IMG/VR virus record: IMGVR_UViG_3300037827_000551
Span: 1 to 64,000 of that record
Reading direction: 5' to 3' (one strand)
Length of the DNA stretch: 64,000 nt
Source: a virus
Positions 1 through 64,000 of the stretch are shown here, piece after piece. The translations under genes and the position numbers were made by a program. The number at the start of each line of letters is the position of its first letter. Position 1 is the first letter of the stretch. The notes below the pieces were generated by a model. That model was given only the letters and a program-made list of their open reading frames with translations. It did not search any database and was not told the DNA's origin.

Positions 1-9336: not shown

Positions 9337-9540
9337 ATGGACCAGCAAACTTACGACCAAAACCGCAAAACCCTGGATGACCTCAAGGCCGAGATTGTTG
9401 GTGTTCCAAGCGACAAACTGCTCCGCATGCACAATCGTGCGTCCACTTCCACTTTTGGTGACGTGCACATGGAAATCATAGCGTTTTACGTGCGGAGAGA
9501 ACTCATGAGACGCGGATTTAACCCCAATGGTGATTTATGA
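9337..9540 (+). CDS. Small hypothetical protein
   Basis: Packed ORF; stop overlaps the next ATG. Confidence 0.55.
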   Translation: MDQQTYDQNRKTLDDLKAEIVGVPSDKLLRMHNRASTSTFGDVHMEIIAFYVRRELMRRGFNPNGDL

Positions 9541-10016
9541 GCGAAGGCCAAGAATTGAGCAAAGAGCTCAGGGACACCATAGATGCGATCGGAGTCGCTC
9601 TCGGGGAAACCCCAGGAGAACCGGAATTCCCGATAACCGTCTACTCCATCGAGTACGGTGGACCACCCCCGCTTTTGCCTCCGAAGCGTGGCAAGTGTGG
9701 CGATTTTGTCGCGGTTCGTCCGGTCGGGAATAAGTACGGCGACAAAACTTACCTTGGGGTCATGCTGGGAGATCTCGCCATATCTCTCGGTTACGACTTC
9801 AATCGTACAGCCGGAATCATGACGATTCGACGTGGATTTCACAACCCGGCCATGTTTGTCCCTGATCTCGGTGAGGTGATCCAGGGGTGCCAATCGTGGT
9901 GGTCCCTGATTAAAAAGCCAGAGGATCTTGAACAAATCACCGATAGGGACATCGATAATATCTGGTACGTCAAGGCCCTAAAGAAATTAAAGGAGGCTGA
10001 TCTTGACGGGGGTTGA
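9537..10016 (+). CDS. Conserved phage hypothetical protein
   Basis: VAVRP...KTYLGVMLGD...NPAMFVPDLGEVIQGCQSWW...ITDRDIDNIWYV pattern. Confidence 0.75.
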   Translation: MSEGQELSKELRDTIDAIGVALGETPGEPEFPITVYSIEYGGPPPLLPPKRGKCGDFVAVRPVGNKYGDKTYLGVMLGDLAISLGYDFNRTAGIMTIRRGFHNPAMFVPDLGEVIQGCQSWWSLIKKPEDLEQITDRDIDNIWYVKALKKLKEADLDGG

Positions 10017-10050
10017 CGGCCATGCGATTCTAGAGTTATCAACGTAAGTA

Positions 10051-10716
10051 TTGTTTTGTAGCCAGTCAGCTAGTCGAAAGACGCCCGTGAGAAGGAGAAA
10101 TCATGCTCCACTAGATCGTCAGCGAGGCCGTGGCTATTCCCCACAGAAGTGCGTTCAAATGTGGGTTCGGGCCCAACGCCCCGACCAGTCCACCAAGAAG
10201 ATCGCCGAGGCCGAGGGGATCTCTGAGAGTTACGCACGCAAGCTAATCGCCAGGGGTCATGATCACGCGGTCCAAGGCAAGATACCAAGGATGCTGACGA
10301 TTATGAACGGCCAGCCGATGATTAACGGTGTACCCAATTGCAAGCACGGGAGGCCGATATTGCCGGGTGAGCCGCTGAACTGTGTTGACTGCGACAAATC
10401 CGGCAACGACCATTTGATTGCCATGCGGCCGATCCTGGACAAGAAGCCAAAAGCCAAAGAACCACCGAGGTTTCAGCCTAACATCAAGGACCAGAAGGCG
10501 AAAATTGTGAGCCCAAGCGAATGGATTGTGGCGTTGCCCAACGGAAAGATTCACCAAGTCAGGGCCAGAACCAAAGATGAGGCCAAGGTGATACTGAGGA
10601 AAATTCTCAACCTCAAGCCAAAGGAGAACGTTCCTCGGGGCACCGTATTCCAGAGGGCGATTGATGGGGTGGCGAAGGCGGTTAAGGCCAAGGTTGCGGG
10701 AAAGGGAAGGCCGTGA
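10051..10716 (+). CDS. HTH + Zn-binding putative transcription regulator; start region appears frameshifted
   Basis: STKKIAEAEGISESYARKLIARG HTH and CKHG..CVDC. The RBS-associated ATG at 10103 is out of frame. Confidence 0.6.
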   Translation: MFCSQSASRKTPVRRRNHAPLDRQRGRGYSPQKCVQMWVRAQRPDQSTKKIAEAEGISESYARKLIARGHDHAVQGKIPRMLTIMNGQPMINGVPNCKHGRPILPGEPLNCVDCDKSGNDHLIAMRPILDKKPKAKEPPRFQPNIKDQKAKIVSPSEWIVALPNGKIHQVRARTKDEAKVILRKILNLKPKENVPRGTVFQRAIDGVAKAVKAKVAGKGRP

Positions 10717-11178
10717 GTGAATACAAGGTCGATCTTCAGTATTTGATTTTGGAATGGACTGCGATTGAAGCGGAGGAGCGCGAGAAAGGAAGGTCTGACT
10801 ACCTAAAGCTTGTGAATGCGACCATCAACAGGCTATTGGAGTCCGCCACCTACGAAGAACTCCAAAAATTTGGAAAAATTACCCAGGCATGAATTCTGGA
10901 TGGGCACACGGAAAAGCCATGACAAAACGCCAAAAGAGAAGAGAGCGGCTTGCTCAAACTTGCGAGGGGATCGCCAAGCGAGGCAATCCTGAGATGGGGA
11001 TCAAGCCATGGAGGAGCGAGATTGCAATGGAATTGCGAGCGACGAATCGTAGGATTGAGATGAAGAAATCACGAGCGTAAACCGACCTCGGAAAGACCTC
11101 ATGAACGCCTACAGTCGTTACCGTATTGACTGGGCTCGTGCTGGCAACTTGGAACCAACCCTAACCCGAAAGGACCCC

Positions 11179-11421
11179 ATGAACCCCGATCTCCTCGCCG
11201 AACTCGAAAAGCTCCCAACGTTCGCCTCGCTTCCCGCCGAGGTCAAGACCGCCGTTGTCGACAAGGTTACGGCCACGGTGACTCATCATTATCCCAACAT
11301 GGGCGCCGCTGCCGTTAATTGGGCGGCGATCCTCCAGATTATCGAGGCTGTGCTCGCGGCGGTTGCTCCGCTGATTCCCGCAAAGGCAGCGCCGGCACCC
11401 ACTCCGGCACCGGCCGCATGA
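11179..11421 (+). CDS. Ala/Pro-rich small protein with an amphipathic/hydrophobic C-terminal helix
   Basis: AAAGGA RBS; NWAAILQIIEAVLAAVAPLIP. Confidence 0.65.
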   Translation: MNPDLLAELEKLPTFASLPAEVKTAVVDKVTATVTHHYPNMGAAAVNWAAILQIIEAVLAAVAPLIPAKAAPAPTPAPAA

Positions 11422-11491
11422 GCAGTTTTAATCCGGGACCAATACTTGTTGCAATTGGATTTATTATTTTGATTGGGTCTTTCAGGAGAAA

Positions 11492-12607
11492 ATGCCCGTG
11501 AAGTTTGCGAGACTTAGATTTGGCCGAAATCGTCCCAAGACGCTGCCTCGTTGGCATTTCCACAATTACACCACCAGGGGACTCCTTGCCGCTCCGCCCG
11601 CAACCGAGGACTGGTCAGCGGCGGCGACGGCGTCATTGAGCAATATCTATCTGAACGATCAACTCGGCAACTGCGTGATCGCAGGTGGATATCATCAGGT
11701 CGGCCTTTGGACCGGCAATGCGGGCGATCTATTTCTAGCTACTGACGCTCAGATCATAAGCGATTACTCGGCCATCGGCGGTTACGTCCCAGGAAATCCG
11801 GCAACCGACCAGGGCTGTAACGAGCAGACCGCCCTCGGCTACTGGACATCAACCGGATTCGCGGATGGGTCGAAGCTTGCGGGATGGATGGGTGTCGACG
11901 CGACCCAGCCAACTTTGATTCAGCAGGGCATCTACCTTTTCGAGTCGAGTTACTACGGCCTCGAATTGCCAGACGAGTGGACCAATCCCATGCCGCAGCA
12001 AAGCGGCTTCATCTGGGACGTGGCTGGAGAACCAAACCCCGAGCAAGGCCATGCCATCATGGCGATTGGCTACACGGCTGAAGGTGTCGTGGTTGACTCG
12101 TGGGGCATGACTGGCCTCGTGACATGGGCGGCACTGGCCAAGTACATGGTTACGTCAGCCGGCGGCGAAGCGTACGTCTTGGTGAGCGAGGACCAACTCA
12201 ATAAAGCCCAGGCCAAGGCGCCAAATGGTTTTGACTGGACGACCCTGATCTCGGATTTCGATAGTCTCGGCGGTAATCTCCCGGTGCCGAATCCAACGCC
12301 AGTGCCTACACCGGTGCCTCCAGCGCCAACACCAAGCCCCACGCCGACTCCAGTGAATCCGCCAACGCCGATTCCGCCCGGCCCAGTGCCAATACCGACG
12401 CCAACGCCAACGCCCGTTGTGGTCCCCGACATCGGCATCTTTTTGGCGTCCAAGACAATCCAGTTGAATGCACCGCTGAGCCCAACGGGGGCGCCATGGG
12501 TGATCGAGGATAACGAGAACCCCCTGTACAAAAACCTAGTGAGAGTCAACCTTTCTCGGCGAGCCGTCGTGGTTCCCGAAGGGTGGGAAGCGGCCAAGAA
12601 ACCCTGA
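11492..12607 (+). CDS. Papain-fold (C1/C39-like) cysteine peptidase + Pro/Thr linker + small beta domain; candidate endolysin
   Basis: LNDQLGNCVIAG (Cys), GHAIMAIGY (His), DSWG; (PT)n linker. Confidence 0.75.
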   Translation: MPVKFARLRFGRNRPKTLPRWHFHNYTTRGLLAAPPATEDWSAAATASLSNIYLNDQLGNCVIAGGYHQVGLWTGNAGDLFLATDAQIISDYSAIGGYVPGNPATDQGCNEQTALGYWTSTGFADGSKLAGWMGVDATQPTLIQQGIYLFESSYYGLELPDEWTNPMPQQSGFIWDVAGEPNPEQGHAIMAIGYTAEGVVVDSWGMTGLVTWAALAKYMVTSAGGEAYVLVSEDQLNKAQAKAPNGFDWTTLISDFDSLGGNLPVPNPTPVPTPVPPAPTPSPTPTPVNPPTPIPPGPVPIPTPTPTPVVVPDIGIFLASKTIQLNAPLSPTGAPWVIEDNENPLYKNLVRVNLSRRAVVVPEGWEAAKKP

Positions 12608-12656
12608 TCCAAGAGCGTTCTGGTGGGCCACCGACCGGCCCGGAGAAGCGGTGGCG
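12603..12656 (+). repeat. Post-stop direct repeat / hairpin element, copy 1 (copy 2 at 14707-14777)
   Basis: TGATCCAAGAGCG..CTGGTGGGCCACCGACC...GGTGGC follows the stop codons at both 12607 and 14712. GCCACC pairs with GGTGGC. Confidence 0.75.
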
Positions 12657-12700
12657 CCCACACTGGAAGCAAGTCCTCCGCATCTGAGAGGCGGAGGCAC

Positions 12701-12806
12701 CGGCGAGGGTTTTGGGAGCCTACGGGGGTGACGAAATCGACTCTCTATTGGCTTGAGGCGAAGATTAGACTACCCGTGCTGCCGGTTCGACTCCGGCACT
12801 CGCCGA
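12701..12806 (+). ncRNA. tRNA-like structured RNA (acceptor + T-arm mimic)
   Basis: CGGCGAG pairs with CTCGCCG; canonical T-arm GCCGG-TTCGACT-CCGGC; internal ACGGG/CCCGT stem. Confidence 0.55.
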
Positions 12807-12810
12807 TTTA

Positions 12811-12962
12811 TCGGAAGCGGCGTGGCGATATGACACGCGGAATGTATGGTGCCAGCCTGATGACTTCCTGGTGTGGCCCGTAAGCGGACATCGCAACCGA
12901 CAGTGAGCCAAGATTGCAACTTGGCGAGAACACACCAGCCGGGCTAGGACCGGCCTTCCGAG
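12811..12962 (+). ncRNA. Expanded tRNA-like structured RNA (~150 nt)
   Basis: TCGGAAG/CTTCCGA 7-bp terminal stem, D-like arm GCGTG-9nt-CACGC, T-like arm GCCGG-7nt-CCGGC, large internal arms (GGAA/TTCC, TGGTGT/ACACCA, GCCAAG/CTTGGC). Confidence 0.55.
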
Positions 12963-12980
12963 AAAACTATAAGCAAAACT

Positions 12981-14195
12981 ATGTCGCTCCAAACTATTCA
13001 CATCCCTGGCCTCAACACCGACGTTCGCGTTCAGGATCGCGCCTCGCTGCGATCGACACAGAAGACGCGGAAACAGATCATTCCGGTTCACAAAGTCGTC
13101 TCGATGCCATCTGTGGCACTAGGGGCCATCTATTCAGATATGGCAGCATGGCCAACGGCCCCAACTTCATTCATGTGGGCACCGTCCGCCGTTTACGGTC
13201 TCGATGGCAATGGAACTTACGGCAACTGCCAGCTCTGTGCGGGGATACACAGCGACCAGTTGATGACCTTGGCGGCGACCGGCGTTGAATCGCAATTCGA
13301 TCAAGCGGCGATCATCGCCCAGTACCTGCAAGTTACTGGTGGCCTGGACATCGGATGGAACGAATTCAATCTTGTCTATCAGTGGGAAAACATAGGTCTT
13401 GGCGGTAATCCGGACGCCCTGATTCTCGACTCGATGGATATCGATCCGACGGACACAGAAACCGTCAAGGCCGCATTGTGGTTCTTCGGCTCGGTCATCT
13501 GGAACGGGCAACTTGCGCCGCAGTGGCTGACGGGATTTAAACCAGGGGAGACATGGAATGCTGGAGCGGGGATCGATACCAACCCGAACCTCGGACACGC
13601 TGTCATTCTCACTGGAGTACAACCAAATGGAAATTACGGGATGGCGACCTGGGGAGCCAGTGGGTATTTTGAACCTGCCGCTGTCGCGATTAGTGACCCC
13701 GACATCTTCGTCAACTTGTCCTGGCGGTGGTTCAACCGCCAGGGATACGCTCCCAACGGAGCCCACTACACGGCCGTTTCTCCTCTCTGGACGGCATTGG
13801 GCGGCCGAGTGCTTCCCGCAAGCCCGTTCCCGCCGCCGAGCCCGACTCCAGTCCCTACACCGACTCCAACGCCTCCAGCAACCGTAGATGTGGGCGTATT
13901 CGTCGGGCCCAAGCAAGTGCACATTGCTGGCTCGGGTTGGACGATGACAGACAATGTCCCATTGGATCAGGGTAGACTGATCAAGATTAACTGCGGGGCA
14001 CGTACGGTGCACGGCCAGAAAGGCTGGACCCAAACGGCCACGGCCACCGGATTCGATGTTGGAATCGATATCGCGGGTCAAAAGGTTCAAGTGCCTAACG
14101 GGTGGAGTTTTAGCCCCGTGGCGCCGGCGGGAACCGTAGTCATTTATTATGAGGTCAATCATGTGCAAGCACCTCTAGGATGGATCAAATCATGA
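12981..14195 (+). CDS. Second papain-fold cysteine peptidase paralog + PT linker + duplicated C-terminal beta domain
   Basis: GNGTYGNCQLCA, GHAVILTG, ATWG; PT linker; DVGVFVG/DVGIDIA repeats resemble DIGIFLA in the paralog. Confidence 0.72.
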   Translation: MSLQTIHIPGLNTDVRVQDRASLRSTQKTRKQIIPVHKVVSMPSVALGAIYSDMAAWPTAPTSFMWAPSAVYGLDGNGTYGNCQLCAGIHSDQLMTLAATGVESQFDQAAIIAQYLQVTGGLDIGWNEFNLVYQWENIGLGGNPDALILDSMDIDPTDTETVKAALWFFGSVIWNGQLAPQWLTGFKPGETWNAGAGIDTNPNLGHAVILTGVQPNGNYGMATWGASGYFEPAAVAISDPDIFVNLSWRWFNRQGYAPNGAHYTAVSPLWTALGGRVLPASPFPPPSPTPVPTPTPTPPATVDVGVFVGPKQVHIAGSGWTMTDNVPLDQGRLIKINCGARTVHGQKGWTQTATATGFDVGIDIAGQKVQVPNGWSFSPVAPAGTVVIYYEVNHVQAPLGWIKS

Positions 14196-14415
14196 GTACC
14201 CATGAAATCCTAAAGTGGATGGGGTGGGAAAAACAGTTCGGCTCGCGTTCCCATGGATTTGATGGAGCGTGGACCAAGTGTTTGGACGTATCAAGACGTA
14301 ACTTCTGACTCGGTTTTAACGGGAGATCGCAGTGCCAAAACCCAGACCTCCCAAGCATGTTCCGCATCGACCCTGTGCTTTATACCTCCGTTTCCGAAAA
14401 GAGAAAGGCCGCCAC

Positions 14416-14712
14416 ATGAGCACCGCCATCGCAACCGCAAGCCCGGTCATATCAGGTGACCAGGTCACATCGCGAGGATTTTTCTTCACCCAGAACGCCA
14501 ACGTTCTCCCAGTGGTAACCGTCGGCCCCACGTCGAACACGGCTTCGATTCCCTGTGTTCCTGGCGACGCCATCACATTTTACGTGATTGATACCAACGT
14601 GAACGGGCCATCCGTCGCGTCAAACGTGGTCAGCTCAACCGACCCATTCCCGCCGCCCACCGGCGTTCCGACAACGCCGACTGCGTTAACCCTGACATTT
14701 ACCGACCCTTGA
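14416..14712 (+). CDS. Small Ig/FN3-like Thr/Ser/Pro-rich protein
   Basis: AAAGG RBS; CVPGDAITFYVIDTNVNGPS resembles CEVGDVISVEVIDSNREGDS of 15954-16268. Confidence 0.6.
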   Translation: MSTAIATASPVISGDQVTSRGFFFTQNANVLPVVTVGPTSNTASIPCVPGDAITFYVIDTNVNGPSVASNVVSSTDPFPPPTGVPTTPTALTLTFTDP

Positions 14713-14801
14713 TCCAAGAGCGGGACCTGGTGGGCCACCGACCATGCCGTGAGTTGGACTCGGCAAAACTGGTGGCATCTATCAATTAACTGAGGTTTTA
14801 A

Positions 14802-15107
14802 ATGGGTGTGGATATCCCCGATCTCCCTGGATGGCGAAAAGGCAAGCCACCATACCAGGGTTGCTGGTTCGTGAAATCCAAGGACGGATCGGTCGACATC
14901 GCCTATTTACAGGGCGACCTCTGGATTCACAGTTACGCCAGGAACTGGCTAGACAGATCGGTCGACATCACCTATTTACAGGACGCCCCCGCGATTTCCG
15001 AGGACGATCCAGTCGTCTACTTGCTGAAGACCGGAAGACTTGGGTTGATCTCGGAAATCATCGCCTTCGCTCCAATCCAATGGCCAGATGGGGAGCCACC
15101 GGAATGA
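14802..15107 (+). CDS. Hypothetical protein carrying an in-frame 69-bp duplication/insertion
   Basis: GAGG RBS; DGSVDIAYLQ...DRSVDITYLQ internal duplication. Confidence 0.65.
   Translation: MGVDIPDLPGWRKGKPPYQGCWFVKSKDGSVDIAYLQGDLWIHSYARNWLDRSVDITYLQDAPAISEDDPVVYLLKTGRLGLISEIIAFAPIQWPDGEPPE
14883..14988 (+). repeat. Repeat-spacer-repeat: 37-bp direct repeats around a 32-bp copy of 48091-48122
   Basis: R1 14883-14919 and R2 14952-14988 (4 mismatches); spacer 14920-14951 matches 48091-48122 at 30/32. Confidence 0.85.
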
Positions 15108-15108
15108 C

Positions 15109-15957
15109 ATGGGAGTGGATACCACTGTGAGTGAATTACCAGAATACAGCCAAACTCAATATGAAGTGAACTTGTTGCGACACGAAGTGAACTTATTGCG
15201 ACACGAAGTGAACTTATTGCGACATCAACGCGACAGAGCGCTGGCCATGCTAGCCCGAACCGAGAAGGAGCGCGAAGAGATTCGGAAAGAGTTAGCTGAA
15301 TCAATGGAGGGTGATGTGTCGCTCATCTCGGATTACGCGGATATTCGCACGGCTCACATCCAATCGTTGGCTGAAATCGAGATGCGCGACCGAGAGATTG
15401 CCAACCTGGCCAAGCAGCTCGAAAGCGAGCGAGAGTGCCGTCAGTCCAAGCTCGTCATTATTGAAGAACAGCAACTCAACGCCAAGCAGGCTGAGCGGAT
15501 CGCGGGGCTGCTCGGGACGATCAAAGCGGCAGTCGAGTCGCTGGGTCGAGTGCGGGAATTTTACAGTAAGACCGGATTGCCGTTTTCGTTTCCAGCGACA
15601 TGCGAATCAGTACGACAAATTCTCAAAGCCGAGTTGGGCCGCAAGGTGGGCGCGGAGATCTTGCGGCGGCGTGATCTGATTGACCCACCAGTAAACCTCA
15701 AATCCGATCGACTTAAGCTCTCGGTGGACTGGGCACGAGACGGAGAGGACGAGAGCGTGTTTCTGGTCACGGCGACATTGGACAACAACACAACCAGAGT
15801 ACTCGCAACTGGGTCTTTCCCGGCGGATGCCTTGACTGTTAGCGAGGAGTCACGCAACCCAATCACTGGCAACCCGGCCGGAACTGACACAGAAATGGTA
15901 AGGTTGCCAGACGGAGTGCTAGTGCAAGAGTGTCATGACAAGGAATCGCACCGATGA
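15109..15957 (+). CDS. Coiled-coil hypothetical protein with a 21-bp tandem repeat
   Basis: EVNLLRH x3 (GAAGTGAACTT(G/A)TTGCGACA at about 15163-15224). Confidence 0.65.
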   Translation: MGVDTTVSELPEYSQTQYEVNLLRHEVNLLRHEVNLLRHQRDRALAMLARTEKEREEIRKELAESMEGDVSLISDYADIRTAHIQSLAEIEMRDREIANLAKQLESERECRQSKLVIIEEQQLNAKQAERIAGLLGTIKAAVESLGRVREFYSKTGLPFSFPATCESVRQILKAELGRKVGAEILRRRDLIDPPVNLKSDRLKLSVDWARDGEDESVFLVTATLDNNTTRVLATGSFPADALTVSEESRNPITGNPAGTDTEMVRLPDGVLVQECHDKESHR

Positions 15958-16268
15958 ACGTCCCCGCAAAGCCATCTGTCCGAATCCACTTCTACGCCAA
16001 GCCCGGTATGGTCGACGGCAGCAAGCACTGCACGGTTGAGTTGAGTTGGGTTAACCGCCAGGACAATGTCCAAGTGCGGAATGTCGCCGTGACAACCAAC
16101 ACCGATCTAACACTCCACTTTGGCTTGTCGCCCAATCAGTACCATTGGTCATTTGCATGTGAAGTCGGTGACGTGATCTCAGTCGAAGTCATCGATTCCA
16201 ACCGTGAAGGCGACTCGGAACCAGGGCAGGCCGTTGAGACTTGTCCAGAAAGGACCAGCAATGAGTGA
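15954..16268 (+). CDS. Small Ig/FN3-like protein, paralog of 14416-14712
   Basis: ATGA overlap; shared C-x2-GD-I...VID-N-G-S motif. Confidence 0.6.
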   Translation: MNVPAKPSVRIHFYAKPGMVDGSKHCTVELSWVNRQDNVQVRNVAVTTNTDLTLHFGLSPNQYHWSFACEVGDVISVEVIDSNREGDSEPGQAVETCPERTSNE

Positions 16269-16318
16269 GTGGCGAATTCAGTTCATCAGTCATTCGCGAG
16301 ATCGACGGAGGATAGAAC

Positions 16319-16558
16319 GTGAGCAATCCCCGAGCTATGGTCGTAGCCCTGGACACATCCGCCGAGGATGAGCGGTACGACGTATTTGTTTTCCATGGTG
16401 ATTATGGTCCAGCATACCAGGAGGCCCAGAATTTCTATGTGATGCGGATGATGACTGCAAAGGATAAAAATTCTGTCAATTTGTATCGCATTGGGGAATG
16501 GTTTGAAAAAACAGTGAATCAAGAGAAAGCACCGCACAGTGCTGGAAATGATGGATAA
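16319..16558 (+). CDS. Small hypothetical protein
   Basis: GGAGG RBS, GTG start. Confidence 0.55.
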   Translation: MSNPRAMVVALDTSAEDERYDVFVFHGDYGPAYQEAQNFYVMRMMTAKDKNSVNLYRIGEWFEKTVNQEKAPHSAGNDG

Positions 16559-16715
16559 TCCGTTTGGTGGTGCACCAGAAAACTCGCCATCTCCTGGCCA
16601 CTTGGACCGTGAGGAAAAGTGGAATCTTGATCAAGACTGGTGTTTGTCGGAGCCAGCCTGTAGGGAAATCTGACTCGTCGTGTGCTCAGACGACGTTAAA
16701 TAAACAGGGCGTTAT

Positions 16716-16811
16716 GGGGTGCTGGCGAAATGGCAAACGCTACCTTTACCAAAAGGGTGTCCGGAAAACCGGCCGGTGTAAAACTTCCTCGTTCGAGTCG
16801 AGGTCGCCCCA
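16716..16811 (+). tRNA. Atypical or degenerate tRNA, apparent anticodon CCA (Trp), long variable region, no encoded CCA end
   Basis: GGGGTGC/TCGCCCC acceptor (6 of 7 pairs), D-arm GCG-AAATGGCAAA-CGC, anticodon stem ACCTT/AGGGT with loop TACCAAA, T-arm CCTCG-TTCGAGT-CGAGG. Confidence 0.55.
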
Positions 16812-16962
16812 TTTGCTTGTACGGATATCTTCGGTTACACCCATAGCCGAGGGGCAGACTACCCGTGCAAACAAGCCCCCGCATTGAGGTCTGTGGGTTC
16901 CCGTATGTGCACTGCGTGGTCTCTGGGAACTAAATAGGCACAGATTTGTGTCAATGCGGGGT
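16812..16962 (+). ncRNA. Two long stem-loops downstream of the tRNA-like gene
   Basis: GCTTGTACGG...CCGTGCAAACAAGC; CCCCGCATTGA...TCAATGCGGGG enclosing TCTGTG/CACAGA and GTTCCC/GGGAAC. Confidence 0.5.
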
Positions 16963-16982
16963 TTATATATACGAGGTGAACA

Positions 16983-17435
16983 ATGGCAGAGATTAACGCC
17001 AGTATGCGGGTTGCGGCCTACGCATCCGATAGCGGAAAGCCGCTTATGGGTATTAAGGTATCAGCCCCCGGATTCCTCGGTGGCGATGTGATTCCTCCTG
17101 GGATGACCGATGACGAAGGTCAATGTACACTTCGTTGGCATGGTGACAATCATGGGGCTAGAGTGTTCAATGGCGAGGTCTTTTTCGTTGATTCCCGCTA
17201 TCACTTCCGACAGACTTCGATCGAAGTAAGCCAAACCGAAGAAAACGACCCAGAAGTCTTTGCGGCGACACTTGAACCAATCGTGAGACCAACATCTCCA
17301 ACGAAGACGGTCCAATTTGTCTTCTCGGTCGACGACGCCCGCAAACTTCTGGCCTCGCTCGCCACGAGCACGCCGTTGGCACCGGAAGTGGCCAAGAGAA
17401 TTTGCCTGATGATTGGGTCGAGGTTACCAGAATGA
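16983..17435 (+). CDS. Hypothetical protein (carboxypeptidase-regulatory/prealbumin-like beta sandwich)
   Basis: GAGGTGA RBS; DSGKPLMGIKV...MTDDEGQC pattern. Confidence 0.6.
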   Translation: MAEINASMRVAAYASDSGKPLMGIKVSAPGFLGGDVIPPGMTDDEGQCTLRWHGDNHGARVFNGEVFFVDSRYHFRQTSIEVSQTEENDPEVFAATLEPIVRPTSPTKTVQFVFSVDDARKLLASLATSTPLAPEVAKRICLMIGSRLPE

Positions 17436-17553
17436 CTATCAATGGATCATGGCTCGATGTCGCCTACGAGGCTTTTGACTTGGCCTGTCACCGCTACGCG
17501 TCTCCACTTGAATTGGAATGGCTGTGCGGACAGGAATACGAGGTGGCAGAATC

Positions 17554-17850
17554 ATGAATCGCCGTAAATTCTTCGCCATGGCCTCGGTGCCGGCAGTCAC
17601 ACCGCTCCCGAGGATTGCGTCCGATCGAGCACGGTGGCGAAATACCAAGGACCGTTGGGAGCTGCTCGACCCCAATGGCGACCTTCTTGGAATCGTGAGC
17701 CATCCGACGCAGTACGGCTTCCACGTGGCAGCGACGACCCGTGAACCGGCTGTGTGCCGCTATGATTTTAGGGATTGCCGTGAGGCCAAGCGGTGGCTTG
17801 TGAAACAGATCTGGTATCCTGGGTGCAAGCCGCCGCTGGAGGGGATATGA
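17554..17850 (+). CDS. Hypothetical protein with twin-arginine-like N-terminus
   Basis: GAGGTG RBS; MNRRKFFAMASVPA. Confidence 0.6.
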   Translation: MNRRKFFAMASVPAVTPLPRIASDRARWRNTKDRWELLDPNGDLLGIVSHPTQYGFHVAATTREPAVCRYDFRDCREAKRWLVKQIWYPGCKPPLEGI

Positions 17851-17866
17851 AGGACAAGGAGAACTC

Positions 17867-18190
17867 GTGAACCCAATTGTGCCGCCCACCGCCGAGATGT
17901 CGTGGCAGCAAGTTGCCGTCTGGATTGGCTTTTATGTCACGCAAGCGCTGATCGCCTGGATGATGTACAATAACCACAAATTGATGAACTCAAGGCTCTC
18001 TGAACTCCAAGAAGAGACCAAGAAAGCCTCGCACGCCGAGGGAATGGCCCAAGGAACCGAGATCGAACGCCTGCGTTCCGGGGACATGTTGGCCGCGAAA
18101 GTCGTCCCGGTTCCCGAAGTCACACAGATCATCGAACGGCACGGCAATGGTCCAAATGAACGCCACGAGGAAATCAAGGGGGAAGCATGA
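17867..18190 (+). CDS. Single-TM membrane protein, holin-like
   Basis: AAGGAG RBS; one TM helix, then HKLMNSRLSELQEETKKASHAEG. Confidence 0.6.
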   Translation: MNPIVPPTAEMSWQQVAVWIGFYVTQALIAWMMYNNHKLMNSRLSELQEETKKASHAEGMAQGTEIERLRSGDMLAAKVVPVPEVTQIIERHGNGPNERHEEIKGEA

Positions 18191-18402
18191 TATCAGTCAG
18201 CACGGCAGTCTGGGTGGTCGTTTACCTCATTGTCGGCGGCATCGTGTTCGGCCTGCTCAACCTGCTGGTTGACCGGGCTCCGTTCATGCCCGAGGGCTGG
18301 AAGCCGATCGCGAAGTATATTCTGTTGGTCTTGGCAGTCCTGGTGCTGATCGGGATTTTGGTTTCGCTCTTTGGTGGCGGAGGTCCGATCTTTCGGGCGT
18401 GA
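18187..18402 (+). CDS. Small two-TM membrane protein, holin candidate
   Basis: Two hydrophobic helices separated by APFMPEGWK. Confidence 0.65.
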   Translation: MISVSTAVWVVVYLIVGGIVFGLLNLLVDRAPFMPEGWKPIAKYILLVLAVLVLIGILVSLFGGGGPIFRA

Positions 18403-18708
18403 CGATGGAGGTGTTGCCGCCAGCAAGATTTTCGGCAATACTAATGATCTGACAAACAGAGCCTGACCAGGACTCGCGATCCCAGTCAGACTCCTGACGA
18501 CCCGCTTTCACGGGCCGCTACTGAGTTGATCAGGAACCCAGCAACAACACCGAAATAGCGGCTCTCTGATTAGAACCGTAATCCGGGAGGGCCGACGACA
18601 TGACCCCGCAGGAAGCCCAAGATTGGGCTCAAGTTTTCTCGTTTTTGGCATACCTGCTGCTAGATGTATTTGTAAAGATTCGACGCGCTCTCAGAGACGA
18701 GGACATCA

Positions 18709-19029
18709 ATGCCCATGCAAATCAACCTGGACGGGGGATCGAGTCTCGAAATGGCGGCGATCCCGTACAGTCGGGAGGAGACAATGTACACGCAAGCAGT
18801 GAACCCGCAAAGCCTTCGGGCTGCGCCCCAAGCATCAATGCCAAGCCGAATCTTCCGCATTCTAGCCAAGCGCCCTGATATTCTGATCACGCTCGCCCTC
18901 GGCCTGATCGTTTTGATTTGCTCGGTCATGAGCGTGGTCGTCAATCGGGCCAAGCACGCCAAGCTCCAGGGCGAGATTACCCGGATCGAGCAGCGACTGG
19001 ATTCGCATCCGGCGGCGAGCCATCACTGA
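18709..19029 (+). CDS. Membrane protein with C-terminal coiled coil (lysis-associated candidate)
   Basis: GAGG RBS; TM helix ILITLALGLIVLICSVMSVVV. Overlaps the alternative ORF 18600-18878. Confidence 0.5.
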   Translation: MPMQINLDGGSSLEMAAIPYSREETMYTQAVNPQSLRAAPQASMPSRIFRILAKRPDILITLALGLIVLICSVMSVVVNRAKHAKLQGEITRIEQRLDSHPAASHH

Positions 19030-19149
19030 TTCACAGAGGCTGGACACTCGCCTCGTGAGCCCTCTCTCGGATAATCCGTAGCGTGACGAGAATGAGGGTG
19101 CGGATTGCAACCTACGGTCCATGGTGATTTTTCATGGTTGCTTGCTCCG

Positions 19150-19188
19150 GGAGGCGAGAGGCCCGAAACCCTCGCCTCCATTTTTTTA
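19150..19188 (+). terminator. Intrinsic terminator
   Basis: GGAGGCGAG...CTCGCCTCC stem followed by ATTTTTTT. Confidence 0.7.
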
Positions 19189-19199
19189 AGGATATCAGT

Positions 19200-19424
19200 A
19201 TGTTTCCGAACTTTCGCATTATCTCTGATGGTCCGCTCACCGGCACGACTTCATTTATCTCAAATGAAGCCTTGTATTCATTTCGATTGGGGAAACCTGA
19301 TTTGCCAGTGGTGTCTCCAACGGAAACAACACAAAGCTCGCGTTTTGCTGGACAAGATGTTTTAGTTCCAGAATCTGAAGTGACCGAGCAAGCCACTGAC
19401 GAGAATTTGACGAGTGAACCGTGA
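19200..19424 (+). CDS. Small hypothetical protein
   Basis: AAGGA RBS before ATG 19200. Confidence 0.45.
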   Translation: MFPNFRIISDGPLTGTTSFISNEALYSFRLGKPDLPVVSPTETTQSSRFAGQDVLVPESEVTEQATDENLTSEP

Positions 19425-19453
19425 GGGCCGCTCCATTTTTTAGGATGGGGCTT

Positions 19454-19861
19454 ATGACGGCAAAAGAGATTTTGGATAAAGCGAGGGCGGCGAACATGGA
19501 TTTACCTCCGGTTACTCCTGGTCCGACTGGAGCAGGGCCAATGGGTCAATCAGGTGTAAGCCCGTCGTCCACGATCAGGGAGGCCGCCGAGCGAGAATTC
19601 ATGGGACGTGGCGGACCTCCTGTTACGGTTCCTCGGAAACTCGACCAGGCCGAGCATGGCGGATGCACCCCACCAGTGTTGCCGCTCCACGATCACTACG
19701 ACGACTTAATCAAGGCTCTCGATGATCATATCGAGAGCCTCAAGCGATCCCTAGAGACCCAGGGACGGACTATTGACCTCTTGTCCCAAATCATTGACCG
19801 GATGACCCAGCAAGAAGAAAGCGCCGACGATGTGGAGCCGGCGAATAAGAGGAGTTTGTGA
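19454..19861 (+). CDS. Hypothetical protein (Pro/Gly-rich + coiled coil)
   Basis: AGGA/GGGG RBS; stop overlaps the next GTG. Confidence 0.55.
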   Translation: MTAKEILDKARAANMDLPPVTPGPTGAGPMGQSGVSPSSTIREAAEREFMGRGGPPVTVPRKLDQAEHGGCTPPVLPLHDHYDDLIKALDDHIESLKRSLETQGRTIDLLSQIIDRMTQQEESADDVEPANKRSL

Positions 19862-20193
19862 GGGAAATTATCAAATGCCTCAAATGCGGCCATGACATGA
19901 ACGAAGAAGGGATAAGCTTCAATGGTTATCCTAGATTTGTTTGTGGGAATTGCCACGAAGCAATTGCAATTATGGATGGACCAACCACAAAAGAAGTCAC
20001 TGAATCCAAGTCGTCGATTTGGCCTCCGCTCATGTTTTTCGCGGACAGGATGTTTAGCGACGAGGTTCGTGTAATCATGAAGGAAAGCATCCTTCGGGGA
20101 ATTAACAACGGCTTTTTTATCATCGATGCCTCGACCGATGTTTTTCAGATGGTCGATGGCAGGTGGTCTCGGATTCGGGAGAAGCCAGAGTGA
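19858..20193 (+). CDS. Zn-ribbon protein
   Basis: GAGGAG RBS; CLKCG...CGNC. Confidence 0.6.
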   Translation: MREIIKCLKCGHDMNEEGISFNGYPRFVCGNCHEAIAIMDGPTTKEVTESKSSIWPPLMFFADRMFSDEVRVIMKESILRGINNGFFIIDASTDVFQMVDGRWSRIREKPE

Positions 20194-20314
20194 CTATCAA
20201 TGAAGCCAGGATCACGGCGAAGATTGACCTTCTCTCGAATCTCTTGGTATTCTCTAGGGTTGTGAATCGTTACCAGCAATTGCCATTGCTATTGGTTTAT
20301 AGCCAGAGTTAACC

Positions 20315-20578
20315 ATGATTGACATCGCGATCGAAACGATCATATCTCTCAAGGATGCCGCGAAACGATTTCCACCAGGTCGCGGAGGGCGTCCAACCCA
20401 TCACTCTACGCTTTGCCGCCTAATTCAAGAGCGCAAACTCGAAGGCATTCGCATGGGAAGCCATTGGTGTACCAGCGTAGAAGCTCTTCAGCGGTACGCA
20501 GACCGAGAGACTGCAATAGCTTTAGGAAACAAACCCGTTAGGCGACCCTACTGGAGTCACAATGAAGACGGTGAATGA
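20315..20578 (+). CDS. DUF1580-like excisionase/MerR-type HTH DNA-binding protein (typical of Planctomycetes)
   Basis: MIDIAIETIISLKDAAKRFPPGRGGRPTHHSTL...LEGIRMGSHWCTSVEALQRY. Confidence 0.8.
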   Translation: MIDIAIETIISLKDAAKRFPPGRGGRPTHHSTLCRLIQERKLEGIRMGSHWCTSVEALQRYADRETAIALGNKPVRRPYWSHNEDGE

Positions 20579-20765
20579 AGCGATCGCTGCTCTTCGGGAA
20601 GCCCAGGAGAAGGCTGATATAGCGAAAGCGGCCCATGATGAGGCCGCTACTATTTTTCGCAAAGCCGGCGAGATATTCGAGACCAAAAAATTCGACTACC
20701 GAGAGGCCATGCAGGAGATCAAGCGAGCCGAAGATGCGTGTCTTGAAGCCATCAGGTGGAATTGA
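20562..20765 (+). CDS. Small coiled-coil protein
   Basis: GGAG RBS; Ala/Glu/Lys-rich helix. Confidence 0.5.
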   Translation: MKTVNEAIAALREAQEKADIAKAAHDEAATIFRKAGEIFETKKFDYREAMQEIKRAEDACLEAIRWN

Positions 20766-20778
20766 GAGAGGCTGTCAA

Positions 20779-21132
20779 ATGAAATCACCCCCCACCTACA
20801 AGCCACGTTGGATGCCGTCCGCCAAGGAGGTCAAGGCTGATCGTGACAGCCAATATGATCGTACGCGGCGAGATCGCGAGGCCAAGGCGTTTTATAACTC
20901 TCAGGCGTGGAAGGCGTTGGCGAAGTTAGTGTTGGCCAAGCGTCCCTACTGCGAGTGCGAGGAGTGCACCAAGGCTGAGCTTTACACTCCGGCAACCCTG
21001 GTGCACCATGTGCGGGAGTTGTCAGAGTGCCCGGAACTAGGGTTGAATGAGGAGAACCTACGGAGCTATAGCCAGCGATGTCATTCCAGGGAACACTTCA
21101 GGAGGGGAAGGCATCAGTCTACTCAAGGATGA
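20779..21132 (+). CDS. Terminase-associated HNH endonuclease (HK97 gp74-like)
   Basis: FYNSQAWK...PYCEC..C...ATLVHH...ENLRSYSQRCHSREH. Confidence 0.85.
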   Translation: MKSPPTYKPRWMPSAKEVKADRDSQYDRTRRDREAKAFYNSQAWKALAKLVLAKRPYCECEECTKAELYTPATLVHHVRELSECPELGLNEENLRSYSQRCHSREHFRRGRHQSTQG

Positions 21133-21145
21133 AATGGCCTACCAC

Positions 21146-21694
21146 ATAAAAGCATGCTTAAGCATGCTTTTATACGTATACATCTCTACGTTTATCAAAG
21201 TAATCCATGCACCTACCCACATGAACGATCAAACATGTAAGATTAATTAATTTTGAGTGCATGCAAATCCGCACCTGCCATATAAAAGCATGCTTAAGCA
21301 TGCTTTTATAGTATGTCTATACTGGGGTTTCACGACATGTTCCTGCCTTGGGTTTACCACCTCTTTCGATAGGTGCATTCAATAACTCCATGCATGCACC
21401 TACGTCACATCCTCGTCTCTCGTCTCGCCCAACTGCTCGCATGCAATCCTGGCTGCATAGCGGATCGCCGCACTGAAACTAGCTACATCCGGAGCTTCGG
21501 CTTCAATGCGGGCTAGTCGGTCGATCGTATCTTGGTCCAGGGTAATGGTTTTGGTCTGATTGAATCGCGTAGCTCGGCCTTGCTTGGTTCGTTCGGTTGT
21601 CACTGTCTCGCTCATGGTCGCACTCCACTGTAAAAGATTTTGGTTTCACCACGAATGCCCTGTCACATAAAAGCATGCTTAAGCATGCTTTTAT
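21146..21694. promoter_or_regulatory. Three perfect palindromes ATAAAAGCATGCTTAAGCATGCTTTTAT (21146-21173, 21281-21310, 21667-21694)
   Basis: Exact 28-30 bp self-complementary sequence. Copies 1 and 3 lie in a 64-bp exact direct repeat (21143-21206 / 21664-21727). Confidence 0.85.
21400..21615 (-). CDS. Ribbon-helix-helix (CopG/Arc-like) DNA-binding protein
   Basis: TKTITLDQDTIDRLARI...SFSAAIRYAAR RHH pattern; GGAG RBS. Confidence 0.75.
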   Translation of the reverse strand: MSETVTTERTKQGRATRFNQTKTITLDQDTIDRLARIEAEAPDVASFSAAIRYAARIACEQLGETRDEDVT

Positions 21695-22168
21695 ACGTAT
21701 ACATCTCTACGTTTATCAAAGTAATCCGCACATTTATCCACTTGTGCACCCATGCACCTACTATGCACCTATACCAATAAACCATCAAACATATAAGCCA
21801 AACAGGATTTGAGTGCATGCACATTTGAACCTGCTCTACACCTACGTCAATGCGTGCACTTGGAATGCATCCATGCGAAGCAGTAGAATGCATCCATGCG
21901 AAGCCATAGATCAATACCGGTTTACACGTAATCAGAAATTACCCCAAAATAGCGGAAAATATAGGATTTTAGCGGCCTCTAGATTGCCATGGATTCGATC
22001 CATGTATCATGCCTCACCGGTCGATCGACTAGTCGTTCCGACTCGTCCTAAAGCCCGCTAGCCCTTGGAAGCCACAGGATGCCGCAGGGGAAATCCTTGG
22101 CTCGGTATCGATTCCACGCTGGCTGCGCCATCTCGACGCCTAGTCGCTCATCGTAAGACCGTAAACGC

Positions 22169-22210
22169 GAAAAAGGTCAGCGCCTCGCCTGATGGCGAAT
22201 CGCTGACCTT
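22169..22210 (-). terminator. Intrinsic terminator ending the leftward cassette
   Basis: AAGGTCAGCG...CGCTGACCTT hairpin, with a T-run following on the - strand. Confidence 0.7.
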
Positions 22211-22238
22211 AGGGTATGTTCTGGTGGTGGCCCGTACG

Positions 22239-22496
22239 CTAGGCCGAGGCTTGGACCCGAGTCACTAGCTCAGATCCACATGTCGTCTCGTGCTCGCTCT
22301 GAAATTTCCGGACTCGGACGGTAACTGGCCAGGACGTACATCTACTTATAGTACACCGGCACTCGCAGCATTGATATACCGTTCTTCGGGCGCCAGTGTG
22401 AATTATTCCAACAACATTTTTTCGTCGCAGGCGAGGATAGGCTATCCGGATAGCCTGCGCTATGGTCATTGGTTCTGATTGGGTGATTGTAGTCAT
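22239..22496 (-). CDS. Small Cys/His (Zn-binding) early protein
   Basis: GAGGA RBS; CCECRC...H...C. Confidence 0.6.
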   Translation of the reverse strand: MTTITQSEPMTIAQAIRIAYPRLRRKNVVGIIHTGARRTVYQCCECRCTISRCTSWPVTVRVRKFQSEHETTCGSELVTRVQASA

Positions 22497-22532
22497 GGTT
22501 TTTCCTCGAGTTTCTTGGATTCGCGAAACGAT

Positions 22533-22745
22533 TCAGAAAGCAGCCTGGACACAGCCATGCGACATCTCCTCTTTAGAGTTTCGCTCCACTCTCGGGAGAC
22601 GTCGAACCGCTCGGCATCCCCTAGAAAGGGCAGTCCAAGCTCCCCAATGCGCTCGACAATCGGAATAACGTTCGGTAAAATGTCGCCCCGATTCGTCGCG
22701 GACCGTGAGGCGGGAAAGCGCAAAAACTCGGGATTCGAGCGTCAT
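22533..22745 (-). CDS. Small basic early protein
   Basis: GGAGA RBS of the cassette type. Confidence 0.5.
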   Translation of the reverse strand: MTLESRVFALSRLTVRDESGRHFTERYSDCRAHWGAWTALSRGCRAVRRLPRVERNSKEEMSHGCVQAAF

Positions 22746-22788
22746 CGTTAGATCTCCAAAAGTGTGATTGGATGCAATGCCACGCCGA

Positions 22789-23148
22789 TCAGCGTGGATA
22801 CCAATCGTCGTCCAGTGCAAGCCCTGTCGGCTCAAGCTTCTCGGCCAACTCGTCGGCGTCGCCGACATTGGTCTCAAACCACGCTTCCCAGTCGCCGCTC
22901 TCGCGCGCGTTCTCGACATCTTCGTCGCTCTCCGTCCCTGTACTGGACGTCGACCAGACAGTCACGGTATGCGGCTGGTTGCCGTAATACTCCCCCTCGC
23001 TCCAGCATGGAGACGCTTCAAGGTCACTGTAAACGTCGCCGTTCGGGGTTACCCGCACGGCGTGCCATCCGGGGCACGTCATGGATTTCAGCAAGGCTTC
23101 TCGGATCTCTTCGAGGATCTTTTTTTTGCTCACAGTCGCGGTCATCAT
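22789..23148 (-). CDS. Acidic early protein
   Basis: GGAGAC RBS element; D/E-rich C-terminal half. Confidence 0.7.
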   Translation of the reverse strand: MMTATVSKKKILEEIREALLKSMTCPGWHAVRVTPNGDVYSDLEASPCWSEGEYYGNQPHTVTVWSTSSTGTESDEDVENARESGDWEAWFETNVGDADELAEKLEPTGLALDDDWYPR

Positions 23149-23229
23149 GGTCAAGTCTCCATTCGTGGTTCGGTGCGGGTTTGGGATTTTGGTGTGCGGG
23201 TAATGTGTTGTCCGTGGCTCGCCTGGTGG

Positions 23230-23460
23230 TCAGATTCGTTTCCCGGAATTTTGGTCGATCAAAATTCCGGATGGATTGGTTCCTCCGAAAGTCACGATTT
23301 CGATGGCTTTCCGGGCCAACTCGAAAGTGGGATAGCCGATGCCCCAAAATATCGTAATCCGCCTTTCCGCCCCGCGCGGACCATGGTCGATCTGGTCCGA
23401 AAACGGACAGAAAAGACCATCGATCACAGCGATTTTCGGTTTCTCGTTTTCGGTCTTCAT
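23230..23460 (-). CDS. Small early protein
   Basis: GAATGGAGACCGAGATG start element. Confidence 0.6.
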   Translation of the reverse strand: MKTENEKPKIAVIDGLFCPFSDQIDHGPRGAERRITIFWGIGYPTFELARKAIEIVTFGGTNPSGILIDQNSGKRI

Positions 23461-23521
23461 CTCGGTCTCCATTCGTGGAAGATAGCCATGGCTTGGCCAG
23501 GGCTTTTGTTTGTGCCTGGCT

Positions 23522-23851
23522 TCAATACTCGATCTGATGGTTGTCGTCGAATCCGAGTCCACCTGGCTCATACTCGGGAAGCGCTTCAAGCCGTTTCCAC
23601 TCGGTGTGGAATTCGGATTCGCCACTCGCTCCGCTGTAGGTCGTACACCACGTGTTGTGGCTGGAACCGGGTGAATGATCGTTGGCGAACGTACCCTCCC
23701 AGATTTGGCCAAACACTTCATCAATCACGAACCATTGGCCAGAAAGGCCATCGGGGCTATCGGGTTCCTGATTCCGGTACTCGATTGTATCGATGAGATC
23801 GTCTGGAATTTCGGGAAAATCCGGTTCGTAGCCCTGAATGGTGGTTGTCAT
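23522..23851 (-). CDS. Highly acidic early protein
   Basis: GAGGAG RBS; D/E-rich, aromatic-rich sequence. Confidence 0.7.
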   Translation of the reverse strand: MTTTIQGYEPDFPEIPDDLIDTIEYRNQEPDSPDGLSGQWFVIDEVFGQIWEGTFANDHSPGSSHNTWCTTYSGASGESEFHTEWKRLEALPEYEPGGLGFDDNHQIEY

Positions 23852-23927
23852 CGTTTGTACTCCTCGAATTTGTGTGTGTTGATGCGTAAAAAACCGTGAA
23901 ATAGGCGGAATTAACTCCGAAAAACCG

Positions 23928-24437
23928 TCAGTTGATCAGGCCGACCTTGCGAGCCATTCGCTCGATTTCGTCAAGGTCGCTGGGGAGCGATTTCCGAAGA
24001 CCGAAGAACTTCGCATAAGCATTTGCTTTTTCGATGTATTCGCGAGCCGCGACAAGATAAATATCCTTGTATTTCGTTGTTCGCTTTGCCTTGCCAGCAT
24101 TCTCCCGAATTTGATCCATGTAGTGTCGCCAGTTCCAGTTGTGGTCGTTGGCGGACCGAGGATCGACGTTCGGCACAGTGAACGTCTGCACGTCTAATCC
24201 GCAGACTGCGGATTGCGCGGCCTGAACATGGCATGACGTCGTGACTGAGTAGCGGCGAGAGGTGAAGAGCACGGCGCGCGATTTCTTCGAGGTGTGAAAT
24301 CGAGCTACTTCTGTCGCGTAGCTAAGGTAAGAGGGACCGTGAAATGACACGTTTCCAGCGCTGCCCGATTTCTTGGTGGATTGTTGTGCCCATGCATGGG
24401 CCACATCGTATCGCGATGTGATTCGAGCGGTTCTCAT
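23928..24437 (-). CDS. Conserved phage early protein
   Basis: VAHAWAQQ...GNVSFHG..YLSYATEVAR...YSVTTSCH motif; GGAGAC RBS. Confidence 0.75.
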   Translation of the reverse strand: MRTARITSRYDVAHAWAQQSTKKSGSAGNVSFHGPSYLSYATEVARFHTSKKSRAVLFTSRRYSVTTSCHVQAAQSAVCGLDVQTFTVPNVDPRSANDHNWNWRHYMDQIRENAGKAKRTTKYKDIYLVAAREYIEKANAYAKFFGLRKSLPSDLDEIERMARKVGLIN

Positions 24438-24509
24438 GGTTCATGTCTCCGTGTGTTGATGGGTGAAAAAGCCTGAAAATAACCCTGAAATAGCGGAAAT
24501 AAACTCGAA

Positions 24510-25220
24510 TTAGCTGGGAAAGATTTCGAGTTTACCGTTGTCATTGGGAAGGATCGTGGTCTCGCCGAAAGCTTTGGACGCGGCGGTCAGCCTGGCTGCT
24601 CTAGGCTCTACCCAGTCACCATCCCAAAAACCGGCTCCGTGACCATTTCGGGTGAGCCAAAAATCATGGCCAGCGCGTTCGCTGTCCGAGAACCTCAGAT
24701 TAGTCGCGACGCAACCATAGCGAATATCGCCAATATTCGCATCAAAGAATGATCTGCATTCGTCTGTAATCAGCTGCATGGCTTCTGGCGTGAAGTCGTC
24801 GGTGGAGTAATAATCATCGAGAGCTTCTCCAGTGTCCATATCCACCGACGACCATAGAGCGCAATCGAGGTAAGCTTGCAGGAATTCGTCGAAGTCCGGC
24901 TCGAATGTGTCATCATCGGGCTCAGGGGGTAGCGGATCGTTGGGACGGATTGCGGCATCGCACCCGAAGCGCCCAGCGTAAGATTCGAGGTCTCCCAACA
25001 GTTCGGCTTCACTGTGATAATGCGGCCCTATCCGTGGCGCTTCTCCGTTAATTCGAGGCGTGCTCAAATCAACAATTCTCCATAGTCCACGAACTTCACA
25101 TAGGTAACCGAGTTCGACGAATCGGGTTTTGCGAACCACGTGCGTGACTCCGAGAAAAAAACGTTGGATGCGAGACCTGAATGACCGACGCAACCGGACA
25201 GGGATCTTAGCGATGATCAT
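24510..25220 (-). CDS. Early protein with an acidic C-terminal domain bearing the GHDFWLTRNGHGAGFWD motif
   Basis: FLQAYLDCALWSS...AGHDFWLTRNGHGAGFWDGDW. Duplicated RBS CGGAGTCACGCAC gives a second in-frame GTG start at 25139. Confidence 0.75.
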   Translation of the reverse strand: MIIAKIPVRLRRSFRSRIQRFFLGVTHVVRKTRFVELGYLCEVRGLWRIVDLSTPRINGEAPRIGPHYHSEAELLGDLESYAGRFGCDAAIRPNDPLPPEPDDDTFEPDFDEFLQAYLDCALWSSVDMDTGEALDDYYSTDDFTPEAMQLITDECRSFFDANIGDIRYGCVATNLRFSDSERAGHDFWLTRNGHGAGFWDGDWVEPRAARLTAASKAFGETTILPNDNGKLEIFPS

Positions 25221-25405
25221 GTGCGTGACTCCGTGATCTGGTTGTAGATGTGGTGGCCAGCAACGCGGAAAATCACCATGAGGGTGATTCCACCGACGAT
25301 AACCGCGATCGTGAATGCCGGAATCCCGAGCACTCCATTTACACATCCAATAATGACCATCGTTTCGAGAGTCGCTTGGATGATTTGGCGGGTGGCGGCT
25401 GTCAT
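25217..25405 (-). CDS. Small membrane protein
   Basis: CGGAGACC RBS element; long hydrophobic stretch. Confidence 0.65.
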   Translation of the reverse strand: MTAATRQIIQATLETMVIIGCVNGVLGIPAFTIAVIVGGITLMVIFRVAGHHIYNQITESRT

Positions 25406-25407
25406 GG

Positions 25408-25623
25408 TTAGGTCTCCGTTCGTGGTCCGCTCGCGACTTCGACTAAATCCAGCCATTCGGGTGGCGATCCAGCGTTTTTCAGGATCGCGAGGACCAAGCA
25501 AGTCTCCGCGTCGGTAACATAAGAGTTCAGGCCGACTGCGGCTTGGCCGGAATCGACATCGGACCGAATTCCGGCCTTCTGAAGTTCCACACGCGCCCAA
25601 TCGCTGGCAAATCTCGTTCTCAT
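25408..25623 (-). CDS. Small early protein
   Basis: AACCCCGAACCCCGAACGGAGACCGAGATG start element. Confidence 0.65.
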   Translation of the reverse strand: MRTRFASDWARVELQKAGIRSDVDSGQAAVGLNSYVTDAETCLVLAILKNAGSPPEWLDLVEVASGPRTET

Positions 25624-25667
25624 CTCGGTCTCCGTTCGGGGTTCGGGGTTTGGGGTCAAAATGCGGG

Positions 25668-26015
25668 TCAATCCTCGATATCCGAGACCAACCTTCGATG
25701 CAGTTCTTTCAGTTCGTCCTCGACGTCGCCGTTTTCGCAGCAATCTATGATCACCTCCGCGTCGTCGAGGTCCTCACAATCCCAGCCGGTACGGCACCAT
25801 GTCGTGTCTATGTTCCCGATGCCCGGGCAGCGAGCGGTAACGATCGGGCGCTCGTTGGGATCGATCTCAGCCCCCACAGAGTTGCCGATGTGCACGGACC
25901 CGTCAGCATAAAGGCCGAGAACCCATCCCCATGGAGCGGTCAGAAATTGGGCGAGTTCGGCCGGTCCCACGTTGTCTTGGATTAGGTTTTGGATCTCCGT
26001 TTTCGTCGCGGTCAT
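25668..26015 (-). CDS. Acidic early protein
   Basis: Start element present; D/E-rich. Confidence 0.7.
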   Translation of the reverse strand: MTATKTEIQNLIQDNVGPAELAQFLTAPWGWVLGLYADGSVHIGNSVGAEIDPNERPIVTARCPGIGNIDTTWCRTGWDCEDLDDAEVIIDCCENGDVEDELKELHRRLVSDIED

Positions 26016-26047
26016 CGTTCGGTCTCCGTTCGGGGTTTAGGTATGGG

Positions 26048-26320
26048 TCAGGATTCCGTCGGCGTGAACTCCCAATGCCAGTCGATCGGACCGTCCGAAC
26101 CTGGGGCATCCTCGTCAGTAAAATCGCCTGACGTGTCGCCCTGGCGAAGCTCCATCTCTATCACGTCGCATGGCTCTGGCGAAAGCACGATATCACCGCA
26201 GGCAAACACCTCGCCTTGAACCGAGTCATCCTCGACATAGAGTCCCAGGTAGATGCGATCATACCCAGGATGGGTCAGGCGGATCGTTCCGTCAGGAATT
26301 CGAGTTAGATTGGTGCTCAT
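26048..26320 (-). CDS. Highly acidic early protein
   Basis: Start element present; D/E-rich with few K/R. Confidence 0.7.
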   Translation of the reverse strand: MSTNLTRIPDGTIRLTHPGYDRIYLGLYVEDDSVQGEVFACGDIVLSPEPCDVIEMELRQGDTSGDFTDEDAPGSDGPIDWHWEFTPTES

Positions 26321-26350
26321 GATCTGGTCTTCCCTTCGGGGTTCGGGGTT

Positions 26351-26857
26351 TCAGGCTCCAACCTGAATCATTTTTTCAAGGCATTCGAGACAGTTGGCCC
26401 GGATCTCGGCGGAGGACGTGGCGGACTCGGCGTCGCCCTTGGCACACTCGGTGGCGTACCAGGCGGCGCACTTGGCGGCGTACTCGGCGGAATTGGTGGT
26501 GTACTCGGCGTACTCGGCGGACTTGGCGGACTCGGCGGCGTACTTGGCACACTTGGTGGCGTACTTGGTGGCGTACTCGGCGGCGGACTCGGCGGCGGAC
26601 TCGGCACACTTGGCGTACTTGGCGGACTCGGCGGCGTGCTCGGCCGCGTACTCGGCCGCAATTTCCGCTCTTGCAACCATGCACGCCAGATCACACCTTG
26701 TCCCGACGATTCGCGGAATAAACGGCTTCAAGTCATCGCGGTGATTCGCGAATAATTCCGAGTCGTTGAGCTGAGTTACGTATACCCCGATTACAGGGCA
26801 TACGCTCCCATCTCCACCAGCGAGCCGGTCGTCAGTCTGGCTTTTGATCGTCGTCAT
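26351..26857 (-). CDS. Chimeric copy of gene 18-617 with the first 7 codons of gene 26900-27112
   Basis: High nucleotide identity to about 135-590; N-terminal MTTIKSQ identical to the upstream gene. Confidence 0.8.
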   Translation of the reverse strand: MTTIKSQTDDRLAGGDGSVCPVIGVYVTQLNDSELFANHRDDLKPFIPRIVGTRCDLACMVARAEIAAEYAAEHAAESAKYAKCAESAAESAAEYATKYATKCAKYAAESAKSAEYAEYTTNSAEYAAKCAAWYATECAKGDAESATSSAEIRANCLECLEKMIQVGA

Positions 26858-26899
26858 CGCGTTCGGTCTCCGTTCGGGGTTCGGGGTTCGTGGTGAGTT

Positions 26900-27112
26900 T
26901 CAAAGTCCCAAAAATCCGTCCTTGAACCGCACTTTGTACTGCGAGCTGATCGCCCGTGCCCGGAAGATCAGGTTTCCCAGGATGACGGCGTGATTGTTGC
27001 GATCAGTGGCCGACCGGTCCGCGTCCTGGGAAACCTGATTCGCGAATTCGATCCGGCTTCTAAGGCTCGCGATGGCTTTCAGTGCGTCGGCCTGGCTTTT
27101 GATCGTCGTCAT
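26900..27112 (-). CDS. Small early protein, first gene after the strong promoter
   Basis: AAAGGA RBS; follows the promoter at 27156-27184. Confidence 0.7.
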   Translation of the reverse strand: MTTIKSQADALKAIASLRSRIEFANQVSQDADRSATDRNNHAVILGNLIFRARAISSQYKVRFKDGFLGL

Positions 27113-27155
27113 CGTTCGGTCCTTTGTTTGCGGTTTGCGTTTGCCTTACACTTAC

Positions 27156-27184
27156 AATATACCTGGTCTCTATGTATAAGTCAA
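27156..27184 (-). promoter_or_regulatory. Near-consensus sigma70 promoter
   Basis: TTGACT-17 bp-TATATT on the - strand, with an A/T-rich upstream element. Confidence 0.8.
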
Positions 27185-27250
27185 CCTCTTTCTCGGGATT
27201 TTCGGAAAATAATTTTCGAGGGTGAAAATGGCCGTCCATGGCCGTTGCGA

Positions 27251-27691
27251 TCAGACCGTGTGAACAAAATGATATTGCGGCCGGACCGAGAGGGTCGCGT
27301 CGACCAGCTCGTTCGCCGCTACGATGCGTGGGTCGAAAGCCTGGACTAGATCGCACCGGCTGAGAAGATGACGATGGCTGGCCATGAGAGCGCTATGGAA
27401 GTCATCCAGGGTGCCGGAGTAGCCTTTCGCGGATAGGGTCGCGAAGACGTCGTTTATCCACGCCTTTGAGCCGCTGGCGAGCGGCGTGGACTGCGTGGCA
27501 TTCAGGATGATCGCGTCACTGAGCTCGCTGATCGACGGATACAAGATCGGGTCTAGGTCGGTGTTTAGATCGTATAATCGCGCCATCGTGTCCTCATACT
27601 CGCTGGCCGACATCGTGTCGCCTTCGCGACGAAGGTAGGAGACCAGGCTAGCCTTCTCGCTTTTCAGGCTTTCGAGTCTCGCGTTCGTCAT
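27251..27691 (-). CDS. Early hypothetical protein
   Basis: CGGAGAC RBS; C-terminal SKAWINDV...LSRCDLVQA..P pattern. Confidence 0.7.
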   Translation of the reverse strand: MTNARLESLKSEKASLVSYLRREGDTMSASEYEDTMARLYDLNTDLDPILYPSISELSDAIILNATQSTPLASGSKAWINDVFATLSAKGYSGTLDDFHSALMASHRHLLSRCDLVQAFDPRIVAANELVDATLSVRPQYHFVHTV

Positions 27692-27745
27692 GTTCTTGTC
27701 TCCGTGGTTCGTGCCCAGTGTGCTTTCTGTGTGCTCTCTACATAC

Positions 27746-27776
27746 AGTATACGCACTCCGAACCGAAAGTCGACAA
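27746..27776 (-). promoter_or_regulatory. Sigma70-like promoter
   Basis: TTGTCGACT...TATACT on the - strand, with upstream A-tracts organised like the 27156 promoter. Confidence 0.6.
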
Positions 27777-28121
27777 CATTTTTCGGAATTTTTTCAAAAT
27801 AGTTTTTTGGATGCATGCAATGAAGTGGGGTGGGCGAGTCGCTATCCTTATATACTGTGAGCCGATAGCCTACGTGGTGCATGCCGTCCCACGGACGCAC
27901 CACCAGTCCCTAGCGTGGGCCGGCGATGCACCATCAGACCATGGCTAGACACCGGGCTGACGCCGGCCCATGTCGCGAGCTATTGGCTCACTCCATGCTT
28001 GCGGGCTAGTCTTTACCTAACATGCGTTCACGAATGATGCATGCATGACATTAATGGCATCACATAAAGGTCCATCGTAGGTGTTATTCATAAGCGTATG
28101 ATGATTTGAGAGTGCATGCAT

Positions 28122-28200
28122 GGTATAGGGGGTTGATTTTCTGGATGGGTGCAACCACGACCGCTTGCCCCCCACTTACACATTTTTGTGGTCATTTTTC
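28122..28200. other. Probable cos/packaging-site region
   Basis: TATAGGGGGTTGATTTTC...GACCGCTTGCCCCCCAC...CATTTTT immediately upstream of terS resembles HK97-type cos regions; inferred from position and pattern. Confidence 0.5.
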
Positions 28201-28224
28201 GTACCTTGACTCCAGAAATTGACA

Positions 28225-28254
28225 TTGACAAGCCCCTTGCGGCCGACCTAGAAC
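28225..28254 (+). promoter_or_regulatory. Candidate rightward promoter for the packaging genes
   Basis: TTGACA-18 bp-TAGAAC upstream of terS. Confidence 0.4.
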
Positions 28255-28309
28255 CGTGATAACCTGAACCAGAATCGTCCGATCCAATCCTATTTTTTCG
28301 AGGACTCCA

Positions 28310-28729
28310 ATGGCTGTCCGAGGCCAGAAACTCCGATCCGCCGACAATGGCGCGGAACTAACTGTGGACGCAATCAATCATGAAAAACTTGATTCCCCGA
28401 TCAAGCTTTCCAAGGAAGCAAAGGTCGAATACGAAAGGCTTTGCAAGGTTCTCATCGCCCGAGCAACCATCGGTCGCGTCGACCTGTCCGTGATAGCGGA
28501 ATGCGCCAGAATCAAAGACTTGCTCAATCGGGCTCACAAGATGTGCGATCTCAGTCTCGATGCCAAGAACGTTTCAATGGTACGCCAATTCACAGCCCAA
28601 CTCCGTGGTCTGCTTCGCGAACTGGGGCTTACAACCACACCGTCGCGAAACGTTGTTCGGACCATCGCCAAGTCGGGAGCACCGGCCGAGGCCATTGCCG
28701 GCATGATCAAAATTTCGGAGACAGCCTGA
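28310..28729 (+). CDS. terS: Terminase small subunit (P27 family-like)
   Basis: MAVRGQK...P..LSKEAKVEYERL...D...LRELGLTTTPSR; GAGGA RBS. Confidence 0.8.
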   Translation: MAVRGQKLRSADNGAELTVDAINHEKLDSPIKLSKEAKVEYERLCKVLIARATIGRVDLSVIAECARIKDLLNRAHKMCDLSLDAKNVSMVRQFTAQLRGLLRELGLTTTPSRNVVRTIAKSGAPAEAIAGMIKISETA

Positions 28730-29055
28730 TGGACGCGGCTTCCAGACTTCGTGAAATACTGGCGGGAATGACTCGGCAAGAACGATTCAAGATGATGTGC
28801 ATGTCCGGAATCCCCAAGATAATCGAAACCGAAATGCTCGATATCGGCCTCGATGAATTCCATGCGATCCTCGTCGCCATGAACACTCGCGACCGGATTG
28901 GGATGGCAATCCGAGAAAATCCAACCGTGGCCAAGGAGATCCTCAAGGAGATCGATCAAGAGGAGGCCCTGGTCAAGCAATTCACCGACCTCGCAAAATC
29001 CCCCGACACCCGCTCCGGCCACTGGCGGTACGCCGCTGATTCGGAGGATAGATGA
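28729..29055 (+). CDS. Hypothetical protein
   Basis: TGATG overlap with terS. Confidence 0.55.
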   Translation: MDAASRLREILAGMTRQERFKMMCMSGIPKIIETEMLDIGLDEFHAILVAMNTRDRIGMAIRENPTVAKEILKEIDQEEALVKQFTDLAKSPDTRSGHWRYAADSEDR

Positions 29056-29056
29056 C

Positions 29057-29356
29057 ATGAGATGCTGCGACAAGGAGGCAAAGTACCAAGTTACTCCGGA
29101 ACATGTCCTCGAATACGTCTACAGTCGCCGCGCCACCATGACCGTCATTGAGTTTCAAGACCAAGTCATAGCCTCGGTTAGCGTCTTGGACGGACTGATC
29201 AATGCCCATGAAATTGGTATCTTTGGGGCTGTGGAGTCCTGTCTAAAGCAGGAGGCCACCCTTATCGCCCAGGGCAAGATCACAGGTGGGACATCGGTTG
29301 GCGATCGGATTTTGGCTGATCATCGGGATATGCCGAAGCTGGAGGTGGTCTCGTGA
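29057..29356 (+). CDS. Hypothetical protein
   Basis: GGAGG RBS; packed ORF. Confidence 0.55.
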   Translation: MRCCDKEAKYQVTPEHVLEYVYSRRATMTVIEFQDQVIASVSVLDGLINAHEIGIFGAVESCLKQEATLIAQGKITGGTSVGDRILADHRDMPKLEVVS

Positions 29357-29739
29357 TCCCATTCGCCATTTTCGCCACAATCTCATTCGCCGTCTGGTTA
29401 ACCCTCTGGGGCCTCGATCGCTTGCCATGGCGGCGATCCGCCATCCCAGATCCAAAGGTTGATCCAGGGCCATCGATCTCGCTGACGCTCAGTGGGGCGA
29501 CGACATCTTGGACTAACGACACCCGCTTCACAGTCACGGGCCTTACCTCGGCGGTAATGACAATAAAGACGAGTGATACGGGATTCACGATTCTAAAGCC
29601 GGACCCGATCACGCCGGCCCCATTTTTCGGTGACGGCCGCACGATCAATCATGTCCGCGATGGTGATACACCTACGACGATCCCGGGATGGGCGTCGACA
29701 CCGTTCTACCTCGGCGGTAATGACAATAAAGACGAGTGA
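29353..29739 (+). CDS. Membrane-anchored protein with an IPT-like fragment and a 36-bp direct repeat
   Basis: N-terminal TM helix; ISLTLSGATTSWTNDTRFTVTG resembles [18 protein letters not shown] of the 2378-aa protein. Confidence 0.55.
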   Translation: MIPFAIFATISFAVWLTLWGLDRLPWRRSAIPDPKVDPGPSISLTLSGATTSWTNDTRFTVTGLTSAVMTIKTSDTGFTILKPDPITPAPFFGDGRTINHVRDGDTPTTIPGWASTPFYLGGNDNKDE

Positions 29740-29742
29740 TAC
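29544..29742 (+). repeat. Exact 36-bp direct repeat TACCTCGGCGGTAATGACAATAAAGACGAGTGATAC (29544-29579, 29707-29742)
   Basis: Identical copies separated by 127 bp. Confidence 0.9.
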
Positions 29743-30065
29743 TTTGTGGTAAACCCGCCAGGTTTATCGGGCGCAGGAACCGGATCGAGATCTGGGCGTG
29801 CGACTCGTCCGGTTGCTTGGCCGAGAAATTTGAGGTTCTAGACCCGGCGAGCACTCAGTGTACAAGCGACAAAAATCTTGTACACTTAGCGGCAACGGAA
29901 AATTTTGATTTAATAAAGAGACCTGCCACCAAAAGCGAACACGCCCGGTGTAAACGGGCGTGCTGCCTTGAGTTGATTCCAGGATTGGCGTCCTGGAAGG
30001 CGGCAGGTGGACACGATTCCTTAGCCTACAAGGACCGAATCCGTGAAACCAATCGTACCCCCTGA
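29736..30065 (+). CDS. Cys-containing hypothetical protein
   Basis: GTGA overlap; contains the AGTGTACAAG-N10-CTTGTACACT inverted repeat. Confidence 0.45.
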   Translation: MILCGKPARFIGRRNRIEIWACDSSGCLAEKFEVLDPASTQCTSDKNLVHLAATENFDLIKRPATKSEHARCKRACCLELIPGLASWKAAGGHDSLAYKDRIRETNRTP

Positions 30066-31092
30066 CAAGGGAAACGGCAAGTCCACACCACGAAAGATCA
30101 GGTATCCCTTCGACCCGATCCCGAGGCTTGTCGCCGATTTGGTGGCGAAGAGAACACTTCGGGCGATGGACACCCAAGTCCTGACCCTCCTGCTACGCTA
30201 CAGATCGCGCCTGCACGATTCGTGCTGGACGACGCTCGGTCGGCTTGTCGAGGGCGTAGGACGGTCTGAGGCAACCGTTAAGCGATCTCTCCGCCGACTC
30301 AGGGACGCCGGTGTGATCCTGCATGTCCAGGTTGCCAGTCCCGATCCCGACGAACCTCGCAATCGGACCGGGTGGCGGTTCTACTTCCCATTCATGCAAT
30401 CGGATGCCTCGCACGCGTGTGCGCGTAATTTGGGGGTCAATCCCGACCCCCCCCAGAGTGCAGAAATGACCCCCCCTGGGGATCAAGAATGGCCCCCCCC
30501 TGGGGTCAATTTTGACCCCCAAATAGAAACAGAAGGAATTCCCTCCCCTTTGGGGTTAGACAAAATCAACACGACTACGACCTCAGAACCGGAGTCGTCG
30601 TTGTGTGATTCTCCTTCGGATGAAGAAAAAACCACCGAGGAAGAGCAGGCGGAACTGACTTTCAAGGCCGAGAAGCGGTTCAACGCCGAGGGGCTCGATT
30701 GGCAGATCGCCAGCCTCTTGAAAAAGTATCCACGCCATTGGGTGGCGGACGCGCTCAAACGGCCAGGAACCACCACGATGGGTGGCGTCCGCAACACGCT
30801 GGAGGAGTACGTGGAGGGAGGGCGATCGAGGAAACCATCGGCGCCGAAGCGGGTGGAGTTTGACTCGGCCAAGTTCATTGCGACCCTGGATAAACTCGGC
30901 TGGCGGCTGGAGTGGGACAACAAGCTCGGGCCTGATGGCGGCTTGCGGTGGTCGAAAACCCGGAAGGATGCCGAAAAGCCAAGCCCGGAACTCAAGTCTG
31001 AGTATGACACCAACTGGCGCGACATCGCGACATTTGTGCAATCGTCCCATGATTACCTATGCGTGGCGCCGAAGCTGAGAGTGGTCTCGTGA
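30043..31092 (+). CDS. Phage replication initiator-like protein (N-terminal winged HTH, internal iterons)
   Basis: CWTTLGRLVEGVGRSEATVKRSLRRLRDAGVI HTH followed by a repeat-encoded linker. Confidence 0.75.
   Translation: MKPIVPPDKGNGKSTPRKIRYPFDPIPRLVADLVAKRTLRAMDTQVLTLLLRYRSRLHDSCWTTLGRLVEGVGRSEATVKRSLRRLRDAGVILHVQVASPDPDEPRNRTGWRFYFPFMQSDASHACARNLGVNPDPPQSAEMTPPGDQEWPPPGVNFDPQIETEGIPSPLGLDKINTTTTSEPESSLCDSPSDEEKTTEEEQAELTFKAEKRFNAEGLDWQIASLLKKYPRHWVADALKRPGTTTMGGVRNTLEEYVEGGRSRKPSAPKRVEFDSAKFIATLDKLGWRLEWDNKLGPDGGLRWSKTRKDAEKPSPELKSEYDTNWRDIATFVQSSHDYLCVAPKLRVVS
30431..30521 (+). repeat. Four ~22-bp iteron-like repeats (GGGGTCAA-n-GACCCCCC), putative origin
   Basis: GGGGTCAATCCCGACCCCCC, GAAATGACCCCCC, GGGGATCAAGAATGGCCCCCC, GGGGTCAATTTTGACCCCC. 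Confidence 0.75.
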
Positions 31093-31274
31093 CAAAAAAT
31101 CCAAAACTGCTCTTGCACTCCTTGTGCCGATCGCTCAATATCTTAATAGACTCCCAAAATCCCCAGGTTTCACCCTGTGACCAATCGCCGCAACTTCCTC
31201 GAAAAAGCCAGCGTGGCGATAGTCACGCCGACTTATACCGACGGCGAAATCGCTAGTCTCCTCATCACAACCCT

Positions 31275-32894
31275 TTGACCACTTCCGCCACAAAGCCGAA
31301 GCCTAAAAGCCGCGAACCAAAGTCGACGCCGAACCCCGCTGTCGACTTTATTAACGCCCTTCATCACACCGGGGATTTCCACGGCCAGCCGTTCGGCCTT
31401 CGTCCATGGCAAGAACACGGCATCATCAGGAAGATCTTCGACGACAAGGGAAAGCCTAAATACAAAGAGGTATTCATAGGTATTCCAAGAAAATGCGGGA
31501 AAACCGAAATTCTTGGCGCTATCGTCGACTACCTCTTGTTTGGGACCGGGAAACGCTCCCAGCAAATTTACTCAGCTTCCGGTGATCACAAGCAAGCCGC
31601 TCTGATTTACAATGCCGCGACATCCATGATTCGCCAGAGCGAGGCCCTCTCGAACGTCGCCCAGATCTACAAATCGACCAAGCGGATCGAGTGCAATCCG
31701 ACCGACAGTTTCTACGAAGCACTGTCATCTGAGCATGCACTTAAATACGGATTGCGCCCAAGCGTTATCATATTTGACGAGATGTGGGTCTTTCCCAACC
31801 GGGATCTCTATAAGGCTCTCACGTCAGCTTTTGGTGCCACGATCAACCCACTGACGATCACGATCACCACGGCGGGTTGGGACCGCTCCTCGCTTTGCTG
31901 GGAGCAGTGGAAATACGCCACCGATGTCCGCGATGGCCTTGTCGATGACCCGAACTTCCTGCCGATTATTTATGCCGCCGATCCAGAGGACGACTGGACT
32001 TCTGAAGAGACGTGGCGGAAAGCCATGCCGGCTCTTGGCGACTTTTGTCAACTCGACTTCATCAAAAGTGAGTGCAGGAAGGCGCAGCAAATCCCGGCTT
32101 ACGAGAACAGTTTCAAGCAACTTTATCTCAATGTCTGGACCGACCAGGAACAAAAGTGGCTCTCCACCGAAGAGTGGGCCGCATGCAAGGGCGAATTCGA
32201 CAGAATCGTGCTTCCCAACGGTACTCCCTGTGTCGAGCACCTCTATGGCCAGCCGTGCTATGCCGGCCTGGATATGGGCATCACGGGTGACATGGCCTGC
32301 TACTGGATGGTATTCCCCCAGCCTGATGGCAAGGTTCATATTATCGGTCACGGATGGGTCCCATTTGACGGAAAGTGGCGAGATGAGCTTCGTAACAAGG
32401 ATCGGTATATCGAGTGGGAGCGGATGGGGTATCTGACCTTCACCAAAGGTCCTGGCTCTGGCCCGTATCGAGTGGTCGACGAGGATCACATCAAGCGCGA
32501 CATCATCGCGTGGCACCAGAAATACCCGGTTCGCGCTCTTTATGCCGACCGAGCTTATGCAATGGCTTTGATCATCGACCTATTTAACCGCGAAAGCATC
32601 AATATCAAGGGTATTCCCCAGGGAGCCGTCACGCTCAACGAAGCGTGTGTAACCCTTGAGGAAATGATACTGGGCAGACTGATATGTCATGATGGGAATC
32701 CGATCATGAATTGGAACATCGCCAACGCCTCACTGATCCGCACGGTTACCGGCCTAATTTTCCCCAACAAGTCCTCGTCCACCGAGCGCATCGACGGCCT
32801 CGCCGCCCTGATCAACGCCCTGACGGCATACAAGGATGACCCCGAGAATCACGGTGACTCTTACTACAACAATAACCCGATCATGATCTTGTAA
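31275..32894 (+). CDS. terL: Terminase large subunit (HK97/Terminase_1 type)
   Basis: LRPWQ, IPRKCGKT (Walker A), IIFDE (Walker B), ITTAG, YAGLDMG, ERIDGLAA. Confidence 0.95.
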   Translation: MTTSATKPKPKSREPKSTPNPAVDFINALHHTGDFHGQPFGLRPWQEHGIIRKIFDDKGKPKYKEVFIGIPRKCGKTEILGAIVDYLLFGTGKRSQQIYSASGDHKQAALIYNAATSMIRQSEALSNVAQIYKSTKRIECNPTDSFYEALSSEHALKYGLRPSVIIFDEMWVFPNRDLYKALTSAFGATINPLTITITTAGWDRSSLCWEQWKYATDVRDGLVDDPNFLPIIYAADPEDDWTSEETWRKAMPALGDFCQLDFIKSECRKAQQIPAYENSFKQLYLNVWTDQEQKWLSTEEWAACKGEFDRIVLPNGTPCVEHLYGQPCYAGLDMGITGDMACYWMVFPQPDGKVHIIGHGWVPFDGKWRDELRNKDRYIEWERMGYLTFTKGPGSGPYRVVDEDHIKRDIIAWHQKYPVRALYADRAYAMALIIDLFNRESINIKGIPQGAVTLNEACVTLEEMILGRLICHDGNPIMNWNIANASLIRTVTGLIFPNKSSSTERIDGLAALINALTAYKDDPENHGDSYYNNNPIMIL

Positions 32895-32915
32895 TTCACA
32901 TCAAGGGGGAATCCC

Positions 32916-33569
32916 ATGCCTTTGCAAACCAATACGACCGGTGTGTCATTTGTCTACAACAACCTGTCGGCCAGTGTGCAGGCCAACGTCAACGGCAACA
33001 CCAATGCGGTCATTGCCCTGCCGACGGTCACGCAACTCGACACCCAGTCCGCCACGATGATAAGCGGCCGTGTTCCTGGGGGCAGCGCTTTCCGCACCGA
33101 CACGAATGGTGTTGGACCGAACTTCAATTCCGGCGTCGTCATGTTGGACGGCTTTGAAATTCAGGCGGCCCGGCTAACTGGCAGCCAGATCGTCAATGGT
33201 GCCACCAAGTCGGGAGTGTTTTTTGTTATCCTGTCCGGCACCAATGCGGTGACGGTCCCCTTGACCAATACGAGCACCAACACCAACGGCGCGGCGGGCG
33301 ATAACGTTTTTGCCAAATACTACGAAGTTACCCTGTACAATCTCTCTGGCCTCGATGGAAACAATTCCGCGAGCATGACCGTCGGCCCATCGGGAACGAA
33401 CGGCAACAAACTCCAGATGCCACTCACGAACTCAACTCTCACTATCGACGGGGCTTCGGCCCACATACTAAAATCAGTCAACGGCGTCGTGATCAATGCG
33501 GCTAATACGGCGATCACGATCACACCGACCGCCAATTCAACGTTTGCCTGTATTGTCGTGGGAGCGTAA
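32916..33569 (+). CDS. Asn/Thr-rich beta protein, probable virion decoration/structural protein
   Basis: AAGGGGG RBS; extreme N/T/S/G bias. Confidence 0.65.
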   Translation: MPLQTNTTGVSFVYNNLSASVQANVNGNTNAVIALPTVTQLDTQSATMISGRVPGGSAFRTDTNGVGPNFNSGVVMLDGFEIQAARLTGSQIVNGATKSGVFFVILSGTNAVTVPLTNTSTNTNGAAGDNVFAKYYEVTLYNLSGLDGNNSASMTVGPSGTNGNKLQMPLTNSTLTIDGASAHILKSVNGVVINAANTAITITPTANSTFACIVVGA

Positions 33570-33573
33570 GCCA

Positions 33574-33813
33574 GTGAAAACCAGGTCTCTCAAAATCGCC
33601 GCCGACCTTTGGATTGGTATTCTGATGTACCAAAAACCACAGGTTTTCCGTGTCATAAAAAACGCTCTCCCCGAAGACGCCAAATGCGTCGGTCTTGAAT
33701 TTGACCCGTTAGCGAACGTCGTGACAATCAAGATTTCCAGTACCGTTTTTCAAGACAGCGACCCCGACGAACTTCCTCCAGTTCAATTTGAAACATTCCC
33801 GAAAGGACAGTAA
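33574..33813 (+). CDS. Small conserved phage protein
   Basis: ALPEDAKCVGLEFDP...ISS..F motif. Confidence 0.6.
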   Translation: MKTRSLKIAADLWIGILMYQKPQVFRVIKNALPEDAKCVGLEFDPLANVVTIKISSTVFQDSDPDELPPVQFETFPKGQ

Positions 33814-33814
33814 C

Positions 33815-34228
33815 ATGGGCGACATGCTCCAAAAACAAGGCAAAATGACCGGCACCGGCGGCATGGTGTCACCTCAGCGAGTTCCGATGGAATGGATGAA
33901 AGAAAAACTGCCCATGACCAAGGAAAGCCCGCAAGGCCCCGAGGTAACGTCAAAGCCCACGATGCGATCATTGGCCACCGGAGCCGAGTCGCGAGCACTG
34001 GCTCCAATCCCCGGTGATGTGGTGTCAGCCCTCCAAGTCGGCGACCAGGGCGGCTTCCTGGCTGGTGTTCTGGCCAGCCGCCCCAGTGCCGCGACCAGAA
34101 CAGCTCCTGGCGACGACGGCAACCTCTCGATCGGGGCTCAGGGCGAGGAAAAGATAGCCAAGGGCTCGGCGTCACGGACGACGGGTATCCCGGTCAAGGG
34201 CGAAACAATGGGCAAGGGGATGATTTGA
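33815..34228 (+). CDS. Gly/Met-rich disordered protein
   Basis: AAAGGA RBS; low-complexity sequence. Confidence 0.6.
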   Translation: MGDMLQKQGKMTGTGGMVSPQRVPMEWMKEKLPMTKESPQGPEVTSKPTMRSLATGAESRALAPIPGDVVSALQVGDQGGFLAGVLASRPSAATRTAPGDDGNLSIGAQGEEKIAKGSASRTTGIPVKGETMGKGMI

Positions 34229-34942
34229 ATGTGGTGGGCACCCCATCTCCGAATTCCTGGAGTCAGCGTCAGTTGGCTCCAGGATGAATCCGGCCACGGC
34301 GTCTCAGAGATCATCGTTGAGCCGAGTTATTGGGTCGTGAGCGAGATCATTGCATGATCAACCACGAAATCGCCGCATTGTGGGCCAGCATTTGCCCGAC
34401 TCCGAAATTAAAGCGTCGACTCAAGATCGAGTTCAAGTGCGGTGTACAGTGCGACGAACCGGGCCATTATTGTACTCATGCCACCCGCGAAGGGGCCGTA
34501 TTTCACATCGAGGCCACGAATGCGGGAATGCCTCGGAGGATTTTTACGGAGGGCTGTCACTGACATGAGCGATTCCTGGGAAATTAAGCCGCTTCAGTGG
34601 TCTCCTGAAGATCTCGAATTCATTCGGTTGCGAGACGATCTCGACCGCAGAGCGTCTCACGCCAAGACGATCGGCGGGATTTACGGCGTTTCTCCTGTAG
34701 TTTTTGCATGGCACGCAATAGCAGTTGGCTATGCATGCGAAGCAGTTTTCGCCCAACTTGTTGCCAATTCGATGCCGAGACAATCCAGAGGTGAGTAATC
34801 CCCGCTCATCTCCCGAGGAGCAACGACTTGAGCGAGAGCGGTTCGCTGTTCTCGCTCAAGCGTTCGAGCGGGCCAAGGCCGAAATAATTGAGCCGGCTCA
34901 TGCCGCTGTTGCCGCGATGGGTGATTTGGTGAAAAACATCAA

Positions 34943-35155
34943 GTGAAACGCCAGCAACTTCGCGACAACCCGAAGAACCGGCACGATTTCAAGATTGGAG
35001 ACCGGGTCAAGCTTTTGCCATGGGATGACACGTTAGGAACGGTCTATCGAATACCAAGGCGAATCCACGACAGGGTTGACGTTCGGTTTTTCGTCAACGG
35101 GGTTCCCGAGGTTTTCGCAGAATCTATCCCGGTACGCAGACTAGTCAAAATTTGA
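34943..35155 (+). CDS. Small SH3/KOW-like protein
   Basis: FKIGDRVKL...GTV...VDVRF. Confidence 0.55.
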   Translation: MKRQQLRDNPKNRHDFKIGDRVKLLPWDDTLGTVYRIPRRIHDRVDVRFFVNGVPEVFAESIPVRRLVKI

Positions 35156-36528
35156 GTAAACATGTCCCCTCAATCCTGAAAAAATCCCAAAGCAGGAGTA
35201 TCGCCAAGAGGCAATATCAAGCCGCTGCCACCCTGAGCGCTCCCGGCTTCACCGCCAGCCTGACAACGCCGTCGATCGCTGGGATACTCGTCACACCTCA
35301 GACCGCCCTTACCTTCTCGGCCTATTACGCCGGGGTCAGGGTGATCACGGAGGACTTGGCCTCGCTCCCATTTTGTACGTTCCAGCGAATACCCAACGGC
35401 GGGTCGAAGGCGGTTCCGTCGCATCCCGTGTCGGTGCTATGGAATAGATCGCCTGATGGTGAGTCTACTTCCATGAATTGGCGGGAGGCATGGACGGGAC
35501 ACTGCTTAGGTTGGGGCAATGCTTTTGCCGAGATCTTCTTTGACGACGCGGGCTACCCCGAACGCCTGTCGATGATACATCCATCCATAATTATCCCAAA
35601 GAGATTCCGTGATGGACGCCTATATTACGAATTGCAGACCAGCATCGGGTCCAACGCATCAGGCCGATACCGCATTATCCCCCCATGGAAAATCCTCCAC
35701 CTGGCGGGACTCGGCTTCAACGGTCTTGTGGGTTACTCCCCGGTCGCTCTCGCAAGGGAATCTATTGGGTTGGGTAAAGCGGCCGAACAGTTCGGTGCCA
35801 GCCTCTTTGGAAACGGTGCGATACCACACGGGGTCTTACAGTACCCAGGAGTCCTAAAGGACGAGGCCCGCAAGAACCTCCGTGAAGGATGGAATCAGGT
35901 CCACCAGGGTTCAGCGAGCGCTAATCGTATCGCCGTCCTAGAACAGGGTGTTACCTGGGTTCAGACCCAGATTCAGCCCGAAGACGCCCAATTCCTCGCC
36001 GCCAGACAGTTCCAGGTCGTCGAAATCGCCCGAATTCTCCGCCTCGCCCCGCACAAAATCGGCGACTTCAGTCAGGCTCACTTAGCCAACATCGAGGCCG
36101 CGAACGACGACCACATCATCTCGTGCATACGTCCTTGGGCCATAAGATTTGAACAATGTTCTGATCTGAAACTTTTTACCAGGGAAGAATACGACGCCGG
36201 ATTTTATACCAAGCACGACTTTCGGCCATTGCTGCTCAAATTAGCCAAGGATCGGGCGGATTACTACAGGAAGATGTTCGAGATTGGCGTATACACAGTC
36301 AATGAAATCAGGGAATTAGAAGGCTTGAATCCAATCAGTGACGCGGACGGTGGTAATCTCCGCTTCAGACCGGCCAACGAGATGGGACTCACGTCACCGG
36401 ACAAAGCCATCGAAGAGGGACTGATGAGGAAGGGTGAGGAGGCCACATCGGACAAGACCCCCCGTGGCCTCATGGAATTGATGCACGACCGGAGCGTCAT
36501 GAACGGAAATGGCTATCACGCAGCCTAA
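35152..36528 (+). CDS. Portal protein (HK97 family)
   Basis: TALTFSAYYAGVRVITEDLASLP, WGNAFA, GLVGYSPV, FGNGAIP, EIARIL..PHKIG, TVNEIRELEGL. Confidence 0.95.
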   Translation: MSKHVPSILKKSQSRSIAKRQYQAAATLSAPGFTASLTTPSIAGILVTPQTALTFSAYYAGVRVITEDLASLPFCTFQRIPNGGSKAVPSHPVSVLWNRSPDGESTSMNWREAWTGHCLGWGNAFAEIFFDDAGYPERLSMIHPSIIIPKRFRDGRLYYELQTSIGSNASGRYRIIPPWKILHLAGLGFNGLVGYSPVALARESIGLGKAAEQFGASLFGNGAIPHGVLQYPGVLKDEARKNLREGWNQVHQGSASANRIAVLEQGVTWVQTQIQPEDAQFLAARQFQVVEIARILRLAPHKIGDFSQAHLANIEAANDDHIISCIRPWAIRFEQCSDLKLFTREEYDAGFYTKHDFRPLLLKLAKDRADYYRKMFEIGVYTVNEIRELEGLNPISDADGGNLRFRPANEMGLTSPDKAIEEGLMRKGEEATSDKTPRGLMELMHDRSVMNGNGYHAA

Positions 36529-36713
36529 AAAGCCCCCAAAACGAGAAAATTTCACAAAAATCGACCCGTTGGCGCTCACGGATTACCAAGTCGTGGATCT
36601 GGGAAAAGAGTGCGATCAGAAATGACCAGCGAACGTCTCATGCTTGGATCGAGGAATTTCTCAGTGGCTTGAGGAAAAATACTGATGGTGGGTACAAGAA
36701 AATCGGTGGCTGA

Positions 36714-37232
36714 ATGAGCATAATCGCGGCTAAGATTCACGCGGATTACTACGAAATTGCAGCAGATTCGATCAGTGTACTTGGGCATAGCCAAAGAAAG
36801 GACATGGACAAGGCCAAACTCCTGGAAGTCAACGGGATTATCGTAGGTGGAACCGGGACCGCCCAAGAAACATCTTTGCTTGAAACCTTCCTTCGTACGC
36901 ATAAGCCAAGTGAATCAAAAGACTCCTCGGTGCTCGAATGTTTCATCGAGTTTGCCTCCTGGAAGAAAGAGCGAACCACCAAGTACGAGATAGAAAACGA
37001 CTATTTGGTAGGTTTTGATGGCAAAGTCTGGCTGATCGAGGGATTTTACGTGTGTCAGGTGACCAAATTTCACGCCATTGGAGCTGGGGCCAATTTTGCG
37101 ACCGCCGCAATGTTCCTGGGTCACGATGTCACCAAGGCGGTCGAAACAGCGATCGAGTTATCAATTTACTGCGAATCACCCGTCGTTAAATTCAGGCGAA
37201 ACATGCGAGACCAAAATAGTGAACGTGCTTGA
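36714..37232 (+). CDS. Ntn-hydrolase, HslV/proteasome beta-like peptidase
   Basis: MSIIAA...IAADS...K...GGTG...AIGAGANFATAAM...AVETAIELSIYC. Confidence 0.75.
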   Translation: MSIIAAKIHADYYEIAADSISVLGHSQRKDMDKAKLLEVNGIIVGGTGTAQETSLLETFLRTHKPSESKDSSVLECFIEFASWKKERTTKYEIENDYLVGFDGKVWLIEGFYVCQVTKFHAIGAGANFATAAMFLGHDVTKAVETAIELSIYCESPVVKFRRNMRDQNSERA

Positions 37233-37381
37233 TCAGTACGAAGTCAGCATCGCCGCCATCGATTCCGACGCCCAAAACCCGGCAAATATCGCGAAAATCC
37301 GCCTGATTTTGCCCAAAAACAGCGAAAAACTCGAAAAAACAGCGGTCGCATTGGTAAAAAACGCCGGAAATTGAGGCAAAA

Positions 37382-38596
37382 ATGTCAGTCTACATGAATT
37401 ACGACGGCTTCAGATCTTGCCGGGGAATGATCGATCACGGCAAAGTCAGCGAGGAGCCGCTCAACCTGTCCGCCGAGGATGAAGCCCGAATGCTCGGCCC
37501 TGAAGGCACTGACGTCCACGAGCACGCCAAGCATCACCTGGGCGTCGACGAGGACAAGGTGTGGACTGATCCCAAGCGAAATAAGTACCCATTCGCCAAA
37601 GAGGGTCGCGCCCACATCCCCGCTCTTCACGATATCCGCAATAAAGCCGCCGAAAACGGCCACGAGGACGTCAAGGATGCCGCCAGTATGCTCTTGGGTC
37701 ACTTCAAGACCAAGCATAAGCCTGATGAGCGATCCGAACGATCACTGACCTTGGTGGAGATCCTGGACCCCGAGGAGCGTCGGATTGTCAAAAAGACAGA
37801 CGGCTACCACGTGATGTCCGAGGATGGACAGAAGCATCTCGGGGGGCCATACAAGACTAAAGAGGAAGCCCTCAAGAGGTTGGGCGAGGTGGAATATTTC
37901 AAGCACGAGGGCAAATCACAGATTCTATCCCCGGAAAAGCGTGTTCTCCCCTTTAATTTCGCCGATTTCCGGGTCAAGGACGGCGGCGACGGTTCTGATC
38001 GGAAACTGGTTGGTTACGCGGCCAAGTTCGACAAATTGAGCCAAAACCTCGGTGGTTTCCAGGAGAAGATCAACAAGGGGGCCTTCGACGAAGTCTTGAA
38101 GACGGCCGACGTTCGGGGCCTTCGCAATCACGATCCAGACAAGATTCTGGCTCGCACCGCCTCGGGGACCATGCGAATCGGAACCGATGACGTCGGCCTC
38201 TGGTATGAAATGTCGTTCCGCAATACGCAACTCTGGCGTGACACGCTCAGCGACATCGAATCCAAGGACATGGATGGTTCCAGCTTCAGTTTCACGGCCG
38301 ACGAGAAGGCTGGTGACGACGAGTGGGACGAGACGACGAATCCGCCGACTCGGACACTAAAGCGGGTTCGCGATCTCTTTGACGTCGGCCCCGTATCCTA
38401 TCCCGCCTATCTCGACACGACGGCCCATGCCCGCCAATGCCGGTCATACCAACGGTTCCTGGCCTCTCCCGCCCGCGAAGAGATGAACCGCATTCGCGAG
38501 GAGGAGGAAAAAAAGGCGGCCGCGCAGTTGCGGCGAAAGAAAATCCTTGAATTCAAGCTGGGGTTAGCCCCCGGCTTTCTCACGGTGACCACCTGA
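37382..38596 (+). CDS. Prohead protease (HK97/S78) with N-terminal accessory domains
   Basis: LVGYAAKFD..S..LGGFQEKI..GAF, NHD, DGSSFSF, DVGPVSYPAY; about 185-aa N-terminal extension. Confidence 0.92.
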   Translation: MSVYMNYDGFRSCRGMIDHGKVSEEPLNLSAEDEARMLGPEGTDVHEHAKHHLGVDEDKVWTDPKRNKYPFAKEGRAHIPALHDIRNKAAENGHEDVKDAASMLLGHFKTKHKPDERSERSLTLVEILDPEERRIVKKTDGYHVMSEDGQKHLGGPYKTKEEALKRLGEVEYFKHEGKSQILSPEKRVLPFNFADFRVKDGGDGSDRKLVGYAAKFDKLSQNLGGFQEKINKGAFDEVLKTADVRGLRNHDPDKILARTASGTMRIGTDDVGLWYEMSFRNTQLWRDTLSDIESKDMDGSSFSFTADEKAGDDEWDETTNPPTRTLKRVRDLFDVGPVSYPAYLDTTAHARQCRSYQRFLASPAREEMNRIREEEEKKAAAQLRRKKILEFKLGLAPGFLTVTT

Positions 38597-38604
38597 AACC
38601 TACG

Positions 38605-38898
38605 ATGGCACAAAACATTCGCATTCGCCCGACCCCTACCCGCGATGGCCTCGCCGTTTTCGAGTTCACGGTAACCATCGAGGACGTCGAACTCGGGTCC
38701 TGGGAAGTCTCGCGGCGCCTTCGTAGGCAGTGCGACGATGTTTCGGTTTTGTGGAGCAACGGCGTAACTTCTCTGGCCTTCGCTCGTGCTGGCATCAGCT
38801 CATTTTCCGCTCTTGATAGTGCGTTAAATGACATCATTGCAGCCGGCATCGGTGGCCGAGTCTGTCACGGCCAAGATGCTCACTTGCAGCCCCGGTAA
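38605..38898 (+). CDS. Hypothetical protein between protease and capsid
   Basis: ORF fills the gap; no recognisable motif. Confidence 0.4.
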   Translation: MAQNIRIRPTPTRDGLAVFEFTVTIEDVELGSWEVSRRLRRQCDDVSVLWSNGVTSLAFARAGISSFSALDSALNDIIAAGIGGRVCHGQDAHLQPR

Positions 38899-38986
38899 GC
38901 GTACTCAGACTTCAGTTCTTTCTCAATTCGATTCGCAGTTACCCAAGGCCCGGCTTTGCCGAGCATACCACGAAAGGTAATTACAC

Positions 38987-40486
38987 ATGCCTGCAATGGC
39001 AAAGCCGAAATTGACCGTACCCGAGTTGCTCCGCAAGAAGTCGGAGCGCCAGGGAGAACTCCAAAAGCTGTCTAACGAGTGGACCAAGGATGGCCGAGAG
39101 ACCACCGATGAAGAGATGGCCACTCTTCAAGAAATCTCGCTTGAAGTCTGCGAACGGGGCTTCTGGGATACGCAGATCGACGCCCGCAAGAAGTGGGACG
39201 TGATCGACAATAGCTTGAAGGGCGGCAAACGCGAGTCAGATCACACCTATGACCATGGCCTGATGCCGCACAACGACGTCATCAACACTCGCAACGGACG
39301 CTACGAGTACAGCTTCTTGAAGGTTCTCCGCCACCAATCCGACCCTCGCCGCTGGCCGTTGGATGGCATCGAGGGCGAAGTCGATACCGAGATGAAAAAG
39401 GCTCGATCGGTACAAATGCTCCCTTCGGCTAGAGGAACCCAAGTTCCTTTGGACCTGCCGATCGACCTGGGTCAATCCCTTCGTTTTGCTCAACGGAATG
39501 GCTTCGGTCGTTCGACGCTCACCCAGATGGCCTTGACTCGCAATAAAATGCGAGCCTTGGTCGGTGACGACGGCACCGAGTCGCGAACCTTGGACACCAA
39601 TGCTGGTGGGGGTAGCATCCCGACAATTCTCGACACGACGATGATCGAGATTTTGCGTGCGCGCATGGTTACGTTTAACCTTGGTGCGCGAGTGATGACT
39701 GATATGCAGGGGCTATTCGCCATCCCTCGGCAAGCGACGGCGTCAACCTTTTATATGGTTGGCCAGGGCTCGGCAGTCACCGGGTCAAACCAGACGATAG
39801 ACCAAGTCCAGTTCTCGCCGCACACGGGCGGCGTTTACACGACCTATACTCGCCAATTTTTGGAGCAGACTAATCAGGACGCCGAGATGTTCGTCCGCGA
39901 GGATCAAGCGGCGGTTGTTGCCCGTGGCGTTGAGACCCAGGCCCTGAACGGCCAGGGCAACAACGGCTATCCGCTCGGTCTCTTGAACAACCCCGAGATC
40001 GGCGTATATGCCATCGGTGCCAATGGCGGAGCTCCGACGTGGACGCAGCTTGTTGCCCAGGAAGCATACGTGGCATTCTTCAATGCCGACGTGGGATCGC
40101 TCGGATACGTGACCGATGCCCTTGTTCGTGGCACACTGAAGACCACGACCAAGATCTCCGCCTCGACCTTTCCGATTTACCTCTGGAATACGGAAGCCCC
40201 TGATTTCCCGGTCAACGGCTACCCGTGTGCCGTGACGAATTTGCTGCCTCAGAATATCACCAAGGGCAGTGGCACGAACTTGCACGCCATGATCTTCGGT
40301 AACTGGGAAGATCTCATCTACGCCTTCTGGAGCGGCATGGACGTGATCATCGACCCGTACACCGCCGCAAGCCAAGGTGCGGTCAACGTTGCTACACTAC
40401 AAGATTTTGATGTGAACGTACGTCACTATCAGAGCTTCGCCAACTGCACGGACATCATTTCCAGCATCGCGGCACCGAATACTTGA
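38987..40486 (+). CDS. Major capsid protein (HK97 fold with delta domain)
   Basis: Coiled-coil N-terminus, AGGGSIPT, LNGQG..PLGLLN, VNGYP, IFGNWED, DPYT. Confidence 0.95.
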   Translation: MPAMAKPKLTVPELLRKKSERQGELQKLSNEWTKDGRETTDEEMATLQEISLEVCERGFWDTQIDARKKWDVIDNSLKGGKRESDHTYDHGLMPHNDVINTRNGRYEYSFLKVLRHQSDPRRWPLDGIEGEVDTEMKKARSVQMLPSARGTQVPLDLPIDLGQSLRFAQRNGFGRSTLTQMALTRNKMRALVGDDGTESRTLDTNAGGGSIPTILDTTMIEILRARMVTFNLGARVMTDMQGLFAIPRQATASTFYMVGQGSAVTGSNQTIDQVQFSPHTGGVYTTYTRQFLEQTNQDAEMFVREDQAAVVARGVETQALNGQGNNGYPLGLLNNPEIGVYAIGANGGAPTWTQLVAQEAYVAFFNADVGSLGYVTDALVRGTLKTTTKISASTFPIYLWNTEAPDFPVNGYPCAVTNLLPQNITKGSGTNLHAMIFGNWEDLIYAFWSGMDVIIDPYTAASQGAVNVATLQDFDVNVRHYQSFANCTDIISSIAAPNT

Positions 40487-40497
40487 TAGGAGTCACC

Positions 40498-40755
40498 ATG
40501 AATCGCCGCAGTCTCTTCGGCGTGATCCCGGCAATTTTCGCGGTGCCGATTTTGAGTAGGATGGCAGCAATGTTTTCACGGAAGCCCTTAGATCGGGATC
40601 ACGTCAGATACTCGAAACGGAAAAAGGAGATCGCGGGGTCCATGTGTGATTCGTGGAACAAGATGTTTTTGGACGACCAAATCGGCGACAAAGGTCGCCG
40701 TAGGATCATGACCCCGCTTACTCATGAAGAATACCAAGAGAGATTCCATGCCTGA
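40498..40755 (+). CDS. Hypothetical protein with twin-arginine-like N-terminus
   Basis: AGGAG RBS; MNRRSLFGVIPAIFAVP. Confidence 0.55.
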   Translation: MNRRSLFGVIPAIFAVPILSRMAAMFSRKPLDRDHVRYSKRKKEIAGSMCDSWNKMFLDDQIGDKGRRRIMTPLTHEEYQERFHA

Positions 40756-41203
40756 TAACCCCATCAGCCCTGATTCAATGAAAAAGGGCGTCGCGTCGAT
40801 CCAAAAGCCAACGGAACCTCTACGGCTTGGGCATTCGGAAGAGAGGTTGCCCGGTTCGGGCTACAGCCCGAAGAACCTCTGTTTCTACGAGCATGTTTCG
40901 CCAAAGTCGATTATGATCGGCGGTCGAGTCGTCGCGACCGGCGAAGTGATTGCGATCACATCGGAAAAGGAAATCCCCAGCAAATTCTCGCTACAGCCCG
41001 ACTACCTTTCCACGAGCCGGGCGAGCGAATTGATCAAAGGGAAGTTCGGCCGCGAACATCCAGGCCCGGCGACGGTCTCGATTCGCAGGCCAGATGTTGA
41101 GGATGTGCTCAAGAGTTACGGGTTCCAGCCCAAGAGCCTGATGGGCAATCGCATGACCGTCGCACCCCCGGAGGCCGTGAAACAGAAAGCGGGGGCGTTT
41201 TGA
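40748..41203 (+). CDS. Hypothetical head-region protein
   Basis: Packed ORF after the capsid gene. Confidence 0.6.
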   Translation: MPDNPISPDSMKKGVASIQKPTEPLRLGHSEERLPGSGYSPKNLCFYEHVSPKSIMIGGRVVATGEVIAITSEKEIPSKFSLQPDYLSTSRASELIKGKFGREHPGPATVSIRRPDVEDVLKSYGFQPKSLMGNRMTVAPPEAVKQKAGAF

Positions 41204-41451
41204 TGAGTGTGAATTGTGGCAAAGTTCTGCCGCTTGGTTCGGTTCACCACTCTATCCACACCGATTACTGGTTCGGCGACACAGTCTATCTCAGGGTTCG
41301 CTCCGATCGCCACAAGGGGATGATCATCGGCATCCGTCTTTGGCCCGACGGCCTGGCTTACAATGTCACGTGGGGTTACAGTGGAGCCGAAACGCCGCAT
41401 TATGGGATGGAGTTGACCTCGGAGTTCGAGTCGGATTTGGGGGTTATTTGA
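41200..41451 (+). CDS. Small SH3-like phage protein
   Basis: FGDTVYLR...GMIIGI..P.G..Y.V.W...HYGMEL. Confidence 0.6.
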   Translation: MMSVNCGKVLPLGSVHHSIHTDYWFGDTVYLRVRSDRHKGMIIGIRLWPDGLAYNVTWGYSGAETPHYGMELTSEFESDLGVI

Positions 41452-41720
41452 TGCCAGGGAATGGACCAGCGCCAACAGGGCAAAAGCCGTCGCCGCCGCC
41501 AGCACCGCCATTGCCGAAGAATTTGACCTATGGGATTCAAGTGACGAACCGAGAAATCAACGCTGTGCCAGCAACGCCTCCTGCCCAATCATGGAAGCCC
41601 ATGGCTCGTTTGCCGCAGATCGACCCGATGGTTATGCTGGAGTTATTGAAGGCCGGCGTGATGACCAAGGACGAGGTTCGGGAGAGGCTGGGGCTGTCGA
41701 AAGAGAGCGAGAAGTCATGA
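41451..41720 (+). CDS. Pro-rich small protein; its first 38 nt are the source of the insert at 62677-62714
   Basis: TGATG overlap; MPGNGPAPTGQKP; C-terminal AGVMTKDEVRERLGL is portal-like. Confidence 0.6.
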   Translation: MPGNGPAPTGQKPSPPPAPPLPKNLTYGIQVTNREINAVPATPPAQSWKPMARLPQIDPMVMLELLKAGVMTKDEVRERLGLSKESEKS

Positions 41721-42040
41721 CGACCATCAATCAAATGCGAGTCGGCTTTGGCTACCAGACAGTCCCTGGTGGCGACCGAGAAATCTCAAAAGGCGGGTTC
41801 CGCATGGGCGACAAGCCGCTTGAAATGTTTGATGTCAGCCCGTCGCCCTACCCGGCGTACCACAGTGCGTTAATTGGGGCTACTGACGCCGACGCCGAGC
41901 AGTACGTCCACGAGGACGCCGCCAGGTTCTTAGCGGAAATCAAGACCACGATCGATGCTCCGCCGAGTCCGGAACGAACATGGCAACTTCAGGTTTATAG
42001 TTGGCTCTATGCGATCATCAAGGGCAAGGTGAAGTTGTGA
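41717..42040 (+). CDS. Hypothetical protein
   Basis: ATGA overlap; packed ORF. Confidence 0.55.
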   Translation: MTTINQMRVGFGYQTVPGGDREISKGGFRMGDKPLEMFDVSPSPYPAYHSALIGATDADAEQYVHEDAARFLAEIKTTIDAPPSPERTWQLQVYSWLYAIIKGKVKL

Positions 42041-42340
42041 GCTTCGATATCAAGGGCATCGATTTCAATTACGCAACCCAAGAATACATGACTGAGGTCA
42101 TGGTTCGGATTTTGGTCGAGATTCGCGATGGGCAGAACGAGCAAATCGCTGAGATGGCCGAGGCGAACGAACTGCTCCGGAAGTTGATCGAAGTGACCGG
42201 AAATCTCGGTCCTGATATTTGGGATATAGCTGAGCGGATTACACACGTGGAAAAACTCGTTCGCTAGGTGAAGCCATGAGCGAAAACAAGTTCAAGGTTC
42301 CTGTCAGGACATGGCCAGAACCCGAGGCCGCTTCCACTAA

Positions 42341-43342
42341 ATGACCTGGCCTGGACTACCATCAGGATTCCAGCAAAACTACTGGCGGATCAATCAGCTT
42401 ATTCCGCCCGCCCAAGAGCCGGTCACGCTCTCTGATGCTAAAAATTTCGCCCGCATTGAATTTGACAACGACGACGCGACGGTCACCGACCTGATCACAG
42501 CCGCGAGGGAATACGCCGAAGTAGCCCAGAAGCGGGCTATTCCGACCCAAGTATTCCAGATGTACATGATGGGGTTTTCGTGGTCGGGTGGATATTATGA
42601 CCGAATCATACGTTCAATAGGTCCCAGCCCGTGGTGGCTACCATCGGCCCAAGGGATCATGACCATTCCTCACCCGAACGTTCAGATGGTGCTCTCGGTC
42701 CAATACATCGACCCTTCAAGTGGATTATGGGATTATGTACAGCCTAGCACTTATACATTTAGCTACAATAGTACGCCAGGCCGCATATCCCCTATTGAGG
42801 GGGCGGTTTGGCCGTTGCCTCGACCTCAGCAGGACAACGTTATCATCACGTTTGTGTCCGGTTACGGTCCAACCGCTCAAGGCTCGGCTCAGAGTCAAAC
42901 CCTCGCCGTCCAGGGTGTGGCGACGTCGGGCACCTTCGTCTTGAGTTGGAATGGCGACACAACCACGAACCTCAACTGGAACTGTCAAAGCAGCGACATC
43001 CAGACCGCCTTGCAGGCCCTGGGAAACATCGGGGCAAACAACGTCACCTGCATAGGCGGTCCCTTCCCTGTCGCTCCAATTATCGCTACGTGGGCGGGAA
43101 CGCTCGCTTCCGGGTATCAACCGCTAATCACAGCGACGAGCAATCTGAGCGGAATCGCAACCAGTCAGCCCTCGGTGCTTACAAATATCGCTCCGCTGAT
43201 GCCGTCGAGCACTCGCACAGCCTTGAAACAAATCGTCGCGGACACATACGAGAACCGTGAAGCGAGTATGGATATCACACTCAAGATTACCCCAACGAGC
43301 AATCGGATGTTGCAACCAGAGATGTGGGGTAGTTACGTATGA
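42341..43342 (+). CDS. Head-tail connector (gp6-like) with an inserted beta/alpha domain
   Basis: PAQEPVTLSDAKNFARIE..DD...LITAAREYAE and ALKQIVADTYENRE flank a QTL...SGTFVLSWNGDTT...IQTALQAL domain. Confidence 0.85.
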   Translation: MTWPGLPSGFQQNYWRINQLIPPAQEPVTLSDAKNFARIEFDNDDATVTDLITAAREYAEVAQKRAIPTQVFQMYMMGFSWSGGYYDRIIRSIGPSPWWLPSAQGIMTIPHPNVQMVLSVQYIDPSSGLWDYVQPSTYTFSYNSTPGRISPIEGAVWPLPRPQQDNVIITFVSGYGPTAQGSAQSQTLAVQGVATSGTFVLSWNGDTTTNLNWNCQSSDIQTALQALGNIGANNVTCIGGPFPVAPIIATWAGTLASGYQPLITATSNLSGIATSQPSVLTNIAPLMPSSTRTALKQIVADTYENREASMDITLKITPTSNRMLQPEMWGSYV

Positions 43343-43370
43343 TTAATTCTATTTATTTTACAGGGAACGC

Positions 43371-44981
43371 ATGAGCGACGCAATCGACTCGATCGACCCC
43401 GAAGAAATGACCGTTCGTCAACTTGTTGATGAGGTTCGCCGATCGCGGGGAACTCCTGTTCAGCCAATGGAGTCGATCCCACCAAAATACAGCATTGTGA
43501 TCATGTACCCCAACGCGGGCTATCTGATGCCGTGTGCCTTCGCGTCGTCGCACGGAGCCTCATTCAAGCATCGAGTCAGTGTCTTCCCATTACAATTTGG
43601 TGATATCGAACACAATTTCAACATGATGCTTTGTTCGTCATACAGCGAGAGAAAAGACAAAGAGTTAACCCACATCGCCATGGCCCACAGCGACATCGGA
43701 GCCCAATCAGGTTGGCTCGACGTTCTCCTGGAAGAAATGGACCGACTCGACGCCGATATCATGACCACGGTACTGCCTATCAAGGATGAGCGAGGCTTGA
43801 CGACTACCGGTATCCGCTACCCCGAAGTCTGGGGAACCCGCCGGCTGACGATGCACGAGATTGCCCGGCTCCCCGAAACCTTTTCGATCGACGACACCGA
43901 CGAGCCAAGGGGCACCCTGGCAATCAACACAGGGCTCTGGGTCGCTCGGTTTGACGAACGCTCACGAATACCGTGGCATCGCTTTGAGGGCTTTCACCCC
44001 AAGCACAAGATCGATTGGTCAGACCCCGAGAACCCACAGGCGTGGTTCGATTCGGAAGACTGGCTTTTTTCAGACTGGTTAGCCAAAGAAGGCATCAAAG
44101 CCTACGCCACTCGCAAGCCGGTCGCTTTCCATCGCGGAGGCCAGGATTTCGGCAACCAAGGTACATGGGGCACATGGGACAGAGAATTACAGCGGCCTCA
44201 ACGTCCGGTCGACGAGCGGATCTCGACCCTTCCCAAGCCGAACCTGACGATCGAGACCGAGCACCCAGTCGCGGTCGATAGCCTCGATCACACGCAGCCG
44301 CTTGGCACGGCTCTGGACAATTTCTTCAGCTTGGCCTTCAATCGCAAACTCTATGAATTGATCCCTGCCAAGGAAGTCCGTCTCCTCGATCTCGGATGTG
44401 CCGGCGGTGGCCTTGTACGCTCAATCCTGGAAGACGGCGGGTTCGCAGTCGGGGTTGAAGGCAGCGACTTCAGCAAGGAGCGACAACGGGCCGAGTGGGC
44501 GACGATACCGGAGTGGCTGTTTACCGCCGACGTGACCGAGCCGTTCGCGATCAAGAATTGTGCGACGGCTGATCCGCTCAAGTTCAATGTGATTACGGGC
44601 TGGGAATTCTTCGAGCACATCGCCGAGGATAAACTCGAAGCCCTCTGGGCGAACATCCTTAAACACGCCACCAACGACGCGATCCTGATTGGCACCATCT
44701 CGCCACGAGAGGAACCGCATCACGTGACGGCAAAGCCAAAGAATTGGTGGATCGACAAGATGGCCGAAGCCTCGCTTCAAGCCGATTGCGAGCATGTCAT
44801 GTGGGTCGGTCACGCTCCCGAGATCGAGGAGCACTTCGGCACTGATCTTGTTCGCCAAATTGCTCAGGGTAACACTGGATCGTTCGCGTTTGGGATGAGG
44901 ATAGTGGAAGGCGGCGGCCGATTCAGCAACAGGATCTCGAACGCGATCAAAGCCAGTGCTTTCGCAAGATCAAAAGCCTGA
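43371..44981 (+). CDS. GT2-like glycosyltransferase fused to a class I SAM-dependent methyltransferase
   Basis: THIAMAHSDI (DxD-like), NTGLWV and SEDWLFS in the N-half; LLDLGCAGGGL and WEFFEHI in the C-half. Confidence 0.8.
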   Translation: MSDAIDSIDPEEMTVRQLVDEVRRSRGTPVQPMESIPPKYSIVIMYPNAGYLMPCAFASSHGASFKHRVSVFPLQFGDIEHNFNMMLCSSYSERKDKELTHIAMAHSDIGAQSGWLDVLLEEMDRLDADIMTTVLPIKDERGLTTTGIRYPEVWGTRRLTMHEIARLPETFSIDDTDEPRGTLAINTGLWVARFDERSRIPWHRFEGFHPKHKIDWSDPENPQAWFDSEDWLFSDWLAKEGIKAYATRKPVAFHRGGQDFGNQGTWGTWDRELQRPQRPVDERISTLPKPNLTIETEHPVAVDSLDHTQPLGTALDNFFSLAFNRKLYELIPAKEVRLLDLGCAGGGLVRSILEDGGFAVGVEGSDFSKERQRAEWATIPEWLFTADVTEPFAIKNCATADPLKFNVITGWEFFEHIAEDKLEALWANILKHATNDAILIGTISPREEPHHVTAKPKNWWIDKMAEASLQADCEHVMWVGHAPEIEEHFGTDLVRQIAQGNTGSFAFGMRIVEGGGRFSNRISNAIKASAFARSKA

Positions 44982-45044
44982 TTGGTGCTTGGTACGAATT
45001 GACAGCCAAAGGAGAGACGGCTTTGGCGGAGATCATGGGCATCC

Positions 45045-45452
45045 GTGGTTAGACCAGTAAAATCCGGGCGAAGCAGGCAGCGAGTGCTCCTCTTCGATGT
45101 TCCAGAAAGTGGTGTCGATTCATTCGGACAGCCATCGCAGAGCACGGTCCAGATCACGAATACGGCGGCTACCGACGGCGGCTTCTGGGCCGAAGTGATT
45201 CCACTTCAGGGCAACGAAATGCTGAATGTTAGAACCGTGTGGCCAACGGCTAGCCATATCGTTCACATGCGTTGGCTTGGATCGGTTATTCCATCATCTC
45301 CCGATAATCCCAACGGCCTACTTGTTCCAAATATGAAGCTACAGCTCCTTTTGGACAATTCGATTCTAAATATGCTGTTCTGTGACAATGTCGAGAAAAG
45401 AAACCGCCAGTGGACTCTGACCTGCGAGGAGCACATTAATGCCACCTCTTGA
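45045..45452 (+). CDS. Head closure / head-tail adaptor (SPP1 gp16-like)
   Basis: GRSRQRV..DSFGQ...WAEVIPLQGNE...H.VHMRW...LTCEE. Confidence 0.8.
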   Translation: MVRPVKSGRSRQRVLLFDVPESGVDSFGQPSQSTVQITNTAATDGGFWAEVIPLQGNEMLNVRTVWPTASHIVHMRWLGSVIPSSPDNPNGLLVPNMKLQLLLDNSILNMLFCDNVEKRNRQWTLTCEEHINATS

Positions 45453-45464
45453 TGCGGAGATATC

Positions 45465-45857
45465 ATGAGTACCCAAGCCACCGTCACTCGCGGCCTGCAA
45501 ACAATCCCGTCGTACCCCTCGATCAGTGGCTACACGCAATCCGTCGGCGGAGTCAATTCGGCGCCGATCTCATATGGGCCCACGGGATTCGCCGCGAACA
45601 CAAACGCATCCCTGATTAACGCCGTGATAACGCATGCCACGGTTCAAGAAGTGGTTCTGTGGAGCGACAAGGGAATTACGCTGAATTTCGGCAATGCCAC
45701 CAATGGTACTCCGAGCATTATTCTTCAGCCGGGCTCGGTTTTCGAGTGGAATTCAAGTGACGGCTATTTCGCGAACCCGTTTTCCACGAACACGAACACG
45801 ATCTATGTGAGCTGCAACGCGGCCTCAAGGCTCTCCATGTTTATACTCCAAGCCTGA
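45465..45857 (+). CDS. Ser/Thr/Asn-rich virion protein
   Basis: GGAG RBS; composition and position in the neck module. Confidence 0.6.
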   Translation: MSTQATVTRGLQTIPSYPSISGYTQSVGGVNSAPISYGPTGFAANTNASLINAVITHATVQEVVLWSDKGITLNFGNATNGTPSIILQPGSVFEWNSSDGYFANPFSTNTNTIYVSCNAASRLSMFILQA

Positions 45858-45860
45858 TCC

Positions 45861-46292
45861 ATGACCAAAGTCAAAATCATAGTCACTGGAATCCCGGAAA
45901 TCGATCGCCGCCTTCGCACGCTTCCTTACCGCGTTCAGCGGAAAGTCGTCATGCAGAGCATGAGAAAAGGCATGAAGATCGTTCTATCCGAAGCCAAGAA
46001 GCAGGTTCCTGTTGATAGTGGGTTGACCAAGGCCAATATCAAACTCCGTGTATTCAAGTTCAGAAAGCGCGACGAACAGGGGCTTCAGGTCTCCGTGATG
46101 TCCAATCCGGGATTCATCCGGGTCACCAAGGCTGGTATTCGCTATTGGTATCCGGCCATCGTCGAATTTGGGGCGAAAAACAGGAAAGCCAATCCGTTCC
46201 TCCGCAGGACGTACACATCAATGGGTCCAATGGCCCGCAATATCGCCATGATCGCGCTCCGCGATGGGGTTATAAGAGAAGCCGGATGGTAA
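45861..46292 (+). CDS. HK97 gp10-like neck/tail completion protein
   Basis: VTGIPEI...VPVDSGL...YWY..IVEFG....ANPFLR. Confidence 0.88.
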   Translation: MTKVKIIVTGIPEIDRRLRTLPYRVQRKVVMQSMRKGMKIVLSEAKKQVPVDSGLTKANIKLRVFKFRKRDEQGLQVSVMSNPGFIRVTKAGIRYWYPAIVEFGAKNRKANPFLRRTYTSMGPMARNIAMIALRDGVIREAGW

Positions 46293-46299
46293 CTACTAA

Positions 46300-49200
46300 A
46301 TGAGCTGGGTTTTCGTACAGCACGCATTCCAGGGTGGCACCGCCTCGCAGGCATCGGTCACGCTCGCTATGACCAGTGTCGTCGTCGGCGATCTTCTGAT
46401 TGCCACGGTCTCGTTCTTCACCGGCACCCACACACCGTATTCGCTCAGTGATTCGAGCGGTAAGAACACGTGGACCGCCGGAGTTCTCCAGGGCATAACG
46501 ACAAACGTGTGCGTCCAGGAATGGACAACCATTGTCCAGTCCGGTGGCGGCGGATCGATCAACGTCGAGGTCCAGACGGCATCCAGTACCGACTTCATGG
46601 GCTTGAACGTCGACGAATATTCCTTCCTCCAGGGCGCCACGATCACACTCGGGACGCTCGCCCATGCAACCGGCGCCTCACCCACGGCGATCTCCAGTGG
46701 CAACGTGAGTTGGACCGGAACCGGCAATTTCCTCCTGTGGGGGGCGGCGGCATCCGCGAACGCGACGGCCACGTGGTCCGCCGGCACCAATTTCAACCTT
46801 CGCTGCAATCAACCGCATGCCACGGGCTACGAAGCCCTGATGACCGAGGATCAACTCAATCTCACGTCGGCCGCATCGCCGATCCCAATCACAGCCGGGT
46901 CAACGGCGACTTCCGGAGACTGGGTGGCGATCGGCCTCGCATTTTTAGAAACGCCAGCGATCGCGATTACACCGGCCACCGTCCCCGCCAACCATTCCGG
47001 GCACATCACGCTCACCCTGGTCGGAACGGGGACGTCGTGGCTTGGCAGTCCGACCTGGACCGTCACTGGGGCCGGAACCTCGTATGTCGCCGGGTCGGCA
47101 ATCGTTACCACGAATACGGCCGCGACGATCAAGGTGACGACGTCTGGCTCGACGGGGCTCGCGACGGTCTCTGACGGCACGTTTTCCGGTCAGTTCACCG
47201 TCGCCACGGCAACCCTCTCTGTCGTGCCGGCGGCCGTTGGGACAAGTGTGACAACCAGTCTTACGTTAACCGGAACGAACACGCTCTGGACAACCGAGAC
47301 GGCGTCAACCCTGTTCTCGGCGTCAGGCGTCTCGGGAACATCGATCACTGGGGCGAGTATCACTGTCTCGTCCAATACGGCCGCCACAGCCAATCTCGTC
47401 AGCGGTTCGACTGTCGGCACCGCGACGATCACCGACAATAGCACGACAGCCACGGATACGGTTGTTGTCGAGGCCAATTTCCCAACGATCACGCCGAGTC
47501 CGACGATTGTTCCCGTGGGCATCGGCACAACGAATTACGCAACTTTGCCCAGCAGCTTGGCATCGTCGCCTGTTCTGGTCACCCTGGTCGGATTCAACAC
47601 GGGCTGGACCGGCGGCACGACATTCACCGTTTCTGGGGTTGCTGGCTGCTCGGTCGTCGCGGCATCGACAGTTATTACCTCGGCGACCCTGGCTTCGTTC
47701 TGGCTCGAAACGGCTAAGGCTACGGGCACGCTTACGATCACCGACGGCTCCTATGAGTGCACAATCCAGGTCGTTCCCGGAGCGATTGTCGGGCAGGCTT
47801 ATGTATGCCGAAGTGCCGAGACCTTATATTTCTTTACCTATCCGGCAACCGACGCTCCGCTGACGCTTGCTGGCACCTCATCAAGTCAGTCGCTAACCTA
47901 TGCCATCGTCAATACGACGACCACTAACGGCGGCACTGGTTACACCAGCCCCATCGCCTCGATCGTCGGCGGCGTTTCGATCACTCTGACGGCTGGCGGC
48001 ACAGGCTATGGTTCGGCTCCGACCGTGGAAATCACCGGTGGTGGCGGCACGGGCGCCAGTGCGACCGCCCTGATCTCGGATGGAGCCGTCTCTGGATTCA
48101 CGGTTACGCCTGGAACTGGCTATCAGTCGGGCATGCCGATCACGATCACCATGATCGGCGTCGGCACGGGGGCGGCAGCCACGGCGACAGTTATTGCCAA
48201 TGGCGGTACTGGATGCCAACTGGGCACACCGATCGTGTCCGCCGGAGTCATCACTGGGATTCCAGTTGTAACGACCGGCAGCGGTTATACGGGCGCTCCG
48301 TCAATCACGATCACTGATTCGACAGGAGTGGGAGCCACAGCGACACCGATCTTGGGGGGCAATCCACTCCTGATCACGGGCGGCACCATGAACCCGGCCG
48401 CTCCGATCACCGCGATCAACGGCGTACCCACGATCAAGGTCAATGGCAATTCCGTCGAAGTGCCTTTGTATATTAACTCTTATCCCATCAGCAATCCCGG
48501 AACGGCTTACGCTTCAGCTCCAATTGTAACCGTATCTGGGGGCACGGGCACCGGGGCGGCATGCACGGCGGCGATCACGGTAGCAGGCCAAGCCAGCCTC
48601 CTGCTGACCAATGGCGGTAGCGGGTATACGACTCCGCCAATCGTCACCCTGAATGCCAGTTCGTCCGGCTCCCCGGCTGTGGTTCAGACCTTCATCGCTG
48701 GTGGCGCGGTCGTCGGCTTCCGCGTCACTCAGTCGGGCACCTACGCTACGACACCGACAGTGACGATCACGGGTGGTGGCGGTGGCACGGGACTGGCCAT
48801 TACCGCATCAAACGCCGTGGGCTGCGTTTATTCAATCACGGCGTCATGTATCGGAAGTAATTATCTATCGACGGACACGATCACAGTCTCGGTGGCCGCC
48901 GGGGCGGGCACAACAGCCGTGGCGAACTCGCTCATTGGGCCGATCTGGGGAAGCCAGTCCCTGAGTGCCCCATTCGTGGCCTATCAGACCATGTGCGGCG
49001 GCGTGGCGTCTATCGTAGTTCAAGCCGGAGGTAGCGGTTACACCAATCCCACGGCGACGGCCAGTGGAGGCGGAGGAACCGGTCTCGTACTGGGAACGCC
49101 AATCATCGCTGACGGCGTGATCACCTCAGTTTTGGTGTCGGGAACTGGACCTGTTTCCAATCAAGTCGGCATCGTCGATGCCAATGGGACGGGCAGCGGG

Positions 49201-52200
49201 TTCGTTGGCTATTACAACAGTGTCGCCAATTCAATCACTTCGGTCACGATCGAGAATGGTGGAGCAAATTACTCGGCTTCGGGTAGCCTGACCGCCAAGT
49301 CGATCACCTCGAATACGAGCCAGGGTGACGTCGCATCGAACCCAGTTTATAGCACCGTTACCCCATCCAACGGTGTGATCGTCTCAATCCCCGTACTGTC
49401 TCCCGGAATTGGGTACACCTCGGCCCCGACGATCACTATCACCGACCCCGGCGGAAGCGGTTCAGGGGCCGTCGTCGTGCCGATTATGACCGGGCCGGCG
49501 GCGACCGATACGGTCACGTACTCGGCCCCAGCGGGATGGCTATCCACATCGGTCGGTACGGTGCCGGCAGCGACGAATGCCCCGGTTTACAATTTTGGCG
49601 GATCGCTTGAGCCCGCATTTTCGCAAGCCCCTGAAACCATGCTCATGGGCATGAACATTAACCCACTCTATGGTTACGGGGCCGGCAAGAATATCAATCA
49701 AAGCTGGCTCAAATGGGCTCTTAACTGGACCGGAGCAACGGCTCCGATTTCGGCGACGACACAGCTAAGCGGGGCACTCTACTCGATCGCTGGAGCCACA
49801 ACCACAACCGGAACCCCGACGACGCTCACGTTCGCGTCAGCTCCGACAGTCAGTATCGTCAACCACTACGTTTGGTTCCCTGGAGATTCGTCAGGCGGAA
49901 TCTACTTGATCGCGTCAGGATCAGGGACCTCGTACACGATCTCGCCCGGATTTGGCGGTAGTGCTGGCCTTTCTGGAATCACCTGCCAGATCGTGCCAGC
50001 AACTTCACTGGCGGTCTACAACGGGGCATCCGACACGGCGGGCGGTGGCGCGATTATCACGGCGACTGTCAATGGATCAGGGGTGATCACCAGCTATACG
50101 GTTCTCTATGGTGGCTCGGGATACACAGCGACACCAAAGATATTTGTGCCGCCTCCGGTTTCCGGGGGAACCCAAGGTTCGGCGACGGCGACCATGTCGG
50201 GTGGGTCGGTGACGGCGGTCGCGGTCAACACAGCGGGAGCCGGGTACACGAATTCAATGCTCAGTAGTTATCCGATGGCAATCGCCACGGTTGTTAGCGG
50301 ATCGGCGACCGTCACGTTTTCGGCATCTCAGGCCAGCCTTATCGGCAACTACATCTGGTTTTCGGGCGATTCGAGCGGAAGCCTTTATTCGGTTACGGCG
50401 GGCAGCGGCTACTCCTGGACGATTAGTCCGGTATTCGCTGGCAATTCCGTCGCGGAGACACAGGCTTTTATCTCCCCCAAGACCAACATCGTGGCCTATA
50501 ACGCGGCCTCGGATATCACGGGTGCGGGGGCCATCATCGCGGCGACCGTGAGCAGTGCCGGAGCAATCACTGGGTTTACGATCCAATCGGGCGGTGGCAA
50601 TTACACGACGGCTCCGTCGATTCAACTACCGGCACCGGCATCGGGCGGATCGCAGGCTTCGGCGGGAACGGTGACCGTTTCAGGCGGCGGGATTACAAAC
50701 ATCGCGGCCGGCACGCCTGGTTCTGGCTATGCGGGATCGACGGTCGATGGCCACCCGATCGCAATCAACGGAACTACGAATCCACAAGGAGCCGCATCAA
50801 CTCCAACGGCTTACACGGTATTCGCCGATACGGGTCACTCGCAAACCACGGGAACCACGGCGGCTCCATTGCCAGATCTCTCGGGGGTCTGGACATTCAC
50901 CGCCAGCGAATCGAATCCCAGTTCTCCAATGACGGCGACGGTCTACTCGGGAACAACGCCGATCACGGCGGTTCCGGTGAGTGGACCGAATATCGGTGGT
51001 GTCGTCAGCAAGACATGGCAATTTACGGTTCCAAGGAATATCCCTGGATTCTCACTTGTTCTTCTGACTGAAGGCTCTGGATATACCGGCACGCCGACAG
51101 CCGCATTCACGGGCGGCGGTGGCACCGGAATGACCGCCACAGTGCTGACAAATGCGGCCGGAAATGTGATCGGCCTAAAATTAACCTCGATCGGCACCGG
51201 GTACACGTCGGCTCCAAGTGTGGCGATCTCGGGGGCTGGAACCGGAGCGACCGCCCAAGTCTTGGCTTTGGGAAACTCGCAGCTCAATCTCTCGCTGGCG
51301 ATTGCCGGGCCATCGGCCGGGGCAGGTTCGGCCTACACACTCTCTAATGAGTTAATGGTCGCCCCTGTTCGCGGTACGGGAGCGGCGGCGGTTCCAAATC
51401 AGTCGAACCTGATGGCGCCCGACGTCAACATGGTGTCGTGGTTGTCGTTGCCCAATGGTTCGGGAGCGGCAACTCTTCGTTGCTGGCCGATGCAGAACAA
51501 CGCCTGGTACACGAATGTTGTTGATGTCAGTGATCTTCGTCCAGAAAACGATTTCACGTGGGCCGATGGAACTCAAAGGAATACCGCATTCACGGTCACG
51601 GCGATCAGGCAGTACCAAGTTTCCACGTCTCCTTATGTGTTCACGTCGAATAGCGGATATGCTCCAGCGAATACCACGGGCTATCCCGGCACGATGAGCA
51701 GTTCCGGCATCGCTGGAGCACCACTTTCCAATTGCTGGACGCCAGCGAATATCCAGTGGGCCGGATTCGGGTTTAGCGGCAACACTTGCATCGTCGCCGA
51801 GTTCGTCACCGCAGCGGCACACGGACTTCGCACCGGTCAGGTCATCACGTTTCCGGGCACTCCTTGGCTTGCGACACTGCCGGTATTTGATGCCAATTTC
51901 AACTCGGGGGCAGGGCGGAATATCGTCACCTCGCTTTCGGGAATCACTGTGACAGCCTTTGTGACCGGTGCCAACACGTTCGCCATTGGATTTAGTGCCA
52001 GTGCCAGCGTGATCACATCGGGTACTAATTCGGCCTACGTGATCGGCAATATTCCGTGCAACTTCGATGTGTCGATGGTATTCGAGCCGTTCTTCGAGGC
52101 TCCCCCTGTCGAAGCGTTCGTCGGCCTCTGTAACGCGGTTCCTGGTTGTGCTCTGCATATTTTTGTGCCCGACTTCGCGACCGACGCCTGTACGGCGGCG

Positions 52201-53436
52201 ATGGCTCAGCGGATTCGCGACTCGCTCGACGTCGGCCGTGATGTTTATATCGAGACCCATAACGAGCACTGGAATTCGGGCGGCTACTTCGTGCAGTATA
52301 TGGCCGCTTTCCAGATGGCCAATCTTTGCTCGGGATTCGCCTCAATCATTGGGTCGACCGGCAATGCGAACAACGATTTCTACACCTATGACTCGGCCCA
52401 CAAGCAGCAAATTTTCATAAACGTATTCAATCAAGAGGATATCAACGGCAATACCAATCGCGGCGACTCGATCGTGGGCGTTTTCGGAGCTCAGGCCACG
52501 GCGTCAAGCTCGGCCACGGCAATGGTTGCTTACGCCAACCGATTTAACGCCACGTCACCCGCGACCCCCGTGCAGATCGACGCCATCATGGCGGCCCCGT
52601 ATTACAATATTCCGACGGACCTGCCGATCGCCCAAGTGGCGGCGATGACCTATTCCAACTACCAGGGGAGCCTTCAGTATCAGTGTCTGACGCCATGGAC
52701 GATCGGTATGTATATCGACTTGTTCAGACACTATGCGCTCTATTGCTTGGCGGATAATATCGCGTCCCCGGCGAGCGCAATCCCGAATTACAATCTCAGT
52801 TTGGTTCCTGGACAGACCGTCCCCCCATTCATGATGTGCTATGAGGCCAGCGTTCAAATCCTGGTCTACACCCCGGTTTCAGTCACCGACTGGAGCATGC
52901 GAGGATATGTTGCCCACGACATGTATTTTCACCCCTACTTCGCTGACTTGAACCAAGCCTTTTATTTAGGCGTTCAGCAATCCGGAGCGAAAATCATGTG
53001 CTGCTTCGAGTTGTGCGCCCAGCGGTTCGCCGAAAACACGAACACGGCATTCACGCTCGTCCAGGGCGTACCAGACGGCTTTGGAGCGACCGTCGCCTGG
53101 GGCTTCGTCACCTGGGAAGGTATGGCTGCCGGTCGCGGAGATGGGACGCTCGACGAGAACGGTAATGCGACCGTCAATCAGTTTTTCAACAACGGCAACA
53201 ACACGGGTGGCATCGCCCAGGACCTGGACAACGTCTCGCCAAAGCTTCAGAGTTGGCGGAATTTCGCCGAAGCGGCCAACCCGATACCACCTCCTCCAGC
53301 GGGAAGCGGTGGCGGCGGCATCGCGGGACCTACCGAGGCTCAGCTCGCCATGGTGGCCTATCTGGGCAACATGCCACGGCGACGGCGGAAGAAATTCGGC
53401 GGCAAGATTCGGGGCGGGATGACCTTCTACGAATGA
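46300..53436 (+). CDS. Giant virion appendage protein: beta/IPT-like domains, GGSGY(T)-P repeats and a fragmented clan GH-A-like hydrolase domain
   Basis: Many (T/N)GG(S/T)GYT.AP.V...GG.G.GA.A repeats; [23 protein letters not shown] and MCYEAS motifs. Confidence 0.75.
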
Positions 53437-53894
53437 GCCAATTCTTTGAACAGGCCCTTGTCGCCAAACTCCAGGCAATCCCCGAACTGGCCGCAATCCT
53501 CGGGGCCTGGAATAACGCGGCGGCGATTTTTAAGACCAGCGTACCGCAGACCTACGACTACGGCCGCAATGGACCCGCGCTCACGTATTTCGTTGCCGAG
53601 AAGCCCATGGGCCACGTGCTCACCGGATCTGATGGGACGGCTGTGGCGAATACCATGCTGGCGGTCTCAAGCTACAGTTACGGTCAATCCAAGACAGCGA
53701 TCGAGGCGATCTGGAACGACATCGACGGCGTGCCCGGACAATGGGGCGATGGGACCTGCGAGATTATCAGTGTGGTCCAACAAGACGACTCCGATCAAGT
53801 GACCGAACCCAAGGCGGGATCGGATCAATGGCTATATGCTTGTGTATGCGAATATCGGATTTTTTACAGGGTGTCTATCCCTTCTCTCGTTTGA
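53433..53894 (+). CDS. Tail terminator / DUF3168-like protein, copy 1
   Basis: ATGA overlap; FEQALVAKL...PALTY...[11 protein letters not shown]. Confidence 0.75.
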
Positions 53895-53901
53895 GGTTTA
53901 A

Positions 53902-54018
53902 ATGGCAGTCGGACTCGCGGTGAACATTGCGCTCGCTCAATTCAATACCCAGGCAGGTGCCGAGACCATCGACACTGGCGTCCATCAACGGCGATCATCC
54001 CCCAAGTTTAACGAGTAG
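53902..54018 (+). pseudogene. Short ORF / possible gene remnant (MAVGLAVNIALAQFN...)
   Basis: GAGG RBS and ATG, 38 codons, between the two terminator paralogs. Confidence 0.35.
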
Positions 54019-54023
54019 TCAAT

Positions 54024-54500
54024 TTGCCGGCCGCCTTCCAGTTATTCGAGGAGGCCCTTAAAGCGAAGCTGAACGCGACGCTGGGGCTCACGGCACTTCT
54101 GGGTGTAATTCCCGGCGGAGCACCGGCGATCTTCGTCGCGGCGGTTCCGCAGACTTATGATTTTGGGCGAAACGGAGCGGCGCTGACGTATCTGGTGCCT
54201 ACCAAGCCGCGAGGTCACGTTTTGACCGGCTCTGACGGCACAGCCGTGGCACGGGTCCAATTCGACGCCTGGGGATACCAAGAAGGCATCGTCAAGCAAA
54301 TCATCGAGGCGATCAGGCAGGCCATTGATGGGGTCCCGGTCAACCCGTGGGGGACGGGCTACGTAAATATCGTGTCCGTGGTTCAGCAGAACGACTTGGA
54401 TCTGGATGAACCGCCCAAGGCGGGGACGGATCAGTGGGTCTACCGCACAATGAGTGAATATAACGTAATGTACCGCACGGGTTTGCCCACGCTCAACTGA
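54024..54500 (+). CDS. Tail terminator / DUF3168-like protein, copy 2
   Basis: Shares VPQTYD.GRNG.ALTY...[13 protein letters not shown]...PKAG.DQW with copy 1; RVQFDAW. Confidence 0.78.
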   Translation: MPAAFQLFEEALKAKLNATLGLTALLGVIPGGAPAIFVAAVPQTYDFGRNGAALTYLVPTKPRGHVLTGSDGTAVARVQFDAWGYQEGIVKQIIEAIRQAIDGVPVNPWGTGYVNIVSVVQQNDLDLDEPPKAGTDQWVYRTMSEYNVMYRTGLPTLN

Positions 54501-54518
54501 GCCGAAAGAGAGGAAGCT

Positions 54519-54767
54519 ATGCCGCACTCCGAGGTGACATTGGGCATGGGGAGAACCTATGCGATCGTCCTTCATGACCGGGTTGTCGATATCGTTGGTC
54601 CGATCAAGGGGCCGGGCAAGTCGGCCTACGATCATGACCGGATCGTGGATATCACGTGGCGGCCCGACATCAAGGTTGGGGATACTTGGCCATGGCTGAA
54701 TCTGAAGGATTTGGCGGAAAAACAAGCCAAGGAGAAGGCCGAATCGGAACCTCCCAATACCACGTAA
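54519..54767 (+). CDS. Small tail-region protein
   Basis: GAGGA RBS; YAIV...VVDIV...IVDIT..PDIKVGDTW. Confidence 0.6.
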   Translation: MPHSEVTLGMGRTYAIVLHDRVVDIVGPIKGPGKSAYDHDRIVDITWRPDIKVGDTWPWLNLKDLAEKQAKEKAESEPPNTT

Positions 54768-54786
54768 TAGAAGGGAAATATAAATA

Positions 54787-55236
54787 ATGGCAACCGTGTG
54801 GGGTTCACAGGGCACCACGCTAGGCGTCGACGAACTGTCAGGCGCCTCAAATTCATTTACGTTGATCAGCAACGTGACCTCGCTCACCGCTGTTGGAGGC
54901 GGCTCTGTCACGCAGGCTCTTACCACGGCGCTTGCATCTACCGTGCACACCTTCAGGGCAACGATCAAGAAGCCATCTGAAGTATCTTTTGATGTGTGGT
55001 ACGATCCGACTGATTCGGCCCACAAGTTCATCCGCAACCTGTGTGACACGCCGTCGAACGGGCCAAATTACTGGCTCGCGACCTACAACACGGGCAACAC
55101 AAATTCCACCTGCCAGTTCTTGGGATCGGGCATTTCCAACTTCGACGGTTATTCCACGGCCGACGTCGAAGACAACCTGATGACGACCTTCGCGGTACAA
55201 CAGACCGGCCTGCCAACCTGGGTGAATGCAACATGA
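54787..55236 (+). CDS. Major tail (tube) protein, lambda gpV-like
   Basis: SQGTTL, TTAL, EVSFDVWYDP.D.AH, TG.PTW; position before the chaperone. Confidence 0.85.
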   Translation: MATVWGSQGTTLGVDELSGASNSFTLISNVTSLTAVGGGSVTQALTTALASTVHTFRATIKKPSEVSFDVWYDPTDSAHKFIRNLCDTPSNGPNYWLATYNTGNTNSTCQFLGSGISNFDGYSTADVEDNLMTTFAVQQTGLPTWVNAT

Positions 55237-55604
55237 GCGAGATTGGTGAAAAGTTCCTGGCGAAAGCCAGGGCATGGAAGCCCACGTACGAACCGATGGA
55301 CGTACCAGGAATTGGGACCGTCCACATTAAGCGACTTGATGCGGGCGAACGGGACCGGTACGAATGGGCTTCCAAGAAATACGATAGCAACACAAGCCGC
55401 TCGCTTGTTCTGGTGCACTTCCTATTTGACGGCGAGCGAGGGTCCAGGCTGTTCAGGGATGAGGATTGTGCCGACCTGGACCACCTCGATCCCGCAATGA
55501 TCGATCCCGTCGTTGCCCGAGCCCTGACATTCAACGGCTATACCGAAGCCGAGCGTGAGGAACTCGTAAAAAACTTGAACGGCCAGCCCGCCAATTTATC
55601 CTGA
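55233..55604 (+). CDS. Tail assembly chaperone (gpG-like)
   Basis: GTVHIKRLDAGERDRYE...D..G.RLF; ends near a slippery A-AAA-AAC site. Confidence 0.85.
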   Translation: MSEIGEKFLAKARAWKPTYEPMDVPGIGTVHIKRLDAGERDRYEWASKKYDSNTSRSLVLVHFLFDGERGSRLFRDEDCADLDHLDPAMIDPVVARALTFNGYTEAEREELVKNLNGQPANLS

Positions 55605-55843
55605 AGCTGGCCAGGGATCTCCATAAGTTCCCGTGCGAAGTCGAGGCACTTGACGCGGCGGAGTTTGATGAGCTGCAACTCTACTACAATCAAAATCCAC
55701 CGGCAGACCTCGTGTACATGATCGCCCAGCTTTGCTCGATCACGTACAACGCCAATCGCGGCAAGGGGCCAGCGAGGGGTATCGATTACTTTATTCCGAA
55801 GGTGGTCGAAGTACCGGCCCATCTGCGGAAGAAACAAAGGTAG
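55568..55843 (+). CDS. -1 frameshift extension of the tail chaperone (gpGT-like)
   Basis: A AAA AAC at 55568-55574. The -1 frame reads LERPARQFILKLARDLHKFPCEVEALDAAEFDELQLYY...IAQLCSITYNANRGKG...YFIP to TAG at 55841-55843, just before the TMP ATG. Confidence 0.85.
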   Translation, partial: KKLERPARQFILKLARDLHKFPCEVEALDAAEFDELQLYYNQNPPADLVYMIAQLCSITYNANRGKGPARGIDYFIPKVVEVPAHLRKKQR

Positions 55844-55846
55844 CCA

Positions 55847-57340
55847 ATGGCGATTATTGGCCGAATCTCGATCCTGATGGCCCTGAACGCGGCGGGTCTA
55901 ACTAAAGGTGTCGGCTTGGTCCGCGCCGAGTTGAACATGATGTCTCGGTCATTCGGCGGCCTTGCTCTCGCGGCGGCTGGTTTTGCCGCCGTTACGGTTG
56001 CGGCGATCGGCAAGGCGGTCCTGTCGGCGTCAAATCTTGAAGAACAGACCGACCTGACGCGAGATCAGTTTGGCAAGTTCGCGAGCCAAGTCATCGATCA
56101 ATCAAATTTGTTAGCCGATGCCTTTGGAATGACCAAAGCCAAAACCCTGGAAGCAGCCTCGGCGTTTTCCGGGATGTTCGAGGGGGCTGGATTCGCCGGG
56201 AAGGCCGTTGCGGACCTGAGCGTCCACTTTGTGAAGCTTGGTGCCGATCTCTCGCGAGCCCGGAATATTGACATAGACGAAGCTCTTCTCAAGCTTCAGA
56301 GCGGACTCTCCGGTGAAGAGGAACCCCTCAGGCGATACGGCATTGACTTGCACGAGACCCACGTAAAATCCGTCGCCGCCGCCAACGGAATCGGACACCT
56401 CGGCCAAATGCTTACCGAGTCCGAAAAAAAAACGGCCCGCATGATCATTATCAATGAGGGGCTTACCAAGTCGTGGGGCAATATGGCCAAGACCGGCGAT
56501 AAGACGGCGGGCGCCATTCAGGGGCTTCAGGGTCGCACCGAGAACGCCTTCGCGGCAATTGGTGAATCTATGCTCCATATCGCAGCTCCCGCTCTCGAAG
56601 AACTCCAGATCGGCATTGCGGCCCTTCAGAATTGGTGGCTCAGCTCGGCGGATGCTGGGGTCAGGGCGACAGATTTAACAGTGGCCGGCGTCGACAAGGC
56701 GGGCAACGCCGTCGGTTTTCTCCAGAAGGGCATCGGCAATCTCGCGAACATGTGGCAGGTGGTCCAGATCGCATTTACGGGCATGCAAGGCGTCGTGATC
56801 ACTGGGTTGAATGCGATATTTAAAACGCTAATGTATGTGACTAACCAGTACGTAAAACTTTTGGAATGGGCCACTGGAACCAGGGGGTCAAACGGCAAGT
56901 CCGAAGGAGAATTCGCCCAGTTCGGCAAATGGCTCCAGTCACAGGAGGACGCGACCGCCAAACAGGCGTGGCAGCAACTTTCGGCACCATGGAAGAGCGA
57001 GGATGTCGACAAGGCTTTCGCCGAAGAAAGAAAGAAGCGGGACGAGGCCCGCGCGAAACTATCATCCCAAGGCAAACTGGATATCAACAAGTTCAGGCCA
57101 ACAAATGCCCCTAATGAACTTTTGAAGCCCAAGCACGATAAGCAATTCGCTGACGCCGAGACCTACGGATCAAAAGAGGGTGCCAATATTCTAATTCAGT
57201 CCATGTACGGTGGCACCAAGCCAACTGATGCCGCGATTGCTCAGACGGCCCAGAACACAGCGCGGTCCAACGTGCTCCTGGAGGCAATCCGGCAGCAGTT
57301 CGCACAGCAGGTTGGCATCAATGTACTAAACGGGTTCTAA
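55847..57340 (+). CDS. Tape measure protein (short, 497 aa)
   Basis: MAIIGRISI, ADL, LQSGLSGEEEPLRRYGI, helical Ala/Gly-rich; follows the chaperone. Confidence 0.88.
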   Translation: MAIIGRISILMALNAAGLTKGVGLVRAELNMMSRSFGGLALAAAGFAAVTVAAIGKAVLSASNLEEQTDLTRDQFGKFASQVIDQSNLLADAFGMTKAKTLEAASAFSGMFEGAGFAGKAVADLSVHFVKLGADLSRARNIDIDEALLKLQSGLSGEEEPLRRYGIDLHETHVKSVAAANGIGHLGQMLTESEKKTARMIIINEGLTKSWGNMAKTGDKTAGAIQGLQGRTENAFAAIGESMLHIAAPALEELQIGIAALQNWWLSSADAGVRATDLTVAGVDKAGNAVGFLQKGIGNLANMWQVVQIAFTGMQGVVITGLNAIFKTLMYVTNQYVKLLEWATGTRGSNGKSEGEFAQFGKWLQSQEDATAKQAWQQLSAPWKSEDVDKAFAEERKKRDEARAKLSSQGKLDINKFRPTNAPNELLKPKHDKQFADAETYGSKEGANILIQSMYGGTKPTDAAIAQTAQNTARSNVLLEAIRQQFAQQVGINVLNGF

Positions 57341-57343
57341 TCC

Positions 57344-58474
57344 ATGGGTTTGCCACTTCTAAACTACCCCGCCGTTCTCGGATTCGGCGGTATCATTGAG
57401 TCGATCACCAATATCCAGGGCGAAGGAGGCCAGGGATTAACGTGGGGGATTGACCAGATTGAACAGGCGTGGCAAGGATCACGCCAGTACATGAACACAC
57501 TTCGCATTATCACTAACGGTGCGTATACGGGTCCAATCCAGATTATGGAGGAATTGATCGGATGTGGCGTTGTGATTGGTGCTCCATATGTTTACCCGAT
57601 CCCCGAATTCGGCGTGAATGCGAACCCGGCGTCATTCTTTCCGACGGAGCAAGACACGGGTTCGTTCGTCCAGCGAGTTAATCTCGTTCCCGAGGCCGAA
57701 GACGGCCTTCAGTGGCTTTGCCATATCGAGTATGGTTCGTACTATATCTGGCACGAGTTGGGAACGACCAATGCCACGTTTTGCTCGTTCCTGCCGACGG
57801 ACTTCAAGCCGATAGTCAGGTGGGGAACACAGAAGTACCAGCGATACTATCCGACTGATGCGTTTGGCAATCCCTACGTGAATACGGCCGGTATTGGATT
57901 GATCAATCCGCCGTACCGCGAAGAATCGACGCAAACCCTGACGATCATCATTTGGCAGTCAGAGTACATCGAACCTCTTTTTCAATCGTACCGGGATACA
58001 GTGAATCTCAATCCGTTTTTTACCTTTGACCCCTACCAAGCTAAATGTAGAGACATTGACGGCGAGCGAATCTACACGGCGGATTATGGCTACGTTTGGC
58101 GGGTCAAGTATGAGTTTGAGATGAGGCAGGTCACGATCAATTATACGCCCCAGTCAGGGGGTCCGGCCGTCAAAAATGTGTACGGGTGGCAAGACTTGGT
58201 TCTCAATGCGAGTTATTATGCGTTCGGTGGAGCCACGGGTGCCCTGGGGCCGATTTTGCCGATCCTGGTTAATGGCCAGCCGGTATCGCACCCAATGATC
58301 CTGAATCAAGACGGAACTTGTACTCTTATATCGCCATTCCCCAATGTGGTCGGCACTATTCCGGTTCAGAATTTAAAGGGAAACCAAGCCTTGTTCATTC
58401 CGTTTTATAACTACCCATACTCAGATTTTGATGATTTCAATTTCCCACCAGACATGCTCTCTACTAATCAATAA
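57344..58474 (+). CDS. Distal tail / hub protein
   Basis: Position after the TMP; D..GNP.VNTAG...YRDTVN..F...WRVKYEF..GW...LNA.Y pattern. Confidence 0.65.
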   Translation: MGLPLLNYPAVLGFGGIIESITNIQGEGGQGLTWGIDQIEQAWQGSRQYMNTLRIITNGAYTGPIQIMEELIGCGVVIGAPYVYPIPEFGVNANPASFFPTEQDTGSFVQRVNLVPEAEDGLQWLCHIEYGSYYIWHELGTTNATFCSFLPTDFKPIVRWGTQKYQRYYPTDAFGNPYVNTAGIGLINPPYREESTQTLTIIIWQSEYIEPLFQSYRDTVNLNPFFTFDPYQAKCRDIDGERIYTADYGYVWRVKYEFEMRQVTINYTPQSGGPAVKNVYGWQDLVLNASYYAFGGATGALGPILPILVNGQPVSHPMILNQDGTCTLISPFPNVVGTIPVQNLKGNQALFIPFYNYPYSDFDDFNFPPDMLSTNQ

Positions 58475-58481
58475 TTAAATA

Positions 58482-58895
58482 TTGATAGAAATCAATACAC
58501 GAAATACCCTGTTTAGCCCCCGAATGGCCCGTCACGTGGTTGACGGCACCGAGCGAATCGAGGGCCAGTTCTATCCGCTTCTGCCAACTCCACAGCGATT
58601 CGCCTATTGGACTCCGTCGATCGTCGAGGCCGTGGTGACCACGGCGATACCGCCTTTCAATTCATCGACGAATTCCTACGGTATCGGAGCGGCCCAGATC
58701 TACCTCGATGACGCGAATTCGGTGACCCAGGTTGATGCGGCATATTTGCAGCCTGAAGGGGCGAACACGAATTCAGTGGTGGTGCTGAATTGGTTGACAG
58801 GGACTGGCACGATCGCCGTCAACACGCATATTCTGATCGCCCCCCGTAATGGAAACTGGCGACTCGTAACAGGTGATTGCAACAATAGTGGATAG
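58482..58895 (+). CDS. Tail tip protein
   Basis: Position; ends with W.LV..DC. Confidence 0.6.
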   Translation: MIEINTRNTLFSPRMARHVVDGTERIEGQFYPLLPTPQRFAYWTPSIVEAVVTTAIPPFNSSTNSYGIGAAQIYLDDANSVTQVDAAYLQPEGANTNSVVVLNWLTGTGTIAVNTHILIAPRNGNWRLVTGDCNNSG

Positions 58896-58920
58896 GAGAT
58901 AAGACATCGCCACCCTTCAG

Positions 58921-60855
58921 ATGTATGATCGCACGCGAGAGACTAGTTCTACAAATGGAACCGGCACCATTTCGCTTCTCGGGGCCGTCACGGGGTATCA
59001 GTCCTTCGCGGTGAGCGTGGGCGATGGCAATCAGTCGTATTACACGATCGCGGATCAGACTGGGGGGAACTGGGAGGTTGGGATTGGGACCTACACCCTC
59101 TCTGGATCAACCCTATCCCGCACTACGGTTCTCTCCTCATCCAATTCCAACGCCCTGGTCTCATTCGGATCTAATGTCAAGGATGTCTTCGTCACCTGTC
59201 CCGCCACGATCCTGACTGAGATAGGCACCGGTGGTGGGACTGTCACGTCATTCAACACCGGCGCGGGACTCACTGGTGGTCCTATTACAACAACCGGAAC
59301 CGTCGCCGTTAACTCTAACGGCATCACGGCCGGCCTATTTCGCCAGTCAAATTCATTTAGTCTCGTGGGAAACCCCACGAACGCCACAGCGAACGTCGCC
59401 GATATCTCCCTGGGATCAGGGTTGTCGTTCTCCGGAAATTCCCTGGTTGCGGCTGTCGGCACTGGCACCGTGACCCAAGTCAACACGGGCACCGGGCTTG
59501 TGGGTGGCCCGATCAACACGACGGGAACGATCAGCCTGAATTCACCTGTGGTGGTCGCCAACGGTGGCACGGGTCTCATGACCCTGCCAAATGGGGCGGT
59601 TCTGATCGGCAACGGGACGAGCGTCGTCAACTTCGCCGTCACGGGCACGAACGGCCAACTCCTGATCGATCAGGGCTCAGGCAACAACCCAGCTTTCGAG
59701 CCCATGTCAGGCGATGCGGTTATTGCGAAAACCGGAGCGATCACGGTTAGTAAGACCAATGGAACGTCCTTTGCTCCGTCGGCCACGATTGATGCGACTA
59801 ACGCCGGCAATATCACCAACGGCACCCTTGTTGTCGCCCACGGTGGCACGAGCATTAATTCGACGTCGCCGTACGCCCTTTTGTGCGGTGGAACCAATTC
59901 CACGGCACCTCTTCAGCAGGTCGGCAGCCTCGGCAATTCCGGCTATGTACTGACCTCGAACGGCAATGGGTCGCTTCCAGTCTGGACATCGCCATCATCA
60001 GGGGGCACCGTCACCTCGATCACTGCGGGGACTGGACTAAATGGGGGTACGATCACGACGTCCGGCACGTTCAGCCTGAATTCACCTGTGGTGGTCGCCA
60101 ACGGTGGCACGGGAAATACTAGCCTGACGGCCTACGCGGTTCTTTGCGGCGGCACGAATTCGACGGCGGCCCTTCAGCAAGTGAGTGGATTAGGGACCAA
60201 CGGACAGGTGCTCACATCGGCTGGAGCAGGGGCATTGCCGGCATGGCAGCCCGGCGGTGGCGGATCGGGCACCGTGAACTCGGGGACCACCCCGCAGGTC
60301 GCCTGGTACGCATCCAATGGCACGACCGTCTCAGGTCGAGCTGGACGCTACGCCCTCTTCACGATGACCGCCACGGCGACGGTAGTCAATACGGGCACTG
60401 AAACCACCCTGATCGGCTCGGGTACTGGCTCGCTCACGATTCCAACAGCGGATATTATCGCGGGCAAGACAGTCCGTTTTAGAGCCATGGGCTATTGGTC
60501 GAGTTTGGGGGCGGTCGCGGGTAATGTCACGTTTAACTTCAAGGCTGGCTCGAATGTGCTGGCGACGAGCGGGGCGGTCGCGGTCCCCTTAAGCCTAAGT
60601 AACGACTACTGGGAAGTGACGGCCGAGATCACGATCTACTCAATCGGGGGCTCCGGCACTGTTTGGACCCAAGGGAAATTCCTATCCGAAACCCCGGCAC
60701 TCGGGGCCTTTGTCGCGGGCATGGTGACGACGACGCCATCCAATTTCGCGGGGACTCCGCTCACGAATCCTCTTGATCTCACGATCACGTGGTCGGTGCC
60801 GTCGTCGTCAAACACGATCACTTGCACTAACGTCGCTGTTGACACCATAAACTGA
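58921..60855 (+). CDS. Tail fiber protein (start possibly ATC 58906)
   Basis: DRTRETSSTNGTGTISLLGAV.GYQSF anchor domain; GTVTS..G.GL.GG.ITT.GT, VANGGTG and GQVLTS repeats. Confidence 0.85.
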   Translation: MYDRTRETSSTNGTGTISLLGAVTGYQSFAVSVGDGNQSYYTIADQTGGNWEVGIGTYTLSGSTLSRTTVLSSSNSNALVSFGSNVKDVFVTCPATILTEIGTGGGTVTSFNTGAGLTGGPITTTGTVAVNSNGITAGLFRQSNSFSLVGNPTNATANVADISLGSGLSFSGNSLVAAVGTGTVTQVNTGTGLVGGPINTTGTISLNSPVVVANGGTGLMTLPNGAVLIGNGTSVVNFAVTGTNGQLLIDQGSGNNPAFEPMSGDAVIAKTGAITVSKTNGTSFAPSATIDATNAGNITNGTLVVAHGGTSINSTSPYALLCGGTNSTAPLQQVGSLGNSGYVLTSNGNGSLPVWTSPSSGGTVTSITAGTGLNGGTITTSGTFSLNSPVVVANGGTGNTSLTAYAVLCGGTNSTAALQQVSGLGTNGQVLTSAGAGALPAWQPGGGGSGTVNSGTTPQVAWYASNGTTVSGRAGRYALFTMTATATVVNTGTETTLIGSGTGSLTIPTADIIAGKTVRFRAMGYWSSLGAVAGNVTFNFKAGSNVLATSGAVAVPLSLSNDYWEVTAEITIYSIGGSGTVWTQGKFLSETPALGAFVAGMVTTTPSNFAGTPLTNPLDLTITWSVPSSSNTITCTNVAVDTIN

Positions 60856-62030
60856 TGCTGGGAATCGCACCCGAATCCGCGACTCCGATTTCCGCTCTCT
60901 GGCCACTGGAAGTTCCTGGCCCGGCTCCGAGCGGTGGCCCTGGCATCGGCTGGCTTGCGTGCGGTTGTTGCGCGGGTGGCTGTTCGGTAACCATTTGCAT
61001 AACCGGCTGCCCGGACGGAACCCCACTCCCTGGCGCCAGCGTTACAGTCTTGAGCGGTGGCATTCCGGTCAGCGATTGTACCACGTCAGTGATCGCCGGT
61101 TGTTGCGTGGTATCGATCCCGTCAAGCGGACTGTACGAGGTCATGATTGCCGCCAGCGGTTATATCACTTATAGTATAACCCAGACCTTGACATGCGGTG
61201 ATTCGTACGTGATCGAGATGACCCCGACCGGGTTGTCGGCCGTCATGTTTTCGATCGGCGGCTGCAATGCGATATTTTCCATGCTCCCCGGCGCGCTCTG
61301 CGAGGTCGCGGGGCAATCCTGCACTACAGACGCACTTGGCCAGTGCACGATCTCGTACGTGCCCGCTGGAACTTATACTTGGACTGTGAGCAAATCTCGT
61401 TATGCCACACAGAGCGGCTCTATTACAGTTTCAGCTTGCGGTACAGGATTCGTAACTCTTAACCTTTTGCCGGCGAGCGGATATGCCTTCGTCTATTCCA
61501 GCCCAGGAATTTGCTGCTACCAGGACCCGGCTCCGACCACGCTTTCGTTGACCGACACAGCAACTGGGGCGTGCGCGATGGCGTACAGTTCCTTGACCCA
61601 GGTCTGGACTGGGTCAGTGACATGGGACTTCCCATCTTACTGCGCTTTATCGGCATCTCCAGGATCTGTGATTACTTACACGTGGCCATCAACTGTCGCT
61701 GGCTATCCTGGTTGCGGAGTTGGAATTAGCATCGCTCCACCGTCGTGTGCCAATGGGCTTGAGGTTAGTAATTTCGCTCCACCGCCGAATCCATGCTGCA
61801 TTAATCAGGTTGGATACTATTTGACCGAATGCTGTGTCGGTGACCCGTCTTGTGGGCCGCAGTCATTGACCCTGAGTGCCGACGTTCCGGTCGACGTCGA
61901 GCAGGTCATGACACCATGTGACCCGACTGGGATTTTCGACGGTGATGGCATCTATATTTGCAGTTGCGGAAACACGGGTGGTTGCTGCTATTCGGCTGGA
62001 GCCGCCAACACAATCACGATCACGGAGTGA
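60855..62030 (+). CDS. Cys-rich tail-associated protein with two prealbumin/carboxypeptidase-like domains
   Basis: MLGIAPESATPIS N-terminus, CGCC, LPGA.V...TTD..G repeats, many Cys. Confidence 0.7.
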   Translation: MLGIAPESATPISALWPLEVPGPAPSGGPGIGWLACGCCAGGCSVTICITGCPDGTPLPGASVTVLSGGIPVSDCTTSVIAGCCVVSIPSSGLYEVMIAASGYITYSITQTLTCGDSYVIEMTPTGLSAVMFSIGGCNAIFSMLPGALCEVAGQSCTTDALGQCTISYVPAGTYTWTVSKSRYATQSGSITVSACGTGFVTLNLLPASGYAFVYSSPGICCYQDPAPTTLSLTDTATGACAMAYSSLTQVWTGSVTWDFPSYCALSASPGSVITYTWPSTVAGYPGCGVGISIAPPSCANGLEVSNFAPPPNPCCINQVGYYLTECCVGDPSCGPQSLTLSADVPVDVEQVMTPCDPTGIFDGDGIYICSCGNTGGCCYSAGAANTITITE

Positions 62031-62032
62031 TT

Positions 62033-62422
62033 ATGGAGTGGCCCGAGGCTCTTGAATCCGAGGTGGCTCGCACCAAGAATGAACGACTCCGCGAACTGTG
62101 CGGCGAGACACATCCGGATCACGTGGTCCACCGCCAGCGAGTCTTGGCTAAGGCAATAAATGGACCGAAAGCCCTCGCGTATCCGTCATTGCTAGAGCAG
62201 GCGGGAAACGCCATTGGGGCTCTCGGTCGAGTTGCTGGAGCGGCTATTCAGGGGAAACCGGTTCTGGTTGATATTGACGAGAAGAACCGACGGCTGGCGA
62301 TTTGTGACACATGCGAGTTTTTTGATCACGCTCGGGAGCGATGTTCAAAGTGTGGATGTCCCGCCAAGCTCAAGGTGGCACTAGCTACCGAGATTGGGCA
62401 CTGTCCTATCGGACTTTGGTGA
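62033..62422 (+). CDS. Cys-rich DUF6171-like protein
   Basis: RRLAICDTCEFF...CSKCGC..K..LA...CP.G.W. Confidence 0.75.
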   Translation: MEWPEALESEVARTKNERLRELCGETHPDHVVHRQRVLAKAINGPKALAYPSLLEQAGNAIGALGRVAGAAIQGKPVLVDIDEKNRRLAICDTCEFFDHARERCSKCGCPAKLKVALATEIGHCPIGLW

Positions 62423-62576
62423 TCTGGGGCATGTAATACGGTTCCAGTTTCGGCGAATGGTTCGGTTTCCCCGCATGTAGATCGGGGACCGAGAGCCGCT
62501 CGATGATGAGCGACGCCGCGATAACCGAGGTGGCAAGCACAAGCCCGACGGCAAGGCACTGGATCATTCCACGCAT
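62406..62576 (-). CDS. Small membrane peptide
   Basis: GAGGAG RBS; MRGMIQCLAVGLVLATSVIAASLIIE. Confidence 0.45.
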   Translation of the reverse strand: MRGMIQCLAVGLVLATSVIAASLIIERLSVPDLHAGKPNHSPKLEPYYMPQITKVR

Positions 62577-63031
62577 TTCCGATTCTCCTCAATAAGCCCA
62601 AGAGCCGTTCTTAAGCACTCTTCCCCAAGTCTGACACAGTCAAATGAACGTTTCTCGCATTCATTGCATCTCTGGGATGCCAGGGAATGGAACAGCGCCA
62701 ACAGGGCAAAAGCCTCAAATGAACGTTTCTCGCATTCATTGCATCTCTGGGGGCAGACCCAAGATGGGTTACCGATGATCGCGGCTACATCTTGGGCGGT
62801 CGCAGTTTCCAGGTTTAACTGTTCAAGTTTGGCGAAGATGTCATCGCTGCGCTCGTCACCCAGTACTTCAACATCTTGTGGGTACTGCGATTTCCACCGC
62901 GATGCCACCGACCGGACTTGCTCTCGCTCATTCATGATTTGCACGCTATCGACTCCATCAAGAACCTGGGTGATCGACCGAAGATTTTCCGATCGGCTTT
63001 TTTCGACCGCCGTCGAGGTGGCATGCGACAC
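62564..63031 (-). CDS. Zn-finger phage protein carrying an in-frame 75-bp duplication/insertion
   Basis: RWKSQY...AAIIGNPSW..CNEC; QRCNECEKRSF duplicated. Confidence 0.7.
   Translation of the reverse strand: MSHATSTAVEKSRSENLRSITQVLDGVDSVQIMNEREQVRSVASRWKSQYPQDVEVLGDERSDDIFAKLEQLNLETATAQDVAAIIGNPSWVCPQRCNECEKRSFEAFALLALFHSLASQRCNECEKRSFDCVRLGEECLRTALGLIEENRKCVE
62640..62751. repeat. Repeat-spacer-repeat: exact 37-bp direct repeats around a 38-bp copy of 41451-41488
   Basis: TCAAATGAACGTTTCTCGCATTCATTGCATCTCTGGG at 62640-62676 and 62715-62751; spacer matches 41451-41488 at 37/38. Confidence 0.92.
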
Positions 63032-63476
63032 AGGCTGATCTTGTCGCTTTGGGGTTGCCTACGGCATTGACGATAACTCCGACGAGTTGATCATTGAGAT
63101 AAAGTTCGTTGGTTATGGGGTCGAAACAATCGAAGCGGATCGCGTCACCGCAAATCGAGCACGACCTCTCTTTTGCAACCGTCATCATAATCCGTCCTAG
63201 TTCTGGTTTTGCCTGAATTTTCGCCCATTCCTTGAAAATCACGTCGGGATCAAAATTCGTATTATTGGCGGCATTGAACCGCACCACGACAGCCTTGATC
63301 TCTCGTTCCCACACTTCATACGATTTGAGAAAGTTGGCTTGGGACACGGGCCAGATCAGGGCGAATAGCTCGGTTTTCACTTGTTCGTGGATTCCGGACA
63401 CCATTGCCACTGGATTGCGATTGAAGCGGAGGAGTGCGAGAAAGGGATCAAACTGAGCGTCGTCGTCGATCCTCAT
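62958..63476 (-). CDS. Hypothetical protein with CxxC motifs
   Basis: GGAGG RBS; ATGA overlap with the PEP-CTERM gene; CSIC...CVAC. Confidence 0.6.
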   Translation of the reverse strand: MRIDDDAQFDPFLALLRFNRNPVAMVSGIHEQVKTELFALIWPVSQANFLKSYEVWEREIKAVVVRFNAANNTNFDPDVIFKEWAKIQAKPELGRIMMTVAKERSCSICGDAIRFDCFDPITNELYLNDQLVGVIVNAVGNPKATRSACVACHLDGGRKKPIGKSSVDHPGS

Positions 63477-63847
63477 TGCCACTTCCTCCACAAAAGCACC
63501 GCGCTCAATCCAATAGCCCACAGAACCCACGACGATGGTTCGGGAACGCCTCCGCCTTGTGGTGGGCCTGGCGGTGACGAAGACTGCGTCACGTGTCCTG
63601 GAGTCGACGGAGGCGGCTCGCTCGCGACGAGTGACTCCTTGATCCATTCGCCGAGCCGGGGATGATAGTGAGTGAATCGCAGGGGATTGAGTTCGTACCT
63701 GGCCTCGATATAGATCACAAATGGCGTGGACGGTAGGATGTCGCCGTGGGTCTCGCGATAGGCTTCGAGGACCTTGTTTTCGTGGGCCTCAAAACTCCGC
63801 GTGATCCACTCGGGGTTGAATTTGGGTAGCGGGTCAACTCGGGACAT
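63473..63847 (-). CDS. PEP-CTERM sorting-domain protein
   Basis: C-terminal VPEPSSWVLWAIGLSAVLLWRKWQ (VPEP + TM + basic residues); GAGGAG RBS. Confidence 0.85.
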   Translation of the reverse strand: MSRVDPLPKFNPEWITRSFEAHENKVLEAYRETHGDILPSTPFVIYIEARYELNPLRFTHYHPRLGEWIKESLVASEPPPSTPGHVTQSSSPPGPPQGGGVPEPSSWVLWAIGLSAVLLWRKWQ

Positions 63848-64000
63848 TGGGGTCTCCTCAGCAAGAACAAGAGAAATACTTGGCTAGTTTGTCTGGGGCG
63901 ATTAGGTTTCCAGGGCGTCAGTCGCCACGGTTCGCTTGTTGCTCACTGGGTTATCCTTCCGGGTTTGTCTTCTGCCGCGAAGTCCATTCCAGATCGCAAG

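Follow-up and report, generated by a model that had tools for sequence, protein, structure and literature searches.

The occurrence, inside a phage gene, of two nearly identical 37-nt segments enclosing a short copy of another gene of the same genome raises the question of which process could have produced such an arrangement. The window that we analyzed, a stretch of 64,000 nt, takes up the first 64 kb of one virus contig of 83,518 nt, recorded as linear in IMG/VR and with a completeness estimated at 78% by CheckV. The contig encodes TerL, a portal protein, an S78 prohead protease and an HK97-type capsid protein, and most of its genes are orphans; a search for tRNAs along the contig found none. 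A tblastn search with the portal protein against INPHARED returned 1829 records, all below 60% identity, the best among the matches listed being 36–40%, and a blastn search with the region 13000–17000 against the same collection returned no match. Three pattern matches to TerL in viral_contigs and 31 to a 404-aa neighbour protein in metagenome_contigs were obtained, none of which was confirmed, and a 289-aa neighbour protein recovered itself alone among 3126 homologue candidates. The last 425 nt of the contig resemble its first 351 nt (1–351 and 83094–83444, 91% identity) as well as the gene at 26351–26857. A terminal repeat of the contig was considered and rejected, since self-BLAST identified the end overlap as a diverged paralogous stretch, 91% identical; its presence at both ends indicates that each end of the contig falls within a repeated gene. 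Beyond the window, a 28-nt motif with a TTGACA-like hexamer inside is common to 82807–82834 and 65112–65139 (27/28), two places otherwise unrelated, and may be a repeated promoter or operator.

The arrangement under study, hereafter unit A, lies on the plus strand and consists of a first copy of the duplicated target (R1, 14883–14919, codons DGSVDIAYLQGD of ORF 14802–15107), a 32-nt insert or "spacer" (14920–14951) and a second copy of the target (R2, 14952–14988). Four of the 37 positions separate R1 from R2, three as G/A and one as A/C, and each of these differences is nonsynonymous in ORF 14802–15107. Since the bases flanking the two copies are unequal and allow no extension on either side, the duplication is exactly 37 nt long. 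The insert matches positions 48091–48122, on the plus strand, at 30 of 32 positions. Over the two strands of the contig (83,518 nt), one given 32-mer is expected to find 4e-11 matches at this level or better by coincidence. This donor, or protospacer, lies within a giant ORF (46300–53436, 2378 aa) that matches PHROG families of head closure Hc2 and virion structural proteins. Since the C that ends R1 is also found just ahead of the donor, the unit can alternatively be split as 36+33 if this shared base is counted as insert; for the same reason BLAST reports the insert as 33 nt at 31/33. The repeat divergence, the donor match and the synonymous nature of both mismatches had been given in a preliminary description of the locus, and our recomputation returned the same values.

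The donor stretch is in frame 0 of the giant ORF, and the two mismatches fall at third codon positions (ACG/ACA, Thr; CCT/CCA, Pro). In ORF 14802–15107, the reading frame of the insert is not that of the donor gene and gives LWIHSYARNWL. That both differences are synonymous indicates that they arose in a functional giant gene, either in a related donor phage or later in this lineage. The preliminary description had favoured the former, namely a donor allele from a related or ancestral phage. The two synonymous mismatches are consistent with that view, and a search of viral_contigs with the 32-nt pattern, in which the two variable positions were made degenerate, gave 0 matches and thus no contig carrying ACA/CCA; later synonymous drift of the donor gene in this lineage would fit the data equally well.

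Three rival explanations for unit A are an assembly artefact, a chance match or a native 23-residue tandem repeat of the encoded protein. As to the first, Logan contigs from two metagenomic runs read through the whole unit without a single differing letter or gap (X1, record 4, covering 14574–15348; X2, record 11, covering 14303–15027). The runs belong to two studies, of root and rhizosphere metagenomes; X1 may be the source sample of our contig and X2 is the independent one. The exact agreement of both contigs shows that unit A is not an assembly artefact, in line with the doubt already expressed on that origin. Neither a deletion joint nor an indel at unit A was seen in the Logan contigs of four runs (X1–X4), contigs of this kind dropping rare variants; among the listed pieces of X3 and X4 none bridges the unit, and X4, a slightly different strain, has no coverage of the site. 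An empty-site allele or a relative was likewise not found in the homologue, INPHARED, viral_contigs and metagenome_contigs searches or in the Logan contigs of X1–X4. More generally, contigs identical to parts of the region 12000–18000 occur in root, rhizosphere and leaf-litter metagenomes from three studies (X1–X3), and a fourth study (X4) holds the slightly different phage strain, with 5 differences in 255 nt.

The recipient ORF (14802–15107, plus strand) encodes a 101-aa orphan protein and is coding-like in composition. Its codon score, +0.164 per codon in the frame of the ORF, is negative in each of the other five frames, and its GC content by codon position (0.56/0.42/0.66) is like that of five annotated phage genes (0.53–0.61/0.39–0.45/0.64–0.71). 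The duplicated repeats accordingly look like ordinary coding sequence, unlike an imported CRISPR repeat. The insertion adds 69 nt, or 23 codons without a stop, in frame, as previously proposed. A period of 23 codons is also what a native tandem repeat would display, and a phmmer search gave weak, multi-stretch matches to long repeat proteins: at E ≤ 0.001, the HMMER scan of 1.84 billion representatives returned six proteins, that is the 101-aa protein itself and five long repeat proteins. We examined four of these five (P0003 was left out) and rejected them as homologues, given their heterogeneous Pfam content; they are repeat proteins of diverse kinds (cadherin-like, Flg_new, lipocalin-like), and pairwise comparison of the 101-aa protein with P0005 and P0006 revealed just short stretches of low identity. 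A separate homologue search retrieved, among three candidates, just the protein itself. Above all, the interior of unit A is unlike its repeats; its match, at 30/32 and in a different frame, is to the giant gene, which a native repeat does not account for. Together with the chance expectation of 4e-11 and the exact reproduction of unit A in the second study, this leaves native repeat, coincidence and artefact, even taken jointly, a very slight probability. Just past the recipient gene, ORF 15088–15957 carries, close to its start, three tandem 21-nt units (15163–15225), 90–100% alike, which encode EVNLLRH three times.

The genome-wide self-comparison proposed in the preliminary description yielded two clean units and one atypical candidate (63402–63483). 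A local scan for direct repeats over the whole 83,518-nt contig (seeds of 10 nt, spacing of 40–150 nt) gave seven repeats, of which, tandem coding repeats and palindromes aside, two have the layout described here, unit A and a second one, unit B (62640–62751, plus strand). Unit B, which had already been noticed as a repeat of equal length and unrelated sequence, is an exact duplication (37/37; copies at 62640–62676 and 62715–62751) that cannot be extended on either side and that encloses 38 nt (62677–62714) matching positions 41451–41488 of the plus strand at 37/38, for a chance expectation of 3e-16. The resulting gain of 75 nt is stop-free and in frame in ORF 62564–63031 (minus strand), whose codon score is best, narrowly, in its own frame and whose protein was, among 26 homologue candidates, its own only match. 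The donor of unit B starts at an ATG overlapping the stop (TGA) of ORF 41200–41451 (41449–41453); since the upstream part of the listed ORF 41214–41720 scores better in another frame, the real start of this gene is probably 41451.

Self-BLAST added one further dispersed match of spacer size, between 63411–63445 and 10755–10789 (33/35). This 35-nt fragment, on the plus strand of the candidate third unit, is bracketed by an exact 10-mer (63402–63411 and 63474–63483) with a period of 72, equal to 37+35, and is in frame in ORF 62958–63647 (minus strand), which adjoins the gene carrying unit B. The other 27 nt of its would-be repeats are no more alike than shuffled sequences (1853 of 5000 reach the observed score), and a 37-nt duplication was rejected for this candidate, its flanks beyond the exact 10-mer being alike only at shuffle level. 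The same contig also carries an exact 36-nt direct repeat (29544–29579 and 29707–29742), of which one copy lies within ORF 29353–29739 and the other at its end, at a distance of 163 nt; the reading frame differs between the copies, and the 127-nt interior is not spacer-sized.

A duplication of fixed length around a short foreign piece is what staggered cleavage followed by gap filling gives, and the use of the same 37-nt ruler in two events, at unrelated targets, is as predicted for an enzyme that measures length. The repeats of units A and B have 7 of 37 positions in common in either orientation, with a local alignment score below the shuffle mean; what is constant between the units is thus the length and not the sequence, as expected of a ruler applied to arbitrary targets. 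To our knowledge, the Cas1-Cas2 integrase is the only enzyme that combines a duplication of CRISPR-repeat length with a spacer-length insert and no homology at the junctions. Given the observed geometry, donors, unrelated repeats, coding context and reality of the DNA, we give somewhat better than even chances to the proposal that unit A is the scar left when a host Cas1-Cas2 with a ruler of 36–37 bp integrated a spacer off target (a "neo-CRISPR"), later filtered by selection for reading frame; here we infer the enzyme, the host, the timing and the action of selection on the frame. The ability of Cas1-Cas2 to integrate off target into non-CRISPR DNA is well documented, both in vitro for P. furiosus and within cells of E. 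coli (PMC7054753, PMC6698737, PMC11788318, bioRxiv 10.1101/148544, citing Nivala et al. 2018), and the literature also holds circumstantial indications for two more species.

In such a scenario, the host Cas1-Cas2 would have loaded, during infection, a spacer-sized fragment of phage DNA, taken from this phage or from a close relative infecting the same cell. Rather than the leader-proximal repeat of a CRISPR array, the complex would have attacked two phosphodiesters 36–37 bp apart, on opposite strands, within the gene at 14802–15107, and gap filling would have left a copy of the 37-bp target at either end of the 32-nt insert. Packaging of the genome bearing the insertion would have followed, the phage having survived the infection. 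We propose that the allele was kept since the 69 nt gained maintain the reading frame and contain no stop. A second, younger event made with the same ruler would have given unit B, unit A being the older one as judged from the differences between repeats (4/37 against 0/37). Both gains are multiples of three and stop-free, which suggests that events breaking the frame were removed by selection; by a rough estimate, the chance of an in-frame, stop-free gain would be about 0.2 per event.

The junctions bear on whether an integrase is needed at all. An error of replication or repair could have copied some 32–38 nt through a template switch of the MMBIR/FoSTeS type, in which the nascent strand returned upstream of its exit point, or could have captured a fragment at a staggered break. 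Donor and recipient being on the same replicating molecule is compatible with such an event, and a 1-nt identity is found at the exit junction of units A, B and the candidate third unit: in three of three cases the first repeat ends with the base that immediately precedes the donor (a G for unit B). The apparent 10-nt duplication of the candidate third unit is also what a loose process might give. However, in units A and B the homology is 1 nt at the left (exit) junction and 0 nt at the right (return) junction, a pattern that fits transesterification and not template switching primed by annealing. Moreover, an unmeasured slip does not predict two independent returns exactly 37 nt upstream, the inserts are in the range of CRISPR spacers, and no templated insertion of another size appeared in the self-comparison of the contig. 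We thus regard an error without integrase as unlikely, although it deserves more weight than the other enzymatic or array-based explanations considered below.

An enzyme other than Cas1-Cas2, be it an integrase or a transposase-like protein from phage or host, could also make cuts staggered by 37 bp and insert short fragments. The geometry requires staggered cleavage and fill-in, with which enzymes besides Cas1-Cas2 are compatible, and the contig is about 78% complete and made mostly of orphan genes. Transposons and casposons likewise duplicate their target directly through staggered cleavage and fill-in. However, known transposases and casposases make target duplications of about 2–15 bp and carry terminal inverted repeats, whereas here the duplication is 37 bp long, the insert is 32–38 nt long with no coding capacity, and neither unit has terminal inverted repeats. 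We know of no enzyme other than Cas1-Cas2 that pairs a duplication of repeat length with inserts of 30–40 nt, and we hold this alternative to be improbable.

The layout of the units calls for a comparison with CRISPR loci proper. A canonical CRISPR-Cas locus was rejected: each unit has two copies of its repeat, no further copy of repeat A or B with at least 70% identity exists in the contig, and Cas1 (PF01867) has no family match anywhere in it, at the CheckV completeness of 78%. Functional mini-arrays borne by the virus are a distinct case. Each would hold one spacer between repeats of host type, would be transcribed, would be processed by the Cas proteins of the host and would serve to exclude close competitor phages, the one or two mismatches to the carrier's own genome preventing self-targeting. 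The repeat-spacer-repeat layout and CRISPR-like sizes of our units are in agreement with this, and their imperfect self-matching spacers formally resemble the point mutations at the self locus reported for SPV1 and SPV2 (PMC6858448). R1, in addition, can form a 6-bp hairpin (-11.5 kcal/mol, z -1.67; folds at least as stable in 17 of 200 shuffles). Against a mini-array, R2 is 4/37 off R1 and does not form this hairpin (-3.7 kcal/mol), because three of the four differences break pairs without compensation, and the repeats of units A and B are unrelated. Both units are in frame in ORFs with coding signal, each of which scores best in that frame, and in the region 14200–15400 there is no promoter-like or terminator-like site; a leader is missing.

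The repeats were also compared with known CRISPR repeat families and with large sequence collections. Rfam, queried with both regions at E ≤ 10, gave four noise hits and no CRISPR repeat family. The cores of repeats A and B have 0 exact matches in viral_contigs and in genome_contigs (one genome for each of 185,579 species), and that of repeat A, the only one scanned there, has 0 exact matches in the 241 million metagenome records of metagenome_contigs; exact-match scans of this kind miss a diverged or unsampled host repeat. The repeats of virus-borne mini-arrays are described as identical or similar to those of the host (PMC11656645), and the SPV mini-arrays are intergenic and preceded by a leader (PMC6858448). 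With these mini-arrays (Medvedeva et al. 2019, PMC6858448; PMC11656645), the units described here share a single spacer, near-self in sequence, and a virus genome without cas genes. They differ in that their repeats are not host-like as far as searched, are unrelated between units and lie inside coding frames, in the lack of a leader or promoter-like site and, for unit A, in the non-compensatory divergence of the repeats. A functional mini-array appears to us less likely than off-target integration and, on its own, rather improbable.

Off-target integration by Cas1-Cas2 has its own difficulties. R1 and R2 have diverged more (4/37) than spacer and donor (2/32), which requires an extra assumption, either that the donor allele was already different or that units with diverged repeats survived preferentially. 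The ruler, moreover, is drawn from two clean events, the candidate third unit having no clean 37-nt duplication. As for sequence preferences at the donors, no trinucleotide is common in one register to the flanks of the two donors, or of three with the candidate, and no PAM can be derived from so few flanks; the preliminary description had likewise seen none clearly in common. That description, naming no mechanism, had proposed a recurrent process with a 37-bp target duplication of which only in-frame events survive. The lengths, donors, frames and unrelated repeats agree with this, every test being compatible with it, and we consider the proposal as partly supported overall.

The closest likeness is to the neo-CRISPR units produced by off-target Cas1-Cas2 integration (Nivala, Shipman & Church 2018, Nat Microbiol). 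As described in papers citing that work, and as here, a spacer-sized insert sits within a duplication of repeat length at a site outside any array, the repeat takes its sequence from the target, and the junctions are free of homology. In the phage contig we observe the corresponding features, namely a repeat-like duplication of fixed length (37 nt twice), a spacer-length insert derived from DNA present in the cell and junctions nearly free of homology. The differences, on the same account, are that those units formed in the E. coli chromosome under overproduction of Cas1-Cas2, whereas ours would be natural events in a phage genome, with inserts coming from the phage itself, placed in frame in coding genes and numbering two, perhaps three, in a single genome, and with an enzyme deduced from geometry. 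In the open literature that we searched, which includes papers on mini-arrays and on off-target integration in cells and in vitro, we found no report of natural off-target scars in phage genomes.

Taken together, these observations raise a broader proposal, whose chances we place at about even: that host CRISPR adaptation repeatedly wrote the DNA of an infecting phage into the phage's own genes, and that the phage survived and fixed these insertions. If so, CRISPR adaptation would be a natural mutagen of phage genomes, adding peptide insertions in frame, and spacer acquisition, besides recording phages in the host array, would occasionally edit the phage itself, leaving scars that are heritable and datable. 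Such events would also supply ready-made repeat-spacer-repeat units and could plausibly explain how mini-arrays borne by viruses, as well as new CRISPR loci, originate. Finally, the length of the duplication would report the repeat length of the host CRISPR system, so that for uncultured phages the scars would provide a handle, from sequence alone, on the CRISPR type of the host through its repeat length and the range of its spacer lengths.

Follow-up and report, generated by a model that had tools for sequence, protein, structure and literature searches.

A 37-bp segment of an uncultured phage genome occurs twice, letter for letter, within one open reading frame (ORF), and the two copies enclose a spacer-sized piece of the phage's own DNA. 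This locus raises the question of how such a repeat-insert-repeat arrangement arose and whether it acts as a CRISPR element. The window analyzed here (64,000 nucleotides) comprises bases 1-64000 of the 83,518-bp IMG/VR record IMGVR_UViG_3300037827_000551, which is linear and has a completeness estimate of 78%. Comparison with PHROGs places tailed-phage genes at 31-43 kb, encoding a terminase, a portal, a protease, an HK97-type head protein, and a head-tail adaptor. TerL shares at most 35% identity with cultured phages, all 21 homologues of the DUF1580 protein are metagenomic, and the atlas taxa are mixed, with Pseudomonadota indicated by features and Planctomycetota by structure. The Pfam scan covered 89 of the 135 ORFs, the other 46 being mostly shorter than 100 aa or structural genes, the latter annotated with PHROGs. 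Within the 89, methylases, HNH, ParB-HTH, DUF1580, DHFR, a YqaJ-like exonuclease, and HTH proteins are found. The YqaJ-like exonuclease and DUF2303 provide the phage with recombination functions of its own.

Anatomy and Authenticity of Unit A

The features discussed below are collected in Table 1. The direct repeat of unit A is exact at a spacing of 75 bp, and its 37-mer has two forward and no reverse matches in the whole 83,518-bp record when up to three mismatches are allowed. The insert agrees with its source at 37 of 38 positions on the same strand, and none of 100 shuffles gave two matches. The first codon of the source is an ATG preceded by TTTG; it overlaps the TGA with which the upstream ORF (41200-41451) ends. 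Because the base that precedes the source is a G, like the final base of the repeat, the partition could be 36 + 39 rather than 37 + 38. A prior sequence-only reading had described the exact 37-bp duplication, the enclosed 37/38 copy that starts at the source ATG, and an in-frame gain of 75 bp. All of these coordinates hold, and the minus-strand ORF stays open through the gain, with its stop overlapping the next ATG at 62576.

Table 1. Coordinates of units A and B, their insert sources, and the ORFs that host them
Feature	Position	Strand	Remarks
Unit A, left target-duplication copy, 37 bp	62640-62676	+	Exact copy of 62715-62751
Unit A, insert, 38 bp (39 with shared G at 62676)	62677-62714	+	From 41451-41488
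Unit A, right target-duplication copy, 37 bp	62715-62751	+	Run X2, record 13 reads from 62647 through this copy to 62797
Unit A, insert source	41451-41488	+	5' 38 nt of ORF 41451-41720, an ORFan of the late region that closely follows the head genes
ORF hosting unit A, 155 aa (123 aa in an alternative call)	62564-63031	-	ORFan with Cys-rich C-terminal part
Unit B, left target-duplication copy, 37 bp	14883-14919	+	33/37 to 14952-14988, period 69
Unit B, insert, 32 bp (33 with shared C at 14919)	14920-14951	+	From 48091-48122
Unit B, right target-duplication copy, 37 bp	14952-14988	+	33/37 to 14883-14919
Unit B, insert source	48091-48122	+	Inside 2378-aa gene 46300-53436
ORF hosting unit B, 101 aa	14802-15107	+	Both flanks and repeat code in one frame

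The Cys-rich motif of the hosting ORF spans flank, repeat, and far flank. Its codon score shows a coding signal in the N-terminal 280 nt only and none in the unit or in the last 25 codons. The ORF belongs to no Pfam or PHROG family, and a search of 5.8 billion proteins yielded 26 candidates, among which only the ORF itself is a relative. The 18 pattern matches obtained in viral_contigs include no relative, and none of five related records matches at E values up to 10. The 38-mer of the insert has no match in viral_contigs, a 29-mer of it has none in metagenome_contigs, and the source gene is present in none of five relatives. As a side effect of the insertion, the putative minus-strand mRNA of ORF 62564-63031 carries 38 nt that are antisense to the start of gene 41451.

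The structure was traced in independent data. Nineteen public runs contain part of the stretch. The best four (X1-X4) were examined. They are metagenomes of root, leaf litter, soil, and rhizosphere and come from four studies, dated 2019-2020, that may belong to a single campaign. The shares of runs X5-X19 are 0.05-0.16; these runs do not count as habitat evidence, and the uncovered parts in X2-X4 carry no evidential weight. Contigs from three runs cross repeat, insert, and repeat with no differences (X1 record 6, 62647-62744; X2 record 13, 62647-62797; X4 record 24, 62640-62744), and in two others (X1 record 5, X3 record 19) the left flank runs on into the first copy. Where X2 and X4 contigs cover the source locus, they show the same single difference from the insert. 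In addition, the entire 155-aa ORF, duplication included, is encoded on a separate JGI contig of 1388 bp, with identity at 154 of 155 residues; the single difference is the start residue.

An artefact of assembly or library preparation is extremely improbable. Its one point of support is that no single Logan contig contains both flanks of unit A, each junction being covered separately; these contigs break at unit A because the 37-bp repeat exceeds their 31-letter words. Against it stand the unit A junctions, which occur with no differences in contigs of all four runs and four studies, the same 155-aa ORF on the independent JGI contig, and the diverged copies of a second unit described below, which an assembler cannot invent. 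Unit A is therefore a real structure that is present in several data sets. Contigs that skip the 75 bp are absent. Their absence is uninformative about an uninterrupted allele because the 31-letter words of that allele would all occur in the interrupted form; Logan contigs also drop rare variants, so that a missing joint of this kind conveys no information.

A Second Unit and Other Duplications in the Record

Unit A had been taken to be solitary. When the whole record was scanned for short duplicates, however, unit B emerged at 14883-14988 as a 37-bp duplication (33/37) that encloses a 32-bp insert. Agreement of at least 33/37 at periods of 40-140 is found in the record for units A and B only. 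The unit B insert matches its source at 30 of 32 positions on the same strand, a match that none of 100 shuffles gives. The source match begins exactly at the end of the repeat, with one shared base as in unit A, and four of the last six repeat positions agree (chance ~0.04). The frame of the insert differs from that of the source, which indicates a copy made at the DNA level rather than a shared protein motif. Both differences between insert and source are synonymous in the source frame (ACG/ACA and CCT/CCA) and non-synonymous in the target frame.

Codon scores identify the duplicated segment of unit B as part of the gene. On a scale where the mean for pieces of other ORFs is 0.08 in frame and -0.37 out of frame, the repeat scores 0.51 in the ORF frame vs 0.02 and -0.69 in the other frames. 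The left flank scores 0.03 and the right flank 0.16 in the ORF frame. Because both flanks and the repeat all score best in this frame, one repeat copy is native to the gene. No true homologue of the unit B ORF was found among 1.84 billion representatives. The six matches at E ≤ 0.001 are the ORF itself and five weak ones (22-44% identity) to long repeat proteins, 437-2953 aa in length, that proved to be repeat noise on pairwise alignment. Of the two units, B is clearly the older, and the two events of different age have one and the same duplication length.

Two further features of this kind stand out. At 63411-63445, only 660 bp from unit A, lies a 35-bp copy of 10755-10789 (33/35; 0/100 shuffles), termed copy C, which has a 10-bp flanking repeat, CATTGCCACT, at period 72. 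Copy C was considered as a third unit and rejected: its flanks agree at only 20-21 of 37 positions, a value of 20 being reached by 3.1% of 3000 random places, and such flanks do not fit an insert that shares 94% identity with its source. The ORF around copy C (62958-63647) has only itself as a match among 472 candidates. The second feature is an exact 36-bp pair at 29544/29707 that encloses 127 bp (29580-29706), for a gain of 163. It hints at the same ruler as in units A and B; its insert counts against spacer integration because it is too long for a spacer.

Related phages were searched for similar events. Comparable units are absent from 38 loci of related phages (414,180 bases) and likewise from 32 loci. 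The six rows returned from the 38-locus scan are tandem coding repeats of 75 or 84 bp in loci L010, L012, L028, and L040. The source genes of the units have no tblastn matches in 32 related loci, and local blastn with the units and their sources gave no matches. The uninterrupted, empty-site allele was sought through homologues of the three ORFs that carry unit A, unit B, and copy C, all of which are ORFans.

Identity of the Repeats

If units A and B were CRISPR elements, their repeats might be expected among CRISPR repeats. The repeats of the two units are unrelated in sequence. The unit A 37-mer has no match in viral_contigs, neither of its 21-mer halves matches in genome_contigs (185,579 species genomes), and its 23-mer core matches nothing in metagenome_contigs; these scans rely on exact words, and a repeat with two or more differences could escape them. 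In Rfam, no CRISPR-DR family matches the unit A repeat, and the two hits obtained are chance snoRNA hits with E values of 1.4 and 3.8. The AATGAA...TTCATT inverted repeat pointed out by the sequence-only reading is present in the repeat, but the hairpin it could form is no better than chance, with 81 of 200 shuffles on the plus strand and 30 of 200 on the minus strand folding at least as well. The two repeats are unrelated, the unit B repeat is native coding sequence, and the unit A repeat matches nothing that was searched; the repeats are therefore target-site duplications and not a host CRISPR repeat.

These findings bear on whether the units could be mini-CRISPR arrays, borne by the virus, that use the Cas proteins of the host against related phages, with the one-base difference sparing the carrier. 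There is a resemblance to arrays of this kind. As described in passages of PMC6858448 and PMC11656645, these have one or two spacers, with one spacer lying between two repeats in a virus without cas genes, are directed against close relatives through a spacer nearly identical to a virus gene, and have a mutated counterpart of the targeted locus in the carrier. The source loci in the phage studied here differ from the inserts at 1 of 38 (unit A) and 2 of 32 (unit B) positions, and those of unit B leave the protein of the source gene unchanged, as would be expected between alleles of related phages. The mini-arrays in those passages, however, are intergenic, often have a leader promoter, target related viruses, and carry repeats identical or similar to those of the host. 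In contrast, each of the units A and B has its own repeat, made of local coding sequence and, in unit A, without a match in anything searched, and the spacer-like inserts match the carrier itself.

Further observations argue in the same direction. Each unit sits within an ORF whose frame it keeps, and neither reading strand has a promoter-like site upstream; the one such site within 2 kb of unit A lies on the opposite strand, vs 1.0 expected. The unit A repeat folds no better than its shuffles, and a related virus carrying the target was not found, with no match in viral_contigs and the gene in none of the five relatives. Moreover, one central mismatch would not normally prevent self-targeting. 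A functional mini-array is thus very unlikely, and the nascent mini-array suggested by the sequence-only reading, with repeats that are unrelated between units, unlike any CRISPR repeat searched, and placed within an ORF that has no promoter-like site, is not upheld.

RNA anti-CRISPRs (Racrs), solitary repeat units that are CRISPR-like pieces carried on phages (Camara-Wilpert et al. 2023, PMC10651486), offer a second likeness. Racrs are reported to mimic host CRISPR repeats, whereas the units described here have no host-like repeat. Units A and B are neither mini-arrays nor Racrs, and they are probably inert as CRISPR elements.

Origin of the Units and Its Implications

A different connection to CRISPR is suggested by the geometry of the units. 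In normal spacer acquisition, as outlined in parts of PMC10212523, Cas1-Cas2 makes a half-site attack and then a full-site attack one repeat length away, and gap repair converts the product into repeat-spacer-repeat. Off-target integration by Cas1-Cas2 has been described (Nivala, Shipman and Church 2018, Nat Microbiol 3:310, as cited in passages of PMC7054753, PMC6698737, and bioRxiv 10.1101/148544). In the E. coli neo-CRISPR work, as far as PMC7054753 recounts it, Cas1-Cas2 was overproduced and oligonucleotides were supplied. The phage units share with the products recounted there a spacer-sized insert at a non-CRISPR site and a repeat-length target duplication made of landing-site sequence. 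They differ in being natural, fixed, derived from the phage's own DNA, and in frame within ORFs, with the enzyme a candidate only. By analogy of geometry, units A and B appear to behave like off-target spacer integrations, a class of which they would be candidate members. A literature search, outside of which most subscription journals lay, returned no report of spacer-like integrations in a phage genome.

We tentatively propose, with a probability of roughly 45% and on the basis of geometry, that units A and B are scars of ectopic CRISPR spacer integration by a host Cas1-Cas2. In this proposal, the enzyme, the host, and the timing of the events are inferred. In an infected or lysogenic host, Cas1-Cas2 would be loaded with a 32-39-bp fragment of phage DNA and would attack a non-CRISPR site on a copy of the phage genome, with the two points of attack on opposite strands and separated by 36-37 bp. 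Gap repair would then duplicate the 36-37 bp between these points, affording duplication-insert-duplication. Only insertions that preserve the ORF (75 and 69 nt), in tolerant ORFan genes, would survive and become fixed.

Several features are consistent with spacer integration. The duplications measure 37 bp in both units (exact in A, 33/37 in B), and the inserts of 38 and 32 bp are spacer-sized (about 30-40 bp). At the junctions of both units, an overlap of 1 nt is possible at the first and of 0 nt at the second, making them near-blunt. The inserts are the phage's own DNA, with sources 21 kb (A) and 33 kb (B) away, which fits because an infected cell would be expected to draw its prespacers from such DNA. 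That the gains of 75 and 69 are both multiples of three is as expected if survival is limited to insertions that stay in frame in tolerant genes. Against the proposal, the record itself contains no Cas1 (PF01867), Cas2 (PF09827), or Cas4 (PF01930) in its 83.5 kb, so any Cas1-Cas2 must be that of the host. The tyrosine integrase (PF00589) and reverse transcriptase (PF00078) families are likewise absent in six frames of the whole record. The sequence-only reading had offered an integration scar as one of its possibilities, and this part fits the spacer-sized phage copy, the 0-1 nt junctions, and the second 37-bp unit, unlike the nascent array with which it had been coupled.

Other results do not favor Cas1-Cas2. 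A TTN-type PAM had been suggested from the source of unit A, but no common PAM exists: the sources of units A, B, and copy C are preceded by TTG, GTC, and GAA and followed by GTC, TCA, and AAG, respectively. Type III-linked adaptation needs no PAM, and the lack of a common PAM is therefore not decisive. No landing-site motif is apparent, with 0-3 of 24 columns identical in any orientation vs ~1.5 expected. Both clear units, and all three copies when copy C is included, point the same way as their sources. With an integrase, this result would arise by chance in 1 of 4 to 1 of 8 cases, which counts against Cas1-Cas2, as do the lack of a convincing 37-bp duplication at copy C and the absence of units from the 38 loci of related phages.

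Known processes that join duplication and insertion were compared with the units. Casposases are homologues of Cas1 that produce target duplications of ~14-15 bp, and they insert an entire element that is bounded by terminal inverted repeats. Target duplication is common to casposons and the units; neither the casposon duplication size nor its terminal inverted repeats are seen here, terminal repeats being absent from both units. Templated insertions of the MMBIR/FoSTeS type combine a short distant copy with a local duplication, usually with microhomologous junctions and variable lengths. In contrast, the units have overlaps of 0-1 nt and a 37-bp duplication in two events.

Replication template switching of the microhomology type, the alternative that the sequence-only reading had set beside integration, would have a nascent strand leave after the repeat, copy 32-38 nt from a distant position of a second genome copy, and return 37 nt back. 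The direct orientation of all copies to their sources is in line with this process, many phage DNA copies replicate per cell, and the right-hand junction falls within a stretch of five G or five C in both units. The overlap of 1 nt plus 0 nt at the junctions of both units, however, lies below the microhomology of at least ~2 nt that this process would be expected to show at each switch point. The same 37-nt backtrack would have to occur in two independent events, and the sources are 21 and 33 kb off, on either side. Template switching is thus weakened by the lack of microhomology and by the equal duplication length, and we consider it unlikely.

A serious rival, which we judge somewhat unlikely but plausible, is a hitherto undescribed duplicate-and-insert process that needs no Cas protein and has a length ruler of its own. 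Such a process would copy ~32-38 nt of another part of the replicating genome and duplicate ~37 nt of the landing site, for a gain of ~72 nt per event. The gains of 75, 69, and, for copy C with its flanking repeat, 72 nt agree with it, every copy is direct to its source, neither a PAM nor a common target motif is present, and the phage encodes recombination functions in its YqaJ-like exonuclease and DUF2303. We know of no enzyme or mechanism for a ruler of this kind, which counts against it. In units A and B, moreover, the duplication is constant (37 and 37) and the insert varies (38 and 32), which is the CRISPR pattern and not one of compensating parts, and the 36-bp duplication with its 127-bp insert (gain 163) breaks the idea of a constant sum. 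A constant ~37-bp duplication with a variable 32-38-bp insert weakly favors a CRISPR-like ruler over a constant sum, as judged from three or four events. Because the events number only three or four and pass through a filter for in-frame survivors, the Cas1-Cas2 and Cas-independent models are not distinguishable.

Either of these two models would carry consequences. If the units arose independently of Cas proteins, they would reflect an unknown mutational mechanism with a ruler, and a new way for proteins to gain peptides in frame and for CRISPR-like repeat-spacer-repeat seeds to arise. If they are misfired spacer integrations, they would be natural, fixed cases, in a virus genome, of a reaction whose main demonstration to date is in E. 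coli that overmakes Cas1-Cas2. The adaptation machinery could then write into the invader itself, which would suggest a route to repeat-spacer-repeat seeds and perhaps to viral mini-arrays. The units would also provide a fingerprint of the host for an uncultured phage, namely CRISPR repeats of 36-37 bp and spacers of 32-39 bp, and spacer integration would be a way for phage ORFan proteins to gain insertions of 23-25 residues.

Copied and duplicated segments compared with units A and B

A short copied segment lies within the minus-strand ORF 62958-63647, at a distance of 660 bp from unit A, the exact 37-bp duplication around a 38-bp copied insert. Its source falls in a small early ORF (10716-10886), and the ends of homology between the two sites are sharp. 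The sole repeat flanking the copy is the 10-bp CATTGCCACT, with a period of 72, and no clear 37-bp duplication surrounds the copied 35 bp. Shortly before the terminase genes lies an exact direct repeat of 36 bp, a length that places it in one class with the duplications of units A and B, the latter a 37-bp duplication around a 32-bp insert. The segment that it encloses is too long for a spacer, and neither 32 related loci nor the rest of the record contain a match to it. The 163 bp gained at this site are not divisible by three, and they replace the C-terminus of ORF 29353-29739.

Coordinates of repeats, copies and motif-bearing genes (record positions unless stated; L035 is the locus label for the part of the record past the window)
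Feature	Position	Partner or further copies	Arrangement
35-bp copy	63411-63445	10755-10789 (source)	same strand; identity 33/35
Exact 36-bp direct repeat	29544-29579	29707-29742	127 bp enclosed
Three-copy gene	1-620	26340-26900; 83090-83518	
21-bp units	15163-15224		three in tandem
28-bp repeat	65112-65139 (L035 1112-1139)	82807-82834 (L035 18807-18834)	1 mismatch
~80-bp similar stretch (L035)	75816-75879	78553-78619	small indels; 2.7 kb apart
Tandem coding repeat, related phage L040	18388-18700 (L040)		period 75 bp
DUF1580 protein	20315-20578		
PEP-CTERM ORF	63473-63847		minus strand

Other repeats in the record and in related phages

One gene whose coding repeat is repetitive and rich in Ala, Glu and Tyr is present as three diverged copies, one at each record end and the third, inverted, at 26.4-26.9 kb; matches among them span 141-205 bp at ~90% identity. 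Directly downstream of the host ORF of unit B, ORF 15088-15957 contains 21-bp units translated as EVNLLRH three times. The 28-bp repeat is intergenic at both of its widely separated places and has a palindrome inside; it may be an operator. The ~80-bp stretch ends in a ribosome-binding-site-like GGAGG and is probably a duplicated gene-start region. The L040 repeat is Thr/Ala-rich, and tandem coding repeats also occur in L010 and L012; it repeats whole units in tandem and does not have the duplication-insert-duplication structure.

Hints of the host

The DUF1580 protein scores 25.7 bits (cut-off 24.4). All 20 of its other homologues are metagenomic, and its Atlas taxa are split between Pseudomonadota and Planctomycetota. 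The small PEP-CTERM ORF carries this sorting motif at its end (PF07589, 21.9 bits; cut-off 20.7), which hints at a Gram-negative host with exosortase.
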